From positions 12,985 through 76,984 of the IMG/VR virus record IMGVR_UViG_2526164702_000004: 64,000 bases of DNA; one strand, written 5' to 3'. The translations under genes were made by a program, and so were the position numbers. The notes under the pieces were generated by a model that saw only the letters and a program-made list of their open reading frames with translations, had not been told where the DNA came from and ran no database searches. Source of the stretch: a virus. Taxonomy: Duplodnaviria > Caudoviricetes. Below are positions 1-64,000 of this stretch, piece by piece; position 1 is the stretch's first letter; each line of letters begins with the position of its first letter.

Positions 1-126
1 TTGACGATCTCTTGATTCACTTGAGATCTTAAGTAAGACGTTAAGCATCTTTCCTTCTCTTTCAACATCCTTAATTTGTGCTGATTTAAGAAAGGATCGT
101 TTTTCGATTGCATTGAAATCACTCAC
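1..126 (-). CDS. N-terminus of a gene running off the left edge; possibly an XkdF-like prohead protease
   Basis: GTG at 126 overlaps the upstream stop; the open frame MSDFNAIEKRSFLKSAQIKDVEEKERCLTSYLRSQ resembles XkdF-type N-termini; lies in the head cluster. Confidence 0.35.
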   Translation of the reverse strand, partial: MSDFNAIEKRSFLKSAQIKDVEREGKMLNVLLKISSESRDRQ

Positions 127-526
127 TTGAAATTACCTCTGTGACTCGAATTCGTCTTGTTCCGATTGCTTTTATTAAAAGTTGTTCTGGTTGAAAACCA
201 CCCAAAGCAACGACTTCTGCTTCGTGCCAGTCACCATTAATTTTTGATTGAAATTGTATTTTTGCAGGATCACCTGCCTTGATCCCATTTTGTGGATCGG
301 AATCTATGTAGTTTGCAAAAAGAAAAACCGCATTGATTATTTTGTAACGTGCAAGATCCATTTGAATCGGAGTTACTTGTGTATCTCTTACACGGTTATC
401 TATATCAAAAAAATCTCCGAAACTTCCCGCTTCAAAATCGTAATCTATAGATTTTGTCGGAAAGGGAGTTAGTCCGCCATTTTCATTCACAAGCGAAATG
501 TCGATTTTTACTCGGAGACGATTCAT
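119..526 (-). CDS. Hypothetical protein, head/structural cluster
   Basis: 135-aa ORF coupled to neighbouring genes. Confidence 0.6.
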   Translation of the reverse strand: MNRLRVKIDISLVNENGGLTPFPTKSIDYDFEAGSFGDFFDIDNRVRDTQVTPIQMDLARYKIINAVFLFANYIDSDPQNGIKAGDPAKIQFQSKINGDWHEAEVVALGGFQPEQLLIKAIGTRRIRVTEVISSE

Positions 527-855
527 TAAAATACCGGTATAAAATAACCGGAAACTTCTGAAATACCGGTTAGAGTTGCACTTTCAACAGCAAAAGGAAC
601 TGTAAATTGTTCATTACCATTACCATTCCTGATGTAATTTTGAACATTATCCTTAGCGGAGTTATTCATAAAATCGATAGCCCAAGGACCAGATGCTCTT
701 ACTTCTAGAATAACAAAAATACGCTTAGAATCATTAAGGACAATTTTCGGATTTGGTATCGGCACACCTTCTTCATTTACCGTAACCAAAGGAGTCGTAA
801 AATGATTATTGATTCTTGATAACTCAAGGTCCTGAATAGTGAAAGTTTTACGCAC
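526..855 (-). CDS. Hypothetical protein, head/structural cluster
   Basis: 109-aa ORF overlapping neighbours by a few bases. Confidence 0.6.
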   Translation of the reverse strand: MRKTFTIQDLELSRINNHFTTPLVTVNEEGVPIPNPKIVLNDSKRIFVILEVRASGPWAIDFMNNSAKDNVQNYIRNGNGNEQFTVPFAVESATLTGISEVSGYFIPVF

Positions 856-1645
856 TTTTACCCACCCATAGATTAATTGTATGTGTTGTTAAAAACGGAG
901 TGGATCCGGAGGCGTTATCAATAGTTAGAATTGTTCCATTGATAGATATAATTCCATCCCATGCAACTTGAACACCTGGACTAGTTGTTAGAACTACCCG
1001 AATATCTTGTAAGATCGGCTGAAAATCAAAAGCAAATCTCATCTTTCCAAGAGCTACTTCTACTGCTGTTGGAACTCTTTTTACAAATCCAGACAGAACA
1101 GTTCCAGGTTTTTGACCAACAATAGAATTCGGTGATGCCCATTGATTATTTGTGCCAACCATCGTAGATCCAAAAGACGTCAGTGATTCAAAATTTTTGT
1201 TGATAGTAAGAATTTCATTATCCGACATTTTTAATGCCAAAACTTCTGAACGACTTTGGGTATTGATTGCATACGCAATTGCAGATGATACGGTAGTAGG
1301 CGTATCATCTGAATGAGTGATGATTCCAATTCTTCCTTCAGGAACACCTACTTGCGCTCGATCGAATTGAAAGGTAAAGGCTCCGATAGTAATCGTCTCC
1401 CCATCCGAAACGTTTGAGACCAATCGGAGAATATTTATGCCGAGGAATCCTGGATCATTTAAGACATCAACCCAACGTAACCCGTCCCAAAAAAGAATTC
1501 TTCCCGTATCAGATTCTCTTATAAATAAAGGATCGCTCCCTGCTTTTAAATTGAGTCCAGCTCTCTCTGCAGAAGTCAGAAGAACTTCTGATTTCAACAT
1601 GTCGCTCTGATTATATTGGATTTTTTGGTGAATGTCCGGGCTCAT
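848..1645 (-). CDS. Putative virion structural protein
   Basis: 265 aa, beta-rich with abundant T/S/G, in the structural operon. Confidence 0.5.
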   Translation of the reverse strand: MSPDIHQKIQYNQSDMLKSEVLLTSAERAGLNLKAGSDPLFIRESDTGRILFWDGLRWVDVLNDPGFLGINILRLVSNVSDGETITIGAFTFQFDRAQVGVPEGRIGIITHSDDTPTTVSSAIAYAINTQSRSEVLALKMSDNEILTINKNFESLTSFGSTMVGTNNQWASPNSIVGQKPGTVLSGFVKRVPTAVEVALGKMRFAFDFQPILQDIRVVLTTSPGVQVAWDGIISINGTILTIDNASGSTPFLTTHTINLWVGKSA

Positions 1646-1760
1646 TAATCTCTCCGCAATGCAAATTGCTGAAGACGGACAAGAGAAATCCTTTTAAGGA
1701 ATTGCAAGTAAAAAAAATAATGATTGTCAAAAAAATCTAAAGAAGCTTTTGTCCTAGAGT

Positions 1761-2123
1761 ATGCAAGACCAACCGAACATTCCACAATCAGAATTCATAA
1801 TGTTACACGCTGCCATTGATCGTATCTTTAATCTTCATGCAGAAGGGAAGATCGCCATATATCCTTCCCAAATTAAAAAACTGAAAGACATTCGTCAAAA
1901 GCCAACTTACCTAACGCACGCACAACGAAATTTAACGCTTTCTGTTATAGATGCAATTTTCATAAACCATCGAAATCTATACGATATAATGACCCCAAAA
2001 CAAAAGAAGATGAAAGCGCCTAAGCCTGAATTAAACGCCCTCTATAATCGTATTAGAATTATTCACACTGAGATTCTCGATAATTTGAAGCAACTAATAC
2101 CTTTGACATCTCAATCAGCTTGA
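1761..2123 (+). CDS. Hypothetical protein, opposite strand within the head cluster
   Basis: 120-aa ORF with an AT-rich upstream region. Confidence 0.5.
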   Translation: MQDQPNIPQSEFIMLHAAIDRIFNLHAEGKIAIYPSQIKKLKDIRQKPTYLTHAQRNLTLSVIDAIFINHRNLYDIMTPKQKKMKAPKPELNALYNRIRIIHTEILDNLKQLIPLTSQSA

Positions 2124-2466
2124 GCGGATCCCTTCCTAAACTTAGAATTTGAGCCAAGAATAGATTTCCGGTCCAGTAGAAATATCCTACAATACCTACG
2201 TAAGTGCCCATCGAATAAATATCAATTTTAGGTGGAACTTTTGAAACATGTACAATTGTAAAACCTGCAAATGATTGAACAAATTTCGAAAGTTTTTGAA
2301 ATCCAAATCTAAAAAGTGCTAATACAATCCTCCTATGTATAGGATTCATATTTTCATCATGGAATTTTTTAGAAAATCCCAAAAGTTCGAATGATTCCTT
2401 GTTTAAAATTTCATGAACCCGTTTTTTCTCAAAGCGCCTCGAAAATGCTCTAGTTGCTCTTCCCAT
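2059..2466 (-). CDS. Hypothetical protein
   Basis: 135-aa ORF downstream of the neck-like gene; 3' overlap with the + strand ORF. Confidence 0.45.
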   Translation of the reverse strand: MGRATRAFSRRFEKKRVHEILNKESFELLGFSKKFHDENMNPIHRRIVLALFRFGFQKLSKFVQSFAGFTIVHVSKVPPKIDIYSMGTYVGIVGYFYWTGNLFLAQILSLGRDPLKLIEMSKVLVASNYRESQCE

Positions 2467-2518
2467 TCTTTTTCTGGTTTATCGCCTCTATAAGTGGCAA
2501 AAAACTTCTCTCCTTCTT

Positions 2519-3469
2519 TTATAAAATTGCTAAACGTTTTGGTTTGTATCTTTCAATAATTCCAGGACCAATCACTTTTAACCTATTATAGAGTTCTAAT
2601 TGCCTTGCTCCGAAGAGAGAAGATGTTGCTGATTGTGTAGTGGAAATTGATTCGTGTAATGGTCCAACTCCTACAGAATAGGAGGCGATTGCACCTGCTT
2701 TAGATTCACCATGTGCAGACATGACCCTCAAACATGCCAACATTCCAATCACTTCACACAACTCCGCTGGCACTCTAGCAGCTGAATCGTACCCAGAAAT
2801 AAAATCAATATAATGAACTGTTGGAACCCTTGTTTGAGGAAGTCCTGCAAATACTCTTTGTGATCTTATTGCTGCATTCGGATTAAAATTGAAACCGTTT
2901 CCAAGCATCCCGACAGATCGCAAAATCCCGGACTCGTAAATTATTCTTGATTTGCTTAAAAGATCAATAGACATTCCATCTGGAACATTGTCTGAGCTAC
3001 GTGAGACTGGATTCACAAATTCCCAACGTAAAACTCTATTCAACGGTGCTTTTCCTAATGATACAAAAAAATTATTCCCAACATCATCATTTTTGTAATC
3101 TATTGGATCAAACCATTTGGCATGATCTTCTATGAATCGAGGAAGGTTTCCCTTGGGTCTGTGGCGGTAGACTTGTGGGTATATATCATGCTCTAGTTCG
3201 TTCGATAAGGCTAACGTTATCCTATGGATTAACCCTTGGAGATTCTCATTGGTAATATAAGATCCGTCCGTTGACATCAACCTGGAATTTCCGATCATCC
3301 AAGAATATCGAATTTCATCCGTGGTTACTACAGAACCCCATCCACCTTGTACAGGCAAACCAGGTTCGAACGTCCCAACTTCTTTTCCGGTAAAACACCT
3401 TTCTAATAGATTGCGATTTGCTTCTTTATCTGGGTTGTCAAAAAGAAAACCTTTCCAACTATTTGCCAT
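2519..3469 (-). CDS. Putative neck / head-tail adaptor protein
   Basis: 316 aa; C-terminal Y.SG..VPAEL...IASYSVGVGPLHESISTT pattern typical of adaptor proteins; position. Confidence 0.5.
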   Translation of the reverse strand: MANSWKGFLFDNPDKEANRNLLERCFTGKEVGTFEPGLPVQGGWGSVVTTDEIRYSWMIGNSRLMSTDGSYITNENLQGLIHRITLALSNELEHDIYPQVYRHRPKGNLPRFIEDHAKWFDPIDYKNDDVGNNFFVSLGKAPLNRVLRWEFVNPVSRSSDNVPDGMSIDLLSKSRIIYESGILRSVGMLGNGFNFNPNAAIRSQRVFAGLPQTRVPTVHYIDFISGYDSAARVPAELCEVIGMLACLRVMSAHGESKAGAIASYSVGVGPLHESISTTQSATSSLFGARQLELYNRLKVIGPGIIERYKPKRLAIL

Positions 3470-3517
3470 AAGTTCGGGACAAATTTATTAATAAATTTTT
3501 TAGTCAAGAGTATATTT

Positions 3518-6500
3518 CTAACATGCGGATTTCAGGAATCGTTTTAAAGTAAACCTGTTTCTAATTTCTAGATCCAAGGCTAAGGATTTTCTATACTCAT
3601 TTATTCCGGCAACAGACAAAAGTTCGCCAACATGTTTTTTAACAATCGCATCAATAGATTCATTTGCTTTGTTCTTTTCTTTTTCTGCGAGTTCTTTTGT
3701 AAACTTAGCAATATACTCTTCTTTCTTGTTCCCAAGAATTTCACTAACTTTTTCTGATAATGTATCCGACTCACCAAGAAGTTTGTTTGCTTCGGCTTCG
3801 GCTTTTTCTAAATCACTTAGTCCTTTTTTCTCTAAGTTATCTTCGTTTCTTTTTAACTTAGCTTTTTTTATCGCTAATTTTGCTGCTATATCTTGGATTG
3901 TCTTCTTTTGATAGCTAATTCCAAGTTCAGAATGTGGCCCATAACTTTCATAGCGTCCTGTCTCTTTAAGTTTGTTAAACTCCTCCAAATTTTCTTTTAA
4001 TTCCTTTTTTTCTCTGTTTAACGAGTTCTCTTCGTTACTAATTAAATTTCTTAGCTCTCTAATTTCATCGACAATTCCCTGGAGCGTGAATGATCGGCCT
4101 CGAAGATCCTTAGACTCTTGTCTTACCTTTGCAGCTTCCTCATTGACGACAAATTGTGCTTTTCTTTTTGGATCTCTAATAATCTCAGTTTTTAATTCCT
4201 CTGGATTTATATCCGAAACATCTATTGCAGCCGATCCACTCCTTTCGAAAATCTGGTTGATGCGAGAAATCTTTTCGGATTGTTTTTGATAAAGTTTTGA
4301 ATCAATAGAATCTTCCATCAATATATCAATCCACTGAACGTTTTTTTGTAAGTTTCCAGGTCTATGATGTCTCCCTCTTTTCTGAACTTCGGTAGTCGGA
4401 TTCCAGTCGATCGAAGCATTATACGCCGCAATTGTATTATTATTTAAGGATACTCCCTCTTTTATAACGTCCGATCCAATGAGGATTTTACAAGGATGTT
4501 CGCTGGAATTAAATTGATCAGAAATTTCAGTGAATCTAGATAATCCTTGTTTAGCAAGTTCCGGATCCTTTGCTTTTTTAATTTTAGTGTCCGATGTTAG
4601 GACACCAATCGCATCTTCTGGAATTCCATGCTTTACCATTAGATATTGTTTAATTTTCGAAATGTATTCAACACCCTTCGGCATAAACATCAATTGACCC
4701 GGAATTCTTTCCCCAGGTTTTGATTTCTTATACTGATTATAAAATTCTGCAAGGGAATCAGCTATAAACTGAAGTTTCGGAGATCTTTCTACAATATCCT
4801 TATCACCTTCTGGATTGATTTCGCCTGCATAATTCCAAACTTCGCCTTCTCCTTTTTTAACTAAGGCAGGAGAAATATTCATCATTTGTTGCGAAAGAAT
4901 AGAAACTAAAGAAGCTCCCCCAAGAGCACCTCCAGACGCATCTCTCAAATCATACATTGATTCAAGTCGATTGCGTATCTGTTCTTGTTCACTTGTTAAG
5001 GGGAGAGTGATTGCTTTCATTTTCAGGTTCGGTCGTTCAACTCCATTTGCGTCCCCTGATTGGAAGTCAAAATACTCCGAAATTAAATTCTGTAACGCTT
5101 GTGCATTTTTAAAGGAACGAACAACTTGCTTATTAACAACCTTCCCGTTTCCTTCGATCACATTTTCATATCGCGTTTCAACAAACGTTCCAAGAAAATC
5201 TCGAACGTTCGTTATTCCCATTTTTTCCATTCTTTTTTTCGCAACAATTGAAAGAAGTGAGTAGATTTGTAGGGGATTGTTAGTAAATGGTGTAGCACTC
5301 AATAATAAAACGTTTCGATCATTGTTTTTTTCAAGGATATGTCTTGCCGCCAGCCATAGCTTAATTCCTCGAGCAGATGGAGTACCACCTGTGATTCCAT
5401 CAAACTCGTTAACTCCTGTATCGTCTTCTCGACCCTTTAATTTATTTTCAGTCTTGCCTTTAGTTGATGCTACATCCACAAAAATGTTATTAAAATTGTG
5501 GGCTTCATCGATTGTGATATGATCAAATCCAGCCTTATCAAAAAGTAAATCTGATCGAGTGCCTTTAACTGCTTCCGATACGATTGAATTGGATTTTTCA
5601 TCCATTTGAGCTTTTTCTCTTTTCTTTTCTTTTGAGTTATCTGGGTTGTAAATTTGATCGCGCACTTGGTTTGTTAGCTCTTCATACCTTTCATTACTAA
5701 ATCCAAATTGAGTAAATGCATCGTAGGACATGATTGTAACTACTCCTTCCTCAACCTGGAAACCATTCTCTGACTTATTTAAATTATTTAGCTCTGGACT
5801 TCCGACCATTTGGACAGGCACATTCGGAAATCGCTCTTTAAATTCTAGGGCCCAGTTTTGCAAGACAGAAGTTGGTACAATTATTAAAGGTCTCTTGCAT
5901 TTACCTGACTGCATCGCTGAAATATTCGAAGCCATTCCCGTCCAAGTTTTACCTAGTCCTACTTCGTGTGTGGCACACCCAACTCCTTGTGTCATAAACC
6001 TTGATATGAAATTTGTTTGCGTTGGTCTAAAATCTTGCTTATTTCCTTTAAATAATTTAGACATCCCTTCCAGTACTACTGGTATCTTTGATCCATCAAT
6101 ATTAACTACAGAATTATATTGCTCATTCCATTTTTTAGTTAGATCAGCGCGTTCGTCATTACTTAACGATTCCTGAATAAACTGTTGAAATAGTTTATTT
6201 CCTATTTCTTTTCTCTCTTTCTTTTTTAACTTATTCGTTTCTATTTTTGTGGTTTCGCCCGTGGTCTTATCGTAAACCACGTCGTTTCTTCCTGTTACCC
6301 TTTCGCCACTTAGATATGCAAGAATATCTGATTTTGTAATTGTATAATTTGTAAAATACTCGCTTGGAAGACCACCTTTGTAATCAATTATCTTTCCTTC
6401 GTATTTACCGTAACGCCCTACGATCGGTTCACCCAAAATAAACTTTTTGAACTTTTCAATTAAGCTAGTATTATCTTCAAATATAAACCCTTTTGCAAAT

Positions 6501-8704
6501 GGTTCAATAGGTGTTAGAATAATATTTTCGAGTTTTACTTTTTTTGGTAGCACTGATTCTAAAAGATTTTTCTGTTTAGAATACTCTTCTGGACTTAGTG
6601 TATCTTTTTCTATTTCGAGCGTTCTAAGTTTTTCAGTTATATCTCCAGAAGCATAAATAAAATCTGGATATATTTCGTTATTCATTTTCGACATTTTCTG
6701 AACATTGAAAACTTGAGACTCAGGAAGAGAACCAGTAGGTAGTATATTACGGACAATGTCTAGATCAACCCGATCATACTTTTTGCCATATTTCTGAATA
6801 AACTCCTCTTGTGTGTATAAATCTTTGGGATCGATCTTCCTTTCTGCACCTATCGTGCTTCGAACTGCATTAGATATTTTTTCTTTTGTTTCCCTTTTTT
6901 TATTTACCTTCTTTGCCTCCGATACGGTTTTTAAAACTTGCTTCCCTTTTGCATTCGTATTCCCCACCAAACCTTCAGAAATTGCCGCTTTCTGTTCTTC
7001 GCTCATTTCAGATCTTAGCGGCAAATTGAAATTTAATAAATCAGTAATCTCTCCCTTAACGTAGTCTTCTTCTTTTCCAAATCGATTCTTTCTTTTTTCG
7101 ACAGAGCCAAAAACATGCTCTGGGTTATTTTCAAAGTATTTTCCGGAAAAAGCCAATGAATTATTTTTAGAGTTGGTTGTATTTTTTCTTAAAACAATTA
7201 TATCCGTTCCAATTTGAGTATTGCCAAACGCGCCTTCGGGCAAACGGTATGCTTCTAACAATTCTGCTTTATCAAAAATTTGATTTTTCCATTTTTCATT
7301 ATTTGCATTTAAAAATGATTGAGGTACTATAAAAGTAAGGATACCACCTTCTTCTAAGACATCAATCCCACGATTTATAAAATAATGTTCATATCTCTTC
7401 CAACCTTTCCCCTCGATGGCCTTATATTTTCCTTCCATGGCCCCGTAAGGAGGATTACCGGCTACAAATTGAAATTTCTTTCCCTTATAATTTTCACCGA
7501 CTGATTGATTTTTGTTATTAATAAATAGGGTCTCAAAAGCGTTGTCTGATATATTGGCGTCCGGATATAAGATTCTAGCGATTGCAAAAGCAGTTTTGTC
7601 ATCTGGGTTATACTCTAGCATATCCCAGTTATATTTTCCGCCTTTGCCTTCCGCAAACCTACCTATTCCAGCAGAAGGTTCTAGCCCGTTAGCGCCATCT
7701 TGCACGTAACGTGACAGTATATCTTGCATCTTTTCGACAATTTTTCTTGGAGTAAGGAACTGATATAACATTCCTCTATTTGCATCCACCTCATTATTTG
7801 TCGTTTGTCCGCCAGAACCCTCATATAATCTTAATATATCTTTTTGATCAGAAGTAATTTGATCATGAGGGGTTGTTGATAAAATTCTTTTACATTCTAA
7901 ATTTATTTCATTTTGTTTTTTATTATTCCAGAGTCCGCGAAAAGTTTTTAGTCCTTCCACGACCTTAAGGGCAATAGATTCTTCTTTTGTCAGTCGCTCG
8001 TTGCTCGAAATTCCTGACTCAGATCGACTTCCAGGTTTCCGGCTAGCGAGAGCAGATTTTCCAGAGTTGGCTCCAGACCGTCCACTCTCGCCATTTTGAG
8101 AAGGCTCTGAAACACCCAATTTGGATCCCTTGTCGGTAGGGTTTGATAGCCCGACTCCTTGATTAGATTCATTAATTCTATTTGCATTTCCATTTGATTT
8201 TCTATCCCCATAAATATCATAAAGTAACTTGAATATTGATTTTTTATATGTAAACTTATCGGTATTTTGATTCGTATTATTTGCGATAAAATTTGTAACT
8301 TGATTCGATTCTGATTTGTTTATTATCGTAGAATTCGTTTTTTTTGCATTCTTTTCTTGATGAAATTTTGCATCAATTTGGGATTTGATTTCAAAATATC
8401 TTGTAAAATGTTTAGTCCATTCTTGTATAGATATTCCTTTTGATTTTATTTTATTCGATTCATACTCTCGTTTTGGAATTGTTTTTGCAATTTTTCTATC
8501 CGTTCCAAAAAAATTTGTTATCGCTTCAAATATTTTGGAGAACCTGTTTTTATCCTCACTATGTTTTTGAACCAACTTCCATTGTTTTGATTTTTGGCCG
8601 GAATCTGAAATTTTCCGATAAATTCCATCCTTACGAATAGATTCCCTTCCTACTTCAAACTTGCGGGCTTTTAAAAAAGTCTGAATAATCTCGTGTTGAT
8701 TCAT
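3518..8704 (-). CDS. DarB-like N6-adenine methyltransferase / SNF2-type helicase fusion
   Basis: MTase motifs LEPSAGIGRF and GNPPYG; helicase motifs HEVGLGKT, IDEAHNF, LLSATP, QKRGRHHRPGN; 1728 aa; located in the head cluster. Confidence 0.85.
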   Translation of the reverse strand: MNQHEIIQTFLKARKFEVGRESIRKDGIYRKISDSGQKSKQWKLVQKHSEDKNRFSKIFEAITNFFGTDRKIAKTIPKREYESNKIKSKGISIQEWTKHFTRYFEIKSQIDAKFHQEKNAKKTNSTIINKSESNQVTNFIANNTNQNTDKFTYKKSIFKLLYDIYGDRKSNGNANRINESNQGVGLSNPTDKGSKLGVSEPSQNGESGRSGANSGKSALASRKPGSRSESGISSNERLTKEESIALKVVEGLKTFRGLWNNKKQNEINLECKRILSTTPHDQITSDQKDILRLYEGSGGQTTNNEVDANRGMLYQFLTPRKIVEKMQDILSRYVQDGANGLEPSAGIGRFAEGKGGKYNWDMLEYNPDDKTAFAIARILYPDANISDNAFETLFINNKNQSVGENYKGKKFQFVAGNPPYGAMEGKYKAIEGKGWKRYEHYFINRGIDVLEEGGILTFIVPQSFLNANNEKWKNQIFDKAELLEAYRLPEGAFGNTQIGTDIIVLRKNTTNSKNNSLAFSGKYFENNPEHVFGSVEKRKNRFGKEEDYVKGEITDLLNFNLPLRSEMSEEQKAAISEGLVGNTNAKGKQVLKTVSEAKKVNKKRETKEKISNAVRSTIGAERKIDPKDLYTQEEFIQKYGKKYDRVDLDIVRNILPTGSLPESQVFNVQKMSKMNNEIYPDFIYASGDITEKLRTLEIEKDTLSPEEYSKQKNLLESVLPKKVKLENIILTPIEPFAKGFIFEDNTSLIEKFKKFILGEPIVGRYGKYEGKIIDYKGGLPSEYFTNYTITKSDILAYLSGERVTGRNDVVYDKTTGETTKIETNKLKKKERKEIGNKLFQQFIQESLSNDERADLTKKWNEQYNSVVNIDGSKIPVVLEGMSKLFKGNKQDFRPTQTNFISRFMTQGVGCATHEVGLGKTWTGMASNISAMQSGKCKRPLIIVPTSVLQNWALEFKERFPNVPVQMVGSPELNNLNKSENGFQVEEGVVTIMSYDAFTQFGFSNERYEELTNQVRDQIYNPDNSKEKKREKAQMDEKSNSIVSEAVKGTRSDLLFDKAGFDHITIDEAHNFNNIFVDVASTKGKTENKLKGREDDTGVNEFDGITGGTPSARGIKLWLAARHILEKNNDRNVLLLSATPFTNNPLQIYSLLSIVAKKRMEKMGITNVRDFLGTFVETRYENVIEGNGKVVNKQVVRSFKNAQALQNLISEYFDFQSGDANGVERPNLKMKAITLPLTSEQEQIRNRLESMYDLRDASGGALGGASLVSILSQQMMNISPALVKKGEGEVWNYAGEINPEGDKDIVERSPKLQFIADSLAEFYNQYKKSKPGERIPGQLMFMPKGVEYISKIKQYLMVKHGIPEDAIGVLTSDTKIKKAKDPELAKQGLSRFTEISDQFNSSEHPCKILIGSDVIKEGVSLNNNTIAAYNASIDWNPTTEVQKRGRHHRPGNLQKNVQWIDILMEDSIDSKLYQKQSEKISRINQIFERSGSAAIDVSDINPEELKTEIIRDPKRKAQFVVNEEAAKVRQESKDLRGRSFTLQGIVDEIRELRNLISNEENSLNREKKELKENLEEFNKLKETGRYESYGPHSELGISYQKKTIQDIAAKLAIKKAKLKRNEDNLEKKGLSDLEKAEAEANKLLGESDTLSEKVSEILGNKKEEYIAKFTKELAEKEKNKANESIDAIVKKHVGELLSVAGINEYRKSLALDLEIRNRFTLKRFLKSAC

Positions 8705-8750
8705 ACGAAAAGCGACAAATTATAGATTATTTTTACTTTGCAATAATAAT

Positions 8751-9896
8751 TTAATGCGAAATACCAGGGATTATTTCAGAAAGATCAAGTTCAGTTTGAT
8801 CTAGTCTTGCAACCCATTCTCTAGGTTGTATCCTATCTGCTAATGCTGATAGTTTAGTTGAGGGCAAAATCTTAAATTTTGGATTAAATCCGTAAACTAT
8901 AGATATTTGTTCTGGTAGGAATTTTTCATTCAATTTTAAGAATCTAAATTTCTCTATAGAGTAGTCAAAATATTCTTTTTCTTGGGAGTGTATTGAGTAT
9001 ATTTCTCTTACGGGTGTATACTTTATAGGATAAAACCCATCCTTATTTCTTTTGCAAATTTCTTTTTCGGTCATTAACGAATTCAATAAGATAATCAAAT
9101 CGTCTTTTGCAAAGTTTGTTGTAGACCCTACGACAACATCAAGGTCACCTATTTGCAAATCTATTCCTGATTTTCCTAATCTTCGATCCTTTGCTTCAAT
9201 CATTCGGTATCCGATTTTGATAGGGGAAAATGAATCTAAGGTCATTTTGAAAACTGTCCCAATCGAGGATATATCCTTTATATATAGATTTACCAAATCA
9301 TGCCTGAAATCTGGAAGTAGAGTGAATGTCTGCTCAGATGGTCTTTTTCGCCAAATTGCTTTTACATTAGTTACCAACTTATTCGGAAATAATTCGAAGT
9401 TTATTATGTTTCCATCAAGTTTTTGGATCACAGTAATACTTTCATCCTCGTCAATAACGGAAATTTCATAATCACATCGAACTAGCATATAGGATTCGAA
9501 TTCTCTTTCCGGAAAAATTCTAATCCTGTTTCCATCAATCTCTTCAACTTTTAATTCAAAGTTTCCACCTTCTTCTTCCGAACGAACTACGTATAATTTA
9601 CGGATTTTTTTTATCGGTCCATAACGAGTATATAAATCGTTTCCATCGAATTGCTGATTTTGTAAGTCTTCTAATGGTACTCTAAACGTTTTATCAATCC
9701 GATAAAATATTCCATCTGCACCTGGTAGTGCCATTAGTTGCTGACTGTTGGCACTAGGGTTCGGAAAAGATCTTAACCAAATAACCGGTTCCCCTTGCCT
9801 TTGTATTAAATCGTCAGGTGGGTTTGGATTGAATGTAGAGGGGCCAATCTCTACTTTAAAGGTATTACCTCCAGTTTTAAGAAACTCACGCCCCAT
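8751..9896 (-). CDS. Putative neck / head-closure structural protein
   Basis: 381-aa beta-rich ORF in the head cluster. Confidence 0.4.
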   Translation of the reverse strand: MGREFLKTGGNTFKVEIGPSTFNPNPPDDLIQRQGEPVIWLRSFPNPSANSQQLMALPGADGIFYRIDKTFRVPLEDLQNQQFDGNDLYTRYGPIKKIRKLYVVRSEEEGGNFELKVEEIDGNRIRIFPEREFESYMLVRCDYEISVIDEDESITVIQKLDGNIINFELFPNKLVTNVKAIWRKRPSEQTFTLLPDFRHDLVNLYIKDISSIGTVFKMTLDSFSPIKIGYRMIEAKDRRLGKSGIDLQIGDLDVVVGSTTNFAKDDLIILLNSLMTEKEICKRNKDGFYPIKYTPVREIYSIHSQEKEYFDYSIEKFRFLKLNEKFLPEQISIVYGFNPKFKILPSTKLSALADRIQPREWVARLDQTELDLSEIIPGISH

Positions 9897-10107
9897 ATTT
9901 GTAAAATGGTCCTGCTAATTGATATTCTTGATTTTCAGCATAATTTTTTACTTCGTAATAATTTTTGGATTCATAAATTAGAAGTGAATCAGAACATCTT
10001 CTAAGTGTATAGTACTGCTCATCAAAGCAAAGTTCAAAATTTAGAATGCGAGTAATGACAACTTTTTTTATCGCAGACTCAATGTAATAAAGATTTGTTA
10101 ATTCCAT
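9886..10107 (-). CDS. Hypothetical protein
   Basis: 73-aa ORF coupled to the downstream gene. Confidence 0.5.
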   Translation of the reverse strand: MELTNLYYIESAIKKVVITRILNFELCFDEQYYTLRRCSDSLLIYESKNYYEVKNYAENQEYQLAGPFYKYGA

Positions 10108-10151
10108 TTTTCCCTTCGGATTTTTTATTTAATCTAACTCACTCATAGACA

Positions 10152-11177
10152 TTACATCATCCTTCGGCCTTTTGTAAAAATCGCGTAATTGATTCCACTT
10201 TCTACTAATGCAGAAATTCTCCCCGCATTAAAAGCCATTGACGCCTCCGTCCAAGCAAAGCGCCGGAAGTTTCTGTTCAGCCTAAGAGTTAAAAGAGACG
10301 ACTCACTTCCATCGAGTATTTTAAGATATTCGTCTTCCGATATTTTACCTTTTTCTACGAGTTCAAACAAATCAGGGTAGGCCATTTCTGACTGTAACCG
10401 CTCAATAGTTTTCCCTTCACCGATTGCGGCTGAAATCATGTTTCGATACATCAGAGATAAATATTCAAAAGGCTTACCACCTCGAACCGGATCCCCCTGT
10501 GAATCTTGCATGACATTTCCATTTTCATCGCGTTGATAGATCGCGATCCATTCGGAACCATGACTCTTTGCATACTCAGCAGCCAACTCTCTTTCTCGAC
10601 TTTTTGAAATGATTTTTTCAAAAGATTGCCGATCTTCTAATCCAAATCCAAGTTTGTATTTCAGAGCGCGATCATAATCTTCAATCCCCATTTCGTCGAT
10701 CGTTTCGATCGGTAATTTCAGGGATCCGCTCAAATACCCCGAAAGATACCCTAAAAAAGTTCCCGATTCTCCGATTTGTTTATAAACTGGATTCCAATCC
10801 CTTTCTAAATATTCAAAAAGCCATTTATCAAATTCTGATTCAGATGCTTCTTGGCTGATCTCGTTATCTTTTCCAATTTTAATAAACGGGGGACGGTCTT
10901 CGGGGAATTTTTTTTCAAAAATTCCTGGGAAATATTTTCCGATCGTTTTCTTACCCCATGAAAATATTCCTTTGCGAAAAAAAGTTTTTGAAGCGTAAAT
11001 ATCTGGATATTTAGGACCTAATACACAAAATTCCAACCACTTCAATCGGTCTCCAACAAGTAGTTGGAATTCGCGTCCCGCACGGCCTCTTAAAAAAGGA
11101 CTTTCAGTCTGCCAATTCTGCAAAAAACGAATCAATTGCTGAAGACCAGAGTGATAATTTAGTTTTCTTATCTGCAC
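10152..11177 (-). CDS. MuF/SPP1 gp7-like head morphogenesis protein lacking the C-terminal Cys motif
   Basis: Downstream of portal; LNRNFRRFAWTEASMAFNAG motif, then a stop before the usual CxxC...HPxCxC. Confidence 0.65.
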   Translation of the reverse strand: MQIRKLNYHSGLQQLIRFLQNWQTESPFLRGRAGREFQLLVGDRLKWLEFCVLGPKYPDIYASKTFFRKGIFSWGKKTIGKYFPGIFEKKFPEDRPPFIKIGKDNEISQEASESEFDKWLFEYLERDWNPVYKQIGESGTFLGYLSGYLSGSLKLPIETIDEMGIEDYDRALKYKLGFGLEDRQSFEKIISKSRERELAAEYAKSHGSEWIAIYQRDENGNVMQDSQGDPVRGGKPFEYLSLMYRNMISAAIGEGKTIERLQSEMAYPDLFELVEKGKISEDEYLKILDGSESSLLTLRLNRNFRRFAWTEASMAFNAGRISALVESGINYAIFTKGRRMM

Positions 11178-11604
11178 CTTGATGCAGGATTCCTTCGATC
11201 GCGCTGCTAAGCCTATCGTATTTTTCTGTATGCACAGTTTTGATAATTTTTTCCGCTAACTCGTTCCACTCTTCAACTGTAAACTTTTCAGTTTCTATGC
11301 CCTTCGAAGCAAACAAATCAATTACGCCCGAAATATTGCTTTTGACTCCTCTATTTGCCGTGAGTAGCATTTGGAGAATGCTATCGTATAATTCCGATTT
11401 TTTTAAATCAGACAATCCGTCTATAATCGGTTGCAAAAATCCTTTTACCTCCTCAGAGCTTTCTCCCAAGGTACGATCTTGATTCTTTACTGGAGGAGGG
11501 GCTTTGTCCTCTTCTTCACTTGGAATCACTGGAGGAGGAATTGGATTTTTATTTTCTTCTACCAGATCCGTTTGTTCTTTATCTTGTGTATTGACTTCTG
11601 ACAT
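11104..11604 (-). CDS. Hypothetical acidic protein after portal
   Basis: 166 aa with a Pro/Glu-rich N-terminus. Confidence 0.55.
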   Translation of the reverse strand: MSEVNTQDKEQTDLVEENKNPIPPPVIPSEEEDKAPPPVKNQDRTLGESSEEVKGFLQPIIDGLSDLKKSELYDSILQMLLTANRGVKSNISGVIDLFASKGIETEKFTVEEWNELAEKIIKTVHTEKYDRLSSAIEGILHQGADKKTKLSLWSSAIDSFFAELAD

Positions 11605-11655
11605 TTTATATCACCTTATTTTTTTTACTCTTTTATGAGTGCATTATATTATATA

Positions 11656-13434
11656 TTATTGAGATTCCGTTTCTGCATTTGGAGTAATAAAGTCGTCATC
11701 ATCCCAAGGTAATTCTTCGTTTATATCGGAACCTAAGTTTGAATTCCCGTCTGAAGGATTATCTGATGATATAGGGGGTTGGCCAAATTGAGATCCGTTT
11801 CCCAAAATTTTACTAAACTCTGCTGCAAAATAAGGATTCCCAATCAACATGCCCATTTGAGCAAATTTTTTAGCTTGGTCATCTGATATTACTCCACTTA
11901 CTTTATAGTTATTTGCAAGTTCCTGCATTGTTGGCTTGTCTTCAGCTTTTAAAATATCATCAAGAGTTCTAAAAGTTTTAAATTGCTTATCGTAAAGATC
12001 AGCTTTTTTTGCGGACTCGTCGACCTTAACCCCATTAAAAATTAATTTATAAAGCGAATCATCTTGTGGATCATGTACTTCGTTCAAACAGTCTCGATGA
12101 AATGCCATGAGAGATCCATGCGAACGATCTCTTGCGAAATGTTGCCTTCCGTCAACGGAGGGTTCCGAAAGTGTTGTGGATTGATTGAGTTTAAGCCCTA
12201 TTTGTGCAGGATCAATTCCGTATCGCGCACAAATTAAAGACGCGGTCATCTGTAAGAGTTTATCAAATTCAAAATCGTCATTTACCTCTAAGTTATGCAC
12301 TTGGATTTTCCCCGCACCAAAAAGCATCGGAAGTCTAAATCCACCTCTAGACCCAAAATAGGCATTCTCCCATTCCAGTTCTAATCTTTCTTGGTCTGCT
12401 TTTGTTATGCTTCCCTCGCTTGTTATCAAAGCGCGAGGAGGGTTCCTTGAGTTAAATCGATCGGCATTATGTTTAATGACAAAAATCAAAGACATGATTT
12501 CTAGAATACATGATTCAATCGGACTAATTCCGAACCCACGAAACCTAACGTCCGATATATTGTTTTTATGACGCAAAACGATTCGGCCAGCTTCATAAAC
12601 TTCAGTAACTTGATTGCGGATCATCTGGACATGAGTAATTTTTTTATCACCCTTATAGCCCTTCTTTGGATCGACACGGAAAATTGTCGCTGGATCAAGA
12701 TAAGTAATATCAATCAATTCGTTACGTCTGTTATAAGTCCTTTGATAGGCGACAGTATCAATTGCAAGAACATCCCTTGTAGCCATTTCAAGTACTTCGC
12801 CTAGACGTTCTCGTTCCCGCCACGTCGGGAGAGATTTGTCACCCATGAGTAACATCAAATGCCCAAGATCATTCATTTTAACCTTATCTTCAGGCGAAGG
12901 TGACTTTGATTTTTCTTTCATCCCGATTGAGAATCCAGGATCCTCGTCAAGATCACAATACATCGAAACATCATCGGAAAGGATTTGGTGAATAGAGCCT
13001 ATTAAAGAGGACGAATATCCAATGTCCCTAAGATCAAAAGGATCTGGTCTAAAAACTGGTCTGCACCGAATACCCTGTGACAATAGAACATACTGGTCAT
13101 CAATATAAATCGGATCCTTTGCATCTTTCTGGGCTCGCAAAAGATCGTACATTCGATTATTTAAATTTATTGCCTGATCAACCGTTGTACGAGTCGGCCC
13201 GTAAAAACTACTTTTGCGAAACGTGGAAAGATCCATGTGCTGAGGATCTGTTTCTTCTTTTGGTGCGTTTGAATTGGCTGGAGCAGCTTTACCTTTTACT
13301 TCTTTCTCACCATCACGGTATTCTTTTGGCGTCCTGTAATATAGATTTTTTTCGTAATTTGTTCCGCGAGGTCGTGCCACGAAGAGGGGACAATTGGTTA
13401 ACGTTTGAGAATATTGCAAACCTTTTTTGTTCAC
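11656..13434 (-). CDS. Phage portal protein
   Basis: 592 aa downstream of TerL; GISPIES, F.....P..LI, ICARYGIDPAQIG portal-type motifs. Confidence 0.85.
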   Translation of the reverse strand: MNKKGLQYSQTLTNCPLFVARPRGTNYEKNLYYRTPKEYRDGEKEVKGKAAPANSNAPKEETDPQHMDLSTFRKSSFYGPTRTTVDQAINLNNRMYDLLRAQKDAKDPIYIDDQYVLLSQGIRCRPVFRPDPFDLRDIGYSSSLIGSIHQILSDDVSMYCDLDEDPGFSIGMKEKSKSPSPEDKVKMNDLGHLMLLMGDKSLPTWRERERLGEVLEMATRDVLAIDTVAYQRTYNRRNELIDITYLDPATIFRVDPKKGYKGDKKITHVQMIRNQVTEVYEAGRIVLRHKNNISDVRFRGFGISPIESCILEIMSLIFVIKHNADRFNSRNPPRALITSEGSITKADQERLELEWENAYFGSRGGFRLPMLFGAGKIQVHNLEVNDDFEFDKLLQMTASLICARYGIDPAQIGLKLNQSTTLSEPSVDGRQHFARDRSHGSLMAFHRDCLNEVHDPQDDSLYKLIFNGVKVDESAKKADLYDKQFKTFRTLDDILKAEDKPTMQELANNYKVSGVISDDQAKKFAQMGMLIGNPYFAAEFSKILGNGSQFGQPPISSDNPSDGNSNLGSDINEELPWDDDDFITPNAETESQ

Positions 13435-13538
13435 AGAATTCTAATTTTCGAAGAGTTTTCAAATTATTTGAAAATGGTTTGAAAACAATTAAATTTATTT
13501 TCAGTATATTCTAAGAGTTTTAATATTTGTGAGGAAAA

Positions 13539-13820
13539 TTGGAAGAAAGTGGCCAGAGAATTCAAAGCGATACCGATTTTAGAATATTAAAGAAGATACT
13601 CTGTTTATTCGTAAAATTGGAGGAAGATTATGTAGGGCACAGATTAAACTTATATCTCCGATTTCATTATGTGCGCCGAGAGCAAATGGAAATCAGAATT
13701 GAATTTGAAACTAGAGGATTAAAAAAATGGACTAACTACGTTTGCGCATTTGAGAGTTTTTACAACGATGATTTCGACAAAAAGCTTCAAGTGCAGATCG
13801 AATTAATTTTGGCCAAATGA
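13539..13820 (+). CDS. Hypothetical protein inserted between terminase and portal
   Basis: 93-aa ORF (TTG start), opposite strand. Confidence 0.4.
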   Translation: MEESGQRIQSDTDFRILKKILCLFVKLEEDYVGHRLNLYLRFHYVRREQMEIRIEFETRGLKKWTNYVCAFESFYNDDFDKKLQVQIELILAK

Positions 13821-13860
13821 TAAAATAAGTTTTTGATTTATATATACTTAGAAAATGATA

Positions 13861-15594
13861 TTAGAATCCACGACGCTTCAACTGGTCCCTACGTAATTGA
13901 TCTAAACTTTTTGCAATGTAATTATTATTGCTTTCATTCTGATTGTATTTCTGAGATAACATAATTGCACCCGACCTTTGTTCTGCTGTAAGGAAGGATA
14001 CAGAATTTCTAAGTTCGTGTACAATCAATCGATAAGCCATTTGCGTCGCGTCCGGCCCGTCTTTCTTTTTATACGGAAATTCCTCAAATTGCTCTCGAAG
14101 GATTGTCGAATCCTCCCGAAGTAAAAGTTGTCCAGTTGCAATTGGAACCTGGAGGGTTCCCTCGATGCGTCTGTCTTTATCGCCACGGTTATCTATATCA
14201 ACAACTGGAACTATTATCTTATTAGCAAGAGTCAGACCCAATTCATTGTTTTCCAAAGAGCAAAGTTCATTCCAGTCTTCTAGGTGTTCTTTAAAACCAA
14301 ATAAAAAGTGTTCTTGCCCACCGTTAGTTTCGATTCCTGCTATATCCCACGGAAACGCTTGTAATGCCCGTATGAAGTCTTTTTGAATTTGGTCTGGAAG
14401 TCGCCGCTGAATATCAGAATAGAGTTCGTAAAACTTACCGGAAGGTGATAGTCCAAGGCCGACTATCGCTGAAAAATCGGATCTCTCCGTTTTGCCAAGT
14501 GATAAGTCAAGAGCCAAGGCTAATTGCCAACCAGCAAAAGATTCGGGCCGTTCGAATTTCCAGGTCTGCACAAGTCCCTTAAATTTTTGACCGACTTCTG
14601 GAAGAGGGTCGTTTTGTCTCTCTTGGGCAAAAGTAACAGGATCTTCGTCTCGTTCTATTCGAAGTAAATCAATAGGAGCGCCTTCTGGCCAAGACGATCT
14701 TTCCGTACCATCTTGATCTGTTATTAAGGCTTTGTATTTTTTTCGGATCCAGGTCTTGTAACGATCCGACTTAAATACGTATTCGCCTACACAATTAGGC
14801 GCAATAGTAGTGTAAGACAGGATAACATCAATGCCCCAAACGGTCCCAAGTTTTAATGCCGCTCGTTCAAACCAACGATATTTTCGGATCATTGTTGATT
14901 CAGAAACTACGTCCTTCTCTTCGTCCGGATCATCAAGGAGTAGAGCGTCCGGCCTTATATTTTTGTGTCTTTTGCCTCGGATTGCATTACCCCAACCCTT
15001 TGCAATGATGCGGAACCCTCCATTAAAAACTAGATCGAAGTCAGACCAGGAAACGTTTTGTCCCTTAATATCTTTTTTAGGTAGTAACTCCGGATAGTCG
15101 TTTGCAAGTTCGGCATTATCCTCAGACTCTTCCTGTATTTTTCGCAAAAACTCTTTTGCCTGTTCGAGTGTTGATGATACTAGTATTGGAAATTTCCAAG
15201 TGCCAGTAAGAACAAGCCAGAGGGCACCGCAAAGAGTAAGTATAGTTGACTTCCCAAATCCACGTGATAAAGCGACAAGGGACCTTAAAGGGATTCGGTT
15301 TTTAGAACCGTCTACGTTTTTAAATGATCGATAACTTTGGATAAGATGGACCAACTCCATTTGTTGTTCGCCAAACCGCATCGGAAAGTAATGAGGAAAG
15401 TAATGTTTACAAAAAAATTGGAATGATCCTTTTTTACCAGTCGCTCGTTTTCTACAGATATTTTTTTTTCTGTTAATGCCAAACGTTTTGGATCTAAGTC
15501 TTTCGGTTACATTTTTTACCGCTTCCGCAAGTATTGCAGGATCCACTTTTGCGTACGGAGTTCCTTCAAGCAATTTTGTTGGTTCGAATTTCAT
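13861..15594 (-). CDS. terL: Terminase large subunit
   Basis: Walker A SRGFGKST, Walker B LLLDD, RNase H-like nuclease ALDLSLG..DFSA...DGPDA. Confidence 0.9.
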   Translation of the reverse strand: MKFEPTKLLEGTPYAKVDPAILAEAVKNVTERLRSKTFGINRKKNICRKRATGKKGSFQFFCKHYFPHYFPMRFGEQQMELVHLIQSYRSFKNVDGSKNRIPLRSLVALSRGFGKSTILTLCGALWLVLTGTWKFPILVSSTLEQAKEFLRKIQEESEDNAELANDYPELLPKKDIKGQNVSWSDFDLVFNGGFRIIAKGWGNAIRGKRHKNIRPDALLLDDPDEEKDVVSESTMIRKYRWFERAALKLGTVWGIDVILSYTTIAPNCVGEYVFKSDRYKTWIRKKYKALITDQDGTERSSWPEGAPIDLLRIERDEDPVTFAQERQNDPLPEVGQKFKGLVQTWKFERPESFAGWQLALALDLSLGKTERSDFSAIVGLGLSPSGKFYELYSDIQRRLPDQIQKDFIRALQAFPWDIAGIETNGGQEHFLFGFKEHLEDWNELCSLENNELGLTLANKIIVPVVDIDNRGDKDRRIEGTLQVPIATGQLLLREDSTILREQFEEFPYKKKDGPDATQMAYRLIVHELRNSVSFLTAEQRSGAIMLSQKYNQNESNNNYIAKSLDQLRRDQLKRRGF

Positions 15595-16115
15595 TCGTTA
15601 CTTGATATATGCTCTATCAGTTTCTCTTCTAATAAAGATTCCAATCCTGATAGTATTTTTTTTCTCGAGGATTCAGCTTCCGCTTCTATCTTATTTTTAA
15701 ATAAATATTTAGAGTTGGTAAGATAAGATAAAACTTGCTGGACTTCCTTTGGGTGTAGTTTTCCTTTTCTTTTCTTTAATTCAGAAATCCAGTCGTTAAA
15801 CACAGAATAAAGATCAGATGCGATTGTATCCGCATTTATGCGCATCGCTTCTATTCTTTGTCCCGCTTCTTTTTCGTATGCACTTCGAAAGTTTATACCA
15901 ACAGGCTCATCCGAATAGAGCCAACGTTTTACCGTAGATTCGGATACTGCAATTTGCCTTGCAGTATCCTTAATAGTAGCACCGTCCAAAAGCAAAAAAA
16001 TAGCTTGGAACTGTTCAAAATTTATATTCTTGTGCGGATTATCGTAAGGTAGCTCAAAAGTTGCCCTTTTAGGTGATTTTCGATTTTGTCCTGTTTTGGC
16101 TCGTTTTGTCTTCAC
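15591..16115 (-). CDS. Putative terminase small subunit (HTH)
   Basis: HTH TIKDTARQIAVSESTVKRW; directly upstream of and overlapping terL. Confidence 0.6.
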   Translation of the reverse strand: MKTKRAKTGQNRKSPKRATFELPYDNPHKNINFEQFQAIFLLLDGATIKDTARQIAVSESTVKRWLYSDEPVGINFRSAYEKEAGQRIEAMRINADTIASDLYSVFNDWISELKKRKGKLHPKEVQQVLSYLTNSKYLFKNKIEAEAESSRKKILSGLESLLEEKLIEHISSNE

Positions 16116-16264
16116 AAGCTCGTGACAAAAAGTTCGAAAATTCTTAATGTCAACTTTTTCTTTTTTGTTTATAAATCTTTATACACATTTTTTAAGACTT
16201 CTACCTGACTTTATTTTCTTGTCTGAGAAAATAAAACGTAATCAAATTTTAAGCAAGCATACGA

Positions 16265-17050
16265 TTATATATGTCGAACAGTTTTATTTTTAACTGCTTT
16301 TGCAAACGCTTCGAATTCCTTTCGATTCATAACTTTATTTTTAGGATCAAGCACATCTTTTAAAATAAGATCCACTTCTTTTTGCGCCATGTTCAACGTA
16401 TCTAATGCTTTGTTATAGGCTTTTGCTCTTTTTTCGGCAAAACTAAATTCGCTTGAGGCAAGCAGAGGGTATTCAGGCTTATTTTTTTGCTTTTGCCAAC
16501 CCTCTCGTTCAATTGCGGCCTCTATATATCTATAAGCAGTGGCTTTTGAAACTGCAAAAATTTTAGATATTTCGTCCGCTAAGGGAGTTTCTTTTTTTTG
16601 TCCTAATCGCGGTGCCCCAGCCATATTTTTTAAAAAGCGCTCCTTGGGATATTCTTTGACTATAATATCAATAATTTCAGATTCTTCCCAATTTTTGCGA
16701 TCTTTGTTTGTCCCGTAAACTTCGCGCATTAGTGAGTCGTGACTACTATCGTTGATAAGAGTGCGCGCACGAATATTTTTATATTTTTTTAATCCTCGTT
16801 TAACAAGCGCACGTGCTGCCATAAATCTACGTTCGCCCGAATAGATAAGATATTTTTTTGTTCCATCTTCTTGTTTATATTTTTGGCTACTAATTGTAAT
16901 CGGATTTATTTGGCCAAAAATCTCCATATCATTCGCAAGGACCCCAGTCTCTTCTGCTGGAATTTTACGCTGTCCTACGTGAGTCTTGTAAGGCACAATC
17001 TCGTCTATACTTATTTCAAAATCGTCACTGTATCTCTGCATGATCGGCAA
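16265..17050 (-). CDS. ParB/Srx-domain protein with HTH
   Basis: GQINPITI...YLIYSGERRFMA CTP-box motif; HTH LADEISKIFAVSKATAYRY. Confidence 0.7.
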   Translation of the reverse strand: MPIMQRYSDDFEISIDEIVPYKTHVGQRKIPAEETGVLANDMEIFGQINPITISSQKYKQEDGTKKYLIYSGERRFMAARALVKRGLKKYKNIRARTLINDSSHDSLMREVYGTNKDRKNWEESEIIDIIVKEYPKERFLKNMAGAPRLGQKKETPLADEISKIFAVSKATAYRYIEAAIEREGWQKQKNKPEYPLLASSEFSFAEKRAKAYNKALDTLNMAQKEVDLILKDVLDPKNKVMNRKEFEAFAKAVKNKTVRHI

Positions 17051-17302
17051 AATAAATCGAACGCTCTCATGCTCAACTAAAAGTTTTTTAACTTTTGGTG
17101 CAAAAAGGTTTTTTAAAGGGCATGGATACTATACAGGGAATAGAGTTGGGCTTAACTCAATTAAATAAAAAAACAAAATTAGAAGAAATAGCTTCTATGA
17201 GCTGGTGGCGAAAAAAAGGATGGGAAGATAAAAAAGGTTCCGGCTGAACTTTTGCTTAACTGATGCATAGTTAATTTTTTTTGATGCGCGAGTATTTTTT
17301 GT

Positions 17303-17334
17303 TTGACAAACGCTATCAAATTGATAGCGTTTGT
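17303..17334 (+). promoter_or_regulatory. higBA promoter -35 with a 14-bp perfect inverted-repeat operator
   Basis: TTGACA at 17303; ACAAACGCTATCAA-A-TTGATAGCGTTTGT at 17306-17334. Confidence 0.75.
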
Positions 17335-17336
17335 AC

Positions 17337-17618
17337 ATGATCGTTCAGTTCAGGGACAAGCGAGACAAATTAATTTACGAGGGAGGGTCGGACAAACGTT
17401 TCCAGCCTGGCGCCTGCCGAAAGATCACCGAGAAACTCAGAGAGATCGACGCGGCGCACGAAATTGACGACTTAAAATTTCCGCCTTCAAATAAATTGCA
17501 TCCACTACAAAATAATCGGATCGGACAGCATGCGATTTGGGTTAACGGTCCGATCCGAATTTGTTTCCGTTGGAACGACGGGAATGTTATAATTGAATTT
17601 ATAGGCGATTATCATTAG
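17337..17618 (+). CDS. higB: HigB (RelE-family) toxin
   Basis: LKFPPSNKLHPL...GQHAIWVN..RICFRW motif; toxin-first order. Confidence 0.9.
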   Translation: MIVQFRDKRDKLIYEGGSDKRFQPGACRKITEKLREIDAAHEIDDLKFPPSNKLHPLQNNRIGQHAIWVNGPIRICFRWNDGNVIIEFIGDYH

Positions 17619-17630
17619 GAGGGAACTAAC

Positions 17631-17924
17631 GTGAGCAAAAAATACAATCCACACCCAGGTTTAATATTGAAAAACTATCTCGACGAGATTGAGGTATCTC
17701 AATATAGACTTGCAATTGAGACGGGAATTCCACGATCAAATTTGAGTAACCTGGTTTTGGGCAAACGATCTATTACCCCAGAAATCGCATTGCGTTTGGG
17801 GAAATTTTTCGGACAAACCGCAAAATTTTGGCTCAACTTACAAAACACGTACGATCTCTTTGAGGCGCAAAACGATCACGGCAAAGAAATCGAAAAGATC
17901 AGAAAATACAACGAGGCCGTGTAG
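17631..17924 (+). CDS. higA: HigA antitoxin (XRE HTH)
   Basis: HPGLILK...SITPEIALRLGKFFGQTAKFWLNLQ signature. Confidence 0.9.
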   Translation: MSKKYNPHPGLILKNYLDEIEVSQYRLAIETGIPRSNLSNLVLGKRSITPEIALRLGKFFGQTAKFWLNLQNTYDLFEAQNDHGKEIEKIRKYNEAV

Positions 17925-17942
17925 GCTCCCCACAAAGCAGGA

Positions 17943-17985
17943 AGACAAGGGATCACATGCAATATACAAAAAAGGAACTAAAGCT
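17943..17985 (+). pseudogene. hicA toxin remnant
   Basis: Only a GSHAIYKKG fragment (HicA catalytic GSH motif) survives upstream of hicB; no start codon. Confidence 0.45.
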
Positions 17986-18003
17986 AAAAACAGCAGGATT
18001 AAA

Positions 18004-18261
18004 ATGATGATCAGTTACCCAGCGATTTTAACAGAAGATAAAAACGAAGGAGGTTATACGGTCGAGTTTCCGGATTTACCTGGTTGTATCACCGAGGGTG
18101 ATACGCTGGAAGAGACTTTGGCATTTGCCAAAGATGCACTATCGCTATATCTCGAATCAATCGATTCGAGAAAAATCAAGATTCCTCGGCCGTCGGAAAG
18201 AAAAGGCAAAAACGTTTTTCAGATCAGACCAGAAAGAAAATCGGGTTTGCGATTTAGCTAA
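18004..18261 (+). pseudogene. hicB: HicB antitoxin; N-domain intact, C-terminal HTH broken
   Basis: YPAILTEDKNEGGYTVEFPDLPGCITEGDTLEE; after about 18240 a shifted frame reads RKIGFAI*LKFIRK. Confidence 0.7.
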
Positions 18262-18313
18262 AATTTATTCGGAAGGGAAATTTTAAAACCATGAGAGAGA
18301 AGACGGTAGCGAT

Positions 18314-18664
18314 ATGAAAAATAAATTGGATAAAGACCTAGAGTCAAAAATCGAATCATCTAAATCCGTTAGCAAAAAAAGAAAAGAGGAAATTTATAGA
18401 TTATTTGAGGCAATTAAGAACAGCGATTCCGTGCCATTCCGTGAAAGCGAGTTTTGGAAAAAACATGGGCATCTCGCAACACCTGGGACGCACATGCGAA
18501 CTTATCGTGAAATGGCTGGTTGGTCACAAACCGAGTTAGGGCAAAAACTTGGCATAGCCCGATCCCAAATATCAGAATACGAATCCGGAAAGAGGTCTAT
18601 AGATAAAGACGTTGCTAAAAAACTGGCGAAGCTTTTTAAAACACTGGTTGAAATATTTATCTGA
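18314..18664 (+). CDS. XRE-family HTH protein, antitoxin-like with no adjacent toxin
   Basis: MRTYREMAGWSQTELGQKLGIARSQISEYESGKRSI. Confidence 0.75.
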   Translation: MKNKLDKDLESKIESSKSVSKKRKEEIYRLFEAIKNSDSVPFRESEFWKKHGHLATPGTHMRTYREMAGWSQTELGQKLGIARSQISEYESGKRSIDKDVAKKLAKLFKTLVEIFI

Positions 18665-18692
18665 TTAAACGATATAAAATATAGTTTATCGA

Positions 18693-18720
18693 TTGACAAA
18701 TCGTAAGACGGAAGTACGAT
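18693..18720 (+). promoter_or_regulatory. vapBC promoter with inverted repeat
   Basis: TTGACA...TACGAT; ATCGTA-N9-TACGAT inverted repeat. Confidence 0.6.
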
Positions 18721-18729
18721 CGATAAGCT

Positions 18730-18936
18730 ATGAACAAAGTAATTATTTCGCCTAAATATCAAATCGTTATCCCAAAAGAAATCCGTGAAAAAACGGGATT
18801 AAAAGTAGGCGGACATCTCGAAATCATACATTACGGAAATCGCATAGAGTTGATACCTATCGAACCCATTAAAAAACTAAAAGGATTTTTAAAGGGAATG
18901 GATACTAAAATCGAACGAGAAGGCGATCGAGTTTGA
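18730..18936 (+). CDS. vapB: AbrB/MazE-type antitoxin
   Basis: ISPKYQIVIPKEIREKTGLKVG swapped-hairpin motif; overlaps the PIN gene. Confidence 0.85.
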   Translation: MNKVIISPKYQIVIPKEIREKTGLKVGGHLEIIHYGNRIELIPIEPIKKLKGFLKGMDTKIEREGDRV

Positions 18937-19307
18937 ACGTTGTAGATTCTTCTGGCTGGTTGGAATATTTTGCTGAAACAAAAAGAGCAGAATATTTTGC
19001 GGGAGCAATAGAAAAGACAGAATCCTTATTAGTCCCAGTAATAACTCTGTACGAAGTTTTTAAAAAAATACTTTTGGAACGAGGAGAAGACAACGCACTC
19101 AGGGCAATTGCCCATATGCAGCAAAATAAAGTTGTGGGATTAGATGCGTCTTTAGCAATAACAGCCGCAAAGTTAAGTTGTGATCACAAAATGCCCATGG
19201 CGGATAGTATTATCTTAGCAACAGCACGTCAATACAACGCTATCCTATGGACTCAAGATGATGATTTTAAGGGATTGCATGGAGTTAATTTTTTTCCAAA
19301 AAAATAA
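18933..19307 (+). CDS. vapC: PIN-domain toxin
   Basis: VVDSSGWLE...LYEV...MADSIILATA...LWTQDDDF. Confidence 0.9.
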   Translation: MNVVDSSGWLEYFAETKRAEYFAGAIEKTESLLVPVITLYEVFKKILLERGEDNALRAIAHMQQNKVVGLDASLAITAAKLSCDHKMPMADSIILATARQYNAILWTQDDDFKGLHGVNFFPKK

Positions 19308-19312
19308 AGGAA

Positions 19313-19546
19313 TTGATCAACATGGAACATTCTAAAGTTGAACCTATCGATCAAGTCGAAAGCACTGTGGCCGAGTGCCGGAAAATTTTAATCGAGTATA
19401 TTAGATCCTCGGGAACCTTGAGACAGATCGAAAAGTGGACTAAAAAATCTAATGGAAATATAGCCAACTATCTTAACGACAAGAAAAAAGTCCACGTTGA
19501 GACATTAATCAAGATTGCCAAACAGATCAGAGACAACAAAGAATAA
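19313..19546 (+). CDS. Small HTH protein, distant relative of the 33.8-37.7 kb array proteins
   Basis: LIEYIR...IANYLN...VETLIKIAKQI aligns by eye with LIEYIR...ISNLL...METLIILAETI. Confidence 0.5.
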   Translation: MINMEHSKVEPIDQVESTVAECRKILIEYIRSSGTLRQIEKWTKKSNGNIANYLNDKKKVHVETLIKIAKQIRDNKE

Positions 19547-19653
19547 ACAAATGTTCACTAATGAGACCAAATGACGATTATCGGAAGTTACTTATTTCCT
19601 CATTTAAAAATATACTCCAAACTTTTTCCCCCTGGCTTAGAGTGTTTTCAAAT

Positions 19654-19680
19654 GACTAAATATTAGTCTATATAGACTAA
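19654..19680. promoter_or_regulatory. Palindromic operators upstream of the wHTH-nucleotidyltransferase operon
   Basis: GACTAA-ATA-TTAGTC and TTAGTCTA-TA-TAGACTAA. Confidence 0.55.
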
Positions 19681-19723
19681 AAAGTAGTTGATAACAAAAG
19701 AATGATATAATATACTTAAGAGC

Positions 19724-20068
19724 ATGGTCCTTGATGGCATCTTCGGAAACGGAACGGCTTCCAGAGTTCTATTACACGTTTATCATTATAACGAAATTCA
19801 CTCTTCGGCCATTGCAAAAGACTATAATGTGGCCGTGACTCCGATTAGGCTTCAACTTGAACGATTTGAAAAATCGGGAATACTTGTCGCTAAGCAGATT
19901 GGTCGATCTCGTGTTTTTTCTTTTAATCAAAAGTCCCCTTTCGTCAAGCCACTCAAAGAAATATTGTCTATCTTTTATAATTCTTTGAGCATCGAAGAAA
20001 AGGAATCTATATTCTCAACAAGACGAAGACCCAGAGAAAAAGGAAAGCCAGTGTATGCAAGAACCTGA
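19724..20068 (+). CDS. Winged-helix protein (putative type IV TA antitoxin)
   Basis: SAIAKDY...PIRLQLERFEKSGILVAKQIGRSRVF wHTH. Confidence 0.7.
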   Translation: MVLDGIFGNGTASRVLLHVYHYNEIHSSAIAKDYNVAVTPIRLQLERFEKSGILVAKQIGRSRVFSFNQKSPFVKPLKEILSIFYNSLSIEEKESIFSTRRRPREKGKPVYART

Positions 20069-20615
20069 TTGGAAAACAGTTAACGAAGAGAATCTGTGGA
20101 AATTCGTTGGTTGGCATTTAGCCAGCAAAGGAATTCATTCTGTTTTGGTCGGTGGGGCTGTCGTTTCAATTTATTCAAAGGGTGCCTACCGTTCCGGCGA
20201 TTTAGATTTAGTCGAGCCACTTATTTCAAAAGCATCGGAAATTAAGTCGGTAATGGAAACAATCGGATTTCGAAAAGTTAGTCGTCATTACGTTCATCCA
20301 AAATGCAAGCATCTATTCATCGAATTTGTATCAGGCCCTGTTTCGATCGGAGAAGATTATAAAATCATACCGGATGAAAAAGAATTCAATGGAAAAATCT
20401 TAAAGATATTTTCGCCTACTGACTGCATACGGGATCGACTTGCATCCTATATTTATTTCTCGTCGCGTGAATGTTTGGACCAGGCTTTGTTAGTAGCCAA
20501 AAGCCAACATTTTAATTTACAACGCGTCAAAGAATGGTGTTCTCAAGAAGGTGCATCCGGTCAAAGGGCATTCGAAGAATTTTATAGTTTATATCTAAAC
20601 AGTAGAAATAAATAA
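20055..20615 (+). CDS. Nucleotidyltransferase-fold protein (AbiEii-like)
   Basis: VLVGGAVVSIY...SGDLDL catalytic motif; overlaps the wHTH gene. Confidence 0.65.
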   Translation: MQEPDWKTVNEENLWKFVGWHLASKGIHSVLVGGAVVSIYSKGAYRSGDLDLVEPLISKASEIKSVMETIGFRKVSRHYVHPKCKHLFIEFVSGPVSIGEDYKIIPDEKEFNGKILKIFSPTDCIRDRLASYIYFSSRECLDQALLVAKSQHFNLQRVKEWCSQEGASGQRAFEEFYSLYLNSRNK

Positions 20616-20643
20616 ATTCGACTGTTCCCTTGTCCTCCGAGCC

Positions 20644-21048
20644 TTAAACTACTGTCAAAGTTTTTTGCTTCGAGAGTATATAACCGAAGAGGGACCTTCT
20701 GAAAGTTTTGTCCAATAATAAGATTTCCTTTCCGGCCTTTTTAAGAAAATCACGATCGCATTCAGACAAAATAATCTTACCATTCTGCTCTCTCTGAATC
20801 TGTTGAGTTTTCTCCTGTACGGTGCTTATAATAGCACTCAATTCCGTTGCATGGATCTGGTCGAAAGAATAGATTATTTTTTCGAACTCATCTGGACTTG
20901 ACAGATTCATAATGTACTCGATTAGACCGCGCTTATATATGGAGATCCAGAACGACCAAACGACATCGGTCACACTGGGGTTTTCGAATTTTGTTTTGGT
21001 TGTTGTTTGCATATTAGGCCGCCCTACCCTGCTCCGTTTTTTCCACAA
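20644..21048 (-). CDS. Hypothetical protein downstream of rep
   Basis: ORF; true start probably MQTTT. Confidence 0.55.
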   Translation of the reverse strand: MWKKRSRVGRPNMQTTTKTKFENPSVTDVVWSFWISIYKRGLIEYIMNLSSPDEFEKIIYSFDQIHATELSAIISTVQEKTQQIQREQNGKIILSECDRDFLKKAGKEILLLDKTFRRSLFGYILSKQKTLTVV

Positions 21049-21763
21049 ATTTTACTGAAATTGGTCTTTTAACCTCTTCAGTAAAATATTTTAGGATAAT
21101 CATAGATAGAGAATTTGTAACTGGTTCGAGTAACCTCAATTCGCTTACCTTGAAATCTATTTTAAGGTTTTTTAAAACATCATTACTTGATCTTGTAAGT
21201 CGTTCTTCTGCCCAGTCGAGGAATCCGTTCCACGTCGGTTCAGATTTGATTTTTTCAGCACTTACGTTTAATGTTTTTTTACTCTCCTCTTTAGTACGTA
21301 CAGCCACGGAACGATTGTCCCAAGCTGCCCTACCCTGTTGTATCCCTCTGTCCTGACCATTTGTCCTAGGCTGACTAGGGTTATTGGCTAAGGCTGTCTT
21401 AGATATTTTATACTGTACGCGCTCCATCACAACCGCGTCGTGTAGTGTGGACCGGATTACTCTGACACGACCGTCGAAAGACACTTGTTCGATGTAGCCA
21501 GCCTTACGTAATCGTGATATATATTTTGCAATTGTTGTCGCAGCCATACCTAGACAAGTTGCTAGATATTCGTTGCCTGCATAACAGCCGTTCCTTCCTT
21601 CACATCGGCCTGCAATATCTAGTAACGTGATTTTTGCGAGGAGGTCTCTAAGTCCTCGTGAGAGTTTAGTATTGATTACGGCACGAGGTATAAACTCGCC
21701 TACGTAGTTTTCTTCCACGTTCTTTTCCTTTTTCACGGTGCGGACATAAATCGGGTGACGCAC
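21014..21763 (-). CDS. rep: Plasmid/prophage replication initiator (HTH)
   Basis: GCYAGNEYLATCLGMAATTIAKYISRLRKAGYIE wHTH; downstream of the par genes. Confidence 0.7.
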   Translation of the reverse strand: MRHPIYVRTVKKEKNVEENYVGEFIPRAVINTKLSRGLRDLLAKITLLDIAGRCEGRNGCYAGNEYLATCLGMAATTIAKYISRLRKAGYIEQVSFDGRVRVIRSTLHDAVVMERVQYKISKTALANNPSQPRTNGQDRGIQQGRAAWDNRSVAVRTKEESKKTLNVSAEKIKSEPTWNGFLDWAEERLTRSSNDVLKNLKIDFKVSELRLLEPVTNSLSMIILKYFTEEVKRPISVKFVEKTEQGRAA

Positions 21764-22123
21764 GGCAAAAGAGTTTTTTACCCTACTCTACTGTCGGGAC
21801 GCATGGGACTAGCGTGGAGCCTGTTCGGATGGTCCTCGATTCTTTGCTTTCGGCCAATAAGTTAGAGCGGCCAAATCTTAGTTATGTCGCCTAAGAATAT
21901 TAGGACTAGAATCAGGTACTAAATAAATGTCAAGCTAAAAAGAGACATAATTTTATTATGGGGTTTTTGGGTAGAATGCCCTTGGGGGCTCTAACCTCCC
22001 CTCGGGCACATAGCAAAGAATCTCGGATGAGATAATCTAATCTAAAACAGGCGTACGGTTTTGGGTACCATTTTTTGAATTTGGGAAAGAAAAAGTTTTA
22101 ACAATTAAAATTTGACACGCGTG

Positions 22124-22756
22124 TCAAATTTGACCTGAGAAGAGTTTTATTTCTTCGTCCATTGATTGTAACTCGAGACTGAATTTTGCCTCTTTTTCTT
22201 TCCTGATTGCGGTTAAATAATCGAGAACGAATTCCGCTTCTTTTTTGGATATTTTCTCACCTGCGTGCTTTCTTTGTCTGATTGATTCAGCTTTTAATTT
22301 TCGCGCTTTCGGAGAATCTTCGTTAAGGGTTTTTGTTGCCTTCGCGATTTCCCGTTTTTCTTTTAAGGCGACGAGGATTTTCCGCTGAGAAATTTGTCCA
22401 AGAGAAAGAACGTATTCTTCGTCTTCGGCGTATTCGATATATCTATAGCCCATGCGAATGGTAAACGAATGATCTCGACCAGAATTTGGACCGATATATT
22501 TTTCGAACCACTTTAAGAATTTTCCGTGCGGCATGGAGTCGCGTTGGGTTTTGAGCATCTTGCCGATAGAGATGTACGATCTAATTGCGTTTCTTACTTG
22601 GTTGTCAGCAGTTTCAGCGAGTGTTAATATCTTCTCAGCGATGGGATCAGTGATTACGAGAGAATTGTTTTGGACAACAACTTCCTCGCTCCCCGCATGT
22701 TCTTCTCCCATCGCCCGTTCTATTCGCTCTTGTCGGCTGAGTTTCTTTTCCGTCAT
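22124..22756 (-). CDS. ParA partner protein (DUF3102-like)
   Basis: YISIGKML...PHGKFLKWFEK...RMGYRYI pattern; overlaps the parA stop. Confidence 0.6.
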   Translation of the reverse strand: MTEKKLSRQERIERAMGEEHAGSEEVVVQNNSLVITDPIAEKILTLAETADNQVRNAIRSYISIGKMLKTQRDSMPHGKFLKWFEKYIGPNSGRDHSFTIRMGYRYIEYAEDEEYVLSLGQISQRKILVALKEKREIAKATKTLNEDSPKARKLKAESIRQRKHAGEKISKKEAEFVLDYLTAIRKEKEAKFSLELQSMDEEIKLFSGQI

Positions 22757-23523
22757 CCAACAACACTCCTGAGAATTTCATTGGCGAGGTCTATGAAGAG
22801 GCTAAAGCTTTTGTCTTTAGTTGATATGGGTTCCTTCGCGTTTTTGGCATTTAGGAAAGCACGGCTCTTGTGGATTACCGTTTTAGTTGTTTCCAAATTT
22901 TTTTTTTGAATTTGTCGTAACATGAACTCTTCTTTGGCTGGCGATATATTACTACGGACGACTCTGAGTTTTGGGCGAAATTGCGGGTCTTTGGTTTGAT
23001 AGAATTTAAGTATTCTCGAAATGCCAGCTAACCCCTGAGTGTCTTCTCCAACCGGTGCGAGTATCATGTCTGAATTATATAGCGCAAATTCCGTAATTGA
23101 GTTTATCAACGGACTGAGATCCATGATTACGAAATCGTAATCTAGGTTTTTGATTTCTTCTGAAAGCATTATAGCAAGACCCGGGTCGCTGTTAAACATT
23201 CCGATCGCACCTTCTACAAGTCCGACAGTAGGAAGAACGTCGAAACCATGAGGTGATCCTTTCCATATCGCCTCCTTTATAGTGTGAGCACCAGAAAGAA
23301 CTGTGTACCAGTTCCGTTTTTTTAAATTTGAATAATCGGTATGATAAGAAAGTGTCACATCCGTTGCATTGTTATTCTCCTCTAAGTCCATTAGGAGAAC
23401 TGATTTTCCAAGAAAGACAAGAGCTTGTCCGAGTCCCATCGCGTCTGTTGTTTTTCCAACGCCACCTTTATGGGCAACGAAACACAAAACAAAAGGTTTT
23501 TTTGTGAGAAGGTTTTTTTTCAT
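22753..23523 (-). CDS. parA: ParA partition ATPase
   Basis: Deviant Walker A HKGGVGKTT, LLMDL...N, DFVIMDLSP. Confidence 0.9.
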   Translation of the reverse strand: MKKNLLTKKPFVLCFVAHKGGVGKTTDAMGLGQALVFLGKSVLLMDLEENNNATDVTLSYHTDYSNLKKRNWYTVLSGAHTIKEAIWKGSPHGFDVLPTVGLVEGAIGMFNSDPGLAIMLSEEIKNLDYDFVIMDLSPLINSITEFALYNSDMILAPVGEDTQGLAGISRILKFYQTKDPQFRPKLRVVRSNISPAKEEFMLRQIQKKNLETTKTVIHKSRAFLNAKNAKEPISTKDKSFSLFIDLANEILRSVVG

Positions 23524-23954
23524 TTCGTAAAAAAAATAAAAAATACTTTGATGCTGCAAAGCAATAATTTTGTTACAGGACCTCAAAAAACGGGCCTATT
23601 TTGTTAGAGATTTCCGGAAAAAATTTTGGGGTATCATACCAAGCTGCCGAAATACGGTGCGATAACATAAATAGGGAGATGAAAGATCCAAGAAAAAAGC
23701 CCAGATTTTTGAAATCTTAGGCTCTCAAGATTTGTTTTGATACCAGCTTAGGAGCTGGCTGGGCTTCTGTGAAGTAGTTTTTTTGGAATACCTGACATTA
23801 TGGGTGCCACCCTTTGATAAAAAGATTATCGTACGGCGCTGTAAAATAGCAAAGCACCTTTTTTCTAATATTCTAAAAAAATTAATTTCTGGAGCTTTTT
23901 TACTGGATTTTCTGGAGAATTTTCCGTTCTTAAATAAGCCAAGAAGACAAAAAA

Positions 23955-24167
23955 ATGAAAACCGCTACAATCGAGATCAAAGAATCCTATAAATCCCAAA
24001 GACTCCCAGTTTACGCAAAGGACAGAGACGGAAGACAATTGCCGACTCATATCAACCTCAATCAACACGGAGAGGTTTTTGCCTCGCATGCCGAAAAGGT
24101 CGGTTATTGTGGAATGGAAAGAGCCGACTTGCTACAGAGGGATTGGACGAAGAAGAATAAAATCTAA
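23955..24167 (+). CDS. Hypothetical protein
   Basis: 70-aa ORF divergent from parA. Confidence 0.5.
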   Translation: MKTATIEIKESYKSQRLPVYAKDRDGRQLPTHINLNQHGEVFASHAEKVGYCGMERADLLQRDWTKKNKI

Positions 24168-24204
24168 TCCAAACACTGGCCCAAACTTAGGGTCGGTTAT
24201 TAAA

Positions 24205-24522
24205 ATGATCACTCATACAATGATAACAACACAAGAGGCAAAGCTTGAGAAGTTTTGCCTTACGTATATTAATCAAGCTTGCGAAAAATTTGGAAAACAA
24301 TCGTTGTCCCAACAAATTGCAAGTGAACCGTTTATCCAAAAACACGGTAGTGGTGACCAATACTTGGATATTATGCTCGGACGGTATTACGAGTCCAAGC
24401 GGCACAGAAAATCTAATATCGATAAATTGCTAGAGATTTGTGGGCGTATATCTAAGTTAGACAATACGCCTTTAACCGGTAATATGTCTCATTCCTACCA
24501 CACCAAAGACAAAACAAACTGA
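24205..24522 (+). CDS. Hypothetical protein
   Basis: ATG at 24205 within the tracked ORF. Confidence 0.5.
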   Translation: MITHTMITTQEAKLEKFCLTYINQACEKFGKQSLSQQIASEPFIQKHGSGDQYLDIMLGRYYESKRHRKSNIDKLLEICGRISKLDNTPLTGNMSHSYHTKDKTN

Positions 24523-24747
24523 GTAAATTACTGTTTACAGGCCGTTATCAATTTGATAAATTGCGTAGTGTTTGTTGGTATCAACTTTTATAAACAAAAT
24601 TGTTGTAATGGACTTACCGATACAGGCGATAAATAGAGAGAGTACCGTCTAAATTAATGGGGTAGGGGGATTGCTTCCGAAACAAACATTGGCAGTTCCG
24701 TTATTTTTTAGCCTTCGTAAAAAAATATATACTGGTAAACTTGAATA

Positions 24748-25479
24748 ATGATGACACCTCATTCCACAGCCAAAGCCGTTCGACGGCTGTCCGAAGAAGC
24801 ACTTGGCCGATTATATTTTTCAAACGGACCTTCGGTAGATAATTTCAGCCTATTGCGATATAAAAAAATTTTTGAATCAATGCTTTTAAACGGCGAAGCG
24901 GATGAACAAGACATTGCCGCTTTGGGAATGGTTTATTTTAATCTGAGTGATAAAGATAATTTTGAAAAATGCCTCATCCAAAATATGGAACGTTTAAACT
25001 CAGTGTACTTACTCAAAATGTATGTGTCTGGTAAGCTACACATGAAATGGCTTAATAAATCCAAAGATTCGGAAGATGAACTTTTGTCTTTTTGGTTTAA
25101 TCATCCAATTAATAAAGATAAGAGTTCAATTGATTTTAACTCTTACTTAAGGGAAATTGCCTTCCTGAAAAGGCTTTATGTTTTGGAACACACTTTATGT
25201 GTAATGATTTCTATCTCTGAAAATAGAACCGTTACGATGACTGCAGGGCCTTTGAAATATATGATAGAATATGATGCCATACCAAGTGCTAATTTTAGGT
25301 ATCAATTTTGTAAGGAAATATCAATAGACGTTTTTAATAAAACTTTTACAAAAGAGAAGCAAGAATTTTTGAGATATTACATGGGTTCAAAATTTTTTGA
25401 GTCAGCACTGAAAATGATAACCCCTAAAAAAATTTCCACTTTGCCAAACAAATCTAAATATTTCATTGCAGACATTTGA
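24748..25479 (+). CDS. Hypothetical protein
   Basis: 243-aa ORF; no recognisable motif. Confidence 0.6.
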   Translation: MMTPHSTAKAVRRLSEEALGRLYFSNGPSVDNFSLLRYKKIFESMLLNGEADEQDIAALGMVYFNLSDKDNFEKCLIQNMERLNSVYLLKMYVSGKLHMKWLNKSKDSEDELLSFWFNHPINKDKSSIDFNSYLREIAFLKRLYVLEHTLCVMISISENRTVTMTAGPLKYMIEYDAIPSANFRYQFCKEISIDVFNKTFTKEKQEFLRYYMGSKFFESALKMITPKKISTLPNKSKYFIADI

Positions 25480-25772
25480 TTTCGTGTGGAGGCAACTACA
25501 TTAGTAAACCCTTCTATTCGAAAAATAGGGAAGCGGATTTTTGTTCTGCATTGTGTAGAGTTAAGAAAAGGAGTATGTTTGGACTTAAGGCGTTTGATTT
25601 TTTTCCAGGTGGGGAATTTCCTCACCTGTTTCGAGTTATTAAGTCTTATAAGAATCAAAAGTGTCGTTGTCAATTGTTGACTATGCCGATAGATTAGTAT
25701 ATATCGTAACTAAGATATATAAACATAGGAGTGGACAAATCAAGAGGGCAAAATCTTGTGGGGTAGAATAAA

Positions 25773-26282
25773 ATGATAGAAATTGGAAAAGTAGTATTAT
25801 TCGGGAAAATTTGGCGCCATGTGAATGGGCATTCTCTGAAAATTCATTATCTGATTTTCGAACAAAAAGGTCCCGAAGATGAGTCTGGATATGCGGCTGT
25901 TGCACTTGAGTTAGGATTATTCTCTTGGGGAATTGACGAGATAAAGTCTAAATCAAATCTTTTTCAACATATTGAAGAATATCTATCCTCACTAAAAGAA
26001 AATGAGGGCCTGTATGAGTTGCTCAAAAATACTCAATTAGAGGAGTATTGGGGAATTTATAGGCAACTTTTATTTCTTTGCGGAGATCCAGAGACAGATA
26101 AGTTAAGAGCAGTATCTAAAGAAAACGAAGAATTAAAAAATTCTAATTCCATTGTTGAGGAAAAATTTAGAGAATCTGAAGAAAGAAATTCTGAGTTAAA
26201 AGTTTCTCTTTCGATGCTTCAGGGTCTTTACGAAAATTTGAAAAAAGAAAAATCAAGCGTAGATACTCAAGTTGCATCCTGA
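25773..26282 (+). CDS. Divergent HicB-like protein with coiled-coil tail
   Basis: GYAAVALELGLFSWG...NLFQHIEEYL matches the HicB partial RNase H pattern. Confidence 0.45.
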   Translation: MIEIGKVVLFGKIWRHVNGHSLKIHYLIFEQKGPEDESGYAAVALELGLFSWGIDEIKSKSNLFQHIEEYLSSLKENEGLYELLKNTQLEEYWGIYRQLLFLCGDPETDKLRAVSKENEELKNSNSIVEEKFRESEERNSELKVSLSMLQGLYENLKKEKSSVDTQVAS

Positions 26283-26538
26283 TTGGTTAAGTTATGAAAA
26301 AGTAATCGAAAAGCTCAAGGTAAAATTCTTGGGCTTAGTAATCCAAACGGATAGTAAAATTTCCACTGGTGCAACAAAAGATTATGTGCATGTAGATTTG
26401 TATTTTCCGGATCGGAAGTATCCAATACCCTTACATTGTTATCTACCGAAAAAAGCAATTTATAGAAATCGCTTCTTGGTTATTTGCAATACGATCAATT
26501 TAGACATTCGAGAATTCGACAGTGAGTGTAGATTTTAA
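26272..26538 (+). CDS. Divergent HicA-like protein
   Basis: 88 aa; VIEKL..YVH..IPLH..I...I...LDIREF spacing like HicA; overlaps the upstream gene. Confidence 0.4.
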   Translation: MHPDWLSYEKVIEKLKVKFLGLVIQTDSKISTGATKDYVHVDLYFPDRKYPIPLHCYLPKKAIYRNRFLVICNTINLDIREFDSECRF

Positions 26539-26792
26539 ATTCAATAATTTATTTCCAAGTCTCAATACATCACATTAAAAAACCCTAATGCGTTATATCT
26601 CGTGTCAAATTGGGCAAAAGTAAAAATCGTTCATTTTTTCGAAACTCGTATCAAGTATGCGTCGGATAATCTGAGGCCCGACGATGACTGTGCTGAGAAA
26701 AAAGATAATAGACTTACTTTTAGAATTCGCTGAAGATATTAAAAAAAATAAAGATTCGATTTTAAAACAATCCGAAAGATACGCTGATAAAC

Positions 26793-27215
26793 TTATTGCC
26801 GTCTTCCAGGAAAAAACCGATCAAAAATAGAGAGGAAGATTTTACGCTCCCTCTCGTCTAACTCTAATAGCCGCTCGATCATTGGCCTAAACCCAGATTC
26901 GTCCAATCGTCGATTGAATACGCGATTCCGATCTATTTCGTAAATCGTTTCAATTTGATTTTGAGTGAGTGATTCAAGCAGGTCTTTGGAAACAAATTTT
27001 TCTCCGTCTCCAAAGATTAACCAGAATGGTGAATAGCCGTAATTAAGCATTATTTTATAAGCAAGGTCAAAAGGTATATCACGTTTATTTGATAAATAAA
27101 GTGAGATTACTTCGGGAAAAGTATCGCAAGCCGCAGCCAGCTCTTTTGATAACAAATTAGTTTCCTCTAATATGATTTCGAGCCTTGTGCTTTGTCCTTT
27201 ATCTTTATGTCTCAT
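26793..27215 (-). CDS. XRE-like transcriptional regulator
   Basis: KELAAACDTFPEVISLYLSNKRDIP...SPFWLIFGDG. Confidence 0.75.
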   Translation of the reverse strand: MRHKDKGQSTRLEIILEETNLLSKELAAACDTFPEVISLYLSNKRDIPFDLAYKIMLNYGYSPFWLIFGDGEKFVSKDLLESLTQNQIETIYEIDRNRVFNRRLDESGFRPMIERLLELDERERKIFLSIFDRFFPGRRQ

Positions 27216-27240
27216 ATATAAATTTATGTCGCTTTAAAAA

Positions 27241-27319
27241 ATTAACGTTTTGTTAATTTTTGATTTGACTTTGCAAAACTTTTGCCTCAAATTCGGGACA
27301 AAATTAACGTTTTGTTAAT
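27241..27319. promoter_or_regulatory. Two identical palindromic operators between divergent genes
   Basis: ATTAAC-GTTTT-GTTAAT at 27241-27257 and 27303-27319. Confidence 0.75.
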
Positions 27320-27402
27320 ATTATGTTTTCGGTGATCAGGAGAGCGAAAATGAGCGAAAAATTTGATATATTTTTAAAGCGGATTTAGATTACTTAACAT
27401 TT

Positions 27403-28311
27403 GTGAAGTTGTTGGAAATAGGTATGGTTTTATCGGTTTGTGTTTCGTTTTTTGTTTTTTGGTTGGGGATTTACGTTTATCGTAATTCGATTCAAAGCGA
27501 GTCCTCTCAAAAGTGGTTTTTGTTATTTGCGTTATCCCTTGGAGCCTGGGTTTTTATTTTGGGTGCGCGCAATGTGGTAATGCTGGAATTGCGTGAATTT
27601 TTGCATGAGTTGACCCTTATCCCGATCTTGTTTACTCCGTATCTATTTTTTAGGTTTGTTAAAAGTCTATTTAATCCTCAATACAAACAGAGTAGGGTAG
27701 GGCTTGCAATAAACACGGCACTAATAACGTATTTTTTGTATTGTGCTATTACTCGTCAATTTGTGCAACTTTTGGATACAGTCAATTTTGCGTATAAGCC
27801 AACATATAAATATCATATATTTATAATATACTGTGCTACGTATTTTATAGGCTCTTTGGTTGTGTTGTGGTTAGAGGTTAGACGCTATCAGCAACACAAA
27901 ATACAGGCTATACTGATCACGACCGGGACTCTAATCGCTGTGGCTATTTGTGTTTTGTTTGTTTATATTTTGCCTTTGCAGGGGATTTTCCTTGCACCTT
28001 ATTCGGCTGTCGGTGTTGCAATAGCAGGTCTATTTTTCGCTGCCGCAGCTTTGCTGGGCAACGCTTTGATTACGAACGCAAATATTGAGTCAGGGGATCC
28101 TGTGCCAAGATTTAGCAGGACGGTCGTATTGTTGGTTGTTGTAATTTACAAATATGTTGATCCGATTGAATTTCTGATCTTGGCATACAAGTTAGAAAAA
28201 ACTAACAAGAGGCTTTGGGGATTATTTCGGGCGTTATATTTAGAGGATGTAGATATAGGGGCTCATATCCAAAAAACAGCAAAAGAAATAACAATGGAAT
28301 CAAACTTATGA
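27403..28311 (+). CDS. 7TM membrane protein resembling the HisKA_7TM sensor domain, without a kinase
   Basis: Seven hydrophobic segments; no H-box or HATPase motifs. Confidence 0.6.
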   Translation: MKLLEIGMVLSVCVSFFVFWLGIYVYRNSIQSESSQKWFLLFALSLGAWVFILGARNVVMLELREFLHELTLIPILFTPYLFFRFVKSLFNPQYKQSRVGLAINTALITYFLYCAITRQFVQLLDTVNFAYKPTYKYHIFIIYCATYFIGSLVVLWLEVRRYQQHKIQAILITTGTLIAVAICVLFVYILPLQGIFLAPYSAVGVAIAGLFFAAAALLGNALITNANIESGDPVPRFSRTVVLLVVVIYKYVDPIEFLILAYKLEKTNKRLWGLFRALYLEDVDIGAHIQKTAKEITMESNL

Positions 28312-28502
28312 AACTTATTATGCCAAACATAAGATTTAAGTGTGACCATTGTGGTGCTATAAACGAGGGAGTGCCAAGTGAATTTAAAAAGAAAAATACT
28401 TATCCGCCCACTTGGGACGGCACTTGCGTCTTGTGTAGCAATGATTCAGTTATTACGCACCCGGCATTAATCTCAATATTAGTTGGGCGCCTTTTTGAGT
28501 AG
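28308..28502 (+). CDS. Small Zn-ribbon protein
   Basis: CDHC...CVLC; ATGA-coupled to the upstream gene. Confidence 0.55.
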   Translation: MKLIMPNIRFKCDHCGAINEGVPSEFKKKNTYPPTWDGTCVLCSNDSVITHPALISILVGRLFE

Positions 28503-28590
28503 CTATTAACGTAACTTAATATTTGTTTACAACTAAACAAAGCCTTTAGTGAGTTCTTGACAAAAACCAAATTTAATCTATTTTTGAGAC

Positions 28591-28815
28591 ATGGATTATA
28601 AAAATAGATTAAGTGCCAATCCAAATGTCATGCTGGGAAAACCGGTGATAAAAGGAACGCGGATTACCGTAGAACTTATCCTTGAAAGATTGGGAGAAGG
28701 ATTGTCAATTGAAGAGATTCTAACCGCAACTCCTGGTATTGTAAGAGATGATATTTTAGCATGTCTATCTTACTCTAGCGAAGTCATATCACGAGAAAGT
28801 TTACTTGCAAGTTAA
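28591..28815 (+). CDS. DUF433-family antitoxin
   Basis: NPNVMLGKPVIKGTRITVELILE..G.S.EEIL...DILACLSY. Confidence 0.9.
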   Translation: MDYKNRLSANPNVMLGKPVIKGTRITVELILERLGEGLSIEEILTATPGIVRDDILACLSYSSEVISRESLLAS

Positions 28816-28873
28816 TATTCTTGCAGACGAAAACGTTGATTTTCGAATAATTCAACCGATATATAAATACTGA
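28805..28873 (+). pseudogene. Truncated DUF5615 (PIN-like) toxin
   Basis: MQVNILADENVDFRIIQPIYKY*; the LADEN N-terminal motif stops after 22 aa. Confidence 0.65.
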
Positions 28874-28893
28874 TTACTGAGGAAACGAAAACA

Positions 28894-29052
28894 ATGGCTG
28901 CAACACCAATTCAAAAGATACCAACGCTTACGGGTGAGGCCGCAAAACGCTTTATTGAACGAGCAGATTCAACGGAGCGCCCAACTCTATCCATTTCTGA
29001 GCAACAAAGAAAAATGTACGCCGCACTCTCAGAAAAAAACAAACAAAAATAA
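28894..29052 (+). CDS. Small antitoxin-like protein of the type found upstream of GNAT toxins
   Basis: 52 aa MAATPIQKIPTLTGEAAKRFIERAD..., with RBS GAGG. Confidence 0.55.
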   Translation: MAATPIQKIPTLTGEAAKRFIERADSTERPTLSISEQQRKMYAALSEKNKQK

Positions 29053-29069
29053 TCTTCTCTTTGTGGAGT

Positions 29070-29150
29070 TACCAAGTTTCAGCACAAGGTGTTTATCCTG
29101 CTGTACTAATAGGATTTGCGATTCATTCTGAATTTCTAATTAAAAAATAA
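29070..29150 (+). pseudogene. GNAT toxin remnant
   Basis: YPAVLIG-FAIHSEF resembles the YPAVLIGRLAV motif; no start codon. Confidence 0.45.
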
Positions 29151-29240
29151 GTGACATAAAAGGCACAGGATTGTATAATTTGCCATTATTAAATTGTCCT
29201 GTATTTGTGATAACATGTAGCAAATATAGTTTTATGTATT

Positions 29241-30014
29241 ATGATGGGCACAATGGCAACCGCAAGAAAACGTAATTCAAACCGTTCATCTGGTGAGCGT
29301 TTGCTTTTTGATTTTCAAAAATCAAAAGAAGAATTAGAACAAGAAGCCCTTGAAAAAGAATATTATGATTATCTTTTTCGTATCGATGCAAAAGTTACAC
29401 GTTTTGCTTTTGATTCTGTATTAAATAATTCTAAATCATCTGGTGCAATTCCACTTTTTTACAAAGGCGATTCTACACTTTTGCGTAGACGTGCAGTTTC
29501 GATTGTCGGCACCCGCAATCCATCTAAAAAGGGTCAAGAGACCGCTGCAGCAATTACAGAAGCAGTTATAAAACTTGGATTTGTAGTAGTATCAGGTCTT
29601 GCAAAGGGTATTGATTCCGTAGCACATTCAACCGCTTTAGTAGCCAAGGGCTCGACTATTGCAGTTTTAGGTACACCAATACATAAGATTTATCCTGCAG
29701 AAAATAAATTTTTAGCAGAAGAAATTTCAGAGAATGGACTGATACTATCCATGAATCTACCACATGAGGAGAAAGGGACTTATCTTTTTCCTAGACGAAA
29801 TAGATTAATGGCACTAATGACCGAAGCAACAATTGTTGTCGAAGCAGGTGAAACTTCTGGGGTAATTCATCAAGCTGCAGAATGCAAACGGCTGCATAAA
29901 AAGTTAATTTTTTCAAAATCTCTTGTCGAACAAAAATACGATTGGGTTTCTAAATTTATCAATAGTGGCGCGTTAGTCGCAGAAAGTTCTAACCATCTAA
30001 AGCAGATTCTTTAA
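29241..30014 (+). CDS. DprA/Smf-like protein
   Basis: LFYKGD..AVSIVGTRNPS..VSGLAKGIDSVAH..FPRRNRLMA. Confidence 0.9.
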   Translation: MMGTMATARKRNSNRSSGERLLFDFQKSKEELEQEALEKEYYDYLFRIDAKVTRFAFDSVLNNSKSSGAIPLFYKGDSTLLRRRAVSIVGTRNPSKKGQETAAAITEAVIKLGFVVVSGLAKGIDSVAHSTALVAKGSTIAVLGTPIHKIYPAENKFLAEEISENGLILSMNLPHEEKGTYLFPRRNRLMALMTEATIVVEAGETSGVIHQAAECKRLHKKLIFSKSLVEQKYDWVSKFINSGALVAESSNHLKQIL

Positions 30015-30023
30015 AAGATACTC

Positions 30024-30746
30024 ATGTCTGTATATTCTTTTAATATACTCAGTTTATCTTCAGAGCAATCTGTATATGATAAAAATCTAAAATATGGTTA
30101 TCTAGCCAGATACTTTACTCCAGTCACACAATCTAAACAAAATCCATTTATGACAGTTGAGGAGTATCGTAATCTTACATATTCCCCTAATATATTAAAT
30201 TACAAGGAAGGAACATCTAATGCCATAGACTTTTTTATTTCTGGAATGAAAAAATTTCTTGATCATATATTAGAGTTACATAATGAACAAAATGCTATTT
30301 TAATACCAGTGCCATCTTCAAAAGCAAAAAATGACCCTTTTTATAATAATCAACCTAAAAACAAAAATCTTGATGCACCACCTTTAAGGAAAAGAAATAG
30401 AGACAATAGAAATATAATATTTGTAAATCGCATTTGTGAATCCGATAATAAATATAAATGTGTGGAAGGAATTCATAGAATATCGTCTAAGAAAGAAAAA
30501 GAAAGAATTCCTATTGAAGATTATATTAGTGATTTAGAGATAAGACATACTGAAGAGTTGAATGGGAAGTGTGTCATTTTGATTGACGATATTAAAACCC
30601 ATGGAACTACTTTTGATGCGTGTTTAAGATTGATAGATAATCATGCAACGCCTAGTCTGTTGATAACTATTGCAATTGGGCAAACAAGATCCCATGAAAG
30701 TTTTAAAAACGAAAGAAAAGAAATTTTAGAGCCAGACTTTTTTTAA
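30024..30746 (+). CDS. Phosphoribosyltransferase (ComF-like)
   Basis: LIPVPSS and VILIDDIKTHGTTF PRPP-binding loop. Confidence 0.8.
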   Translation: MSVYSFNILSLSSEQSVYDKNLKYGYLARYFTPVTQSKQNPFMTVEEYRNLTYSPNILNYKEGTSNAIDFFISGMKKFLDHILELHNEQNAILIPVPSSKAKNDPFYNNQPKNKNLDAPPLRKRNRDNRNIIFVNRICESDNKYKCVEGIHRISSKKEKERIPIEDYISDLEIRHTEELNGKCVILIDDIKTHGTTFDACLRLIDNHATPSLLITIAIGQTRSHESFKNERKEILEPDFF

Positions 30747-31026
30747 TAATATTGCACCGAGGCCGATTTGCGTTCTTGATGCAGAGGAATTGGCAATGTA
30801 TAAAGCATTTATCGAATCTAAGAAAAAGATAATCAAAAAATCAATTATATAAAATAATCTTTCAAACCACATCTACTTTAAAAAAGCATAAAGTAATTTT
30901 CAAGCCTTCTGATTGTAATTTATATTATGTCTCTTCGTATAAATTATTATTAACCAAAATTATTTGACGTTTATGGCAAGGTTGTTTTATTTTGCCAAAA
31001 CTAAAATTATTTGAGGTAAATGTGAG

Positions 31027-31275
31027 ATGAAATCGAAAGGAGTGGCTTATGTGCTTTGGTTATTTAGTTTTTTCGGATGGTTTGGATTGCATCGATTTTA
31101 CATAGGTAAAGTTGGAACAGGGATTCTTTGGATCTTTACAGGTGGTTTATTTGGACTTGGTTCACTTTATGATTTATTTTCTTTAGGTGGTCAGGTGGAT
31201 GCTGTTAATACAACTAAAGAATTGAAAGAGATTCGGACTGCAACTTTAGCAAATATATCTAATAAAAACATCTAA
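31027..31275 (+). CDS. TM2/NINE-domain membrane protein
   Basis: AYVLWLF..GLHRFYIGKVGTGILWIFTGGLFGLG. Confidence 0.85.
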   Translation: MKSKGVAYVLWLFSFFGWFGLHRFYIGKVGTGILWIFTGGLFGLGSLYDLFSLGGQVDAVNTTKELKEIRTATLANISNKNI

Positions 31276-31295
31276 TCAAAATTCAGGAAACATCT

Positions 31296-32684
31296 ATGTC
31301 TACGTTCTTTGCTCTCGTAATTTTATTTGTTCTATTCTGTTTCCCGTTTCTATTATATTTCTATTACAAAAAAGTAAAACAATTCAATGAGCTATATAAT
31401 AAGTATAAAGATATTATTGATTTAGAAAAACATAAGTCAAATGTCATTAACGAGACCGATGATTTGATACGCGAAAGGAATCGCAAACTGAATGAAATAC
31501 AAGTAGAGATTGATCAACTAAGAAAAGATTATTTAGAAAAAAGACAATTATTTGAAAACCTAATTCGTGAAGTCGCAATTTATGAAGACAAGTCTGAGAT
31601 TATAAGTCACGGTTTGTATAAACCTCATTTTGACTTTGATACTTCAGACGAATATAAAGAAGCACTTTTAGAGATAAGAGAATCTTGTAAAGAGATGATT
31701 AAATCCGAGACAGCAGCATCTGCTTCAGTTGCTTGGCATGTAAACGGAAGTTACACAGAAGGGAAAAAACAAACAAAACATTATATTAAGTTAATGCTCC
31801 GTGCATTTAATGGCGAATGCGATGCAATGATCGCTGATGTACGTTGGAATAATATCTCAAAAATGGAAGAACGAATAGCTAAGGTTCATGATGCGATAAA
31901 TAAATTAGGTGAAACACATTATATAAAAATTACAAACGATTACTATAGGTTAAAACTACAAGAATTACAACTTACTCATGAATATAGAGATAAAATTTAT
32001 CAAGAAAAACAGGAACAAAAGAGGATCCAAGAACAAATTCGTGAAGAAGAAAAGGTTCAAAGAGAAATTGAAAAGGCGTTAAGAGATTCAGAAGACGAAG
32101 AAAAACGATACACTAAGGCTTTGGAACAGGCAAAAAAAGAACTGGAAAAAGCCCAGGGCGAACAGTTGCAATTGGTCCAAGCAAAAATGGAAGCTTTGCA
32201 AAAAGAATTAGAGAATGCACAAAGCGCAAAACAAAGAGCCTTATCTTTAGCCCAACAAACAAAAGTAGGGCATGTATATGTAATATCTAATATAGGTTCG
32301 TTCGGAGAAAGTGTATTTAAGGTGGGGATGACACGGCGATTAGATCCAATGGACCGTGTAAAGGAATTAGGAGATGCGTCTGTTCCGTTTGAATTTGACG
32401 TTCACGCAATTGTTTATTCTGAAAATGCGCCTGAACTCGAAAAATTGCTTCATAAAAACTTTGATCATAAAAGAGTAAACCTTGTAAACAACCGAAAAGA
32501 ATTTTTTGAAATTACTCTGGATGAGATAGAGCAAATTGTAAAAAAACATAATGGTGATGTGCAATTTACAAAAGCAGCTGAAGCAAGGGAATATCGAGAG
32601 TCTATGAAAATTAAATTAAATCGTCAAAATACAAATGTATCTACAATGTCAAATGTCTTAGACTCCATACCGCAAAGTATATAG
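31296..32684 (+). CDS. DUF4041 + T5orf172 (GIY-YIG-like) membrane-anchored protein
   Basis: N-terminal TM, coiled coil, GHVYVISNIGSFGESVFKVGMTRRLDPMDRVKELGDASVPF. Confidence 0.85.
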   Translation: MSTFFALVILFVLFCFPFLLYFYYKKVKQFNELYNKYKDIIDLEKHKSNVINETDDLIRERNRKLNEIQVEIDQLRKDYLEKRQLFENLIREVAIYEDKSEIISHGLYKPHFDFDTSDEYKEALLEIRESCKEMIKSETAASASVAWHVNGSYTEGKKQTKHYIKLMLRAFNGECDAMIADVRWNNISKMEERIAKVHDAINKLGETHYIKITNDYYRLKLQELQLTHEYRDKIYQEKQEQKRIQEQIREEEKVQREIEKALRDSEDEEKRYTKALEQAKKELEKAQGEQLQLVQAKMEALQKELENAQSAKQRALSLAQQTKVGHVYVISNIGSFGESVFKVGMTRRLDPMDRVKELGDASVPFEFDVHAIVYSENAPELEKLLHKNFDHKRVNLVNNRKEFFEITLDEIEQIVKKHNGDVQFTKAAEAREYRESMKIKLNRQNTNVSTMSNVLDSIPQSI

Positions 32685-32777
32685 AAAACGATAAAATCTA
32701 TTATGAAACTTATCGGAAAGTTTGCAGTTTCGAAAGTGAGAATTAGAGAAATACACTTGTAACAATTCAAACCATAC

Positions 32778-33173
32778 CTACTTTAAAAACGTTTCGATAA
32801 TCGTCTTAATTTTCTTTAAGTCTTCTGGCTGTATCTTTACAAGTATCTCTGCAATCTCGCATAATGTAGGATTATTAATAATCTTACGGGATAGTATGAT
32901 CCCTTTTTCAATCAGTTCTTTTTCTGCTTCTGTTACATTCAAAGGAGTTGTATTCTTTTCGGGTCCTATTCCTTTGTGTGTCCACTCTTTTCTAAATCCA
33001 TACTTTAGTTCGATTACGATAGTAATACGATCAGTCAAATCCCGTTTATTATTCTCGAGCTGACTTAAGAGCTCCTGACTGATTCCAATCGATTTCGCAA
33101 ATTCGTCCTGGCTGATTTTTTGCCCGGTTCCCTCTGTTCGTATGTATTTGATTCTTTCGCCTGGTGTGTTCAA
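32778..33173 (-). CDS. CI-like repressor (XRE HTH)
   Basis: GERIKYIR..SQDEFAKSIGISQELLSQLENNKR; divergent from the Cro-like gene. Confidence 0.8.
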   Translation of the reverse strand: MNTPGERIKYIRTEGTGQKISQDEFAKSIGISQELLSQLENNKRDLTDRITIVIELKYGFRKEWTHKGIGPEKNTTPLNVTEAEKELIEKGIILSRKIINNPTLCEIAEILVKIQPEDLKKIKTIIETFLK

Positions 33174-33275
33174 ATAAATATTTCTCTTTAATAAAATTTA
33201 CTTGTAAAATATTGCATTGTAATACATGGTCATCCCAGCAATTAAGCACCACAACGCACTGACAGGAGAGATAAA

Positions 33276-33521
33276 TTGAGCGTCGCAAAAAATCAAGGGC
33301 GAATTTGGCCCAAAGGTGTTATGTCCCGTGAAGAGATTAAGACGGAGCTGCAGTTTTTAAATAAAACTTATGATGTGATTTCTCACGAAACAGGAATGTC
33401 GTACGACGTTGTCCGCGGAACGATTGCGGGAAGAAAACGAAATGCCGTCGTTCTTCAGTATCTTACGAATCTTGGCATCGATCACGGAAGAACCCCAAGC
33501 CCGAGCCGCAAGGCAAGCTAA
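33276..33521 (+). CDS. Cro/Ner-like HTH protein
   Basis: KTYDVISHETGMSYDVVRGTIAG; first gene of the early operon. Confidence 0.7.
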   Translation: MSVAKNQGRIWPKGVMSREEIKTELQFLNKTYDVISHETGMSYDVVRGTIAGRKRNAVVLQYLTNLGIDHGRTPSPSRKAS

Positions 33522-33576
33522 GTAATATTAGAAAAACATAAAACGCTTCGTGGGTTCCCGACACACAGAGGCAACG

Positions 33577-33753
33577 ATGGAAAATTCGCAGAACAGAGAG
33601 ATAGAAAAAATTGAATACTTTTGGCAGTACAACAAGCACGGAATACAGCGGCCATTGTGTAGGGTACTGGCATTGTATCAGTGTGCTTATCTTCGGTACA
33701 TGATCGATTGGTTCAGGCCGCTGGAAGTAAGAGAGAAAGTAGTAAGGACTTGA
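33577..33753 (+). CDS. Small hypothetical protein
   Basis: 58 aa with RBS AGAGG. Confidence 0.45.
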   Translation: MENSQNREIEKIEYFWQYNKHGIQRPLCRVLALYQCAYLRYMIDWFRPLEVREKVVRT

Positions 33754-33789
33754 GAGATTTACGGGATATAGCAAAGATGGAATTGAGAG

Positions 33790-34047
33790 ATGGCAATAGA
33801 AAAGAAATTGATAACGGAAGCAATAAAGCGACGTCGTCAAAATATGGACACAGAGGCGGCGGATCGAGAAATGCTTATTCAGTATATTCGTCAATTCGTG
33901 GATTCGCAACGTGGGAATCAAAAACTTTTAGCCGAAGCAAGCTCTATTCCTCAGAACAAAATATCCAGTTTAATACGGGAGCGCAGCTTTTCACCCGGAA
34001 TGGATACGATCATAAAGCTTGCCGAAACAATACAAAATATCCAGTAA
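33790..34047 (+). CDS. Array HTH protein 1
   Basis: RGNQKLLAEASSIP-QNKISSL-...PGMDTIIKLAE. Confidence 0.85.
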   Translation: MAIEKKLITEAIKRRRQNMDTEAADREMLIQYIRQFVDSQRGNQKLLAEASSIPQNKISSLIRERSFSPGMDTIIKLAETIQNIQ

Positions 34048-34091
34048 GTGGATATTATTTACTTGACTTATATCCATCTTGTGGATATTTA
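34036..34091 (+). promoter_or_regulatory. Operator pair and promoter 1
   Basis: AATATCCA-N5-TGGATATT; TTGACT at 34063; ATATCCA-N5-TGGATAT. Confidence 0.85.
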
Positions 34092-34185
34092 ATCCCTCAC
34101 AACAATACCCCAACCCTTAACCAAACAAGCGAAAGAAGTAAGGACTTGAGAGATTTACGGGATATAGCAAAGATGGAATTGAGAG

Positions 34186-34428
34186 ATGAAAAATATACAC
34201 GATGTGATAACCAACCGAAAGAATTGTCTTCGGTCGGAAGCCGAAGAGAAAGAATATCTAATCGATTATATCCGGAAGTTTGTCGATGCCAAAAGGGGAA
34301 ATCAAAAACTTTTAGCGGAAGCAAGTGGCATTCGTCAGTCAACAATCTCCAATCTAATACGCAATGCAGGACCATCGCCCGGAATGGAAGTCATCATAGC
34401 TCTTGCCGAAGAAATTCAAAAAATTTAA
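34186..34428 (+). CDS. Array HTH protein 2
   Basis: Recognition-helix region QSTISNL. Confidence 0.85.
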   Translation: MKNIHDVITNRKNCLRSEAEEKEYLIDYIRKFVDAKRGNQKLLAEASGIRQSTISNLIRNAGPSPGMEVIIALAEEIQKI

Positions 34429-34475
34429 AGTTTAAATATTTAAATCTTGACAAATATTTAATTTTTAAATATATT
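34421..34475 (+). promoter_or_regulatory. Operator pair and promoter 2
   Basis: AAATTTA-N5-TAAATAT; TTGACA at 34447; ATATTTA-N5-TAAATAT; TATATT at 17-bp spacing. Confidence 0.85.
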
Positions 34476-34589
34476 CCCCACAACAATACCCCGATCCTTA
34501 ACCAAAATATGGCCGCATCTTTGTGCGCTCATGCAGTGTGAACTTTGTGTTGAGAGATTTAATGAGTGTGATAACAATGGAATTAAGAG

Positions 34590-34847
34590 ATGGCCACGAA
34601 AAAAGAAATGATCGATCAGGCAATAGAACGCCGACAGCACTGTTTGAATACAAGCGAATCGGATCGTGCGCTTATGATAGAATATATTCGGGAATTTGTA
34701 GAACTGAAACGCGGAAATCAAATTCTACTCGCACGGGAGAGTGGAATTCCTCAGTCCAAGATTTCGAATCTTCTCAATGGAACCGGCACATCTGCAGGAA
34801 TGGAGACGTTGGTAATCCTCGCACTTGCTGTAAAAAATATAACGTAG
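34590..34847 (+). CDS. Array HTH protein 3
   Basis: Recognition-helix region QSKISNL. Confidence 0.85.
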   Translation: MATKKEMIDQAIERRQHCLNTSESDRALMIEYIREFVELKRGNQILLARESGIPQSKISNLLNGTGTSAGMETLVILALAVKNIT

Positions 34848-34891
34848 CGTTATGTTTTTGCCTTGACAAATATATCGCTCAGGTATATATT
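34837..34891 (+). promoter_or_regulatory. Operator pair and promoter 3
   Basis: ATATAAC-N5-GTTATGT; TTGACA at 34863; ATATATC-N5-GGTATAT; TATATT. Confidence 0.8.
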
Positions 34892-35005
34892 AATCCCCAC
34901 AATACCCCGATCCTTAACCAAAATATGGCCGCATCTTTGTGCGCTCATGCAGTGTGAACTTTGTGTTGAGAGATTTAATGAGTGTGATAACAATGGAATT
35001 GAGAG

Positions 35006-35278
35006 ATGGCAAAAAAAGAAACGAAAGAGCAATCAATCGAAGAGATTATTGCACACAGGCGGAACTGTCTGGACACGGAAGAGTCAGACAAGGAAGCACT
35101 GACGGAGTACGTTCGCCAGTTTGCAAAAGCGAAGAGGGGAAACACAATTCTTCTTTCGCGCGAAAGTGGAATTCCTCAGTCCAAAATATCGAATCTATTA
35201 AACAAAACAGGATCATCTCCTGGAATGGAAACTTTAATCATTCTTGCTCAAACTATAAAAAATATACCAACTCGGTAA
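35006..35278 (+). CDS. Array HTH protein 4
   Basis: Recognition-helix region QSKISNL, same as protein 3. Confidence 0.85.
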   Translation: MAKKETKEQSIEEIIAHRRNCLDTEESDKEALTEYVRQFAKAKRGNTILLSRESGIPQSKISNLLNKTGSSPGMETLIILAQTIKNIPTR

Positions 35279-35316
35279 CATTTTTAATTGACAAATGTAC
35301 CAAGCCGGTATATATT
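35262..35316 (+). promoter_or_regulatory. Operator pair and promoter 4
   Basis: ATATACC-N5-GGTAACA; TTGACA at 35288; ATGTACC-N5-GGTATAT; TATATT. Confidence 0.8.
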
Positions 35317-35430
35317 AATTCCCACAATACCCCGATCCTTAACCAAAATATGGCCGCATCTTTGTGCGCTCATGCAGTGTGAACTTTGTGTTGAGAGATT
35401 TAATGAGTGTGATAACAATGGAATTGAGAG

Positions 35431-35694
35431 ATGGCAATAGAAAAAGAAACGATCGATCAGGCAATAGAACGCCGACAGCACTGTTTAGATACAAGCGAAT
35501 CGGATCGTACACTTATGATAGAATATATTCGGGAATTCGTAGAACTGAAGCGTGGAAACCAAAGACGTCTTGCAGAAGCAAGCAGTGTTCCGGAATCCAG
35601 AATATCCAATCTCTTAAAAAATACCGGTGTCAGTCCGGGGATAGAAATAATACTTATCCTTGCCCAAAATGCAAAAAAGTTATTATCGCAATAA
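35431..35694 (+). CDS. Array HTH protein 5
   Basis: Recognition-helix region ESRISNL. Confidence 0.85.
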   Translation: MAIEKETIDQAIERRQHCLDTSESDRTLMIEYIREFVELKRGNQRRLAEASSVPESRISNLLKNTGVSPGIEIILILAQNAKKLLSQ

Positions 35695-35731
35695 CTTTTT
35701 ATCTTGACAAACTTAATAAAACAATAAGTTT
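35676..35731 (+). promoter_or_regulatory. Operator pair and promoter 5
   Basis: AAAGTTATT-N5-AATAACTTT (perfect); TTGACA at 35704; AAACTTAAT-N5-AATAAGTTT. Confidence 0.85.
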
Positions 35732-35753
35732 TATTCCTTACAATACCCCGACC

Positions 35754-35784
35754 AAAAATAAAAAAGCCCGGCGGCAACCGGGCT
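35754..35784 (-). terminator. Intrinsic terminator oriented on the minus strand
   Basis: AGCCCGG-N6-CCGGGCT hairpin with the A-tract on its left (U-tract on the minus strand). Confidence 0.65.
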
Positions 35785-35867
35785 CCGAGGTAAACTTACG
35801 TTTAACACCTAAGCGTTTTTTATCTCCTCTTTTATTTGCGGTCAACCAAAAAATTTAGGAGATACCT

Positions 35868-36062
35868 ATGACCCCAAGATACTACCTGTCAGACCGTGCC
35901 CGGATTGCGTTTGAATGTTTCGAGATCCGCAACGGATACAAACCAAACCACAAAGAGCAAGTTGAGATATTGCGAAACGAAGGGTTTAACCCGGCAACAA
36001 TTGCTTTTTTTATGCAATGTGTTCACACAACTCCCAGGCATTCCAGTGAGGTGTTCGCATGA
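35868..36062 (+). CDS. Small hypothetical protein within the array
   Basis: 64 aa; strong RBS AGGAGA. Confidence 0.6.
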   Translation: MTPRYYLSDRARIAFECFEIRNGYKPNHKEQVEILRNEGFNPATIAFFMQCVHTTPRHSSEVFA

Positions 36063-36107
36063 AGGCATTGATAAAAATCAAACAAAGTCCGATAATGGAT
36101 AGGAGAC

Positions 36108-36368
36108 ATGTCGAAGAAAGAGACGATAAAACAAATTATCGAACACAGACGGAAGTGTGTGGATACAGAAGAGTCAGACAAGGAAGCGCTGACAGAATAT
36201 ATTCGGGAATTTGCAAAAGCGAAGAGGGGAAATACAATTCTTCTTTCGCGCGAGAGTGGAGTTCCGGATGCCAAAATCTCAAACCTGTTAAATCAAAGTG
36301 GATTCCCTCCAGGAATGGAAATAATTTTAAAGCTTGCCGAAACAATACAAAAACTACAAAATCTATAG
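36108..36368 (+). CDS. Array HTH protein 6
   Basis: Recognition-helix region DAKISNL. Confidence 0.85.
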   Translation: MSKKETIKQIIEHRRKCVDTEESDKEALTEYIREFAKAKRGNTILLSRESGVPDAKISNLLNQSGFPPGMEIILKLAETIQKLQNL

Positions 36369-36402
36369 ATTTAGTCCTTGACAATTCTACAGAAACTATA
36401 GC
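36352..36402 (+). promoter_or_regulatory. Operator pair and promoter 6
   Basis: CTACA-N5-TATAG twice, flanking TTGACA at 36378. Confidence 0.8.
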
Positions 36403-36484
36403 TTATAGCACCTCATACAACTTAGGAGGTGCTATATGAAACAGTTGAGTGAATCAACTCAGTTTCCGATAATGGATGAGAGAC

Positions 36485-36745
36485 ATGTCGAAGAAAGAGA
36501 CGATAAAACAAATTATCGAACACAGACGGAAGTGTGTGGATTCGGAGCAAGAACACCGCGAAGCGTTAATAGAATACATTCGAGAGTTTGTGCGGGCGAA
36601 ACGCGGGAACACAGCTTTACTTACTCAACAAACCGGCATTCCCGGATCACGAATATCCCATCTTGTAAACAACACAGGCCGTCCTCCTGGAATGGATGGA
36701 CTCCTAACTTTAGCCGAAGCAATAACAAAACTGCACAAAGTGTAA
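36485..36745 (+). CDS. Array HTH protein 7
   Basis: Recognition-helix region GSRISHL. Confidence 0.85.
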   Translation: MSKKETIKQIIEHRRKCVDSEQEHREALIEYIREFVRAKRGNTALLTQQTGIPGSRISHLVNNTGRPPGMDGLLTLAEAITKLHKV

Positions 36746-36782
36746 ATTTATTCCTTGACAATGTTGCACATTGTGCAACATT
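36730..36782 (+). promoter_or_regulatory. Operator pair and promoter 7
   Basis: TGCA-CAAAG-TGTA; TTGACA at 36755; AATGTTGCA-N5-TGCAACATT (perfect). Confidence 0.8.
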
Positions 36783-36861
36783 CTGCACCTCATACAACTT
36801 AGGAGGTGCTATATGAAACAGTTGAGTGAATCAACTCAGTTTCCGATAATGGATGAGAGAC

Positions 36862-37122
36862 ATGTCGAAGAAAGAGACGATAAAACAAATTATCGAACAC
36901 AGACGGAAGTGTGTGGATTCGGAGCAAGAACACCGCGAAGCGTTAATAGAATACATTCGAGAGTTTGTAGAACAGAAACGAGGAAACACAGTTCTTCTTT
37001 CACAACAAACAGGAATTCCAGTTTCGCGTATCTCCAATCTGGTCAACAACTCTGGCCGACCTCCGGGCATGGACGGACTTCTAACGCTTGCGGAGGTAAT
37101 TCAAAAAGTACACAATGTTTAG
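36862..37122 (+). CDS. Array HTH protein 8
   Basis: Recognition-helix region VSRISNL. Confidence 0.85.
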   Translation: MSKKETIKQIIEHRRKCVDSEQEHREALIEYIREFVEQKRGNTVLLSQQTGIPVSRISNLVNNSGRPPGMDGLLTLAEVIQKVHNV

Positions 37123-37160
37123 ATTTATTTATTGACAAAAATAAACATTGTGTAGATATT
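37107..37160 (+). promoter_or_regulatory. Operator pair and promoter 8
   Basis: TACA-CAATG-TTTA and its inverted copy TAAA-CATTG-TGTA flank TTGACA at 37132. Confidence 0.8.
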
Positions 37161-37189
37161 CGCACCTCATACAACTTAGGAGGTGCAGC

Positions 37190-37327
37190 GTGAACCCCGA
37201 CACAGACCACCAAATGGACGCACTACGTAATATCGTCCAACTATCTCAAGACGTGCAGGCTGTCCGTAACTGGATTGATGCGAGTGAGCAAATTGCAGAA
37301 ACCCCGTTAACCGAGGTGGAGCAATGA
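37190..37327 (+). CDS. Small hypothetical protein within the array
   Basis: 45 aa; GTG start with RBS AGGAGG; stop/start overlaps at both ends. Confidence 0.55.
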   Translation: MNPDTDHQMDALRNIVQLSQDVQAVRNWIDASEQIAETPLTEVEQ

Positions 37328-37372
37328 ATTGCTTGAGTAAAATCTTAGAAATTCCGAAAATAGGAATAACAC

Positions 37373-37651
37373 ATGTCTTTAACAGACGAACAAATAAAAA
37401 AGACGATTCCCGCAATTATTCGTCAAAGACGAGAGAGTATCTCAAGAGAAGACATCGACAAACAGATGTTAGTCGATTATATCCGATACTTTGTCAATTT
37501 AAAACGTGGAAATGCGGCTCTTCTTGTAAAGGAGACAAAATTTCCTTCTGGAAATTTATCTCGTCTTATTTCCGGCGAGGGTGCTCAACCGTCCTTCGAG
37601 CGAATTCTTTCTATCGCCGAAACTGTTCAAATTCTGCTAAAAAAGCAGTAA
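37373..37651 (+). CDS. Array HTH protein 9 (most divergent)
   Basis: LVDYIRYFV..KRGN...SGNLSRL...PSFERILSIAE. Confidence 0.8.
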   Translation: MSLTDEQIKKTIPAIIRQRRESISREDIDKQMLVDYIRYFVNLKRGNAALLVKETKFPSGNLSRLISGEGAQPSFERILSIAETVQILLKKQ

Positions 37652-37686
37652 TAATTCTTGACAAAAAACCTTCTATAATAGCAGTT
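37633..37686 (+). promoter_or_regulatory. Operator pair and promoter 9, upstream of the recombination/replication genes
   Basis: CTGCT-N5-AGCAG; TTGACA at 37658; CTTCT-N5-AGCAG. Confidence 0.75.
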
Positions 37687-37715
37687 TTCTTTTGCTGCTT
37701 TAAGGAGGCATTGTC

Positions 37716-38033
37716 ATGACATTCAAAGAAGATCAGCAAATGAGCCAGTTAAAAAAACTCATTAGTGAGTCCTCGATAAGCTTGTTGTCTTTGTCGGTTA
37801 ACGGGATCTCACTTGATGACGTTATGCGCGTGGAAAAACAAAAACAGAACGTAAAAGAATCTCGTGCCCGTCTCCGTGCTTTGTTTGTGAGTTACAGACA
37901 GACAATCAGGTATCTCAAAGGGCAAGTCAAAGAGCGTGATGAGGCACTCATGGTGCTCCGTGCGGAGACGGATGCAATGGCGGACGTGATTACGGACATC
38001 AAAAAATCGTACGGCTTCAAGGCGGTGGTGTGA
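37716..38033 (+). CDS. Coiled-coil hypothetical protein
   Basis: 105 aa; RBS AAGGAGG. Confidence 0.65.
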   Translation: MTFKEDQQMSQLKKLISESSISLLSLSVNGISLDDVMRVEKQKQNVKESRARLRALFVSYRQTIRYLKGQVKERDEALMVLRAETDAMADVITDIKKSYGFKAVV

Positions 38034-38842
38034 TGGAAGAAAATTCAATTGTAAGAGCAGATAATCCTGTTGAGCAGATGCGTCGGGCGACTGATGTCGC
38101 TGGTGCGTGTCGTGAGATAGTGAACCGAACCGTGCAAGAAATCCAGGGTAAAAAATACATTAGAGTTGAGGGTTGGCAGGCAATATGTAACGCTCACGGT
38201 TGTGCGGCCTCGTCTGGATCTGTAGAGAGAGTCGAGGGTGGATTTCGCGCAATTGGTCAGATCCGTAGGCGATCAGATGGTGTCGTGATTGCCGAGGCAG
38301 AGGGCTTCATTGGTGACGACGAAAGTTCTTGGAGTGGTAGGCCAGAATACGCAAAAAGAGCAATGGCCCAAACCCGAGCGATTTCACGGGCTTGTAGATC
38401 TGCATTTGCGCATGTTGTAGTATTAATAGACGAAAATCTATTGACTACACCGGCTGAAGAAGTTCCGGCATCGGACGCGAATCCCTCAGCCGAAACTTCA
38501 AAAAAATCTAATACAACTAAACCTACTGAAGTATCGCCCGAAACTCCTATCGGAAAACCGGCCTCAAAAGAACACAAGGAAGCGTTTTTTAAGACTAACG
38601 GTAAAGCGACGTTTATCTCGAATTTTGGAGTTGAGATACTCAAGATCGACGGCACGTATCTCTACGTTCCAGTCGGTAGTTATAAAAAGCAGCAGGCTGG
38701 ACAACCGATCGATTTAACGCCTCCAGCGAGTTCGCCTAAAACCAACTCGGAAAAACCTGTCAATGGAACGGCTACTGAACTCGCTGGAGTAGGGGCAGGA
38801 ACAAAGCCGGCTGTCAGTGATGACGAGGAGGATTTATTCTAA
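38030..38842 (+). CDS. Putative single-strand annealing recombinase
   Basis: KKYIRVEGW...AMAQTRAISRACRSAF; acidic DDEEDLF tail; adjacent to the Gp157-like gene. Confidence 0.55.
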   Translation: MMEENSIVRADNPVEQMRRATDVAGACREIVNRTVQEIQGKKYIRVEGWQAICNAHGCAASSGSVERVEGGFRAIGQIRRRSDGVVIAEAEGFIGDDESSWSGRPEYAKRAMAQTRAISRACRSAFAHVVVLIDENLLTTPAEEVPASDANPSAETSKKSNTTKPTEVSPETPIGKPASKEHKEAFFKTNGKATFISNFGVEILKIDGTYLYVPVGSYKKQQAGQPIDLTPPASSPKTNSEKPVNGTATELAGVGAGTKPAVSDDEEDLF

Positions 38843-39357
38843 TGGCTGCACTCGCAACATTCAAACTATTCGAACTCAACGATCTGTATTATCAGACACT
38901 CTACTCCGCGATTAATCCGGACACGGGTGAAATTGTAGATGAGGTTCTTGCGGAGAAGTTGAACGAGATCGTTGAAGCAAAGGAAAAGAAACTCCTCAAT
39001 CTTGGGTGCATATATTGCGAACTCGAACTTGAGGCAGCAGCTTTAAAATCAAAAGAAGCCAATCTTAAAAAGAGGAGAGAGGCCCTTGAAAAAAGGTATA
39101 AGAGCCTTTTAAGATTTATTAAAGCTAATCTGCAAGAGGGGACTAAACTCAAAGACGATCGAGTTAAGCTCTATTGGCGCAAAAGCGAATCCTTGGATGT
39201 AAAAATACCTGATAATCAACTCCTTACCGTACTCGGCGAAGAGTTTACAAAAATTGAATATAGCCCAATGAAAAATGAACTCAAGGCTGCTATTAAATCA
39301 GGGAGATCATTTAAGGGTGTCGAGTTAATAGAGAATCAAAATCTACAAATAGATTAA
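38842..39357 (+). CDS. Siphovirus Gp157-family protein
   Basis: DPxTGEI..K.LN..YCELE..ALK.KE..L..RR..WRKSESL..K.AIKSG...GVELIENQNLQI. Confidence 0.8.
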   Translation: MAALATFKLFELNDLYYQTLYSAINPDTGEIVDEVLAEKLNEIVEAKEKKLLNLGCIYCELELEAAALKSKEANLKKRREALEKRYKSLLRFIKANLQEGTKLKDDRVKLYWRKSESLDVKIPDNQLLTVLGEEFTKIEYSPMKNELKAAIKSGRSFKGVELIENQNLQID

Positions 39358-39367
39358 GGAGCTATGC

Positions 39368-39541
39368 ATGGATAATCAAAAGAGAGATAGAATTAGAATT
39401 TTGAATCAATACGACGCGCTCTTTGATGATAAGTGTGATGAATCATTGGATGAGGTCACTCACATCATTGCAGGACTTATAGAGATCGACGAAGACCTAA
39501 TTCGTCAGACCGTCCTCGAGAGATGGTACGAGGCCGCATAA
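39368..39541 (+). CDS. Small acidic hypothetical protein
   Basis: 57-aa ORF with RBS AAGGAG. Confidence 0.5.
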   Translation: MDNQKRDRIRILNQYDALFDDKCDESLDEVTHIIAGLIEIDEDLIRQTVLERWYEAA

Positions 39542-39555
39542 GAGTAAGTAGCGTA

Positions 39556-39750
39556 ATCCCTGGCACGGCAGGGATAGGGGTATCTCCTAAGTTTAGCCGA
39601 CCGTGCGCGGCACTTTTGGATTGTCGGAGATTAGCGAGCTAATTTTGGGTAGCACCCACCATTCTAGACCATGGGCAAGCTCGGATCCTATAGGGAGCTT
39701 AACGACGAAATGTCTACTAAACCTTATAGGCTCTCCGAAAATCCAAAAGG
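39556..39750 (+). ncRNA. Candidate structured non-coding RNA
   Basis: GC-rich intergenic tract with several stems, one long-range helix and loop-complementary segments. Confidence 0.45.
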
Positions 39751-39765
39751 AATAAAAGAGGAATC

Positions 39766-39948
39766 ATGAAAGTTAAAACATTAATTAAGAAACTAGAGAA
39801 ATGTAATCCAGAAGCAATTGTAGAATTCGGCACAGCTTCTGGATCTGAGTCAGGTAAGGTGATCGACGTGTTCGCTGAAAAGGATAAAAAAATAGTAACA
39901 CTTGATCTCGTATCGACTCATTTTTTCGGCGAAAAAGCGGATTGGTGA
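39766..39948 (+). CDS. Hypothetical protein
   Basis: 60 aa MKVKTLIKKLEKCNPEA; RBS GAGGA. Confidence 0.65.
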   Translation: MKVKTLIKKLEKCNPEAIVEFGTASGSESGKVIDVFAEKDKKIVTLDLVSTHFFGEKADW

Positions 39949-40092
39949 TACTATGAATTTTGAGCTATACTATTACGATTTTATAATACTCAAACAATAC
40001 GCAATACTAACCGTGTGGTATAGTCTTGCGCTGGCATGTGTATCTGGGTCTTCCGTAGTTTGCTCTATATGTATAAGGACTTTAATCAAACT

Positions 40093-40347
40093 ATGGAAAC
40101 CGGCTTAAAATTTTTGATCGGATTAACTGCAATTTCCGTTATATCGGTGTTTTACTTTTTGCAGTGGTTACACGGTAGATCAGAAGATTATGATGCTGAC
40201 GATCTTATACAAAAGTGGAGTCACATACGCAAAAGTTATTTAACACAAGAGGACGCCGCTTTAAAGGCTGCAAACTCTACTGATAAAGCTAAAAATACAA
40301 AACCGGTTTCTTTTTTGGACCCGACAAAGCGACATAAAGGACAGTGA
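40093..40347 (+). CDS. Small membrane-anchored protein
   Basis: N-terminal hydrophobic helix. Confidence 0.5.
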   Translation: METGLKFLIGLTAISVISVFYFLQWLHGRSEDYDADDLIQKWSHIRKSYLTQEDAALKAANSTDKAKNTKPVSFLDPTKRHKGQ

Positions 40348-40365
40348 GAGGAAGGGATAATTATC

Positions 40366-40674
40366 ATGATTGCGGATACGCAAAACGAACACATAAATAG
40401 TATATTACAAAAACATAAATTTAAACAAGTTAGGCCGAACGAATGGAATTTTGTTGGAACTGTATATACGAAGATGGCTTTAAAATACGGGACAATGGAA
40501 TTTCATCACGTTGATCTTTGTAGTAGTATAACAATAAATATTGGTGATCAGATTATAATCAAAAAAAACAACTCTGTTGTTTTTGTAACGGATAGCCTGG
40601 ATGACCTCGATAGTTATCTAAACAATACTCTCTATCTGACTTCGCCTATGCAAAATACAGAGTGTGTTGTATGA
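40366..40674 (+). CDS. Hypothetical protein
   Basis: 102-aa ORF coupled to the replication gene. Confidence 0.55.
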   Translation: MIADTQNEHINSILQKHKFKQVRPNEWNFVGTVYTKMALKYGTMEFHHVDLCSSITINIGDQIIIKKNNSVVFVTDSLDDLDSYLNNTLYLTSPMQNTECVV

Positions 40675-41750
40675 ATGCCGTTCCTCGTAGAGTTCCACGT
40701 CCCAATCGGCCCGAGGGATCTTCTTATGCTGTTGTTGATTTTAATGTTGTTAACGGATTCGGACTGACAGACGGAGAGAAAATAATTTTTTCGCTGATTC
40801 ACAATCTTAGTAATCGGAAGGAAGGGTGTACTGCAACTAACGATTATTTTGCGAGACTATTAGAGAGGTATAACCCGTACGAAAAAGATTCTGAAAAACT
40901 TTTGGCGGAAAAAACGAAAGCTGAAAAAGCCATTTCGGCCTCTATCTCAAGGTTAGCAAAAAAGGGTGCGATAACAGTCAGGCTTTTAAAAACAAAAAAC
41001 GGGACAAGTCGGTTTATTTTTTCTAACGTTCGAATCATCAAACCCACTCCACAAAATATAGACCCGGGTCCACAAAATGTGGAAGACCCCCCACAAAAAG
41101 TAGAGTGGGGTCCACAAAATATAGAGTGCATGCACTCCACAAAATGTGGAGCAGATATTAAAGGGGATAATAAACTAGATAGTACAAAGAAAGAAAAAGA
41201 GGTTTCTTCTGAAACTATTACATTTGTAAACGTTTACGAAAAAACAAAAGAGCTTCTCGCTTCGAGGAATATCGAATACGTTCATACTGTTGGAAAAGAA
41301 ACCTCTGCTTTAAATTGGTTTATGACTTCTGGTCTTTCGGCTGATAAGATTATAGAGGTTGTATCTAATCTTATACGGATCAAAGAGTCTAAGGAATTCA
41401 AAGACGATCTTAAATTTTGGAAACCGATTCCGATCACAATTGCATCTGCAAAATCTTATTACGAAAAAATACAATCAACTATAGTCGCGCTAAAGCCGCC
41501 ATCCTCGGAACGACCAACACAAACTAATCACCAACCAGATTTTGAATACTTCGAGGATTATATTCAGGCACAAAAAATATCACCGACAACAAAACAGTTT
41601 ATCCTAAGTGCAAAATCACCGGAGGAGTATTACGATCCAAATTCGACAAACCCTAAAATTACATATGCGAAATCATTTTACGAAACATTCAAAAAATCTA
41701 AACAAGACAAAGGGGAGCCATGCAAGTTCAAACGGCCAACAGCAGCATGA
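40671..41750 (+). CDS. Phage replication initiator (lambda O-like, N-terminal wHTH)
   Basis: GLTDGEKIIFSLIHNL..EGCTATNDYFA..AISASISRLAKKG; internal iterons. Confidence 0.75.
   Translation: MNAVPRRVPRPNRPEGSSYAVVDFNVVNGFGLTDGEKIIFSLIHNLSNRKEGCTATNDYFARLLERYNPYEKDSEKLLAEKTKAEKAISASISRLAKKGAITVRLLKTKNGTSRFIFSNVRIIKPTPQNIDPGPQNVEDPPQKVEWGPQNIECMHSTKCGADIKGDNKLDSTKKEKEVSSETITFVNVYEKTKELLASRNIEYVHTVGKETSALNWFMTSGLSADKIIEVVSNLIRIKESKEFKDDLKFWKPIPITIASAKSYYEKIQSTIVALKPPSSERPTQTNHQPDFEYFEDYIQAQKISPTTKQFILSAKSPEEYYDPNSTNPKITYAKSFYETFKKSKQDKGEPCKFKRPTAA
41049..41144 (+). repeat. Iterons / replication origin inside the initiator gene
   Basis: CCACAAAA at 41049, 41070, 41091, 41112 and 41137 (spacing 21, 21, 21, 25). 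Confidence 0.75.
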
Positions 41751-41917
41751 CGAACGAACAATTGGGAGCGTCAATTCATTGGCATCTTAACAGTGGGTAT
41801 AGAATCGAACGGACATACGAGATTTTTGCAAGACGAGGAGCAACGTTAGCGCTCGTTACTGAGATCTACGAAAAAATGAAAAGTGAACGTGCTGAACTGG
41901 CGAGGAGGGGAAAATGA
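41720..41917 (+). CDS. Hypothetical protein
   Basis: 65-aa ORF. Confidence 0.5.
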   Translation: MQVQTANSSMTNEQLGASIHWHLNSGYRIERTYEIFARRGATLALVTEIYEKMKSERAELARRGK

Positions 41918-41973
41918 GTTTATATGAAGATGTTAATTGCCCTTACTGTGGAGAGGGTTGAGATTAATAAGAA

Positions 41974-42426
41974 ATGAAACCACAACCCGAAGTCACACTA
42001 GATCAATTCCTTTCCGCGTTTGACGAGGGCGTAAAGAAGGCTGTGGAAAAACCTACTGTAGTGCCTAACGTGCGCGTTGAGGATCGCGGGTTTTTCACGG
42101 AGGAGCGATTCTACAGAGTCGAGTCGCGTAAAACGGGTGAACTGTGTTTTGCGTCTCGTTGCCTGGGGCAAACAGCAGAGCACCCGGGGTGTTATCAGGT
42201 CACGAGGTATTCAGATCACAGACGTCGCTGGGTAACGACAGAGGAATTCGTGACACAGTTCAAACGGCTCAAAGACAAACCGGAGAGAGTCTACGTTAGT
42301 GACGCGTTGGGAGTAAGGCTTGATTGGAAGAAGACGGCAATTGAAGAGGATAACGTGGCGAGTGCTTTGTTGTGGAGTTGGTTTAATAGCGTGAGAAAGA
42401 ACAAACAGAGTAGGGAGGTTGCGTAA
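41974..42426 (+). CDS. Hypothetical protein
   Basis: 150-aa ORF. Confidence 0.6.
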   Translation: MKPQPEVTLDQFLSAFDEGVKKAVEKPTVVPNVRVEDRGFFTEERFYRVESRKTGELCFASRCLGQTAEHPGCYQVTRYSDHRRRWVTTEEFVTQFKRLKDKPERVYVSDALGVRLDWKKTAIEEDNVASALLWSWFNSVRKNKQSREVA

Positions 42427-42483
42427 GTCGATGATTGTCGCAAAAAATCAAAGAGGAAAATTTTCGGAAACGGGGTCGCTGGA

Positions 42484-42834
42484 ATGACTGTCGAGCTTAA
42501 GACAAAAATAAAACCGGTATCCGTAAATAGAAGATACGGCCTTTCAAAGAATAAAAAAAAGTTAATATTATCAAATGATTATAGATCTGTTAAAGAAGGA
42601 TTACAATATGATTTTAGATCACAATGCTTATGTGGTCCAGTAATCTTGAACGAATGCTCTGTGGAAATTCATACATCTTATGAACGTCTTGATATTGATG
42701 CAATTGCGAAAATTCTTTTAGATGCGATGAATGGAATCGTATATAAAGATGATAGGCAAGTTTATCGTTTGGTGATGGAAAGAAAAATCCGTGACGATAT
42801 AAGAATCGTTGTGACGGAGAGGAAAGGAATATGA
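42484..42834 (+). CDS. rusA: RusA-like Holliday junction resolvase
   Basis: PVSVNRRY...DIDAIAKILLDAMNGIVYKDDRQV. Confidence 0.85.
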   Translation: MTVELKTKIKPVSVNRRYGLSKNKKKLILSNDYRSVKEGLQYDFRSQCLCGPVILNECSVEIHTSYERLDIDAIAKILLDAMNGIVYKDDRQVYRLVMERKIRDDIRIVVTERKGI

Positions 42835-43367
42835 ACTTCGAAGTAGGTAAATTTTATAAAATCCCTTGCGCTGAATTAATAGGACCTAAAGGCAAAAGAG
42901 TTTTTGTCCCAGTTAATGGCCCTGAGCATTCAGATCCACAATTCGGAGCGAAGGAAAATCATCATCACATTGATACGAGATTTATATCAGAAAATTATAA
43001 TGAACAATTTTCCATTCAATCCGGATTTACAAACAAACCAGTGTGGACGGGTCAAAAAAATATAATCTCCGGAGAACGGTTTTCTTTCCAGGGGATTATA
43101 TTTAAGAGGAAGCTTTGTCGTTCGAATGTTACGGGTCTTCTTGGGCCAAACCCATCGGACCGTGCACCGGAACTTGAGAAATACAAATCGTGGGCAAAAG
43201 GCTTCTTTGGGAAAAAGTGCCATGGTAAGAGATGCCCACATCTGGGAACGGAACTCATCGAGGCCAATGGAGTTAAATTCTGCCCACTCCATGGCCTAAA
43301 ATCAGACAAAGAGGGCAGTGAGATTGTAGGATATTTTTTGCCAGAACAAGGAGTAGGAACGATATGA
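42831..43367 (+). CDS. Protein with a C-terminal Rieske-type [2Fe-2S] motif pair
   Basis: RCPHLG...FCPLHG. Confidence 0.6.
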   Translation: MNFEVGKFYKIPCAELIGPKGKRVFVPVNGPEHSDPQFGAKENHHHIDTRFISENYNEQFSIQSGFTNKPVWTGQKNIISGERFSFQGIIFKRKLCRSNVTGLLGPNPSDRAPELEKYKSWAKGFFGKKCHGKRCPHLGTELIEANGVKFCPLHGLKSDKEGSEIVGYFLPEQGVGTI

Positions 43368-43687
43368 AAGTGTTTTTAATTAATGATTACGAATATTGGG
43401 CGTCACCGTCTTTACGACAACTTGCACGTTATCTCATTGCTGGCACTAGTGAGTCTGTTAAGGAGTTTCTTTCAGAAAACGTATTAGAGATTGTTGATGC
43501 AGACGAACAGTATGTTTGCGAAATTGATGAGGCAACGCAAGATTTTATGAGATACGGTGAAACAGAAGAAGATCGATATTGGTTGGAAAAATTGGGGGCA
43601 GTAGTCACCTTTAGACGTTATATAGAACTTTGTATCGACTCGGGCCATGATCCAAATTGTCCTTTCCCCATTGCCTGTAGGGATTGA
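43364..43687 (+). CDS. Hypothetical protein
   Basis: 107-aa coupled ORF. Confidence 0.6.
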   Translation: MKVFLINDYEYWASPSLRQLARYLIAGTSESVKEFLSENVLEIVDADEQYVCEIDEATQDFMRYGETEEDRYWLEKLGAVVTFRRYIELCIDSGHDPNCPFPIACRD

Positions 43688-43970
43688 AGCCGTGATCGTA
43701 ATTAAAGTTGAAATCTGGCCGAACGGCGACGAGTCAAAAGCACGTGAGCATTCGCGTGCGTATATAGCAAACGACGGAAAGACGGTAAAAGAAACAAAGG
43801 GCGCATACGGCTCTTACGACGCAAGGTTTATGCAGAGCCAGGATTTTAATCCGAAGAGAGTTTGGAAGTCGAGCAGGGCAGAGCGTATCCATAGGAAGCT
43901 ACGCGGTGTTTGGGATATTGTCTACGTTGCGCTTCGGAATGCGGGAATGGAAGAGAGGAATAAGGGATGA
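43647..43970 (+). CDS. Hypothetical protein (start probably near 43692)
   Basis: VIKVEIWPNGDESKAR...; coupled to the next gene. Confidence 0.55.
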   Translation: MIQIVLSPLPVGIEAVIVIKVEIWPNGDESKAREHSRAYIANDGKTVKETKGAYGSYDARFMQSQDFNPKRVWKSSRAERIHRKLRGVWDIVYVALRNAGMEERNKG

Positions 43971-44899
43971 AAAACTCAAAGATAGAATGGACTGATCACA
44001 CTTGGAACCCGGTTACAGGATGTACGAAAGTTTCAGCCGGTTGTAGAAACTGTTACGCTGAGACAATCAGCAAGCGCAAGTTTGGGGAATGGAAAGATAG
44101 GGATTTTTCGGAAGTCGCATTAAAATATAACAAACTTTTTGAACCGTTTTCGATTCGAAAACCTTCGAAAATCTTCGTAAACTCAATGTCTGATCTTTTT
44201 CATGATGATGTTCCGGATTCGTTCATTGACAGAATTTTTGGCGTGATGGCCTTAAATCCCAAACACACGTTTCAAGTTTTAACAAAACGTCCGGAACGAA
44301 TGTTAGAATATTTAACAACTGAAGACCGTGCGGGCGAAATAGGTGACGTTGCGTACTCTTTTGTGGAATCCAATCGGCAAACGAGGAGTATAAAAATGCC
44401 GCACGAATCGACCGACAAGTGGTCTGGATTAGTCGAGTGGCCGCTCCCAAACGTTTGGCTTGGGGTATCAGTTGAAGATCAAGAAACAGCGGATGAGAGA
44501 ATTCCGTTTTTGATGGAAGCTCCAGCGAAAATAAAATTTATATCAGCAGAACCACTTTTAGGTGAGATTGATTTAACGAACTTAGAAACAGAAGACTATG
44601 GCACAGTCAACGCGCTCAAAGGCAACCTCGATATTTTATCTATGGGCTATTACGAGGATATTTGGGGAACGCTATCTCCTATCGATTGGGTTATAGCAGG
44701 AGGAGAGTCAGGCCCGAATGCAAGACTTGTGCGGCCAAATTGGATTCGAAATTTGCGTGATCAGTGTACAGACGCAGATGTTCCGTTCTTCTTTAAGCAA
44801 TGGGGTGATAAGAGAAATTCTAGGGCGCGCCTTGACGGGGAAGAGTGGAAACAGTTTCCAAAAAAAGCAGCGGAAAAGGCGAATATTGAATGCGATTGA
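43967..44899 (+). CDS. Gp37/Gp68 (DUF5131) family protein
   Basis: SKIEWTDHTWNPVTGCTKVSAGCRNCYA, FVNSMSDLFH, VIAGGESG. Confidence 0.9.
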   Translation: MKNSKIEWTDHTWNPVTGCTKVSAGCRNCYAETISKRKFGEWKDRDFSEVALKYNKLFEPFSIRKPSKIFVNSMSDLFHDDVPDSFIDRIFGVMALNPKHTFQVLTKRPERMLEYLTTEDRAGEIGDVAYSFVESNRQTRSIKMPHESTDKWSGLVEWPLPNVWLGVSVEDQETADERIPFLMEAPAKIKFISAEPLLGEIDLTNLETEDYGTVNALKGNLDILSMGYYEDIWGTLSPIDWVIAGGESGPNARLVRPNWIRNLRDQCTDADVPFFFKQWGDKRNSRARLDGEEWKQFPKKAAEKANIECD

Positions 44900-45302
44900 A
44901 AATCGGTGATAGAGTCAAGACCCCGCACGGTGAGGGCATTATTCATTCCTTCGAAAAGACGCAAAGAACTCGACGTGTCTGTGTTACGTTGGATAAAAAA
45001 CATTTGGATAGGGAGTTGCTTTGTTATTTTGATAACGATGTGATTTCGCTAAAGCCCTCCTTCATGACCTGTAAAGTTTGCAAAGTTAAATATTCGAGAG
45101 AGTATTATGTTGATTTTGTTAACGGTGAGTGTATGCCATGCCGCTCGCAACGTGAGTTTGACGAATATTGTGAAAAGGAAGAAAGTGAATTAAAAAGATA
45201 TAACGAAATGAATGGCACTAATTATAATAGCCAGTCCTTTTTTTGCGACTGACCTAGTAACATAAAAGTAGACACCTTTTTTTCCAAGAATAGAGGTAAA
45301 AG

Positions 45303-45608
45303 TTGAGAATGAAAGGAAGAAGAAAATATTCGCCGGAGTTTCGGGAACAAGCAGTAAACCGGACGTTAAATGGATCGTTTACAATAAAAGAAGTAGCAGA
45401 GTCCTTAGGAGTTAGCTACTTTGTATTGAGACAATGGAAGGCCGAGCATTTGAAAAAGAAGGAAACAGAGCAACCACTTCCGGATAAACAGCTAAAGGAA
45501 AGCGAAGAATTGAAAAGACTTCGTAAAGAGAATGTGAGATTAAAGGATGAAAACGCGATCTTAAAAAAGTTTGCGGCCATGCTTTCCCGCGAACAGAATC
45601 CCGATTGA
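45303..45608 (+). CDS. IS3 OrfA
   Basis: RRKYSPEFREQAV..HTH..ELKRLRKENVRLKDENAILKK. Confidence 0.9.
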   Translation: MRMKGRRKYSPEFREQAVNRTLNGSFTIKEVAESLGVSYFVLRQWKAEHLKKKETEQPLPDKQLKESEELKRLRKENVRLKDENAILKKFAAMLSREQNPD

Positions 45609-46450
45609 AGTTCATGAAATCGAATTGCTTAGAGCATAGTATAGGGAGCATGGCAAGAGTTTTAGGAGTATCTCGATCAGGATATTATAAATATCTAAAC
45701 CGTCATAAAGATCGGTCAGTTGCTCCTGACCTTACGAATTTTCTCCAAGAGAAGTGGCTTAAAAGTCGTAAGAATTACGGTTTTAAACGTCTCTTTCAGG
45801 AAGTGAAAAAGTCGAATCTTCCCTATGGAGCGAGGAAAGTTCGAAAAGCGATGAAACACTGTAAAATTAGCGGGAAACAGAGGAAGCAGTTTAGACCTTT
45901 GACAACGAATTCAAAACACGGGGGTAGAATTGCTCCTGATTTAGTTCAAAGGAAATTTCATCCGAACGAGCAGAACCGAATTTGGGTGTCTGATGTTACA
46001 TTCATTCGGACTTCGTTTGGTTGGAGTTATCTTTGTGTGATTTTGGATCTGTATTCACGCAAGACAGTGGGTTGGTCGCTTTCCGATCGTAATGATTCTC
46101 AGTTGGTATGTGATACGGTATTAAAAGCAGTGTTGTCAAGAAACCCTCGGAAAGGATTGATCTTTCATTCGGATCGGGGTTCTAATTTCTGTTCTAAAGA
46201 AACACGTAGACTACTAATTGCCAATGGTATCAGACGAAGCAACAGCAGAAAAGGAAATTGTTGGGACAATGCGGTGGCAGAGTCTTTCTTTAGTTCTCTA
46301 AAAAGAGAAATCGAATACAATACATTCTATAACATTGAAGAAGCGGAGCATCTTCTATTTGATTTTATCGAAGTGTATTACAATAGATTCAGGTTTCATT
46401 CTACATTAGGTTATATGAGCCCTGAAGAATTTGAGACAAATATTGCTTAA
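45605..46450 (+). CDS. IS3 OrfB DDE transposase
   Basis: WVSDVTF, FHSDRGS, CWDNAVAESFF. Confidence 0.95.
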   Translation: MKFMKSNCLEHSIGSMARVLGVSRSGYYKYLNRHKDRSVAPDLTNFLQEKWLKSRKNYGFKRLFQEVKKSNLPYGARKVRKAMKHCKISGKQRKQFRPLTTNSKHGGRIAPDLVQRKFHPNEQNRIWVSDVTFIRTSFGWSYLCVILDLYSRKTVGWSLSDRNDSQLVCDTVLKAVLSRNPRKGLIFHSDRGSNFCSKETRRLLIANGIRRSNSRKGNCWDNAVAESFFSSLKREIEYNTFYNIEEAEHLLFDFIEVYYNRFRFHSTLGYMSPEEFETNIA

Positions 46451-46653
46451 ATGGCTGTCCACTTTTATGTGACTACTTCAGACTGTTACGACAATAAAAT
46501 TGATTCGAGCACGTTAGGAGGTAGGTTTGTGTGCTTGCGACAAACCTACAGCTTTGCACAGTCAATTCAGGATGACGAGATTATGGACTCTGATCCTCAG
46601 CCGTCTTTATTTGATTACGATAACTCGATTCCGTTTTAGGAGAAAATAATAGA

Positions 46654-46947
46654 ATGTCATTAAAAATAAAATTCTTACGCAAGATTGTGGATCTTAAATA
46701 CAATCTTCAGAAGCTAAGGCAAACGGGTAGTAGTTATAAGATACTTGGAAATATTCTTGATTACTCATTTATATGCGTTTACTTAAATCACAACTTTGGT
46801 GGTTACCTGAGAACTTGGCGTTTGTTTATATTAAATTTAGATTATATTAAATATAGTGACGTTCTATACAATTATCTAATGATTGAATTTGGTATATTCG
46901 GGTTTTGGTTAAGTATTTGGATTAGATTGTGGAGGGTGAAAAAATAG
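46654..46947 (+). CDS. Hydrophobic hypothetical protein, paralog A
   Basis: MSLKIK..RKIV.LK...FICVYLNH...EFG..G. Confidence 0.6.
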   Translation: MSLKIKFLRKIVDLKYNLQKLRQTGSSYKILGNILDYSFICVYLNHNFGGYLRTWRLFILNLDYIKYSDVLYNYLMIEFGIFGFWLSIWIRLWRVKK

Positions 46948-46948
46948 T

Positions 46949-47248
46949 ATGTCATTAAAAATCAAAACCTGGAGAAAGATTGTGTATCTTAAATGGTTCC
47001 TCATTCGGCTAAGGCGTAATGGTAGTATTAAATTAATAGGTAAAAGTCCATTTGATTCATTTATATGTGTTTACTTGAATCATTATTATAGCCTTACCTC
47101 TCAAGACAATAAAGGTTTAATTATATTAAATTTATATTATTTTACTTATGATGGGACAGCACTCAAACGTTTGTTCTTTGAGTTTGGTTTATTGGGAGTT
47201 TCGTTAGATATTTGGATCATATTGTGTGGGAGGGTAGGGGAGGAATAA
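46949..47248 (+). CDS. Hydrophobic hypothetical protein, paralog B
   Basis: Tandem paralog of the previous gene. Confidence 0.6.
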   Translation: MSLKIKTWRKIVYLKWFLIRLRRNGSIKLIGKSPFDSFICVYLNHYYSLTSQDNKGLIILNLYYFTYDGTALKRLFFEFGLLGVSLDIWIILCGRVGEE

Positions 47249-47250
47249 GT

Positions 47251-47655
47251 ATGAAAGAAGAACAAATGACTCCACAAGAACGCCGTGAATATATCGCTGA
47301 AAAGATTTTGGGATGGAAATTTCTGCCCAACCATAAAGGTGATAGTGGATTTTATATTATGTCAAATTGGGCATATGATAAAGGAAGAATAATATCAATG
47401 CCTAGAATACCTAGAGTAGTGAAGCCGGAGGAACTTCCCGACTTCGAATCCCTTTCGGAGTGTATTGGTCCTTTGTGCGAAGTAGTGTTTCCGATGCTTG
47501 CAGGAGAAAAGTGGATCATTTCGTTTTTAGATAATGGACACGTGAACTTGATAGATGGTCCTCGATGGGCAGTATTAGACATTAGAACAGGACCGCTTGC
47601 GACGGTCCTTGTTGATGCACACATGAAAATCACAGGAGAAAAACGGAATGGATGA
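47251..47655 (+). CDS. Hypothetical protein
   Basis: RBS GGAGG; REYIAEKILGW motif common in phage early proteins. Confidence 0.6.
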   Translation: MKEEQMTPQERREYIAEKILGWKFLPNHKGDSGFYIMSNWAYDKGRIISMPRIPRVVKPEELPDFESLSECIGPLCEVVFPMLAGEKWIISFLDNGHVNLIDGPRWAVLDIRTGPLATVLVDAHMKITGEKRNG

Positions 47656-47938
47656 GAGAATTTTACGGGCACTTGCTACTATAAAAGGGCAAGATTGGGT
47701 TAACTGGTTTACAGAATCAGCCTTGATCACCGATCAAATCTGGGTAGAGAATTTCCGTATTACTAAAAAACTTAAGGAAGAGCATTTTGAAGATGAATCA
47801 ATTGATTGTTATGGCAAATACGGAACTGCATTTATAGATCAATCTCCATCAAGCGATTACGGTGATACTTTTTATGGTACAATTTATTTTAAGCTAAATT
47901 CAAGACAACGTTATCTTAAATTTGATTACGCTTGTTAA
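47648..47938 (+). CDS. Hypothetical protein
   Basis: 96-aa coupled ORF. Confidence 0.6.
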   Translation: MDERILRALATIKGQDWVNWFTESALITDQIWVENFRITKKLKEEHFEDESIDCYGKYGTAFIDQSPSSDYGDTFYGTIYFKLNSRQRYLKFDYAC

Positions 47939-48138
47939 AAGGGGAAAGTATGACTCTAAAAGAATTGGAAAGCTTTCGAGAGGATTTGAAAACTGTAACG
48001 GGATTTACTGACGTTGAACTCGCAAAGCTTGAAACTGAGTTTTCGAAACTTCCGGTATTTCCGGATCTGGGATCAGGTTTTTACGCGGTGTTTGTTGAGG
48101 GAGCGGCCGCGTATCGAAATATGCAGAGGGAATTATGA
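47932..48138 (+). CDS. Hypothetical protein
   Basis: 68-aa ORF. Confidence 0.5.
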   Translation: MLKGESMTLKELESFREDLKTVTGFTDVELAKLETEFSKLPVFPDLGSGFYAVFVEGAAAYRNMQREL

Positions 48139-48181
48139 ACGTTTATATAATTTCGGAAGCATACGAATGTGAAAATGCCAG

Positions 48182-48460
48182 ATGACTAACGTGGATAAAA
48201 TGAGCAGGCTTATAAGGACATTCTGGGATTATTTGAGATCGCCAAAGCATTATGGGTGGTCGGTCGGTCTTAAGTCAAGTCAACAAAAGTCGGGTTGGTC
48301 AGCTTTCATTCAAAATTATTGGTCAATCTACCACAACGGTTGGCCGCTAATCGTGATCCACGTTTCTGCAAACCAAAACGATTTCAGTTTCCGCTTTGGA
48401 ATAATTGGATTCGTCTTATTGGTGACAATTGATCGGAAACAAAAAAAAGCCTCACTATGA
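48182..48460 (+). CDS. Hypothetical protein
   Basis: 92 aa; the C-terminal FRFGIIG resembles paralogs A and B. Confidence 0.5.
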   Translation: MTNVDKMSRLIRTFWDYLRSPKHYGWSVGLKSSQQKSGWSAFIQNYWSIYHNGWPLIVIHVSANQNDFSFRFGIIGFVLLVTIDRKQKKASL

Positions 48461-48665
48461 CCTGTTTCCAAATCATCAAACTTATATTGGTCTACACAGT
48501 GCCTTGCGTTGTCGTCGGGTGGGTTGTGATTGCCCTCTTTGTTTGGCTTCCGTTGTGGTGGGTGGTGACAAAGTATTTTGGAGATGAGCGAGATAGGAAA
48601 TGATTTTAGAAACCTAATGAACAATAGAGATTAGGAAGACCAATTTAATAGAAGGAATATAGTTT

Positions 48666-49046
48666 ATGAAAGGGAATATTAAACCAATTACCGAAGGCAT
48701 TATGAAAGGGAATATTAAAAATAATACCAACGAACCAAAACCAAAGATAACTCCAATTTCGCATCCTAATAAAAAGTTAATTATTGAAGTTAACGATAGG
48801 GAAGACAGAAAGAAAAAAAAATCTTTCTCCAACAATAACTATAATGAATCGAGTGTATCTCTAAATGTTTTGCAAAATACTGTGTCGAAAGCTATTGCAA
48901 AACATTTAGAAGTAACAATTGAATTTTGCGACAACTTGCAACCTTATCTAAAAGAGCATCCTTCTGATTTTTTAAATTCTTGGATGGAATATCTAGTTTC
49001 GATTAAATACCTTAAAAAGCTTTGCGATCGTATGCTTAATAAATGA
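48666..49046 (+). CDS. Hypothetical protein
   Basis: 126 aa; last + strand gene of the early region. Confidence 0.5.
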   Translation: MKGNIKPITEGIMKGNIKNNTNEPKPKITPISHPNKKLIIEVNDREDRKKKKSFSNNNYNESSVSLNVLQNTVSKAIAKHLEVTIEFCDNLQPYLKEHPSDFLNSWMEYLVSIKYLKKLCDRMLNK

Positions 49047-49149
49047 CGGTATAATATTTTCTCATCTAAGAAAATATCCCACAACAAATTTATCAAAAAA
49101 TACCCCGCATTTACGGGGTTAAGTGAGATGGAATGTATTTAAGGATATA

Positions 49150-49590
49150 TTACGGTGCCAGTATATATTCTTTCGTTTCGTCCGTCGGTTTCGCTGAAGA
49201 TCCTCCGAACCAACTCACAAATCTGTAAACGTATGCTGCTCTAAACGAGCCCATTCCGTCTTCTAAACAAATTTTTTTTAGAATCTGATCTGCAGTATCA
49301 CGATATTTTATATGATCTAATTTTTCTTCCCGCATCAATTGATAGAGCGCGTCATGTACTAGTGATCCGCGCATAAAGGATTTTGTATCAAATGTCGGGC
49401 CGCTTGGTCCATCCCACGCGTATCCGGCGCTTATTTTTAATAGTCCGTCTATATCTAGTGATACAAAAGTTTTTATTCCAGTAGTTTCGATCCGAATTTG
49501 TTTTTCCGTCTTGATGTCTGTCTGGAACCAATAGGGTAATAAGAGTTCGTATTTGTAGTTCTTTAAACTTTTATAAACTATTCGATCCAT
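49150..49590 (-). CDS. DUF1353-like protein in the lysis cluster
   Basis: GYAWDGPSGP...SLVHDALY...ADQIL. Confidence 0.65.
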   Translation of the reverse strand: MDRIVYKSLKNYKYELLLPYWFQTDIKTEKQIRIETTGIKTFVSLDIDGLLKISAGYAWDGPSGPTFDTKSFMRGSLVHDALYQLMREEKLDHIKYRDTADQILKKICLEDGMGSFRAAYVYRFVSWFGGSSAKPTDETKEYILAP

Positions 49591-49798
49591 TGCTTTCCCC
49601 GTCCTTGTTTTTGCCAATAAATCCAATAGCAGCAAACCCAGCCGCAATTGCCAGACAAGCTTGGCTCCAATCTGCTTTGTCTATAAATACAGATACAATC
49701 GCACCGATTACAATCAACACACCTAATATAGTTGAGATCCGTCCTTTAGTCACATTATCGGAGAGATATTTCCAAAATGTTTTTTTGTGTTTGGTCAT
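49571..49798 (-). CDS. Putative holin (2 TM)
   Basis: 75 aa with two hydrophobic helices, adjacent to the endolysin. Confidence 0.55.
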   Translation of the reverse strand: MTKHKKTFWKYLSDNVTKGRISTILGVLIVIGAIVSVFIDKADWSQACLAIAAGFAAIGFIGKNKDGESNGSNSL

Positions 49799-49824
49799 AT
49801 TATATTTCCTTTATGTAGATTTTC

Positions 49825-50325
49825 TTATCCTATTGTGACTCGTTGGTATTTCATTTTGCCTGGTACTCCAAACGCGTTTAATACTTCTTTTTTCGGTTTG
49901 ATACCAATAGGCGCAACAGAGACGTGGACCCAAGTTACGCCTGAAGTCGTGCCTTCGTTGATTAATTGGTGGAATGGCAAATTGAGCTTTAGGATTTCTG
50001 CTACAATATCTTTTGTTGTCAACCCTTGAACACAAATGTCTGCTGCTTCGCCATTCATGTGTTGACTTGTTACGCTACCCTTCACTTTTCGATTTACTGC
50101 TGGCGATCGAAATCCGGAATTAACAATAATTGGCTTTTCAATTGCTTGCCTAAGTGGTTCCAAAATCGTTTCACAGAGACGCTTTAGATTTACGATTTGT
50201 CTTTCATCTGGAACGTTCGGAATGCCTGTTTGTGTAACAGTTAATTCAGACAAAGTAAAATTTTTTGATAAATTTGTTGTGGGTGCATTTTCTTTTTCCA
50301 TTTTTCCTAGATCCTTTTGGGTCAT
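49825..50325 (-). CDS. Endolysin, peptidase M15 family
   Basis: LSKNFTLSEL, SGFRS..VN..V.G..TSQHMNGEAADI, WVHVS. Confidence 0.85.
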   Translation of the reverse strand: MTQKDLGKMEKENAPTTNLSKNFTLSELTVTQTGIPNVPDERQIVNLKRLCETILEPLRQAIEKPIIVNSGFRSPAVNRKVKGSVTSQHMNGEAADICVQGLTTKDIVAEILKLNLPFHQLINEGTTSGVTWVHVSVAPIGIKPKKEVLNAFGVPGKMKYQRVTIG

Positions 50326-50939
50326 AATTTTTTCCTGAGTAAAATTCCTATTTCAGTTGCGGCTTCTTCAATCTCTTGTTTTTGAGGGGTACGATTAATA
50401 TCTTCATGCCATGAGACAGATACAAAGCCTTCTATTTTTCCCTTGTAATCAATCTTTGCAAATAGATGGGCTTTGATTTTATTAAACCGAAATATATCTT
50501 TCCAAACGGAGGATTCTGGCATTGATTCGGTTAGAAGATAAACGGAATCTGATTCACAGATCGGTTTAATAATTTCGAGTGATTGAGAAATACTTTGGTT
50601 GGTATAAAAATTATTAAACTCATAAGGATAAGCCATCCCAGATTTAACTACGATATTTGTGAGAGAAAATTTTTCTACGCCGGTTCCGTTGTGGTAATAT
50701 TCCCCGTTGTGAAATAAAAATACTTTTGCGCGGCTTGCGTTATAATGATCACGCAAAACGGCCAGCAGCTCCTGGACAGAAGTATTACGATTTAACTCCC
50801 TCTGAATCTTTCCGCGATCACGATTGGATTTCAGCCACTCGGTCCACCGATCAGAAATATACTTTAAAACGTGTATAGCTGCTACTCCTGCAACTATACC
50901 AGATGCCGAAAGGATTTCTTCGATCACGGTGGGTCCCAT
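50322..50939 (-). CDS. Single-TM protein with a GAF-like domain (possibly a T4 T-type holin)
   Basis: N-terminal TM, then a RAKVFLFHNG...GFVSV globular region, upstream of the endolysin. Confidence 0.4.
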   Translation of the reverse strand: MGPTVIEEILSASGIVAGVAAIHVLKYISDRWTEWLKSNRDRGKIQRELNRNTSVQELLAVLRDHYNASRAKVFLFHNGEYYHNGTGVEKFSLTNIVVKSGMAYPYEFNNFYTNQSISQSLEIIKPICESDSVYLLTESMPESSVWKDIFRFNKIKAHLFAKIDYKGKIEGFVSVSWHEDINRTPQKQEIEEAATEIGILLRKKL

Positions 50940-51036
50940 CCTTTATTTACGTCTATCGCTAATAGTTCGCTTGCAGTTGTCGCTGCTTGTATCTCTGATT
51001 TTGTTTGCGTGCACGCAAAACGCAACTGAAGACGAA

Positions 51037-51765
51037 TCAACTCCAAGCCTCGACTAAATCCAAAAATTCTTGTGGAGCTAAATGTCGAATTTTTTCTTCC
51101 ATTTCCCATTTTTTAGAATATAAAATTCTCCCTGTATTAAAAAGATCTAACTCGATTAGATCCGATAATTCCGATAATTCTTCTACGCTCAAAGAATGAA
51201 ATTGGTCATTTGCATCTCTCCATTCCGGGATGGAGATAATCTGTTGTTTGTTATAAATATTTAATGTTTTTTGAATATTCTCTAAATAAGTTTTACCAGA
51301 ATCCCAAAGTGTATTACGATAATCAACCTTACTTCTATAAGAATTTACCTTAGAATAGAAGATCTGACTATTTCTCTCCAGTAGAGCTTCTTTTTTGCGC
51401 TCTTGATTGATTATCCAACCGGAATCCGTATATTTTTGATACTCCACCAGATTTCCGGCAGAGTCCTTGAAAGGTTCTATCTCCGTTTCTATTTCCGAAT
51501 CTATTTTATCTTCCCAGCCATGTAGGACTCTTTCCTCTCCCGAAGTTTTATTATATACTTTTTGGGGAATAAAATCTTGCGCCACTCCGTCTTTAATCAC
51601 TGCAGTAAACGTTTCCCAGATTTGTGGATTGTAGTGGTGTGAATACACAATCTCGTGTTGGTCTGGTTTAAAATTTGCCCATGCTTCTACACCCGTAAGT
51701 TTGGTTGGGTCCGTGTTAATCCAGACAACTTGTTTATTTGATTTTTCTAATATATAATTCATCAT
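51037..51765 (-). CDS. Tail fibre assembly chaperone (DUF4376-like)
   Basis: EWRDANDQFHSLSVEEL motif; follows the fibre gene. Confidence 0.7.
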   Translation of the reverse strand: MMNYILEKSNKQVVWINTDPTKLTGVEAWANFKPDQHEIVYSHHYNPQIWETFTAVIKDGVAQDFIPQKVYNKTSGEERVLHGWEDKIDSEIETEIEPFKDSAGNLVEYQKYTDSGWIINQERKKEALLERNSQIFYSKVNSYRSKVDYRNTLWDSGKTYLENIQKTLNIYNKQQIISIPEWRDANDQFHSLSVEELSELSDLIELDLFNTGRILYSKKWEMEEKIRHLAPQEFLDLVEAWS

Positions 51766-53111
51766 GCTACCCTCACTTTATATTTTACTGCAATATATGC
51801 AGGGGTAGTTTCGTTGCCGGTCCGGGGAGTTCCGTTTGTACCGTCGCTAGTAGGATATAACGGGTTGCCAGTCCCAATTGCACTTCCGGGCATAACGGCT
51901 GATCCACCGGATTGAATCGCGTTAATCACAAAACCTTGAAATTTATCTTGGCCCGCGTATCCAACTGCACCACCATCATAATTTCCACCAGCTGCTTTTG
52001 ATCGTGATCCGTGGACGCCTGCGCCTCGTGCAAATATACCACGTCGATCCGGAACATTATACGTAGTCGACCCATCTCCAAATCCATATTCCACATTTGT
52101 AAGCATCTCTCCTGTTTGAGAAGATGTGAGATCTAAAATAGAGCCTGTTGGGGTCGAGGAAATTTGAAAGTCATTTGTCGTAGGGTTACGTACATAATAA
52201 TTGACTAATGCACTGACACCTCCACCTGTAAAAGAAAACTTTACAAGTTGACCTTCAATACATCCGTGGTTTGTACAACTAATTCGATCAGTGGATGCAG
52301 TTATCCCAGTAATATTTTTGTGTACTAAATTCCAGAGTGTTGCGTAAATACCAGTTCGAAGAATTGTTTGTCCATTCGGTATTTTGTATCTGGATGGATC
52401 TAATTGATCGAATGGATCTTCGCACATATCACCAAGAACAATCGGGTCTAAAACAACATCTCCAGTTTGCCCATTGACTGATCTTACGGGTATTATGAAG
52501 TCTTCTACAGTAAAGAGTGTTCCATTTTTGTTTTTTGGAATTTTTATAGAATTTATAATTTTATTAACCGAAATGATGTTACCAAACGCATTATCTTTTT
52601 TATATTCCAACCATTTAATTCTTCCTGAAGTAAGTGTAGGAAAAGAAGCTGTATTGTTATAGTTTTCATAGATTTTAAGTTGGAATACTTTTCTAGTATT
52701 TGCACTCTGCTGGTATGAAGAATTGGAAGAAATATTGAAAAATTGTAAATCAACAAGATCTGAATCTAGCGAAACTAATTCTATTTCTAAAAACCCCCAA
52801 AATGCCTGTGGAGTAGGTTGGAAAGTTAATGACTCAAGAAAATAAATCTCATCGTCTTTTACCATACCTCCTTTTTTTGTATTTATAGTAGTAGTGTTGA
52901 AATTTGAAATTTCTCCTCCTAACCACTGGTATTCTCCAGATTCAAGGCAAAATAACTCTCTAAAGAGCATGATGATTGCTTTAGGATAAACTAGTATGTC
53001 ATCTTCAAGTCCTGGCGTAGATCCCACCATTTTTGCATTAACACGTTGGTTTGGATTATATATTGCCCTTTTCGTTATAGAATCGTTGGTAGCAATACTG
53101 ACTATTGTCAT
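51762..53111 (-). CDS. Tail fibre protein with collar domain
   Basis: PNGQ..Y.TLW..YGFGDGSTTYNVPDRRGIFARG..QD..Q..ETTPAYIA. Confidence 0.85.
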   Translation of the reverse strand: MTIVSIATNDSITKRAIYNPNQRVNAKMVGSTPGLEDDILVYPKAIIMLFRELFCLESGEYQWLGGEISNFNTTTINTKKGGMVKDDEIYFLESLTFQPTPQAFWGFLEIELVSLDSDLVDLQFFNISSNSSYQQSANTRKVFQLKIYENYNNTASFPTLTSGRIKWLEYKKDNAFGNIISVNKIINSIKIPKNKNGTLFTVEDFIIPVRSVNGQTGDVVLDPIVLGDMCEDPFDQLDPSRYKIPNGQTILRTGIYATLWNLVHKNITGITASTDRISCTNHGCIEGQLVKFSFTGGGVSALVNYYVRNPTTNDFQISSTPTGSILDLTSSQTGEMLTNVEYGFGDGSTTYNVPDRRGIFARGAGVHGSRSKAAGGNYDGGAVGYAGQDKFQGFVINAIQSGGSAVMPGSAIGTGNPLYPTSDGTNGTPRTGNETTPAYIAVKYKVRVA

Positions 53112-53752
53112 TGATTTTCTCCTATAAAATCTTTATCTAAAAACCCATTATCTAAATGCAAGTGGCTGAACTCAGGATATTCATTAATTACACCCGCAAA
53201 AGCACCAATGCCTGCACATTTTATTTGATAAATTGTTCTTAAAAGTAGTGCATCAATATCAAAAATCGTATTAAATATTATATAAATTGCATTAGTATGG
53301 TGGGTGAGGACAGAACCAAAAGGTTTGTTTCTTAATACAGGTGTGTCTAGATGGGACACATTTAAAAAAAATCCCAAGTCTTGTGCTTCTTTGATTTCAA
53401 CGTGATCTAAGTCTTTAATTAAATTTTTAATTGCAGGCAATGTTCCGACAATGGATAATAATTTAGAGAGTACTTTAGCTCTATATTCGTTATCAGATAG
53501 ACCAGAGTCATTGTTTACTCCTAAAAACTCTCCCCAAGCATTAAGTAAAAATCCACTAGCATTTGTTAGAGGAAATTCATCGACTAAACGCTTTACGTAA
53601 CGATAATGCCATTCAATCCCGTTGTAAATCGCACCTTTATTAATATCGTTTATATTTTGAATTTTACTCTTTTCTGTACGATCAGGATCATAAAATAAGG
53701 CTCTAAATACCTTTCCAGATTTATTGAAGAGTGATAGATACTTATCGATCAC
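53108..53752 (-). CDS. Baseplate wedge (gpI-like)
   Basis: ASGFLLNAWGEFLGV..SDNEYRAKV; between J and the fibre gene. Confidence 0.7.
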   Translation of the reverse strand: MIDKYLSLFNKSGKVFRALFYDPDRTEKSKIQNINDINKGAIYNGIEWHYRYVKRLVDEFPLTNASGFLLNAWGEFLGVNNDSGLSDNEYRAKVLSKLLSIVGTLPAIKNLIKDLDHVEIKEAQDLGFFLNVSHLDTPVLRNKPFGSVLTHHTNAIYIIFNTIFDIDALLLRTIYQIKCAGIGAFAGVINEYPEFSHLHLDNGFLDKDFIGENQ

Positions 53753-54912
53753 GGTGGACTAATCCTATTAATCAAATTGCATACAATTGTTCCACCACCA
53801 CTTCCGCCGATTTTAGGAACTGATCCAGAAGAAACAACTATATCCGAAGAGAGTCCTACAAATCGGATTCTTTGTATATCTGGGTGCGCATTAATACCTA
53901 CACCTTTTAATCGATCAAAAATTACATCTTCTCCGTTTCTTAATCGGTTTACATAATTTGCAAAACTTTGGCTTACAATTGATATGAGTTGTGAATCTGA
54001 AAGTTGAGTAGAAATTAAAACGTCTAGTTCGTAATTAAATGAAATAGGCTGAATATTAAGATTACTTACAAAAAGGCGAGTCCCAGCAGCCTTATAACCA
54101 AAATCTGAACTATTTAACAATCCGGATATTTTATCTCTTACAGTTTGTAAAATATTTGGTGCAGTATTACTAGTACCATCTGATACATAAATATTAATCC
54201 AACCTGTCTCTGGCTGTCCACTATTCGGGTTTATGTTTTCGGTTACATAACAATCAACAATTCCAGAAATTGATTTCACTCCTGATAGGATGCCGGCTAA
54301 TGTAGATCTACTTAAATTATTAACAAATTCTTGCCATCTAATTAATCGCTCTTCTTCTGTCTCCTTGTCAGTTCCTCCGGATATTGGGTAGGGATTAAAA
54401 ATACGATCAAAATCAATTACAACGGTTGGATCGGAAGTTTGAAAAATATCACCACGACCTAAGTTTGTATCAATGCCAAGAGAATCGATATTGTATTGTG
54501 TGCCTGGTTCTACCGCACGAATATCTATGTCAATCGATGTATGACTTACAACTAATGTTACTGGACCAACTGTTTGATACACTTGGCCGAAAAGTGAAAT
54601 TGTAAATATTGGAATACTATAATTTGACGTTAGACCTGATTTTTCGAATCTTATAAATCCAGTAGATTTTTTTCCTTCAAGAAGCCCAAAACCAAAAGAT
54701 TCATAACAAGCATTTCTCATGGCATATAAATAAGCAGAATAAAATTCTGAACTCATACGAGATAATGCTGCTGCTATCGCTTCTAGGATTGTACGAATTC
54801 GAGAACCTGGTTTAAAATTTGTAAGCCTTACATTAGCCGAAACTAGGTAACTTACAAAATTTGCAAAAATTCCAGAAAAGGTCCTAAGAGTATATGGGCT
54901 TGGATCGCTCAT
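53749..54912 (-). CDS. Baseplate J-like protein
   Basis: TNFKPGSRIRTILEA..GGTDKETEEERLIRW..GWINIYV. Confidence 0.85.
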   Translation of the reverse strand: MSDPSPYTLRTFSGIFANFVSYLVSANVRLTNFKPGSRIRTILEAIAAALSRMSSEFYSAYLYAMRNACYESFGFGLLEGKKSTGFIRFEKSGLTSNYSIPIFTISLFGQVYQTVGPVTLVVSHTSIDIDIRAVEPGTQYNIDSLGIDTNLGRGDIFQTSDPTVVIDFDRIFNPYPISGGTDKETEEERLIRWQEFVNNLSRSTLAGILSGVKSISGIVDCYVTENINPNSGQPETGWINIYVSDGTSNTAPNILQTVRDKISGLLNSSDFGYKAAGTRLFVSNLNIQPISFNYELDVLISTQLSDSQLISIVSQSFANYVNRLRNGEDVIFDRLKGVGINAHPDIQRIRFVGLSSDIVVSSGSVPKIGGSGGGTIVCNLINRISPP

Positions 54913-55008
54913 GGGAAGTGGACAAGAGATAATTGCCGGAAAAAAATCAATTAAAAAATACTTGCAGTTGTAGTATGGTAGTTTCCTTGTCATTCGCTTT
55001 AGAAAGGA

Positions 55009-56871
55009 ATGGGATCTTTAGCTACAAGCGTAACAAGAGGTACTGGTGGATTTGAAGCTACCGGCGCATTTAGTTTAGAATTTCAAATGCGCCAATCCGC
55101 GTCAGGCGTAACTCCAATTTCTTTTGGTGAGTATTTCTTTTTAATTGGTTTATCGCGCCAAGAACATTCATATAATTATAATATTTCCGTTACACCTACC
55201 TATGGAGGTGCACAAGTCGTTGATAATGGCAATTCAATCAGTAATATTTTGTTGTCAGGCGAAATTTGGCAGCAATACGAAGGGCAACCTGTGCGAAAAC
55301 CAACAAGTTCTTTTGGAAGTCTTGCTGGCGCTGCTTCTGCAATTGGTAGCGCGTTATTACAAGAACTTGAGGGAATCAATCCAATAAAAAAATCCGGTTA
55401 TTTAGATTTCTTTGATCTTGTTTATTTAATGCACGAAATTAGAGATGAGTCCAAGGCTGATAATAGAGTTCCAACATTCTCGCCTTTTTTTCCGAATGCG
55501 AATGATATAAAACTGAAAGCAACCGGGAATACTCCTTTTAATTTCGAAAAAGTAGTAATGATTTTTCATGACTATGATCGAGACGCACATTGGGAAGTTG
55601 TATTTGCAGATCATGGTGGATTTAAGATTTCACAATCAAACGAGGATCCGCTGACTTGGGTTTGGTCCTTAAATCTAATTGGGATTGCCGATTTATCGTC
55701 AAATGCTCCTTTCAGACGTCCTGCATTACCGGATCCGAAAGCCTTAATAAACAATGCAATCACGGTGTTTGATAATATACTAACGGACATTTCTGGGCCA
55801 TTGAGGTATTTTTCTAATGTGACTGATCTTTACAAAGATATTGCTAGTCTATCGGAGACCATGAAAAATGATCTAAAGATGTTTGAGATAACAAATAAAA
55901 ATACATTAAATAAAATTGCTAAATCAGGTGGACCTCTTAAGAAAAAAACAAATCAATTTCATGAGCTTTTGAATCAAGTTTATTTTCCAAACCAGATTGT
56001 TCCGGAAATGGGATCTTTAGATAACCCTCAAATTCCTATAACATCCAACTCTACTTTGGAAGAAATAAATAAATCCGAAATGCCGTCCTCGGTTTATAAC
56101 AATATTTTTACGACCTCAGTGGTGCCGGAAAATGAATATATTCTTGCGATTGACCCTATGGTAAATTCAGTCCTAGACATTCAGCAGGCTCTTGCAGATG
56201 TAAGTGCTGCTTTGATTTTAGTAAATAACCAAAATATTTCACAAAACTTTGCATATATTACTGTAAAGCCAAACATGTCCCTCGAAAGCATATCAAATTT
56301 TTATTATGGATCTCCTGAACGTGTTCAGGATTTAATCAGAGACAACGGTATGTTGCTAGTTGGAAGAGGGGATGATATTGTCGGGTTATCAATTAGAGTT
56401 CCGTCTCAAAAATCGTACTCACAAATAGATACTGGCATAATCTCAGAACATCGTATTCTAGATAATCTACCTCCCGAAAAGATGCAAGAAATTATAGAAA
56501 AATGGTATTTTGGAGAAGATATAAGTTTAACGGATGATTATGACATTGAAGTTGAATCAGGGGATCTTGCAATAACGAGTGGTTTAGACTGCTTAATTGA
56601 CGGTTGCTTAGATAAACTTAGAATCTTACCTGGTCAAATCCCTTTTCACACTGCTATAGGTGCAAGTATCGAACCTGGCACTGCACCAGATGAACTTTTT
56701 AGTTTAGTGATTCCTTCAAGAATTATTCAAAATTTACAATCTGATCTAGGAGTAAAAGACGCATCAATTACTTCCTTCGAATTTAATGATGATACGATTG
56801 AATATCAAGTCCAGATAAGTCCGATTGGTGATTTCAGAAGTTTTAAATTACGTAGGCGTCGTAATTTTTAA
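55009..56871 (+). CDS. Baseplate protein (tube-initiator-like N-terminus, LysM-like segment, gp25/W-like C-terminus)
   Basis: 620 aa; TVKPNMSLESISNFYYGSPE..DLIRDN (LysM-like); GDLAITSGLDCL. Confidence 0.55.
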   Translation: MGSLATSVTRGTGGFEATGAFSLEFQMRQSASGVTPISFGEYFFLIGLSRQEHSYNYNISVTPTYGGAQVVDNGNSISNILLSGEIWQQYEGQPVRKPTSSFGSLAGAASAIGSALLQELEGINPIKKSGYLDFFDLVYLMHEIRDESKADNRVPTFSPFFPNANDIKLKATGNTPFNFEKVVMIFHDYDRDAHWEVVFADHGGFKISQSNEDPLTWVWSLNLIGIADLSSNAPFRRPALPDPKALINNAITVFDNILTDISGPLRYFSNVTDLYKDIASLSETMKNDLKMFEITNKNTLNKIAKSGGPLKKKTNQFHELLNQVYFPNQIVPEMGSLDNPQIPITSNSTLEEINKSEMPSSVYNNIFTTSVVPENEYILAIDPMVNSVLDIQQALADVSAALILVNNQNISQNFAYITVKPNMSLESISNFYYGSPERVQDLIRDNGMLLVGRGDDIVGLSIRVPSQKSYSQIDTGIISEHRILDNLPPEKMQEIIEKWYFGEDISLTDDYDIEVESGDLAITSGLDCLIDGCLDKLRILPGQIPFHTAIGASIEPGTAPDELFSLVIPSRIIQNLQSDLGVKDASITSFEFNDDTIEYQVQISPIGDFRSFKLRRRRNF

Positions 56872-58391
56872 TGATTCATGCTATTAAACCAACCTTTAGA
56901 GTATTCTTACTTGGATTCATTCCGTTTGAAGCAACATCTATTTCTAAACGATATAGTTTAGATGAGATTGTTGCTATGGAATCTCCGATTGAGATTCCAA
57001 GTAATATGCTAGCGCGTATTAACTTTAGGGATTCTGTATCTGGAGGTTCTTTTAAAATCGATCTTCCAAAAGGTGCTAGAAATGATTTTTCAACTAATGG
57101 TCAAAGAGTACGTATAAGGGAATTATTTAGACCTGGTAGAATAGTCGTTATAACCGAAGATGACAAAACAAAATTTGCAGGTCGTATATCCGATGAGAGT
57201 CATAGAGGAGGTGTAAGAGGAGAATCTGAATACAGTATTACTGGGGAAGGGTTGGAAGAGGCCATAAGTTCACAAATTTTATTTATAGATTTCGATAATT
57301 CTAAACCACCTTCAAACACTATTCCTGTTGCTGTTGCAGCAAAATCACCTGGCAACAGATTGCAAACTGCATTACAAACAGTTCTAAATGCAATCAAAGA
57401 AGCCAAAAGTCCAACGTTAATGATGCAGTCTCTTGCGGATTCTGCAATTAAACATTTACTGAGTAATGGCAAATACGGTGGAAGAGAGTTTTTCCAAATG
57501 GTTGATACCTTATCAGGATTAGATCAAGAACCCTATACAATTGCTTTTTTGCATACGCTTCAGTGGTTAAATTCTCAAAATTTTGGAAACAATCTTTCCA
57601 TTTGGTCTTTAATGGAGTCGTTAGCAAAACCTCCACTCTATGAACTTTTTTTTCATTACGATCAGTCTGTTGATTTTTATATCAGTGGCGAAAAGAAATC
57701 ATTGTTTATACCTAAAAAATTTGAATCAGTTAAAATTACTTCTCCTGATACGCTTATAGGGACCCTTGTATATCGTAAGACACCTTTCCAATTCTTAGAT
57801 TCTGTTTCTCTTACTAAAGATTCGATGCAAGGTCTTGTCGTAGAAGTGGATCAGAGCTTCATTAGTAATTTTGAATTAACAGAATCAACGGCTGATATTT
57901 TTTCGGGTGTTCATGTAAATGTTGGTATTTTTGATAATATCATGGGACTTATGTTAAACCCGGTCACATATAGTCCTCAACTCCTTGCAGAGTTTGGTCA
58001 ACGTGTTTTATCTATTGTTCTCGATGGGGCTGGTTTTCCAAAAGAAGTCGATACAGCAGCTACACAAAGTTTATTTAATCAAAAACTGAATGAAATACAA
58101 ACAAAGATCTTTAATACTTTCGGTACTGGAGAAAGAATTTTTTCAGGATCTTTTTCGGGTGGTTACTTTCGAGGTATTTCCAAGGGCATGATTTTGGAAA
58201 TAGTAAATAAAGACGGGGGAGTGCAATCTAAACCACTTAACGGTGATCTTGAAATTTATGATCCTAGATTTTATATTACTGGTATAGACGTAACTTGGAT
58301 ACCAGGCACCGGGAAAGCAGATCAGACTATCTCAGTTAAATGGGGTAAAAGAAAACTAGATCCAAATTGGGACCAAAAAACAATTAGTTAA
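56871..58391 (+). CDS. Baseplate hub-like protein
   Basis: 506 aa, coupled to the previous gene; KFAGRISD..YSITGEG..FYITGID hub-type beta pattern. Confidence 0.55.
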   Translation: MIHAIKPTFRVFLLGFIPFEATSISKRYSLDEIVAMESPIEIPSNMLARINFRDSVSGGSFKIDLPKGARNDFSTNGQRVRIRELFRPGRIVVITEDDKTKFAGRISDESHRGGVRGESEYSITGEGLEEAISSQILFIDFDNSKPPSNTIPVAVAAKSPGNRLQTALQTVLNAIKEAKSPTLMMQSLADSAIKHLLSNGKYGGREFFQMVDTLSGLDQEPYTIAFLHTLQWLNSQNFGNNLSIWSLMESLAKPPLYELFFHYDQSVDFYISGEKKSLFIPKKFESVKITSPDTLIGTLVYRKTPFQFLDSVSLTKDSMQGLVVEVDQSFISNFELTESTADIFSGVHVNVGIFDNIMGLMLNPVTYSPQLLAEFGQRVLSIVLDGAGFPKEVDTAATQSLFNQKLNEIQTKIFNTFGTGERIFSGSFSGGYFRGISKGMILEIVNKDGGVQSKPLNGDLEIYDPRFYITGIDVTWIPGTGKADQTISVKWGKRKLDPNWDQKTIS

Positions 58392-58536
58392 GATTGAATT
58401 TCTTTTTATAGCTTATCCCAATAGCTCATAAAGTTTGATTGATTTTAGGACCAAAAAGATTACATTTGTTATATAATTTATAGTGGACAAATTTTTTTAA
58501 AAGCAAATAGATACAAATGCTATTATTATAAAAGAC

Positions 58537-59073
58537 ATGAATGATTTACGTAGAAAGGAAATAAATGCCAAAGCTGATGAACTCAGAATGTTTCTGGAAT
58601 TAAAAGTTCCATTGGATCTAGTTCAATCGGTTGAAAAATTAGGTGGGAGAGTATTTGAGGATGAGAATTTGCCTTTCGAAGCTTTGATAAAAAAGGACGA
58701 GAAAAGCAATAAATTTCAAATACGCTTACAAGGTAATCACTCTGAAGTCAGGAAGCGTTTTTCAATTGCTCATGAAATAGCCCATTTAATTTTACACATG
58801 AATTATGATTACAAAAATCATTCATGGCTGGGTGAAACCGAATATAAAGATTCTGTTTTATATCGATATGGATTTACAAAAGAAGAATATGAAGCTAATG
58901 AGTTTGCAGCAGCATTCTTAATGCCAGCAGAAGAATTTAAATTAATTTCTGATAAAAACTATCATTCAGAAAGTGAAATATACAAAATTAAACCAATTGC
59001 AGAGTATTTTAAAGTATCAATGGATGCGGTAAAAAATAGAGGCCGTTGGTTACAGATTTTTGCCTGGGATTAA
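58537..59073 (+). CDS. ImmA/IrrE-family Zn metallopeptidase
   Basis: RKRFSIAHEIAH (HExxH) and EYEANEFAAAFLMP. Confidence 0.9.
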   Translation: MNDLRRKEINAKADELRMFLELKVPLDLVQSVEKLGGRVFEDENLPFEALIKKDEKSNKFQIRLQGNHSEVRKRFSIAHEIAHLILHMNYDYKNHSWLGETEYKDSVLYRYGFTKEEYEANEFAAAFLMPAEEFKLISDKNYHSESEIYKIKPIAEYFKVSMDAVKNRGRWLQIFAWD

Positions 59074-59076
59074 TTC

Positions 59077-60018
59077 TTGTTATATGTAGATCATATATTA
59101 TTTTTTTCTTTGGATTTGGTTAATTCGACTGAGTATAAGACATTAAATCCAAAAGAATGGCCAACAGTATTTCAAAAATTTTATGAAATAGCCGATAGCA
59201 AACTCCGAGAAAAATTCTCTAGAATTAAAGTCTGGAAATATATAGGTGATGAAGTTTTATATTATTTACGAATAAATTCATTAAAAGATATTTTTGATGC
59301 TCCAGTTTGTTTTTACGAAGTTCTACAAGAAAGTATTGCATCATTACATAAACATAAACCAGAATCGAAAAGAATATTGTCAATAAAAGCAACTCTTTGG
59401 ATGGCTAAGGTTGGAAAGATTCCTTCGTTAAATCAAGAAGAAGCTGAAAATATTTTTAAGTATGGAAATTTTCAAAATATCATAATCTCATCCGAAAACT
59501 CATTTAAGACTGATATTGAAGATTTTCTTGGTCCAGATATTGATACTGGATTCCGTATTTCAAAATATTCTTTTAAAGGAAAACTTGTTATCTCTGCTAA
59601 CATTGCTTATATCTTGTATAAATTTCGAGAAGATGTATATAGTAACTATAAATATGCACCAGAAGATCGATTAAGAATTTTATATTTAAAAAAGTTAAAA
59701 GGAATTTGGAATGGTAGAGCCTATCCAATTATTTGGTATCAAACTGATTGGGATTATAAAAAAGTATTTTCTTATGATGATCATTTACATACGGAATATG
59801 CAGACTTTGTGAAAGAAATTAAAAATACAAAGCAAATGAAACTAAAAGTTATTCAAAGGATTTCCGATGAAATTGGTTTCAATGAAGTGTTAGATTGTTC
59901 AATTAAAGAAATTCAAGAAAATAGTAAGAAAGTTGATGAAGATGAGATTAAACCTATTTCTGTACCAATAAAAAATACGCGAAATAAATATTTGGAATAT
60001 CGTTTAAAAACTGAATAA
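59077..60018 (+). CDS. Class III nucleotide cyclase-like protein
   Basis: FFSLDLVNST and VWKYIGDEV carry both metal-binding Asp residues; FLGPDIDTGFRIS. Confidence 0.6.
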   Translation: MLYVDHILFFSLDLVNSTEYKTLNPKEWPTVFQKFYEIADSKLREKFSRIKVWKYIGDEVLYYLRINSLKDIFDAPVCFYEVLQESIASLHKHKPESKRILSIKATLWMAKVGKIPSLNQEEAENIFKYGNFQNIIISSENSFKTDIEDFLGPDIDTGFRISKYSFKGKLVISANIAYILYKFREDVYSNYKYAPEDRLRILYLKKLKGIWNGRAYPIIWYQTDWDYKKVFSYDDHLHTEYADFVKEIKNTKQMKLKVIQRISDEIGFNEVLDCSIKEIQENSKKVDEDEIKPISVPIKNTRNKYLEYRLKTE

Positions 60019-60021
60019 AAA

Positions 60022-60408
60022 TTAGAATTCCAATTTTGAATACCAGTCTTCTAACTCTTCTGTTTTTGATTCGTCTGTATAAAATCGATAATCTTTAAAT
60101 TCACATCCACAATTAGGGTGCACAGGCGCACAAAGTTGATATGATTTTGCATTTCTCCCAACATTATTCTTTCCAGGCCATGCAGCTATTTTCACTCCAT
60201 GCGGATCGTGTATAACTGTATCATCTCCTCCAAAATATTCTGAATTTTCAAAATCAGAGTAACTTGCAAAAAGCCTAACTTTAGTACCCCAATGTGATGA
60301 ACAAAAGTCACAGGAATTTGTATTACTTGATTTTAAGTATGTTCCAGCACTTTCCTCAGAAGAGTAGTGCTCATGTTCTGATTCTGAAAAATGATCCCAA
60401 AAATTCAT
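60022..60408 (-). CDS. Stand-alone MuF-type C-terminal Cys/His domain
   Basis: CDFC...WPGKNNVGR...PVHPNCGC. Confidence 0.65.
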   Translation of the reverse strand: MNFWDHFSESEHEHYSSEESAGTYLKSSNTNSCDFCSSHWGTKVRLFASYSDFENSEYFGGDDTVIHDPHGVKIAAWPGKNNVGRNAKSYQLCAPVHPNCGCEFKDYRFYTDESKTEELEDWYSKLEF

Positions 60409-60409
60409 A

Positions 60410-61141
60410 TTAGAAATGTTTGATAACCTCAGAAAGGATTTGTGGAAGAGTTGTTTTTAATGAATTCAATTTGTTAGAAGCTGAAATAAAAGCACTTAAA
60501 TTGTTCGGTGGCAAAGAAGGACTTCCAGGTGCGGTACAATTTACTGTAAGTAAGGTAAGTGCATTTGAGATCTCTAATAGAATATCAATAAGGTCTTCCA
60601 GCTTTTTTTTCAAAGTTTCTCCTTGTGTAGCATGTTCAAGTTTATTCACGGTGGGTGGGATTGATAAATCAATTTGAAATCTTATCTGATTTAATTTATC
60701 AACATGTTTCAATAAGTTTTCTGTCCAAACTGTCTTGTGCCCAGATTCGTGCCCACTAGAAACTTCTTCGCTATCATAATCTAAATTTTTACTTAAATTC
60801 GTTTGAGTGGATACCCCGGCCGGAAATGGGTAAATTGCCAATATGATTGGATTGTCTCTTCTATTTTGAATAAACCCGATAAGGCATAATTGTCCTGTTT
60901 TAAATCCATGCTTGTGCCCTGAAAAAAATCCAGTTATCCCGTAATATGGACCAGGCAATCTAATCTTCTTGTATTTTTCTCCAGTCAATAGTCTTACATC
61001 GGCACGGTATTTAAATAGTCCTGAATACAAAGTTTCTATTTCCGCTAATTCAAATCCATTTTGAACTGCATTTGGCCCATTTCCATTAGCGAATTGAACT
61101 TTTTTTTGATTAGTAAAAGAATCAAATAGCTTTCGGTTCAC
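60410..61141 (-). CDS. Baseplate spike (gpV-like)
   Basis: AEIE..RADV..G.LCLIGFI..PII OB-fold; C-terminal metal-binding-like tip. Confidence 0.65.
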   Translation of the reverse strand: MNRKLFDSFTNQKKVQFANGNGPNAVQNGFELAEIETLYSGLFKYRADVRLLTGEKYKKIRLPGPYYGITGFFSGHKHGFKTGQLCLIGFIQNRRDNPIILAIYPFPAGVSTQTNLSKNLDYDSEEVSSGHESGHKTVWTENLLKHVDKLNQIRFQIDLSIPPTVNKLEHATQGETLKKKLEDLIDILLEISNALTLLTVNCTAPGSPSLPPNNLSAFISASNKLNSLKTTLPQILSEVIKHF

Positions 61142-61244
61142 AGGGTGTGGACAAGTTCAGATATATTTTAAATAATCAAGTATTTTTATCATTGACCAGT
61201 GGTTGTTGAATTTTAACCCTACTCATGTCTTAAAGAGGTCAGTT

Positions 61245-62015
61245 ATGAAATATTCTGTTTTTATTCTATTATTAATTACGTTTTCTTTCTCTCTCTACTC
61301 TGATAACCAAACAGCTAACAATGATTCTTCCAAATCACAACAAGAAGAACCCGAAGAAGATCGTGAAACTTTAGCAGATAAACAACAAGAAAAGATCGAA
61401 GAGCAGGAGAAAAGAAACAAACGAAAGGATGAATATCTAAAAACGATCAAACTCTTTGAATCAATAAATCAATTTAAAGTTGAGCGAGAAGATAACGACG
61501 TCTTGAGAACAAAGAAGAAAAAATTACAACAAAAGGAAATTATATCTTTAAATGCAAAGCTTAAAGGATTACCTATTTCGTTTGCTTCCATAAAAAACGA
61601 ATCTGTAACCGAAGAGACTGAGCTTTCGGATTACGGAAAAAAAGCAATAAAAAGTTATATTCGCAAACTAATGACTGATCCTCAAACAAAAGAATTGTAT
61701 GCTGAAATGGATGAAGATAATCCATTTATTAAACTTGCAGCATGGGGTTATTTGATGATGGGATGTGGAAAAAAATGCGAAAAGAAAACTGGGAATTTTC
61801 TAGCTGAGTTTAGCTATTATAGTGATTATGAATACCTTGGCATTTCTAAAGAAAAATTTTATAAGTTAGAAATAGTAAAAATTCTAACATCTGAAGATGA
61901 GGCTTTAAAAATTAAATCATATAACTATTATAATGTTTCTGGTAAAATTGATCGCTTTAAATTTGAAGACGACATCTACGGAACTGCAGGGAATATTAAA
62001 TTATATATAAAGTAG
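61245..62015 (+). CDS. Secreted protein, family member 1
   Basis: Signal-peptide-like MKYSVFILLLITFSFSLYS; C-terminal VSGKID. Confidence 0.7.
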   Translation: MKYSVFILLLITFSFSLYSDNQTANNDSSKSQQEEPEEDRETLADKQQEKIEEQEKRNKRKDEYLKTIKLFESINQFKVEREDNDVLRTKKKKLQQKEIISLNAKLKGLPISFASIKNESVTEETELSDYGKKAIKSYIRKLMTDPQTKELYAEMDEDNPFIKLAAWGYLMMGCGKKCEKKTGNFLAEFSYYSDYEYLGISKEKFYKLEIVKILTSEDEALKIKSYNYYNVSGKIDRFKFEDDIYGTAGNIKLYIK

Positions 62016-62170
62016 ACATGTCTTAGGATGACACGATCGGTTATTTGTGTCTATAAGTCACTTATAGACCAGAAAAATGGTCTAAACCAATAAGTTTTAA
62101 ATGTTTTGATCTGGGAAACTATCATTAGATTGATAAAGTTTCAAAGAAAGCCTCTTACGAAGGAGAAATT

Positions 62171-62386
62171 ATGAGCGCGCTGGATCCTTTGATGAAATTT
62201 AAGGAACCTAAACATAACTTAGAAACGCTTAACAAAGCTGTTCGAGAAATGGAAGATCATAATCACGACGAACCTACCTCTATGCCAAAATGGATAGAGG
62301 CTTTTGAAAATATCCAAGACAACTTTTCCTCTGCATATGGAGAAGCTGTAGAATTTATTAAACGTAACAATAAAAAATCCTCTTGA
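62171..62386 (+). CDS. Hypothetical protein
   Basis: 71 aa; RBS AAGGAG. Confidence 0.55.
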   Translation: MSALDPLMKFKEPKHNLETLNKAVREMEDHNHDEPTSMPKWIEAFENIQDNFSSAYGEAVEFIKRNNKKSS

Positions 62387-62757
62387 AATCTACACCAAGT
62401 AGTACGACTTCGGAGCGATTGAAGATGAGGCTTCAAAAATTAAAGAAACATTATTATTTCTTTAACGGAAAATTCAGTTTTATACAATGGGTTTCTTATC
62501 AATTCAAGTTGAAATAGTAAAAGGATTTAGTTTTTTTCGAATGAATGTCAAATCCTTGTATAAAAAATAACTTGATATTCGTTTAGTTTTTAGTCATGAT
62601 TTGACTATGAAAGAAAAAGATGATAATCGTTTAATACAGTTTCAGAAAAGCTTTAGAATTGATTCTTTGATAGAATCTGTGATTCATTTACCTCGAAATG
62701 GAAAGATTACAATCAATAAAGCACCTAAGCTTTTTGTTCAACCCCAAGAATCTTCTA

Positions 62758-63378
62758 CTACTTTATAAAAATAAGTAACCTACGAGGATTATCTTGATAT
62801 TGTAAATGATCTATCTTACCGGAAATTGCATATTTCTTATAACCTTCATTAAGTATTGAATATAAAGCTTCTCTTTCCATTTCAGCAATCGTTACTATTT
62901 TTAGGTGAGGTCTTTCAGATATATACTTATCTATATCATCCGGAATTTCATTGTATCCTGTATTTTTATAAATCGATGGAAAAGAAAATTTTGTTAAATA
63001 TAACTCTTTTTTGTTCTTAGAATTTTTCTTAAGTCTATTCAAATAGGAATCGTCAAATCCTTCTGTGTGTTCATAAGTCTCTGATAACTTATGAATACTA
63101 CCTTCCAGTTCCAAAAAAGAAAAAGTAAGGGATTTTCCTTTTAAGCTTTTGATTAGTGATTCAAGTTTTTTAAAAGAGAGAAATCGTTTTCTTTCATCAT
63201 ATAATGATATTTTTTCACCAAATAGTGATTCAAAGAGTTTAAAAATTTCTAGATATTCCTTTTGTCTGTACTCGATGCTATAATCTTGCGGTGCTTCAGT
63301 TATGCTTAATTTTTGGTTATCAGAGTAGATAGAGAAAGAAAACGTAATTAATAATAGAATAAAAACAGAATATTTCAT
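62758..63378 (-). CDS. Secreted protein, family member 2
   Basis: Same signal peptide; ISGKIDHL. Confidence 0.7.
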   Translation of the reverse strand: MKYSVFILLLITFSFSIYSDNQKLSITEAPQDYSIEYRQKEYLEIFKLFESLFGEKISLYDERKRFLSFKKLESLIKSLKGKSLTFSFLELEGSIHKLSETYEHTEGFDDSYLNRLKKNSKNKKELYLTKFSFPSIYKNTGYNEIPDDIDKYISERPHLKIVTIAEMEREALYSILNEGYKKYAISGKIDHLQYQDNPRRLLIFIK

Positions 63379-63399
63379 CTTGACCTCTTTAAGACATGT

Positions 63400-64000
63400 C
63401 TACTTTATATATAAGTAAATTCCGTAATGATTAATACTCCTACCAGCATCGCTGATTCTAATCTTATCAATTTTTCCTGAAACCAAATATGGCTCACCAA
63501 TTTTTATATCAATAGCTTCTTGCTCTGATTGTATTGTTTTTACTATTTTAATTTCAATATGATCAATCATATCAACTATATCCAGAATCTCATCACTGGA
63601 CATACCAGTTCCATTATAATCTGATATATCTCTGTTTGCTCTTTCATTTGCGTCATATTCAATTATAAACTCATTTGTTTTTTTATTTAGGTTTTTTCCT
63701 GAATCCTTTTTTCTCTCAACAGATTCTGCAATTGCATTTGATAAAGCAAGAGAAGCCCCTTTTAACTTTATATTTAGAGACTCAATTTCTTTCTCAATTC
63801 CTTTGATTTTCTTATCTTTAAGAAGATTGTTATCCCCATGCTTAAACCTATATTGTTTCAAAGTCTGAAAGAGTTTAATGACCTTTAGATATTCATCCCT
63901 TTGTTTATTTTTTCTTTCTTGCTGTAATTCGGAAGGATCATTGTTAACTGTTTGGTTATCAGAGTAGATAGAGAAAGAAAACGTAATTAATAATAGAATA
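63400..64000 (-). CDS. Secreted protein, family member 3 (5' end beyond the window)
   Basis: Frame stays open to the edge: ILLLITFSFSIYSDNQTVNND...VSGKIDKI. Confidence 0.7.
   Translation of the reverse strand, partial: ILLLITFSFSIYSDNQTVNNDPSELQQERKNKQRDEYLKVIKLFQTLKQYRFKHGDNNLLKDKKIKGIEKEIESLNIKLKGASLALSNAIAESVERKKDSGKNLNKKTNEFIIEYDANERANRDISDYNGTGMSSDEILDIVDMIDHIEIKIVKTIQSEQEAIDIKIGEPYLVSGKIDKIRISDAGRSINHYGIYLYIK

What the first reader, a model, noticed from the sequence alone, without database searches (positions are those of the whole stretch)
33681..37719. A second reading frame stays open across all nine HTH genes
Seen in the sequence: the same relative frame (HTH start is +1 to it) has no stop codon through any of the nine divergent genes. 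The ORFs are 33681-34541, 34523-34957, 34939-35382, 35364-35858, 36059-36439, 36436-36816, 36813-37193 and 37324-37719. In units 6-9 this frame has strong RBSs (AGGAGG, GAGGTG) and is chained by ATGA/GTGA stop-start overlaps from 35868 through to the 37716 gene. In AT-rich, Lys/Glu-rich genes this frame normally fills with TAA and TGA stops. Inference: selection maintains continuous ribosome traffic (anti-polarity or translational coupling that could also dampen HTH translation), or these are real overprinted Arg/Ser/Cys-rich peptides.
Basis: partly seen in the sequence, partly recalled or inferred. Interest (0 to 1): 0.8.

Follow-up and report, generated by a model that had tools for sequence, protein, structure and literature searches.

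The report
Stop-free bridge frame across repressor cassettes
In a Leptospira prophage, nine tandem small repressor genes each lie inside a second reading frame that selection keeps free of stop codons and joins stop-to-start to its neighbours, most likely so that ribosomes can ride across each repressor-promoter cassette to the next gene rather than to make a useful protein.

Summary
All nine HTH genes have no stop in the frame that starts one base upstream. Synonymous shuffles predict about 38 stops, and the phage's other genes predict about 74. T|AA, T|AG and T|GA codon junctions occur 0 of 233 times, while T before other purine-start codons is common. HTH third positions are near saturation, so the units count almost independently.

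The frame is also open in all 55 distinct cassette sequences from about 20 related Leptospira prophage contigs. It is not open in three distant homologues outside such arrays.

The frame runs through each downstream promoter/operator tail. Indels there keep phase. It ends at the next ORF's start, with NTGA overlap at seven window junctions. From 33681 to 39357 only 9 bases lie outside a chained ORF.

The peptides are not conserved (pN/pS 1.7, against 0.28 for the HTH frame) and do not fold (pLDDT 36 against 84.5). At most junctions the next Shine-Dalgarno site is locked in a hairpin.

Best reading (0.6): translated pass-through ORFs selected for ribosome passage. No expression data exist. Other first readers noted this same stretch, and the scan has noted bridge ORFs on other DNA. 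I class it as a new variant of a known kind.

The parts
33790..34047 (+). HTH cassette gene 1 (85 aa, XRE-like)
   Evidence: 0 stops in the alt frame, 7 in the +1 frame.
34186..34428 (+). HTH cassette gene 2 (80 aa)
34590..34847 (+). HTH cassette gene 3 (85 aa)
35006..35278 (+). HTH cassette gene 4 (90 aa)
35431..35694 (+). HTH cassette gene 5 (87 aa)
36108..36368 (+). HTH cassette gene 6 (86 aa)
36476..36745 (+). HTH cassette gene 7 (89 aa; may start at ATG 36485)
36853..37122 (+). HTH cassette gene 8 (89 aa)
37373..37651 (+). HTH cassette gene 9 (92 aa), the most divergent unit
33681..34541 (+). Bridge ORF over units 1 and 2 and their promoter tails (286 codons from GTG; an in-frame ATG lies at 33777)
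34523..34957 (+). Bridge ORF over unit 3. Possible starts are GTG at -19 from the previous stop, or in-frame ATGs at 34562 and 34577.
34939..35382 (+). Bridge ORF over unit 4
35364..35858 (+). Bridge ORF over unit 5. Its TAG stop lies inside the SD (TAGGAGA), 9 nt before the 64-aa gene's ATG.
35868..36062 (+). Ordinary 64-aa gene, a link of the chain, conserved in relatives
36059..36439 (+). Bridge ORF over unit 6 (126 codons), GAGGTG SD, ATGA overlap at both ends
36436..36816 (+). Bridge ORF over unit 7 (126 codons), AGGAGG-N6-ATG, ATGA overlap at both ends
36813..37193 (+). Bridge ORF over unit 8 (126 codons), ATGA at its start and GTGA at its end
37190..37327 (+). N-terminal fragment of a 125-aa gene that is intact in relatives.
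37324..37719 (+). Bridge ORF over unit 9 (131 codons), ATGA overlap at both ends
37716..38033 (+). C-terminal fragment of the split 125-aa gene (105 aa), GTGA overlap to the next gene
38030..38842 (+). 270-aa early gene. Its C-terminal half matches the ERF-type proteins of relatives. It is the downstream beneficiary of the chain.
36409..36432 (+). SD-locking hairpin GCACCUC / GAGGUGC after unit 6. The same element follows unit 7 (about 36786-36809) and unit 8 (about 37163-37186).
34447..34475 (+). Consensus-like promoter TTGACA-17-TATATT after unit 2. Equivalent sites lie at 34863-34891, 35288-35316 and 37132-37160. The bridge frame reads through all of them.

Best explanation
Each HTH gene and its downstream promoter/operator tail form a cassette. 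Each cassette sits inside a translated pass-through ('bridge') ORF in the frame one base upstream of the HTH frame.

The bridge ORF starts at, or within about 20-40 nt of, the stop of the preceding ORF. In units 6-9 it has a strong SD and an NTGA overlap. It runs out of frame across the whole HTH gene and through the promoter, operator and SD of the tail. It stops on the start codon of the next ORF.

What is selected is uninterrupted translation, not the peptide. Ribosomes crossing the cassette keep the long early transcript covered, which would protect it from polarity. They also melt the hairpin that locks the next SD, which would give translational coupling by RNA unfolding and termination-reinitiation. 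In this way the downstream early genes (the 64-aa gene, the 125-aa gene, the ERF-type recombinase and Gp157) stay expressed despite the inserted repressor cassettes.

Shown here: stop exclusion, conservation of the open frame, phase-preserving indels, junction geometry, lack of peptide constraint, and SD hairpins. Inferred: that the frame is translated, and that coupling or anti-polarity is the selected benefit.
For: 1. The nine genes have 0 stops where about 38 are expected. Stop-forming junctions number 0 of 233.

2. HTH third positions differ at 0.58 on average, near saturation, so the units are close to independent.

3. All 55 distinct cassette sequences (about 20 types) from Leptospira prophage contigs have 0 stops in this frame and 3-11 in the other. 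Pooled stop-forming junctions are 0 of 1412, against 28% T at comparable junctions.

4. Distant homologues that are not in cassettes have 9, 18 and 2 stops, as shuffles predict.

5. The promoter tails total 298 codons with 0 stops in this frame, against 19 and 25 in the other frames and 18.9 in shuffles. TTGAC lies at +4, +7, +10, +13, +16 or +19 from the HTH stop, always in the same phase. The three apparent exceptions at +11 are an earlier TTTAC match of the search pattern.

6. Junctions: seven have -4 (NTGA) spacing, one -1, one +9 and three -19 (or +21 to an in-frame ATG). Only 9 nt between 33681 and 39357 lie outside a chain ORF. The same chain is present in L017 and L022.

7. pN/pS is 0.28 in the HTH frame and 1.71 in the bridge frame. 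AF2 gives pLDDT 36 for the bridge product and 84.5 for the HTH protein.

8. The next SD is paired with an upstream anti-SD arm. Mean duplex energy is -11.6 kcal/mol, against -4.9 for other SD-led genes of the phage.

9. Spacings from -4 to about +40 nt support coupling, and Rho acts on untranslated RNA (PMC12548453). This left-shifted frame is the only forward frame that can be cleared of stops by single synonymous changes (PMC6884476).
Against: There is no direct evidence of translation; no RNA reads could be laid (see Tried and rejected).

The downstream ORFs have strong SDs, and most cassettes seem to carry their own promoter. On the face of it, coupling and anti-polarity are therefore not obviously needed.

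The region is G-rich rather than C-rich (GC skew mostly at or above 0), so it is not a typical Rho loading substrate.

The SD-hairpin signal rests on only about 4-6 independent junction types. It is weak for the unit 9 type (z -0.7) and absent in the leaders of units 2-5. At those junctions the listed GTG start overlaps by 19 nt, a spacing at which coupling is inefficient.

A disordered, fast-evolving peptide with a composition-dependent function would give the same pN/pS and pLDDT.
Confidence: 0.6

Rival explanations
1. The alternative-frame ORFs are real overprinted genes. Their basic, Ser/Arg/Asn/Cys-rich, disordered products have a function of their own, such as nucleic-acid binding or modulation of the HTH repressors.
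For: The ORFs are longer than synonymous shuffles allow and are conserved as ORFs in all homologous cassettes. That is the standard signature of an overlapping gene. They have strong SDs and proper starts in units 6-9. All have pI 9.1-10.6. A gene caller picked them in related contigs.
Against: pN/pS is 1.71, and HTH-synonymous sites are near saturation, so the peptide sequence drifts freely. pLDDT is 36 with no secondary structure. No Pfam hit was found. The architecture is not conserved: one ORF may span one or two cassettes, giving 126 to 286 codons. About a quarter of each product is just the translation of promoter, operator and SD. The basic composition follows automatically from reading Glu/Asp/Lys codons one base early.
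Confidence: 0.2
2. The selected effect is control of HTH translation. Ribosomes loaded at the strong upstream start run over the weak, out-of-frame HTH start and set repressor output, either by occluding it or by activating it through unfolding.
For: The bridge start lies 13-50 nt upstream of every HTH ATG. HTH starts have poor or badly spaced SDs (GAGAG abutting the ATG, or GGAGAC-ATG), while bridge starts have AGGAGG-N6-ATG.
Against: Occlusion needs only the first few dozen codons. It does not explain stop exclusion over the whole gene, the 298 stop-free tail codons, phase-preserving indels in the tails, or termination exactly on the next start. This may well be a side effect rather than the main cause.
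Confidence: 0.12
3. The open frame is an accident. It was inherited from one stop-free ancestor of recently duplicated units, or it follows from codon or dinucleotide bias.
For: The units are paralogues. Some leaders and N-termini are nearly identical, for example units 7 and 8, and the leaders of units 3-5.
Against: Third-position divergence is near saturation. T before AT, AC, GC, GG and GT is common, so there is no general TpA or TpG avoidance. Other genes of the phage carry 9.3 stops per 100 codons in this frame. Distant homologues have the expected stops. Zero of 1412 junctions form a stop across 55 sequences.
Confidence: 0.01
4. Programmed frameshifting links the two frames, either -1 from the HTH frame into the open frame or +1 the other way. 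This would produce fusion proteins, as in IS3-type orfA/orfB.
For: The open frame is the -1 frame of a small HTH gene. Units 3 and 4 have A6 and A7 runs near the 5' end.
Against: No slippery site is conserved across the nine units. The open frame has its own SD and start upstream. The HTH frame is closed by stops just upstream of its ATG. There is no downstream catalytic domain.
Confidence: 0.03

Closest known systems
Translational coupling of adjacent genes through NTGA overlaps (termination-reinitiation) and through unfolding of an SD-sequestering hairpin (review PMC12548453)
   Same: Seven junctions have -4 spacing. An SD lies just upstream inside the preceding ORF, and the SD is paired with an upstream complementary arm.
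   Different: Here the upstream partner is not a protein-coding gene in the usual sense. It is a stop-free frame laid over another complete gene plus a promoter/operator. This is repeated nine times and kept open by synonymous codon choice.
Ambigrammatic narnaviruses: a stop-free companion ORF kept open by synonymous codon choice, where translation itself may be what matters (PMC6884476, PMC8316113)
   Same: Stops are excluded from a second frame by codon choice within a conserved protein. The companion product is not conserved. The proposed benefit is ribosome occupancy. PMC6884476 derives that the left-shifted forward frame used here can always be cleared of stops by synonymous changes.
   Different: Those are eukaryotic RNA viruses and the companion frame is on the opposite strand. 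Here the frame is on the same strand in a DNA prophage operon, modular, and tied to stop/start coupling with its neighbours.
Phage P4 nested genes eta/kil, whose translation across the immunity region controls Rho-dependent termination (Forti et al. 1999, J Bacteriol; cited from my own knowledge and from earlier scan notes; paper not read here)
   Same: An ORF spans a regulatory region of an early operon, and its translation rather than its product is thought to protect downstream transcription.
   Different: P4 has a single ORF over RNA immunity elements. It does not overprint protein-coding repressor genes and is not a repeated cassette. Rho dependence was not tested here.
MIRU-type intercistronic repeats in mycobacterial operons, whose small ORFs overlap the flanking genes' stop and start (Supply et al. 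1997, Mol Microbiol; cited from my own knowledge and an earlier scan note; paper not read here)
   Same: An inserted modular element carries an open frame joined at both ends to the flanking ORFs. Polycistronic translation is therefore not interrupted.
   Different: MIRUs are 40-100 bp non-coding repeats. Here each module is about 380-430 bp and contains a complete regulator gene in another frame plus a promoter.
Classical same-strand embedded phage genes (lambda Rz1 in Rz, phiX174 E in D, MS2 L); cited from my own knowledge
   Same: One complete gene lies inside another ORF on the same strand in a different frame.
   Different: In those cases both products are functional proteins. Here the outer ORF shows no sign of selection on its product.

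Membership tests
XRE / Cro-C1 type HTH regulators (for the nine embedded genes) | Match to the Pfam HTH_3 (PF01381) profile above its gathering score | tested here: inconclusive
   Scores are 16.6-18.9 bits against a cut-off of 23. Two of the four tested units gave no hit. The database's precomputed hits list PF01381 for several homologues, and NCBI names them XRE family.
XRE / Cro-C1 type HTH regulators (for the nine embedded genes) | Helical fold with a helix-turn-helix superposable on solved Cro/C1/SinR domains | tested here: met
   AF2 gives pLDDT 84.5, with helices at 43-51 and 55-62. The top Foldseek hits are the SinR N-domain, Aca11, C.Esp1396I, 434 Cro and P22 c2, with TM 0.5-0.65 and probability up to 1.0. 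E-values are only 0.15-1.
Overprinted (dual-coding) protein gene | The ORF in the second frame is longer than expected under synonymous-codon shuffling of the host gene | tested here: met
   Observed 0 stops against 2.2-7.2 expected per gene; P(0) from 0.05 to below 5e-5
Overprinted (dual-coding) protein gene | Openness is conserved in homologues | tested here: met
   55 of 55 distinct cassette sequences are open
Overprinted (dual-coding) protein gene | Purifying selection on the second product (depressed synonymous rate in the host frame, pN/pS below 1 in the second frame) | tested here: not met
   HTH pS reaches 0.6-0.9 between units. Pooled pN/pS in the bridge frame is 1.71.
Overprinted (dual-coding) protein gene | A detectable product (proteomics or ribosome footprints) | not testable with these tools
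   No RNA or ribosome data could be laid on the stretch
Translationally coupled operon chain | Stop/start spacing within the effective range (-4 to about +40 nt) | tested here: met
   Spacings are -4 at seven junctions, -1 at one and +9 at one. Three junctions have -19 to a GTG, or +21 and +36 to in-frame ATGs. The effective range is taken from PMC12548453.
Translationally coupled operon chain | The downstream SD or start is sequestered in a structure that upstream translation would melt | tested here: inconclusive
   Hairpins are seen in most tails. Mean duplex energy is -11.6 against -4.9 kcal/mol in 8 control rows (6 distinct gene starts), with mean z of -2.1. There are only about 4-6 independent junction types, two of them weak, and none in the unit 2-5 leaders.
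Translationally coupled operon chain | Downstream expression depends on upstream translation | not testable with these tools
   Needs reporter assays
Rho-polarity suppression by a translated spanning ORF (P4 eta/kil type) | A Rho-dependent terminator inside the spanned region | not tested
   No tool is available for rut sites. GC skew at or above 0 argues weakly against a strong C-rich loading site.
IS3-type programmed -1 frameshift between an HTH orfA and a -1 frame | A conserved slippery heptamer at the frame junction | tested here: not met
   A-runs occur in only 2-3 of the 9 units, and there is no common motif

The most novel reading that the evidence does not exclude
The cassettes are 'translationally transparent' portable regulatory modules. 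Each is a repressor gene plus its promoter/operator, built so that it can be stacked or dropped anywhere into a coupled operon, even inside a gene as unit 9 is, without breaking ribosome flow. Each cassette ends in an SD locked by an anti-SD arm. On read-through transcripts the next ORF is then translated only if a ribosome has crossed the cassette in the bridge frame. Transcripts that start at the cassette's own promoter may lack the locking arm and be translated freely. This would be a general design rule for inserting regulators into phage operons.
Probability: 0.3. Interest if true: 0.85.

Novelty: new variant of a known kind. Interest (0 to 1): 0.7.

Why it matters
This is an unusually clean natural case of selection acting on the openness of a reading frame rather than on its product. 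Across about 20 diverged cassette types, 0 of 1412 junctions form a stop, and there are built-in negative controls.

If the bridge reading holds, phage operons can absorb whole regulator-promoter modules without polarity. That would explain how arrays of heteroimmune repressors can build up in front of essential early genes.

It is also a warning for annotation. Gene callers pick the long meaningless ORF in some contigs and the true HTH gene in others.

The system is directly testable with stops that are silent in the HTH frame.

Tried and rejected
- blastn of the array against the phage collection found no match.
- A genome-contig scan with unit 9 found no relative.
- RNA evidence: no RNA holder was listed. 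Four same-species RNA runs laid 0 reads on 33000-39400. This is no test of expression.
- A first test of SD sequestration by pairing probability was not discriminating. Shuffled upstream sequence already pairs the purine-rich SD at 0.73, against 0.84 observed. I replaced it with duplex energies and a control gene set.
- The leaders of units 1-5 show no significant fold (z -0.3 and +0.2). The hairpin mechanism cannot be claimed there.
- The tails of units 5, 6, 7 and 9 did not pass the promoter scan; in my own reading of units 6, 7 and 9 the -10 element or its spacing is non-canonical. Only the sites after units 2, 3, 4 and 8 passed the scan. Unit 1 looks canonical by eye.
- Frameshift fusion, chance or paralogy, and general TpA avoidance were considered and rejected (see rivals).
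- Literature searches found no description of these Leptospira arrays or of same-strand bridge frames over repressor genes. The P4 eta/kil and MIRU papers could not be retrieved and are cited from memory.

Full report
**What the window is.** The window is part of a 76,984-bp IMG/VR virus record with direct terminal repeats. Homologues of the small genes are annotated as XRE-family regulators in Leptospira interrogans, L. noguchii, L. santarosai, L. kirschneri and L. alexanderi. The related loci are prophage-type contigs of 30-71 kb. The array lies between a divergent cI-like repressor (32778-33173, minus strand) and early recombination genes (an ERF-type gene and Sipho_Gp157).

**Check of the observation.**
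- The nine paralogous genes of 80-92 aa and the listed alternative-frame ORFs are at the stated coordinates.
- In the frame that starts one base upstream of the HTH frame, every gene has 0 stops. The other forward frame has 4-10 stops and the reverse frames 1-6.
- Shuffling synonymous codons within each gene gives 2.2-7.2 expected stops per gene, 38.5 in total. P(0) ranges from 0.05 to below 5e-5.
- A stop in this frame needs a T-ending codon followed by AAN, AGN or GAN. Those junctions occur 0, 0 and 0 times out of 233 opportunities. T|AT occurs 26 times, T|GC 19, T|GT 16, T|GG 14 and T|AC 8. The avoidance is therefore specific to stop triplets in this phase and is not a dinucleotide bias.
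- Other long ORFs of the same phage carry 9.3 stops per 100 codons in this frame, which would give about 74 over the 792 HTH codons.
- Paralogy does not explain the result. Mean p-distance between units is 0.42, 0.27 and 0.58 at codon positions 1, 2 and 3, so synonymous sites are close to saturation.

**Conservation.**
- The bridge ORF over unit 6 finds called 126-aa homologues in other assemblies.
- Those contigs, and 18 IMG/VR loci found with units 4 and 9, carry arrays of 1-7 units. Many units are mosaics recombined around the invariant KRGN motif.
- I extracted 55 distinct nucleotide versions, about 20 protein types. All have 0 stops in this frame and 3-11 in the other.
- Pooled, stop-forming junctions are 0 of 1412, while T occupies 447 of 1597 (28%) comparable junctions.
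- As a negative control, an exhaustive profile search gave distant homologues with the same RGN motif in unrelated metagenomic phage contigs. These have 9, 18 and 2 stops in this frame, matching shuffle expectations of 10.2, 22 and 4.4. In one of them (L032) the HTH gene is itself the coupled member of the operon chain.
- The open frame is thus a property of the Leptospira cassette arrangement and not of the protein family.

**The frame extends beyond the HTH genes.**
- After each HTH stop comes a TTGACA-type promoter with unit-specific inverted repeats. The scan scores 11 of 12 after units 2-4 and 10 of 12 after unit 8.
- The bridge frame reads through these tails. They total 298 codons with 0 stops, against 19 and 25 in the other frames and 18.9 in shuffles.
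- TTGAC lies at +4, +7, +10, +13, +16 or +19 from the HTH stop in 51 of the 54 distinct tails, always in the same phase. The three apparent exceptions at +11 are an earlier TTTAC match of the search pattern, not a real shift. Indels in this 'intergenic' DNA therefore come in threes.
- Each bridge ORF ends at the next start:
  - as (A/G)TGA preceded by AGGAGG-like SDs;
  - as TAG inside the SD, 9 nt before the 64-aa gene's ATG;
  - or, in units 1-4, as a TGA that lies 19 nt after a GTG and 21 and 36 nt before in-frame ATGs.
This is the N-terminal fragment of a 125-aa gene that is intact in relatives. Cassette 9 sits inside that gene, and 37716-38033 is its C-terminal fragment.
- From 33681 to 39357 only 9 nt are outside a chain ORF. 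L017 and L022 show the same chain around other cassette types and insertion points.

**Is the product selected?** The evidence says no.
- Pooled over 100 moderately diverged pairs, the HTH frame has pN/pS 0.28 and the bridge frame 1.71 (single pairs).
- AF2 with an alignment gives pLDDT 36.2 and essentially no secondary structure for the bridge product. The HTH protein gets 84.5 and a four-helix HTH fold. That fold resembles SinR, Aca11, C.Esp1396I and 434 Cro.
- The bridge products have no Pfam hits and are uniformly basic and hydrophilic. That composition follows from reading Glu, Asp and Lys codons one base early.
- Their architecture varies: one ORF can span one or two cassettes.

**Why would it need to be open to the end?**
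- RNA folding of the tails shows that the SD of the next ORF is paired with an upstream complementary arm. Different cassette types use different sequence pairs: GCACCUC/GAGGUGC, UCUCCU/AGGAGA, CCCUUC/GAAGGG and CCCACC/GGGAGG.
- SD-to-upstream duplex energies average -11.6 kcal/mol (mean z -2.1 against shuffles). Other SD-led genes of the phage average -4.9 kcal/mol (z -0.1).
- This fits the RNA-unfolding model of translational coupling. The -4 spacings fit termination-reinitiation (PMC12548453). The same review notes that untranslated operon RNA invites Rho-dependent polarity.
- The signal is moderate. There are few independent junction types, it is weak for the unit 9 type, and it is absent in the leaders of units 2-5.
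- An occlusion effect on the weakly initiated HTH genes is plausible. It cannot explain openness over the whole cassette.

**Comparison with known systems.**
- The frame used here is exactly the one forward frame that can always be cleared of stops by single synonymous changes (PMC6884476, section on forward frames).
- The idea that translation itself, not the product, is selected has been raised for ambigrammatic narnaviruses (PMC8316113).
- Phage P4 eta/kil and mycobacterial MIRUs are further parallels. I cite both from memory, and earlier notes of this scan also name them.
- I found no description of these Leptospira arrays or of same-strand bridge frames over complete repressor genes.
- Other first readers noted the same stretch. 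The scan has reported bridge ORFs over antisense morons and inserts on other DNA. Those are unchecked leads and do not count as support.

**Verdict.** A functional disordered peptide remains possible at 0.2. Translation itself is not shown. I class this as a new variant of a known kind and score interest at 0.7.

Noticed in passing
window 37282-37327 and 37764-37814: Cassette 9 is inserted inside a 125-aa gene that is intact in relatives (L013:10378-10755). A 51-nt segment of that gene around the insertion point is present in inverted orientation just downstream of the cassette (92% identity). Imperfect inverted repeats lie at 37298-37314 and 37794-37810. This suggests an inversion or an inverted target duplication at insertion.
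   Followed up: partly
window 35763-35786 (minus strand): A strong intrinsic-terminator-like hairpin (10 bp, 6 GC, followed by a T-run) points against the operon direction. It lies inside the tail of the bridge ORF over unit 5. No minus-strand gene is nearby.
   Followed up: no
window 33790-37651; L010-L031: The cassettes are mosaic. N-terminal halves (with the upstream leader) and C-terminal halves (with the downstream promoter/operator) recombine around the invariant KRGN motif. For example, L013:9373 combines the unit 3 N-part with the unit 5 C-part, and L015:6001 combines the unit 4 N-part with the unit 6 C-part. Array size varies from 1 to 7 units in relatives and is 9 here.
   Followed up: partly
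window 36409-36432, 36786-36809, 37163-37186; 35820-35865: The SD of the next ORF is paired with an upstream anti-SD-like arm. For the promoter after unit 8, the predicted transcription start falls inside that arm. Promoter-initiated transcripts might therefore escape the lock.
   Followed up: partly
window 33174-33789: About 600 nt between the divergent cI-like repressor and unit 1 hold two conserved small ORFs: 33276-33521 (TTG start, ending ...GRTPSPSRKAS) and 33550-33753. Gene callers left them uncalled in L013. The first could be the Cro-like partner.
   Followed up: no
L032:1119-1660 (metagenome phage contig): In a distant relative the homologous HTH gene is a normal coupled member of the early operon, with ATGA overlap to the upstream gene. 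It is followed by a 290-nt untranslated gap before genes leading to ERF. This is a plausible ancestral layout without a bridge frame.
   Followed up: partly
proteins P0038, P0040, P0043, P0050, P0067: The profile search found long proteins (263-1156 aa) with 3-10 separate stretches matching this HTH profile. These may be fused tandem HTH arrays.
   Followed up: no
window 31296-32684: A 462-aa protein lies just upstream of the immunity region. Its counterpart in L013 carries precomputed SNIPE, T5orf172 and MUG113 domain hits.
   Followed up: no

Follow-up and report, generated by a model that had tools for sequence, protein, structure and literature searches.

The window (the whole stretch of DNA that was analysed, 64,000 nucleotides) contains nine Xre-type HTH paralogues of 80-92 aa, all co-oriented on the + strand at 33790-37651, as the sequence-only reading had described. 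A temperate Leptospira phage that persists as a plasmid carries these genes in its early (Cro-side) operon. The array is flanked by a divergent CI-like/Cro-like pair (32778-33521) on one side and by Gam-like and replication-initiator genes on the other. The CI-like HTH repressor (32778-33173, − strand, 131 aa) is divergent from the early operon and belongs with the phrog_8/phrog_4 transcriptional repressors; its counterpart in homologous plasmids is annotated "helix-turn-helix transcriptional regulator". The Cro-position gene (33276-33521, + strand, 81 aa; phrog_7494, E 7e-41) is the first gene of the early operon and keeps the same location in relatives.

The paralogues share 36-57% identity with HTH gene 1, and RGN plus further alignment columns are invariant. 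Gene 1 (33790-34047, 85 aa, helix PQNKISSLIR) matched phrog_2136 (E 2e-35), and gene 2 (34186-34428, 80 aa, RQSTISNLIR) exceeded the HTH_3 cut-off with 30.4 bits. Genes 3 (34590-34847, 85 aa) and 4 (35006-35278, 90 aa) have an identical helix, PQSKISNLLN, and gene 5 (35431-35694, 87 aa) has PESRISNLLK. The array is then broken by a 64-aa ORF on the + strand (35868-36062; phrog_7667, E 3e-47), which accompanies the gene-5 type of module in the array maps of relatives. Between cassette 5 and this ORF, the − strand carries a strong hairpin followed by a T-run, resembling a terminator (35763-35786). Gene 6 (36108-36368, 86 aa, PDAKISNLLN), gene 7 (36485-36745, 86 aa, or 89 aa if the start is at 36476; PGSRISHLVN) and gene 8 (36862-37122, 86 aa, PVSRISNLVN) are separated from gene 9 (37373-37651, 92 aa, PSGNLSRLIS) by a 45-aa ORF (37190-37327, + strand; phrog_25937, and phrog_6874 positions 1-44). 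This ORF duplicates the first 44 residues of the family to which the gene directly after the array belongs (37716-38033, + strand, 105 aa; phrog_6874, E 5e-46). The AF2 model of the array protein (pLDDT 86) has four helices. Xre-type repressors account for all of its best Foldseek matches; Aca11 and the HTH domain of AcrIIA15 are top fold matches, and the nearest structural neighbours also include C.AhdI and C.Esp1396I.

Each HTH gene is followed on the + strand by a cassette with a dyad (O1), a TTGAC box and a second dyad copy (O2) placed between the −35 and the −10. When the units were aligned on the box, the O1 centre lay 17 bp before it in 9/9 units, and the O1 and O2 centres were 33 bp apart except in unit 9 (36 bp), in agreement with the spacing claimed earlier. 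The HTH stop codon falls within the O1 19-mer, or at the O1 edge in unit 9. Cassette 1 (34037-34091) comprises O1 at 34037-34055, TTGACT at 34063, O2 at 34070-34088 and a −10 at about 34086-34091, with the half-site ATATCCA. Cassette 2 (34421-34475; O1 34421-34439, TTGACA 34447, O2 34454-34472, −10 TATATT) has ATATTTA, cassette 3 (34837-34891; O1 34837-34855, TTGACA 34863, O2 34870-34888) has ATATAnC, and cassette 4 (35262-35316; O1 35262-35280 with degenerate outer positions, TTGACA 35288, O2 35295-35313) has ATrTACC. The half-site is AsTTATT in cassette 5 (35678-35732; O1 35678-35696, TTGACA 35704, O2 35711-35729), and the site in cassette 6 (36352-36406; O1 36352-36370, TTGACA 36378, O2 36385-36403) is CTACA-N5-TATAG. 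In cassette 7 (36729-36783; TTGACA 36755) a weak O1 (36729-36747) is paired with a perfect 8-1-8 O2 (36762-36780). Cassette 8 (37106-37160; O1 37106-37124, TTGACA 37132) has an O2 (37139-37157) that is an inverted copy of O1. In cassette 9 (37632-37686; O1 37632-37650, CTGCT-N5-AGCAG; TTGACA 37658), O2 (37668-37686) overlaps a TATAAT.

Self-complementarity over the seven outer pairs was 7, 6, 6, 4, 7, 5, 4, 4 and 6 for O1 and 7, 7, 6, 6, 6, 4, 7, 4 and 5 for O2 of units 1-9; just 0.3% of random 19-mers drawn from the window reach 6/7. The O1 palindrome is weak (4/7) in units 4, 7 and 8, and the dyads of units 7 and 8 continue through the "spacer" (8-1-8 and 6-1-6). O1 and O2 share their half-sites and differ in their spacers. 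The earlier claim that the palindrome differs between units stands in part: mean O1/O2 identity is 13.6/19 for cognate and 8.8/19 for non-cognate pairs, and the operators are unique in the 77-kb genome, but both the helices and the sites of units 3/4 and 7/8 are related, leaving about seven clearly distinct specificities in the window rather than nine.

Cassette number and order were compared among Leptospira phage-plasmids, a check that the sequence-only reading had proposed. The comparative set comprised 117 units from 24 loci (the window and 23 related loci), with arrays of 1-9 units in roughly collinear order and at least 15 specificity groups. In all 117 units the gene is intact, and the promoter, its two operators and the open frame described below are kept. 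The same module types recur, differently combined, in many plasmids of one species. Three leader families are near-identical between units, and N-terminal halves are common to different HTH cores. In the type C leader, a 5′ hairpin pairs with the GGAGGTG Shine-Dalgarno sequence (36408-36432, + strand, z = −3.45; second copy 36785-36809). The family occurs in pathogenic Leptospira alone. Metagenomes contain distant relatives with a single copy, which also have TTGACA or TTGTCA with a spacer dyad right at the gene end. Pathogenic Leptospira strains often harbour several such plasmids together, and three replicons coexist in strain 56609. The relative lcp3, a mitomycin-C-inducible plasmid prophage (PMC4338851), carries six units.

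The O1 to O2 offset was 33 bp in 49/54 distinct cassettes. TTGACA was nearly invariant, and the −10 was mostly TATATT, GATATT or ACATTA. A consensus promoter scan of the window gave 11/12 for units 2, 3 and 4 and 10/12 for unit 8; the remaining −10 boxes were weaker, and the promoter of unit 9 is atypical since TATAAT follows TTGACA by just 10 bp. The predicted site centres, at about −52 (O1) and −19 (O2), flank the −35. Most cassettes have a perfect TTGACA with a 17-bp spacer and would not need an activator, so the proposed analogy with C proteins and lambda PRM, activation followed by repression, is weak; core promoters this near consensus make repression likelier. No + strand terminators were found within the array.

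A stop-free −1 frame runs through the array on the + strand (33663-37719) as a chain of bridging ORFs, each spanning an HTH gene and its cassette: 33663-34541, 34502-34957, 34918-35382, 35343-35858, 36050-36439, 36409-36816, 36759-37193 and 37288-37719. The ATG of the gene after the array overlaps the stop of the final one. The −1 frame had no stops in 72/72 distinct HTH genes, compared with 0.092 stops per codon in other genes of the phage and 2-7 stops per gene in synonymous shuffles of the HTH genes. The open frame always extended at least 65 nt beyond the HTH stop and terminated on ATGA/GTGA or in the next Shine-Dalgarno sequence. Between close alleles, 340/476 substitutions were at HTH codon position 3, and 327 of these were silent in the HTH frame yet altered the other frame, indicating that the HTH frame is that of the conserved protein; the −1 frame is kept open, and its sequence is not conserved. 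A stop-free frame bridging every cassette makes sense only with transcripts reading through the internal promoters. Together with the lack of + strand terminators, it indicates that the array is one read-through operon rather than nine isolated stages.

Among the 117 units, each of 39 HTH cores had one downstream O2 that varied by no more than 1 nt, and the cassette upstream of one HTH core took up to 5 different forms. The recognition-helix residue after "IS" was paired with base 5 of the downstream half-site as follows: His with G (6/6), Asn with A (21/23), Ser with C (2/2), Thr with T (3/3) and Arg with G (3/4). Asn-A and His/Arg-G are customary direct-readout preferences. Mutual information between residue and base was 1.21 bits downstream (reached by 0/500 permutations, a value that exaggerates independence because specificity types share descent) and 0.28 bits upstream. 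Linkage and covariation both suggest that the cognate sites of each protein lie at the 3′ end of its own gene, although the placement of recombination-prone conserved sequence could partly cause the linkage. Judging from these sequence comparisons, each HTH protein therefore very probably binds these sites and governs the promoter that follows, in keeping with the earlier proposal. Simple homodimer binding does not account for one unit (L020:4659-4922), which has half-sites of two different types.

On balance we consider the array to be, rather probably, a stack of modules in a translationally coupled read-through operon, in which each protein represses the promoter after its own gene to give a self-limiting boost. 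A module would consist of a small Xre-type HTH protein, with a long N-terminal helix before the helix-turn-helix core, and a private dyad present twice from the last HTH codons, around a near-consensus sigma-70 promoter firing into the next gene. The protein would occupy both sites after its own gene, probably as two dimers on the same DNA face three helical turns apart, and so shut the promoter. Transcripts from upstream promoters would read through the modules, and ribosomes translating the −1-frame ORF would cross the HTH gene with its cassette and arrive at the next ORF's start codon, keeping the operon translationally coupled. Upon entry or induction all internal promoters would fire together, and each would then be silenced by the protein encoded immediately upstream, giving the distal recombination and replication genes a boost that is feed-forward and self-limiting. 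Modules would be added, removed or reordered where recombination strikes the conserved leaders and the N-terminal halves of the coding sequences, producing arrays of 1-9. HTH gene 1 is preceded by no internal promoter, and under this model nothing would repress promoter 2 in a lysogen whose Cro-side promoter is off. The model does not account for the silence before induction that is reported for the early genes of lcp3 (PMC4338851). One repressor with many operators would give the same pulse, so the model alone leaves the differing specificities unexplained. The self-limiting pulse itself, cross-immunity between co-resident phage-plasmids and neutral recombination are candidate reasons for stacking.

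The same molecular parts would serve if inter-phage conflict drives stacking, the multi-key immunity lock of the sequence-only reading, which we hold tentatively. Thanks to the internal promoters, early genes of an incoming or co-resident relative would be expressed despite CI, and whichever repressors a resident makes would silence matching promoters in relatives, so that promoters and repressors accumulate in an arms race. The private, genome-unique operators, the differently combined module types in same-species plasmids and the co-resident replicons agree with this, and a plain pulse generator needs no differing specificities; yet only a block to elongation by the bound proteins would keep transcription from a heteroimmune Cro-side promoter from reading through. 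Slightly less likely again is neutral stacking, in which one module suffices per relative, extras pile up when co-resident phage-plasmids recombine unequally at their conserved leaders, and the bridging frame renders them harmless, the count of nine having no function of its own. The variable, roughly collinear arrays, near-identical leaders and shared N-terminal halves fit such a history, as does the 45-aa stub of the next gene, a recombination scar, but neutral extras should decay and 117/117 units are intact.

A serial relay or timer, with O1 activating and O2 then repressing the next gene's promoter in the manner of RM controllers and expression passing stepwise down the array, is unlikely. 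It draws on O1 lying upstream of the −35 and O2 in the spacer, and on the structural neighbours C.AhdI and C.Esp1396I. Against it, the core promoters are already near consensus, O1 does not adjoin the −35, no terminators were found between units, and a selected read-through frame over every cassette means that later genes need not rely on their own promoters. Of the earlier interpretation, control of the downstream promoter is supported, the activation analogy is weak and the strict nine-step relay unlikely. Conventional autoregulation, where a cassette and the following gene form a PR/OR-cro-like unit whose protein binds the sites preceding its own gene, is the customary layout of small Xre regulators, Cro, C proteins and Aca proteins; we regard it as very improbable here, given the changing upstream cassettes, the weak upstream covariation, a gene 1 without a preceding cassette and a cassette 9 without a following HTH gene. 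Least credible are RNA hairpins acting as attenuators or processing sites. A read-through transcript could fold at inverted repeats that are 5 nt apart, but the stems are short, AT-rich and lack a following T-run, O2 is upstream of the predicted internal transcription start, half-sites and not spacers are kept between copies, and half-site bases covary with a protein residue.

No description of a stacked HTH/operator-pair/promoter array was found in the searched literature, in line with the earlier claim of novelty, and the array is a possible natural collection of genetic switches without cross-reaction. The RM controllers C.AhdI, C.Esp1396I and C.PvuII resemble it in being small Xre-type HTH proteins with two dyads per promoter, and in both cases the regulated promoter drives the downstream gene. 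C-boxes adjoin one another ahead of the C gene, making control autoregulatory, and the weak promoter there is both activated and repressed; the array sites follow the gene, are 33 bp apart and flank a consensus −35, and up to nine different versions stand in series with no adjoining RM genes. The proposed logic is shared with Acr-Aca operons (Aca1/Aca2), where a very strong phage promoter fires at once when the phage enters, after which a small HTH repressor closes it by binding inverted repeats within the promoter. However, Aca is encoded downstream of the repressed promoter (feedback) and the array repressor upstream (feed-forward), and the array stacks modules that differ in specificity. 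Lambdoid immunity regions (CI/Cro at OR, heteroimmune imm) and P2-like prophages share an exchangeable repressor-operator specificity module that varies among relatives. Their modules are divergent switch units heading an operon, whereas those of the array, of which there are up to nine, are co-oriented and operon-internal, follow a CI/Cro-like pair that is separate from them and very probably control the next promoter. Cluster A mycobacteriophages (PMC6550527, PMC9283540) also have many repressor sites (stoperators) in transcribed phage DNA and immunity specificities that evolve among relatives. One repressor acts there on elongation through one asymmetric site type repeated genome-wide, in contrast to the many repressors of the array, each with two private promoter dyads.

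The stretch 33790-37651 of the window is occupied by nine co-oriented HTH paralogues of 80-92 amino acids each (genes 1-9, numbered 5′ to 3′ on the + strand). Each gene is followed by a cassette made up of two operator copies (O1 and O2), a TTGACA box and a -10 element. When the units were aligned on the TTGAC box 3′ of each gene, the gene/O1/box/O2 geometry described in the sequence-only reading was reproduced in all nine. O1 is a 19-bp dyad centred 17 bp before the box, and every stop codon lies inside it or at its edge. The centre of O2 is found 16 bp after the start of the box, that is 33 bp from O1, with an offset of 36 bp in unit 9. Self-complementarity of the outer pairs reached 6-7/7 in most sites, a level attained by 0.3% of random 19-mers from the window; in units 4, 7 and 8, O1 is only weakly palindromic. 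The same reading had each unit carrying a palindrome of its own. This held to the extent that O1 and O2 agreed at 13.6/19 positions in cognate pairs versus 8.8/19 in non-cognate pairs, but not for units 3/4 or units 7/8, within which both helix and site are related. In a promoter consensus scan units 2-4 scored 11/12 and unit 8 scored 10/12, and no + strand terminator was found within the array. When array operators were sought elsewhere in the 77-kb genome as additional targets, only AT-rich chance matches were obtained.

In unit 9 (37658-37700), TATAAT follows just 10 bp after TTGACA, and the half-sites of the cassette occur once more in inverted form (AGCAG ... GCTGCT) directly before the Shine-Dalgarno (SD) sequence of the next gene. 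At least 8 relatives have the unit 9 cassette unchanged. A strong terminator-like hairpin with a T-run was seen on the minus strand at 35763-35786, inside the + strand array and directly before a 64-aa ORF (35868-36062, phrog_7667). No minus-strand gene is evident, so the hairpin may belong to an antisense RNA or act as a bidirectional element.

Using Pfam HTH_3 (PF01381) with its cut-off of 23 bits, gene 2 alone scored above the cut-off (30.4 bits); genes 1, 3, 4, 5 and 8 reached 15-22 bits and genes 6, 7 and 9 gave no match at E ≤ 1. Gene 1 matched phrog_2136, a family of phage proteins of unknown function, with an E-value of 2e-35 (residues 2-85 aligned to positions 4-87 of the 89-position profile). 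A sequence search of solved structures returned weak generic HTH matches only. The AF2 model, built with 26 paralogues, had a pLDDT of 86 and predicted a long helix at residues 2-39 and helices at 43-51, 55-63 (recognition) and 71-84. The predicted fold matches 434 Cro, P22 C2 and SinR in being a bundle of helices that includes a helix-turn-helix. The best Foldseek matches in the PDB were nearly all of the Xre type (AcrIIA15 NTD, Stl, C.AhdI, Aca11, P22 C2, SinR, 434 Cro and C.Esp1396I), with probability 0.9-1.0 and TM ∼0.5; the E-values were weak, no better than 0.13-0.6, because the N-terminal helix is extra. Different HTH cores have N-terminal halves in common (3 with 5, 4 with 6, 7 with 8), and heterodimers between paralogues are conceivable if the N-terminal helix is the dimer interface.

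To assign cassettes to proteins, 117 units were compared from the window and 23 related loci, drawn from 15 IMG/VR loci (L015, a duplicate of the lcp3/L012 record, was dropped) and 9 plasmid loci. Behind each of the 39 distinct HTH cores the downstream O2 was constant to within one base, while up to five different upstream cassettes were found per core. There is no cassette before gene 1 and no HTH gene behind cassette 9. In non-redundant combinations, the residue after 'IS' in the recognition helix predicted base 5 of the downstream half-site: His with G in 6/6, Asn with A in 21/23, Ser with C in 2/2, Thr with T in 3/3 and Arg with G in 3/4. Apart from this residue, the His types differ greatly as proteins, and their operators differ too. 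Pairing of His or Arg with G, Asn with A, Ser with C and Thr with T fits common direct-readout preferences. The mutual information with the downstream sites was 1.21 bits and none of 500 permutations was as high, although the types share ancestry and the p-values are therefore generous. With the upstream sites the same residue gave 0.28 bits, and His stood beside A in 10/13. Two independent comparative lines, linkage and helix-to-base covariation, thus support the assignment of each cassette to the gene before it, in keeping with the sequence-only reading and opposite to what analogy with Cro, C proteins (RM controllers) and Aca proteins (acr-operon autorepressors) would lead one to expect. 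In one related unit (L020:4659-4922) the recognition helix is that of gene 5 and the following loop resembles genes 7/8. Its operators combine one gene-5-type with one gene-7/8-type half-site, and O2 is O1 inverted. This arrangement is not accounted for by a simple homodimer and may reflect a heterodimer or a recent recombinant.

Among 54 distinct cassettes, TTGACA was nearly invariant, the spacer was 17 bp and the -10 was mostly TATATT, GATATT or ACATTA. Promoters so near consensus should not need an activator, and with the spacer filled by O2 the simplest reading is that the array proteins repress the adjacent TTGACA promoter by occlusion. O1, three helical turns upstream near -52, could serve as a cooperative helper. 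The activation by analogy with C proteins that had been put forward is not favoured, given these promoters and sites that lie 33 bp apart on either side of the next gene's -35. Under such repression the array might fire in a burst from all promoters and then be shut off. A burst of this kind gives no account of why the keys differ, and it leaves unaccounted for the silencing of promoter 2 in a lysogen, because gene 1 has just the Cro-side promoter upstream.

The -1 frame of the HTH genes is free of stops in 72/72 distinct gene sequences (37 types), while other genes of the same phage have 0.092 stops per codon in this frame, ∼8 per gene. When the codons of the nine genes were shuffled synonymously, 2-7 stops appeared, and at most 6% of trials were stop-free. 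The open frame begins in the leader, the stretch before the HTH start, and crosses the gene, O1, the -35, O2 and the -10 (window 33663-37719, +). It extends at least 65 nt beyond the HTH stop in 117/117 units, and its own stop overlaps the next start (ATGA/GTGA) or falls in the SD of the next ORF; the start at 37716, of the first gene after the array, is one so overlapped. In every unit the RGN motif and TTGACA are separated by a number of nucleotides divisible by three (153 nt, n = 107; 162 nt, n = 9; 150 nt, n = 1). Between close alleles, 340/476 substitutions fell at HTH codon position 3, and 327 of these were silent in the HTH protein and altered the other frame. A conserved protein in the -1 frame was rejected, as most substitutions change its sequence. 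Two distant single-copy metagenome relatives have 9 and 2 stops in this frame, so that HTH coding alone does not keep it open. Gene callers file the -1 frame ORFs as phrog_8220, and in pLiSL32 (L033 4970-5425) PGAP called one in place of the HTH gene.

The open frame would be selected to pass ribosomes between the ORFs of a coupled early operon, across the inserted modules. Whatever its purpose, it implies that some transcripts run across the internal promoters and are of consequence, and such read-through argues against a strict step-by-step relay. The serial relay proposed earlier is not favoured in that form, with the frame open across every cassette and the + strand devoid of terminators. 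Leaders of types A and B were no more structured than shuffles, and significant hairpins were found in type C only, where a 5′ 7-bp hairpin pairs the GGAGGTG Shine-Dalgarno of the bridging ORF, the stop-free -1 frame (z = -3.45; 36408-36432 and 36785-36809). Sequestration of the SD as a general rule was rejected, the other leader types and the unit-9 leader having z of -1 to +1.4.

The virus record containing the array is complete (76,984 bp with direct terminal repeats), and the window, a part of it, encodes portal, large terminase, baseplate and tail-fibre proteins. A CI-like repressor gene (32778-33173, -) and a divergent Cro-position gene (33276-33521, +) precede the array, and a Mu Gam-like gene (38842-39357) and a replication initiator gene (40662-41750) lie downstream. 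Two direct repeats of a TTGTAAnAnAT-like motif in the CI/Cro-like intergenic region (33195-33235) may be CI operators and are unrelated to the array dyads. A 1728-aa protein (3518-8704, -) has DNA-methyltransferase and DarB-like antirestriction matches (phrog_1685, phrog_11801, phrog_10089). An Rfam scan of 32700-38200 gave chance matches below threshold only. At the DNA level the phage is closest to ten circular plasmids from L. interrogans, L. kirschneri and L. mayottensis, among them lcp3, a plasmid prophage shown by experiment to be mitomycin-C-inducible (PMC4338851). A role of the array in plasmid-state replication control was weakened by the separate rep/par locus of lcp3, which is expressed at all stages (PMC4338851). 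Megablast of the phage collection gave no match, and a single-protein scan of genome contigs no confirmed locus.

The HTH family has a narrow distribution. Among 5.8 billion clustered proteins, 37 clusters were found, every named one from pathogenic Leptospira, and a scan of 1.84 billion representatives gave 34 at E ≤ 1e-3 and 7 at E ≤ 1e-10. Cassette number and order were compared among Leptospira relatives, as the sequence-only reading had suggested; the arrays have 1-9 units in ∼15 specificity groups, roughly collinear with few order inversions. In three leader families the sequence hardly differs from unit to unit. A 45-aa stub ORF (37190-37327) duplicates the start of the post-array gene (phrog_6874 positions 1-44), and the 105-aa gene after unit 9 (37716-38033) covers phrog_6874 positions 13-124, so that unit 9 looks inserted. 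The near-identical leaders and the stub point to gain and loss of modules by recombination in the conserved leaders and N-terminal halves. The distant single-copy relatives adjoin an ERF-type recombinase or other phage genes and have a TTGACA/TTGTCA box with a spacer dyad right at the gene end. From this cassette the single module looks ancestral and the stack a Leptospira development.

Of the possible reasons for the stacking of the modules, neutral pile-up would account for their variable number, and their orthogonality would follow from cross-immunity among phage-plasmids resident in one cell or from competition between them. In every unit examined the gene, operator pair, promoter and open frame were all intact, which speaks for selection and against neutral pile-up. 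It is possible, though we hold it rather doubtful, that the stack represents at least 15 orthogonal, evolvable repressor/promoter locks in a conflict of phage-plasmids within a shared Leptospira cell. In such a conflict the internal promoters would be entry points that bypass CI, and the repressor encoded upstream would restrain the phage itself while also serving as a weapon against any relative with the same promoter. The ribosome-relay frame, selected solely to stay open, would permit modules to be added without breaking the operon.

If the pairings are true, the arrays hold a library of dozens of small repressors, each assigned to its operator from sequence alone and all on one fixed promoter scaffold, with a rule relating residue to base that can be read from the sequences (His/Arg-G, Asn-A, Ser-C, Thr-T). 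It might be of use in synthetic circuits, in genetic tools for Leptospira and in studies of HTH specificity evolution. The same DNA would hold three layers: a protein C-terminus, an operator and a frame selected only for openness. In the early control of the phage, internal promoters would then be repressed in a feed-forward manner by as many as nine successive modules whose keys differ, a layout that may bear on the coexistence or competition of related plasmid prophages in one pathogenic Leptospira cell. In the literature searched we found no published description of a stacked-module array, nor of such a feed-forward, multi-key early-control layout.

The array differs from the known systems that it resembles. 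The lambdoid CI and Cro genes are a divergent pair whose shared operators lie between two face-to-face promoters, whereas the nine genes here are co-oriented, the divergent pair is separate (32778-33521), and the array operators are absent from the CI/Cro-like intergenic region save for one AT-rich near-match. Aca repressor genes lie downstream of the promoter they repress, after the acr gene; here the predicted cognate sites are downstream of the gene. Genes for RM C proteins stand beside the restriction endonuclease gene and are co-transcribed with it, while no R or M gene adjoins the array, whose neighbours are the CI/Cro-like genes, the paralogous HTH genes, the Gam-like gene and the replication initiator. 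The C-box consists of two adjacent dyads before the protein's own gene. In contrast, the array sites start within the 3′ end of the coding sequence and are separated by 33 bp, one on either side of the -35 that serves the next gene; covariation with the protein is seen for the sites downstream of its gene, not for those upstream.
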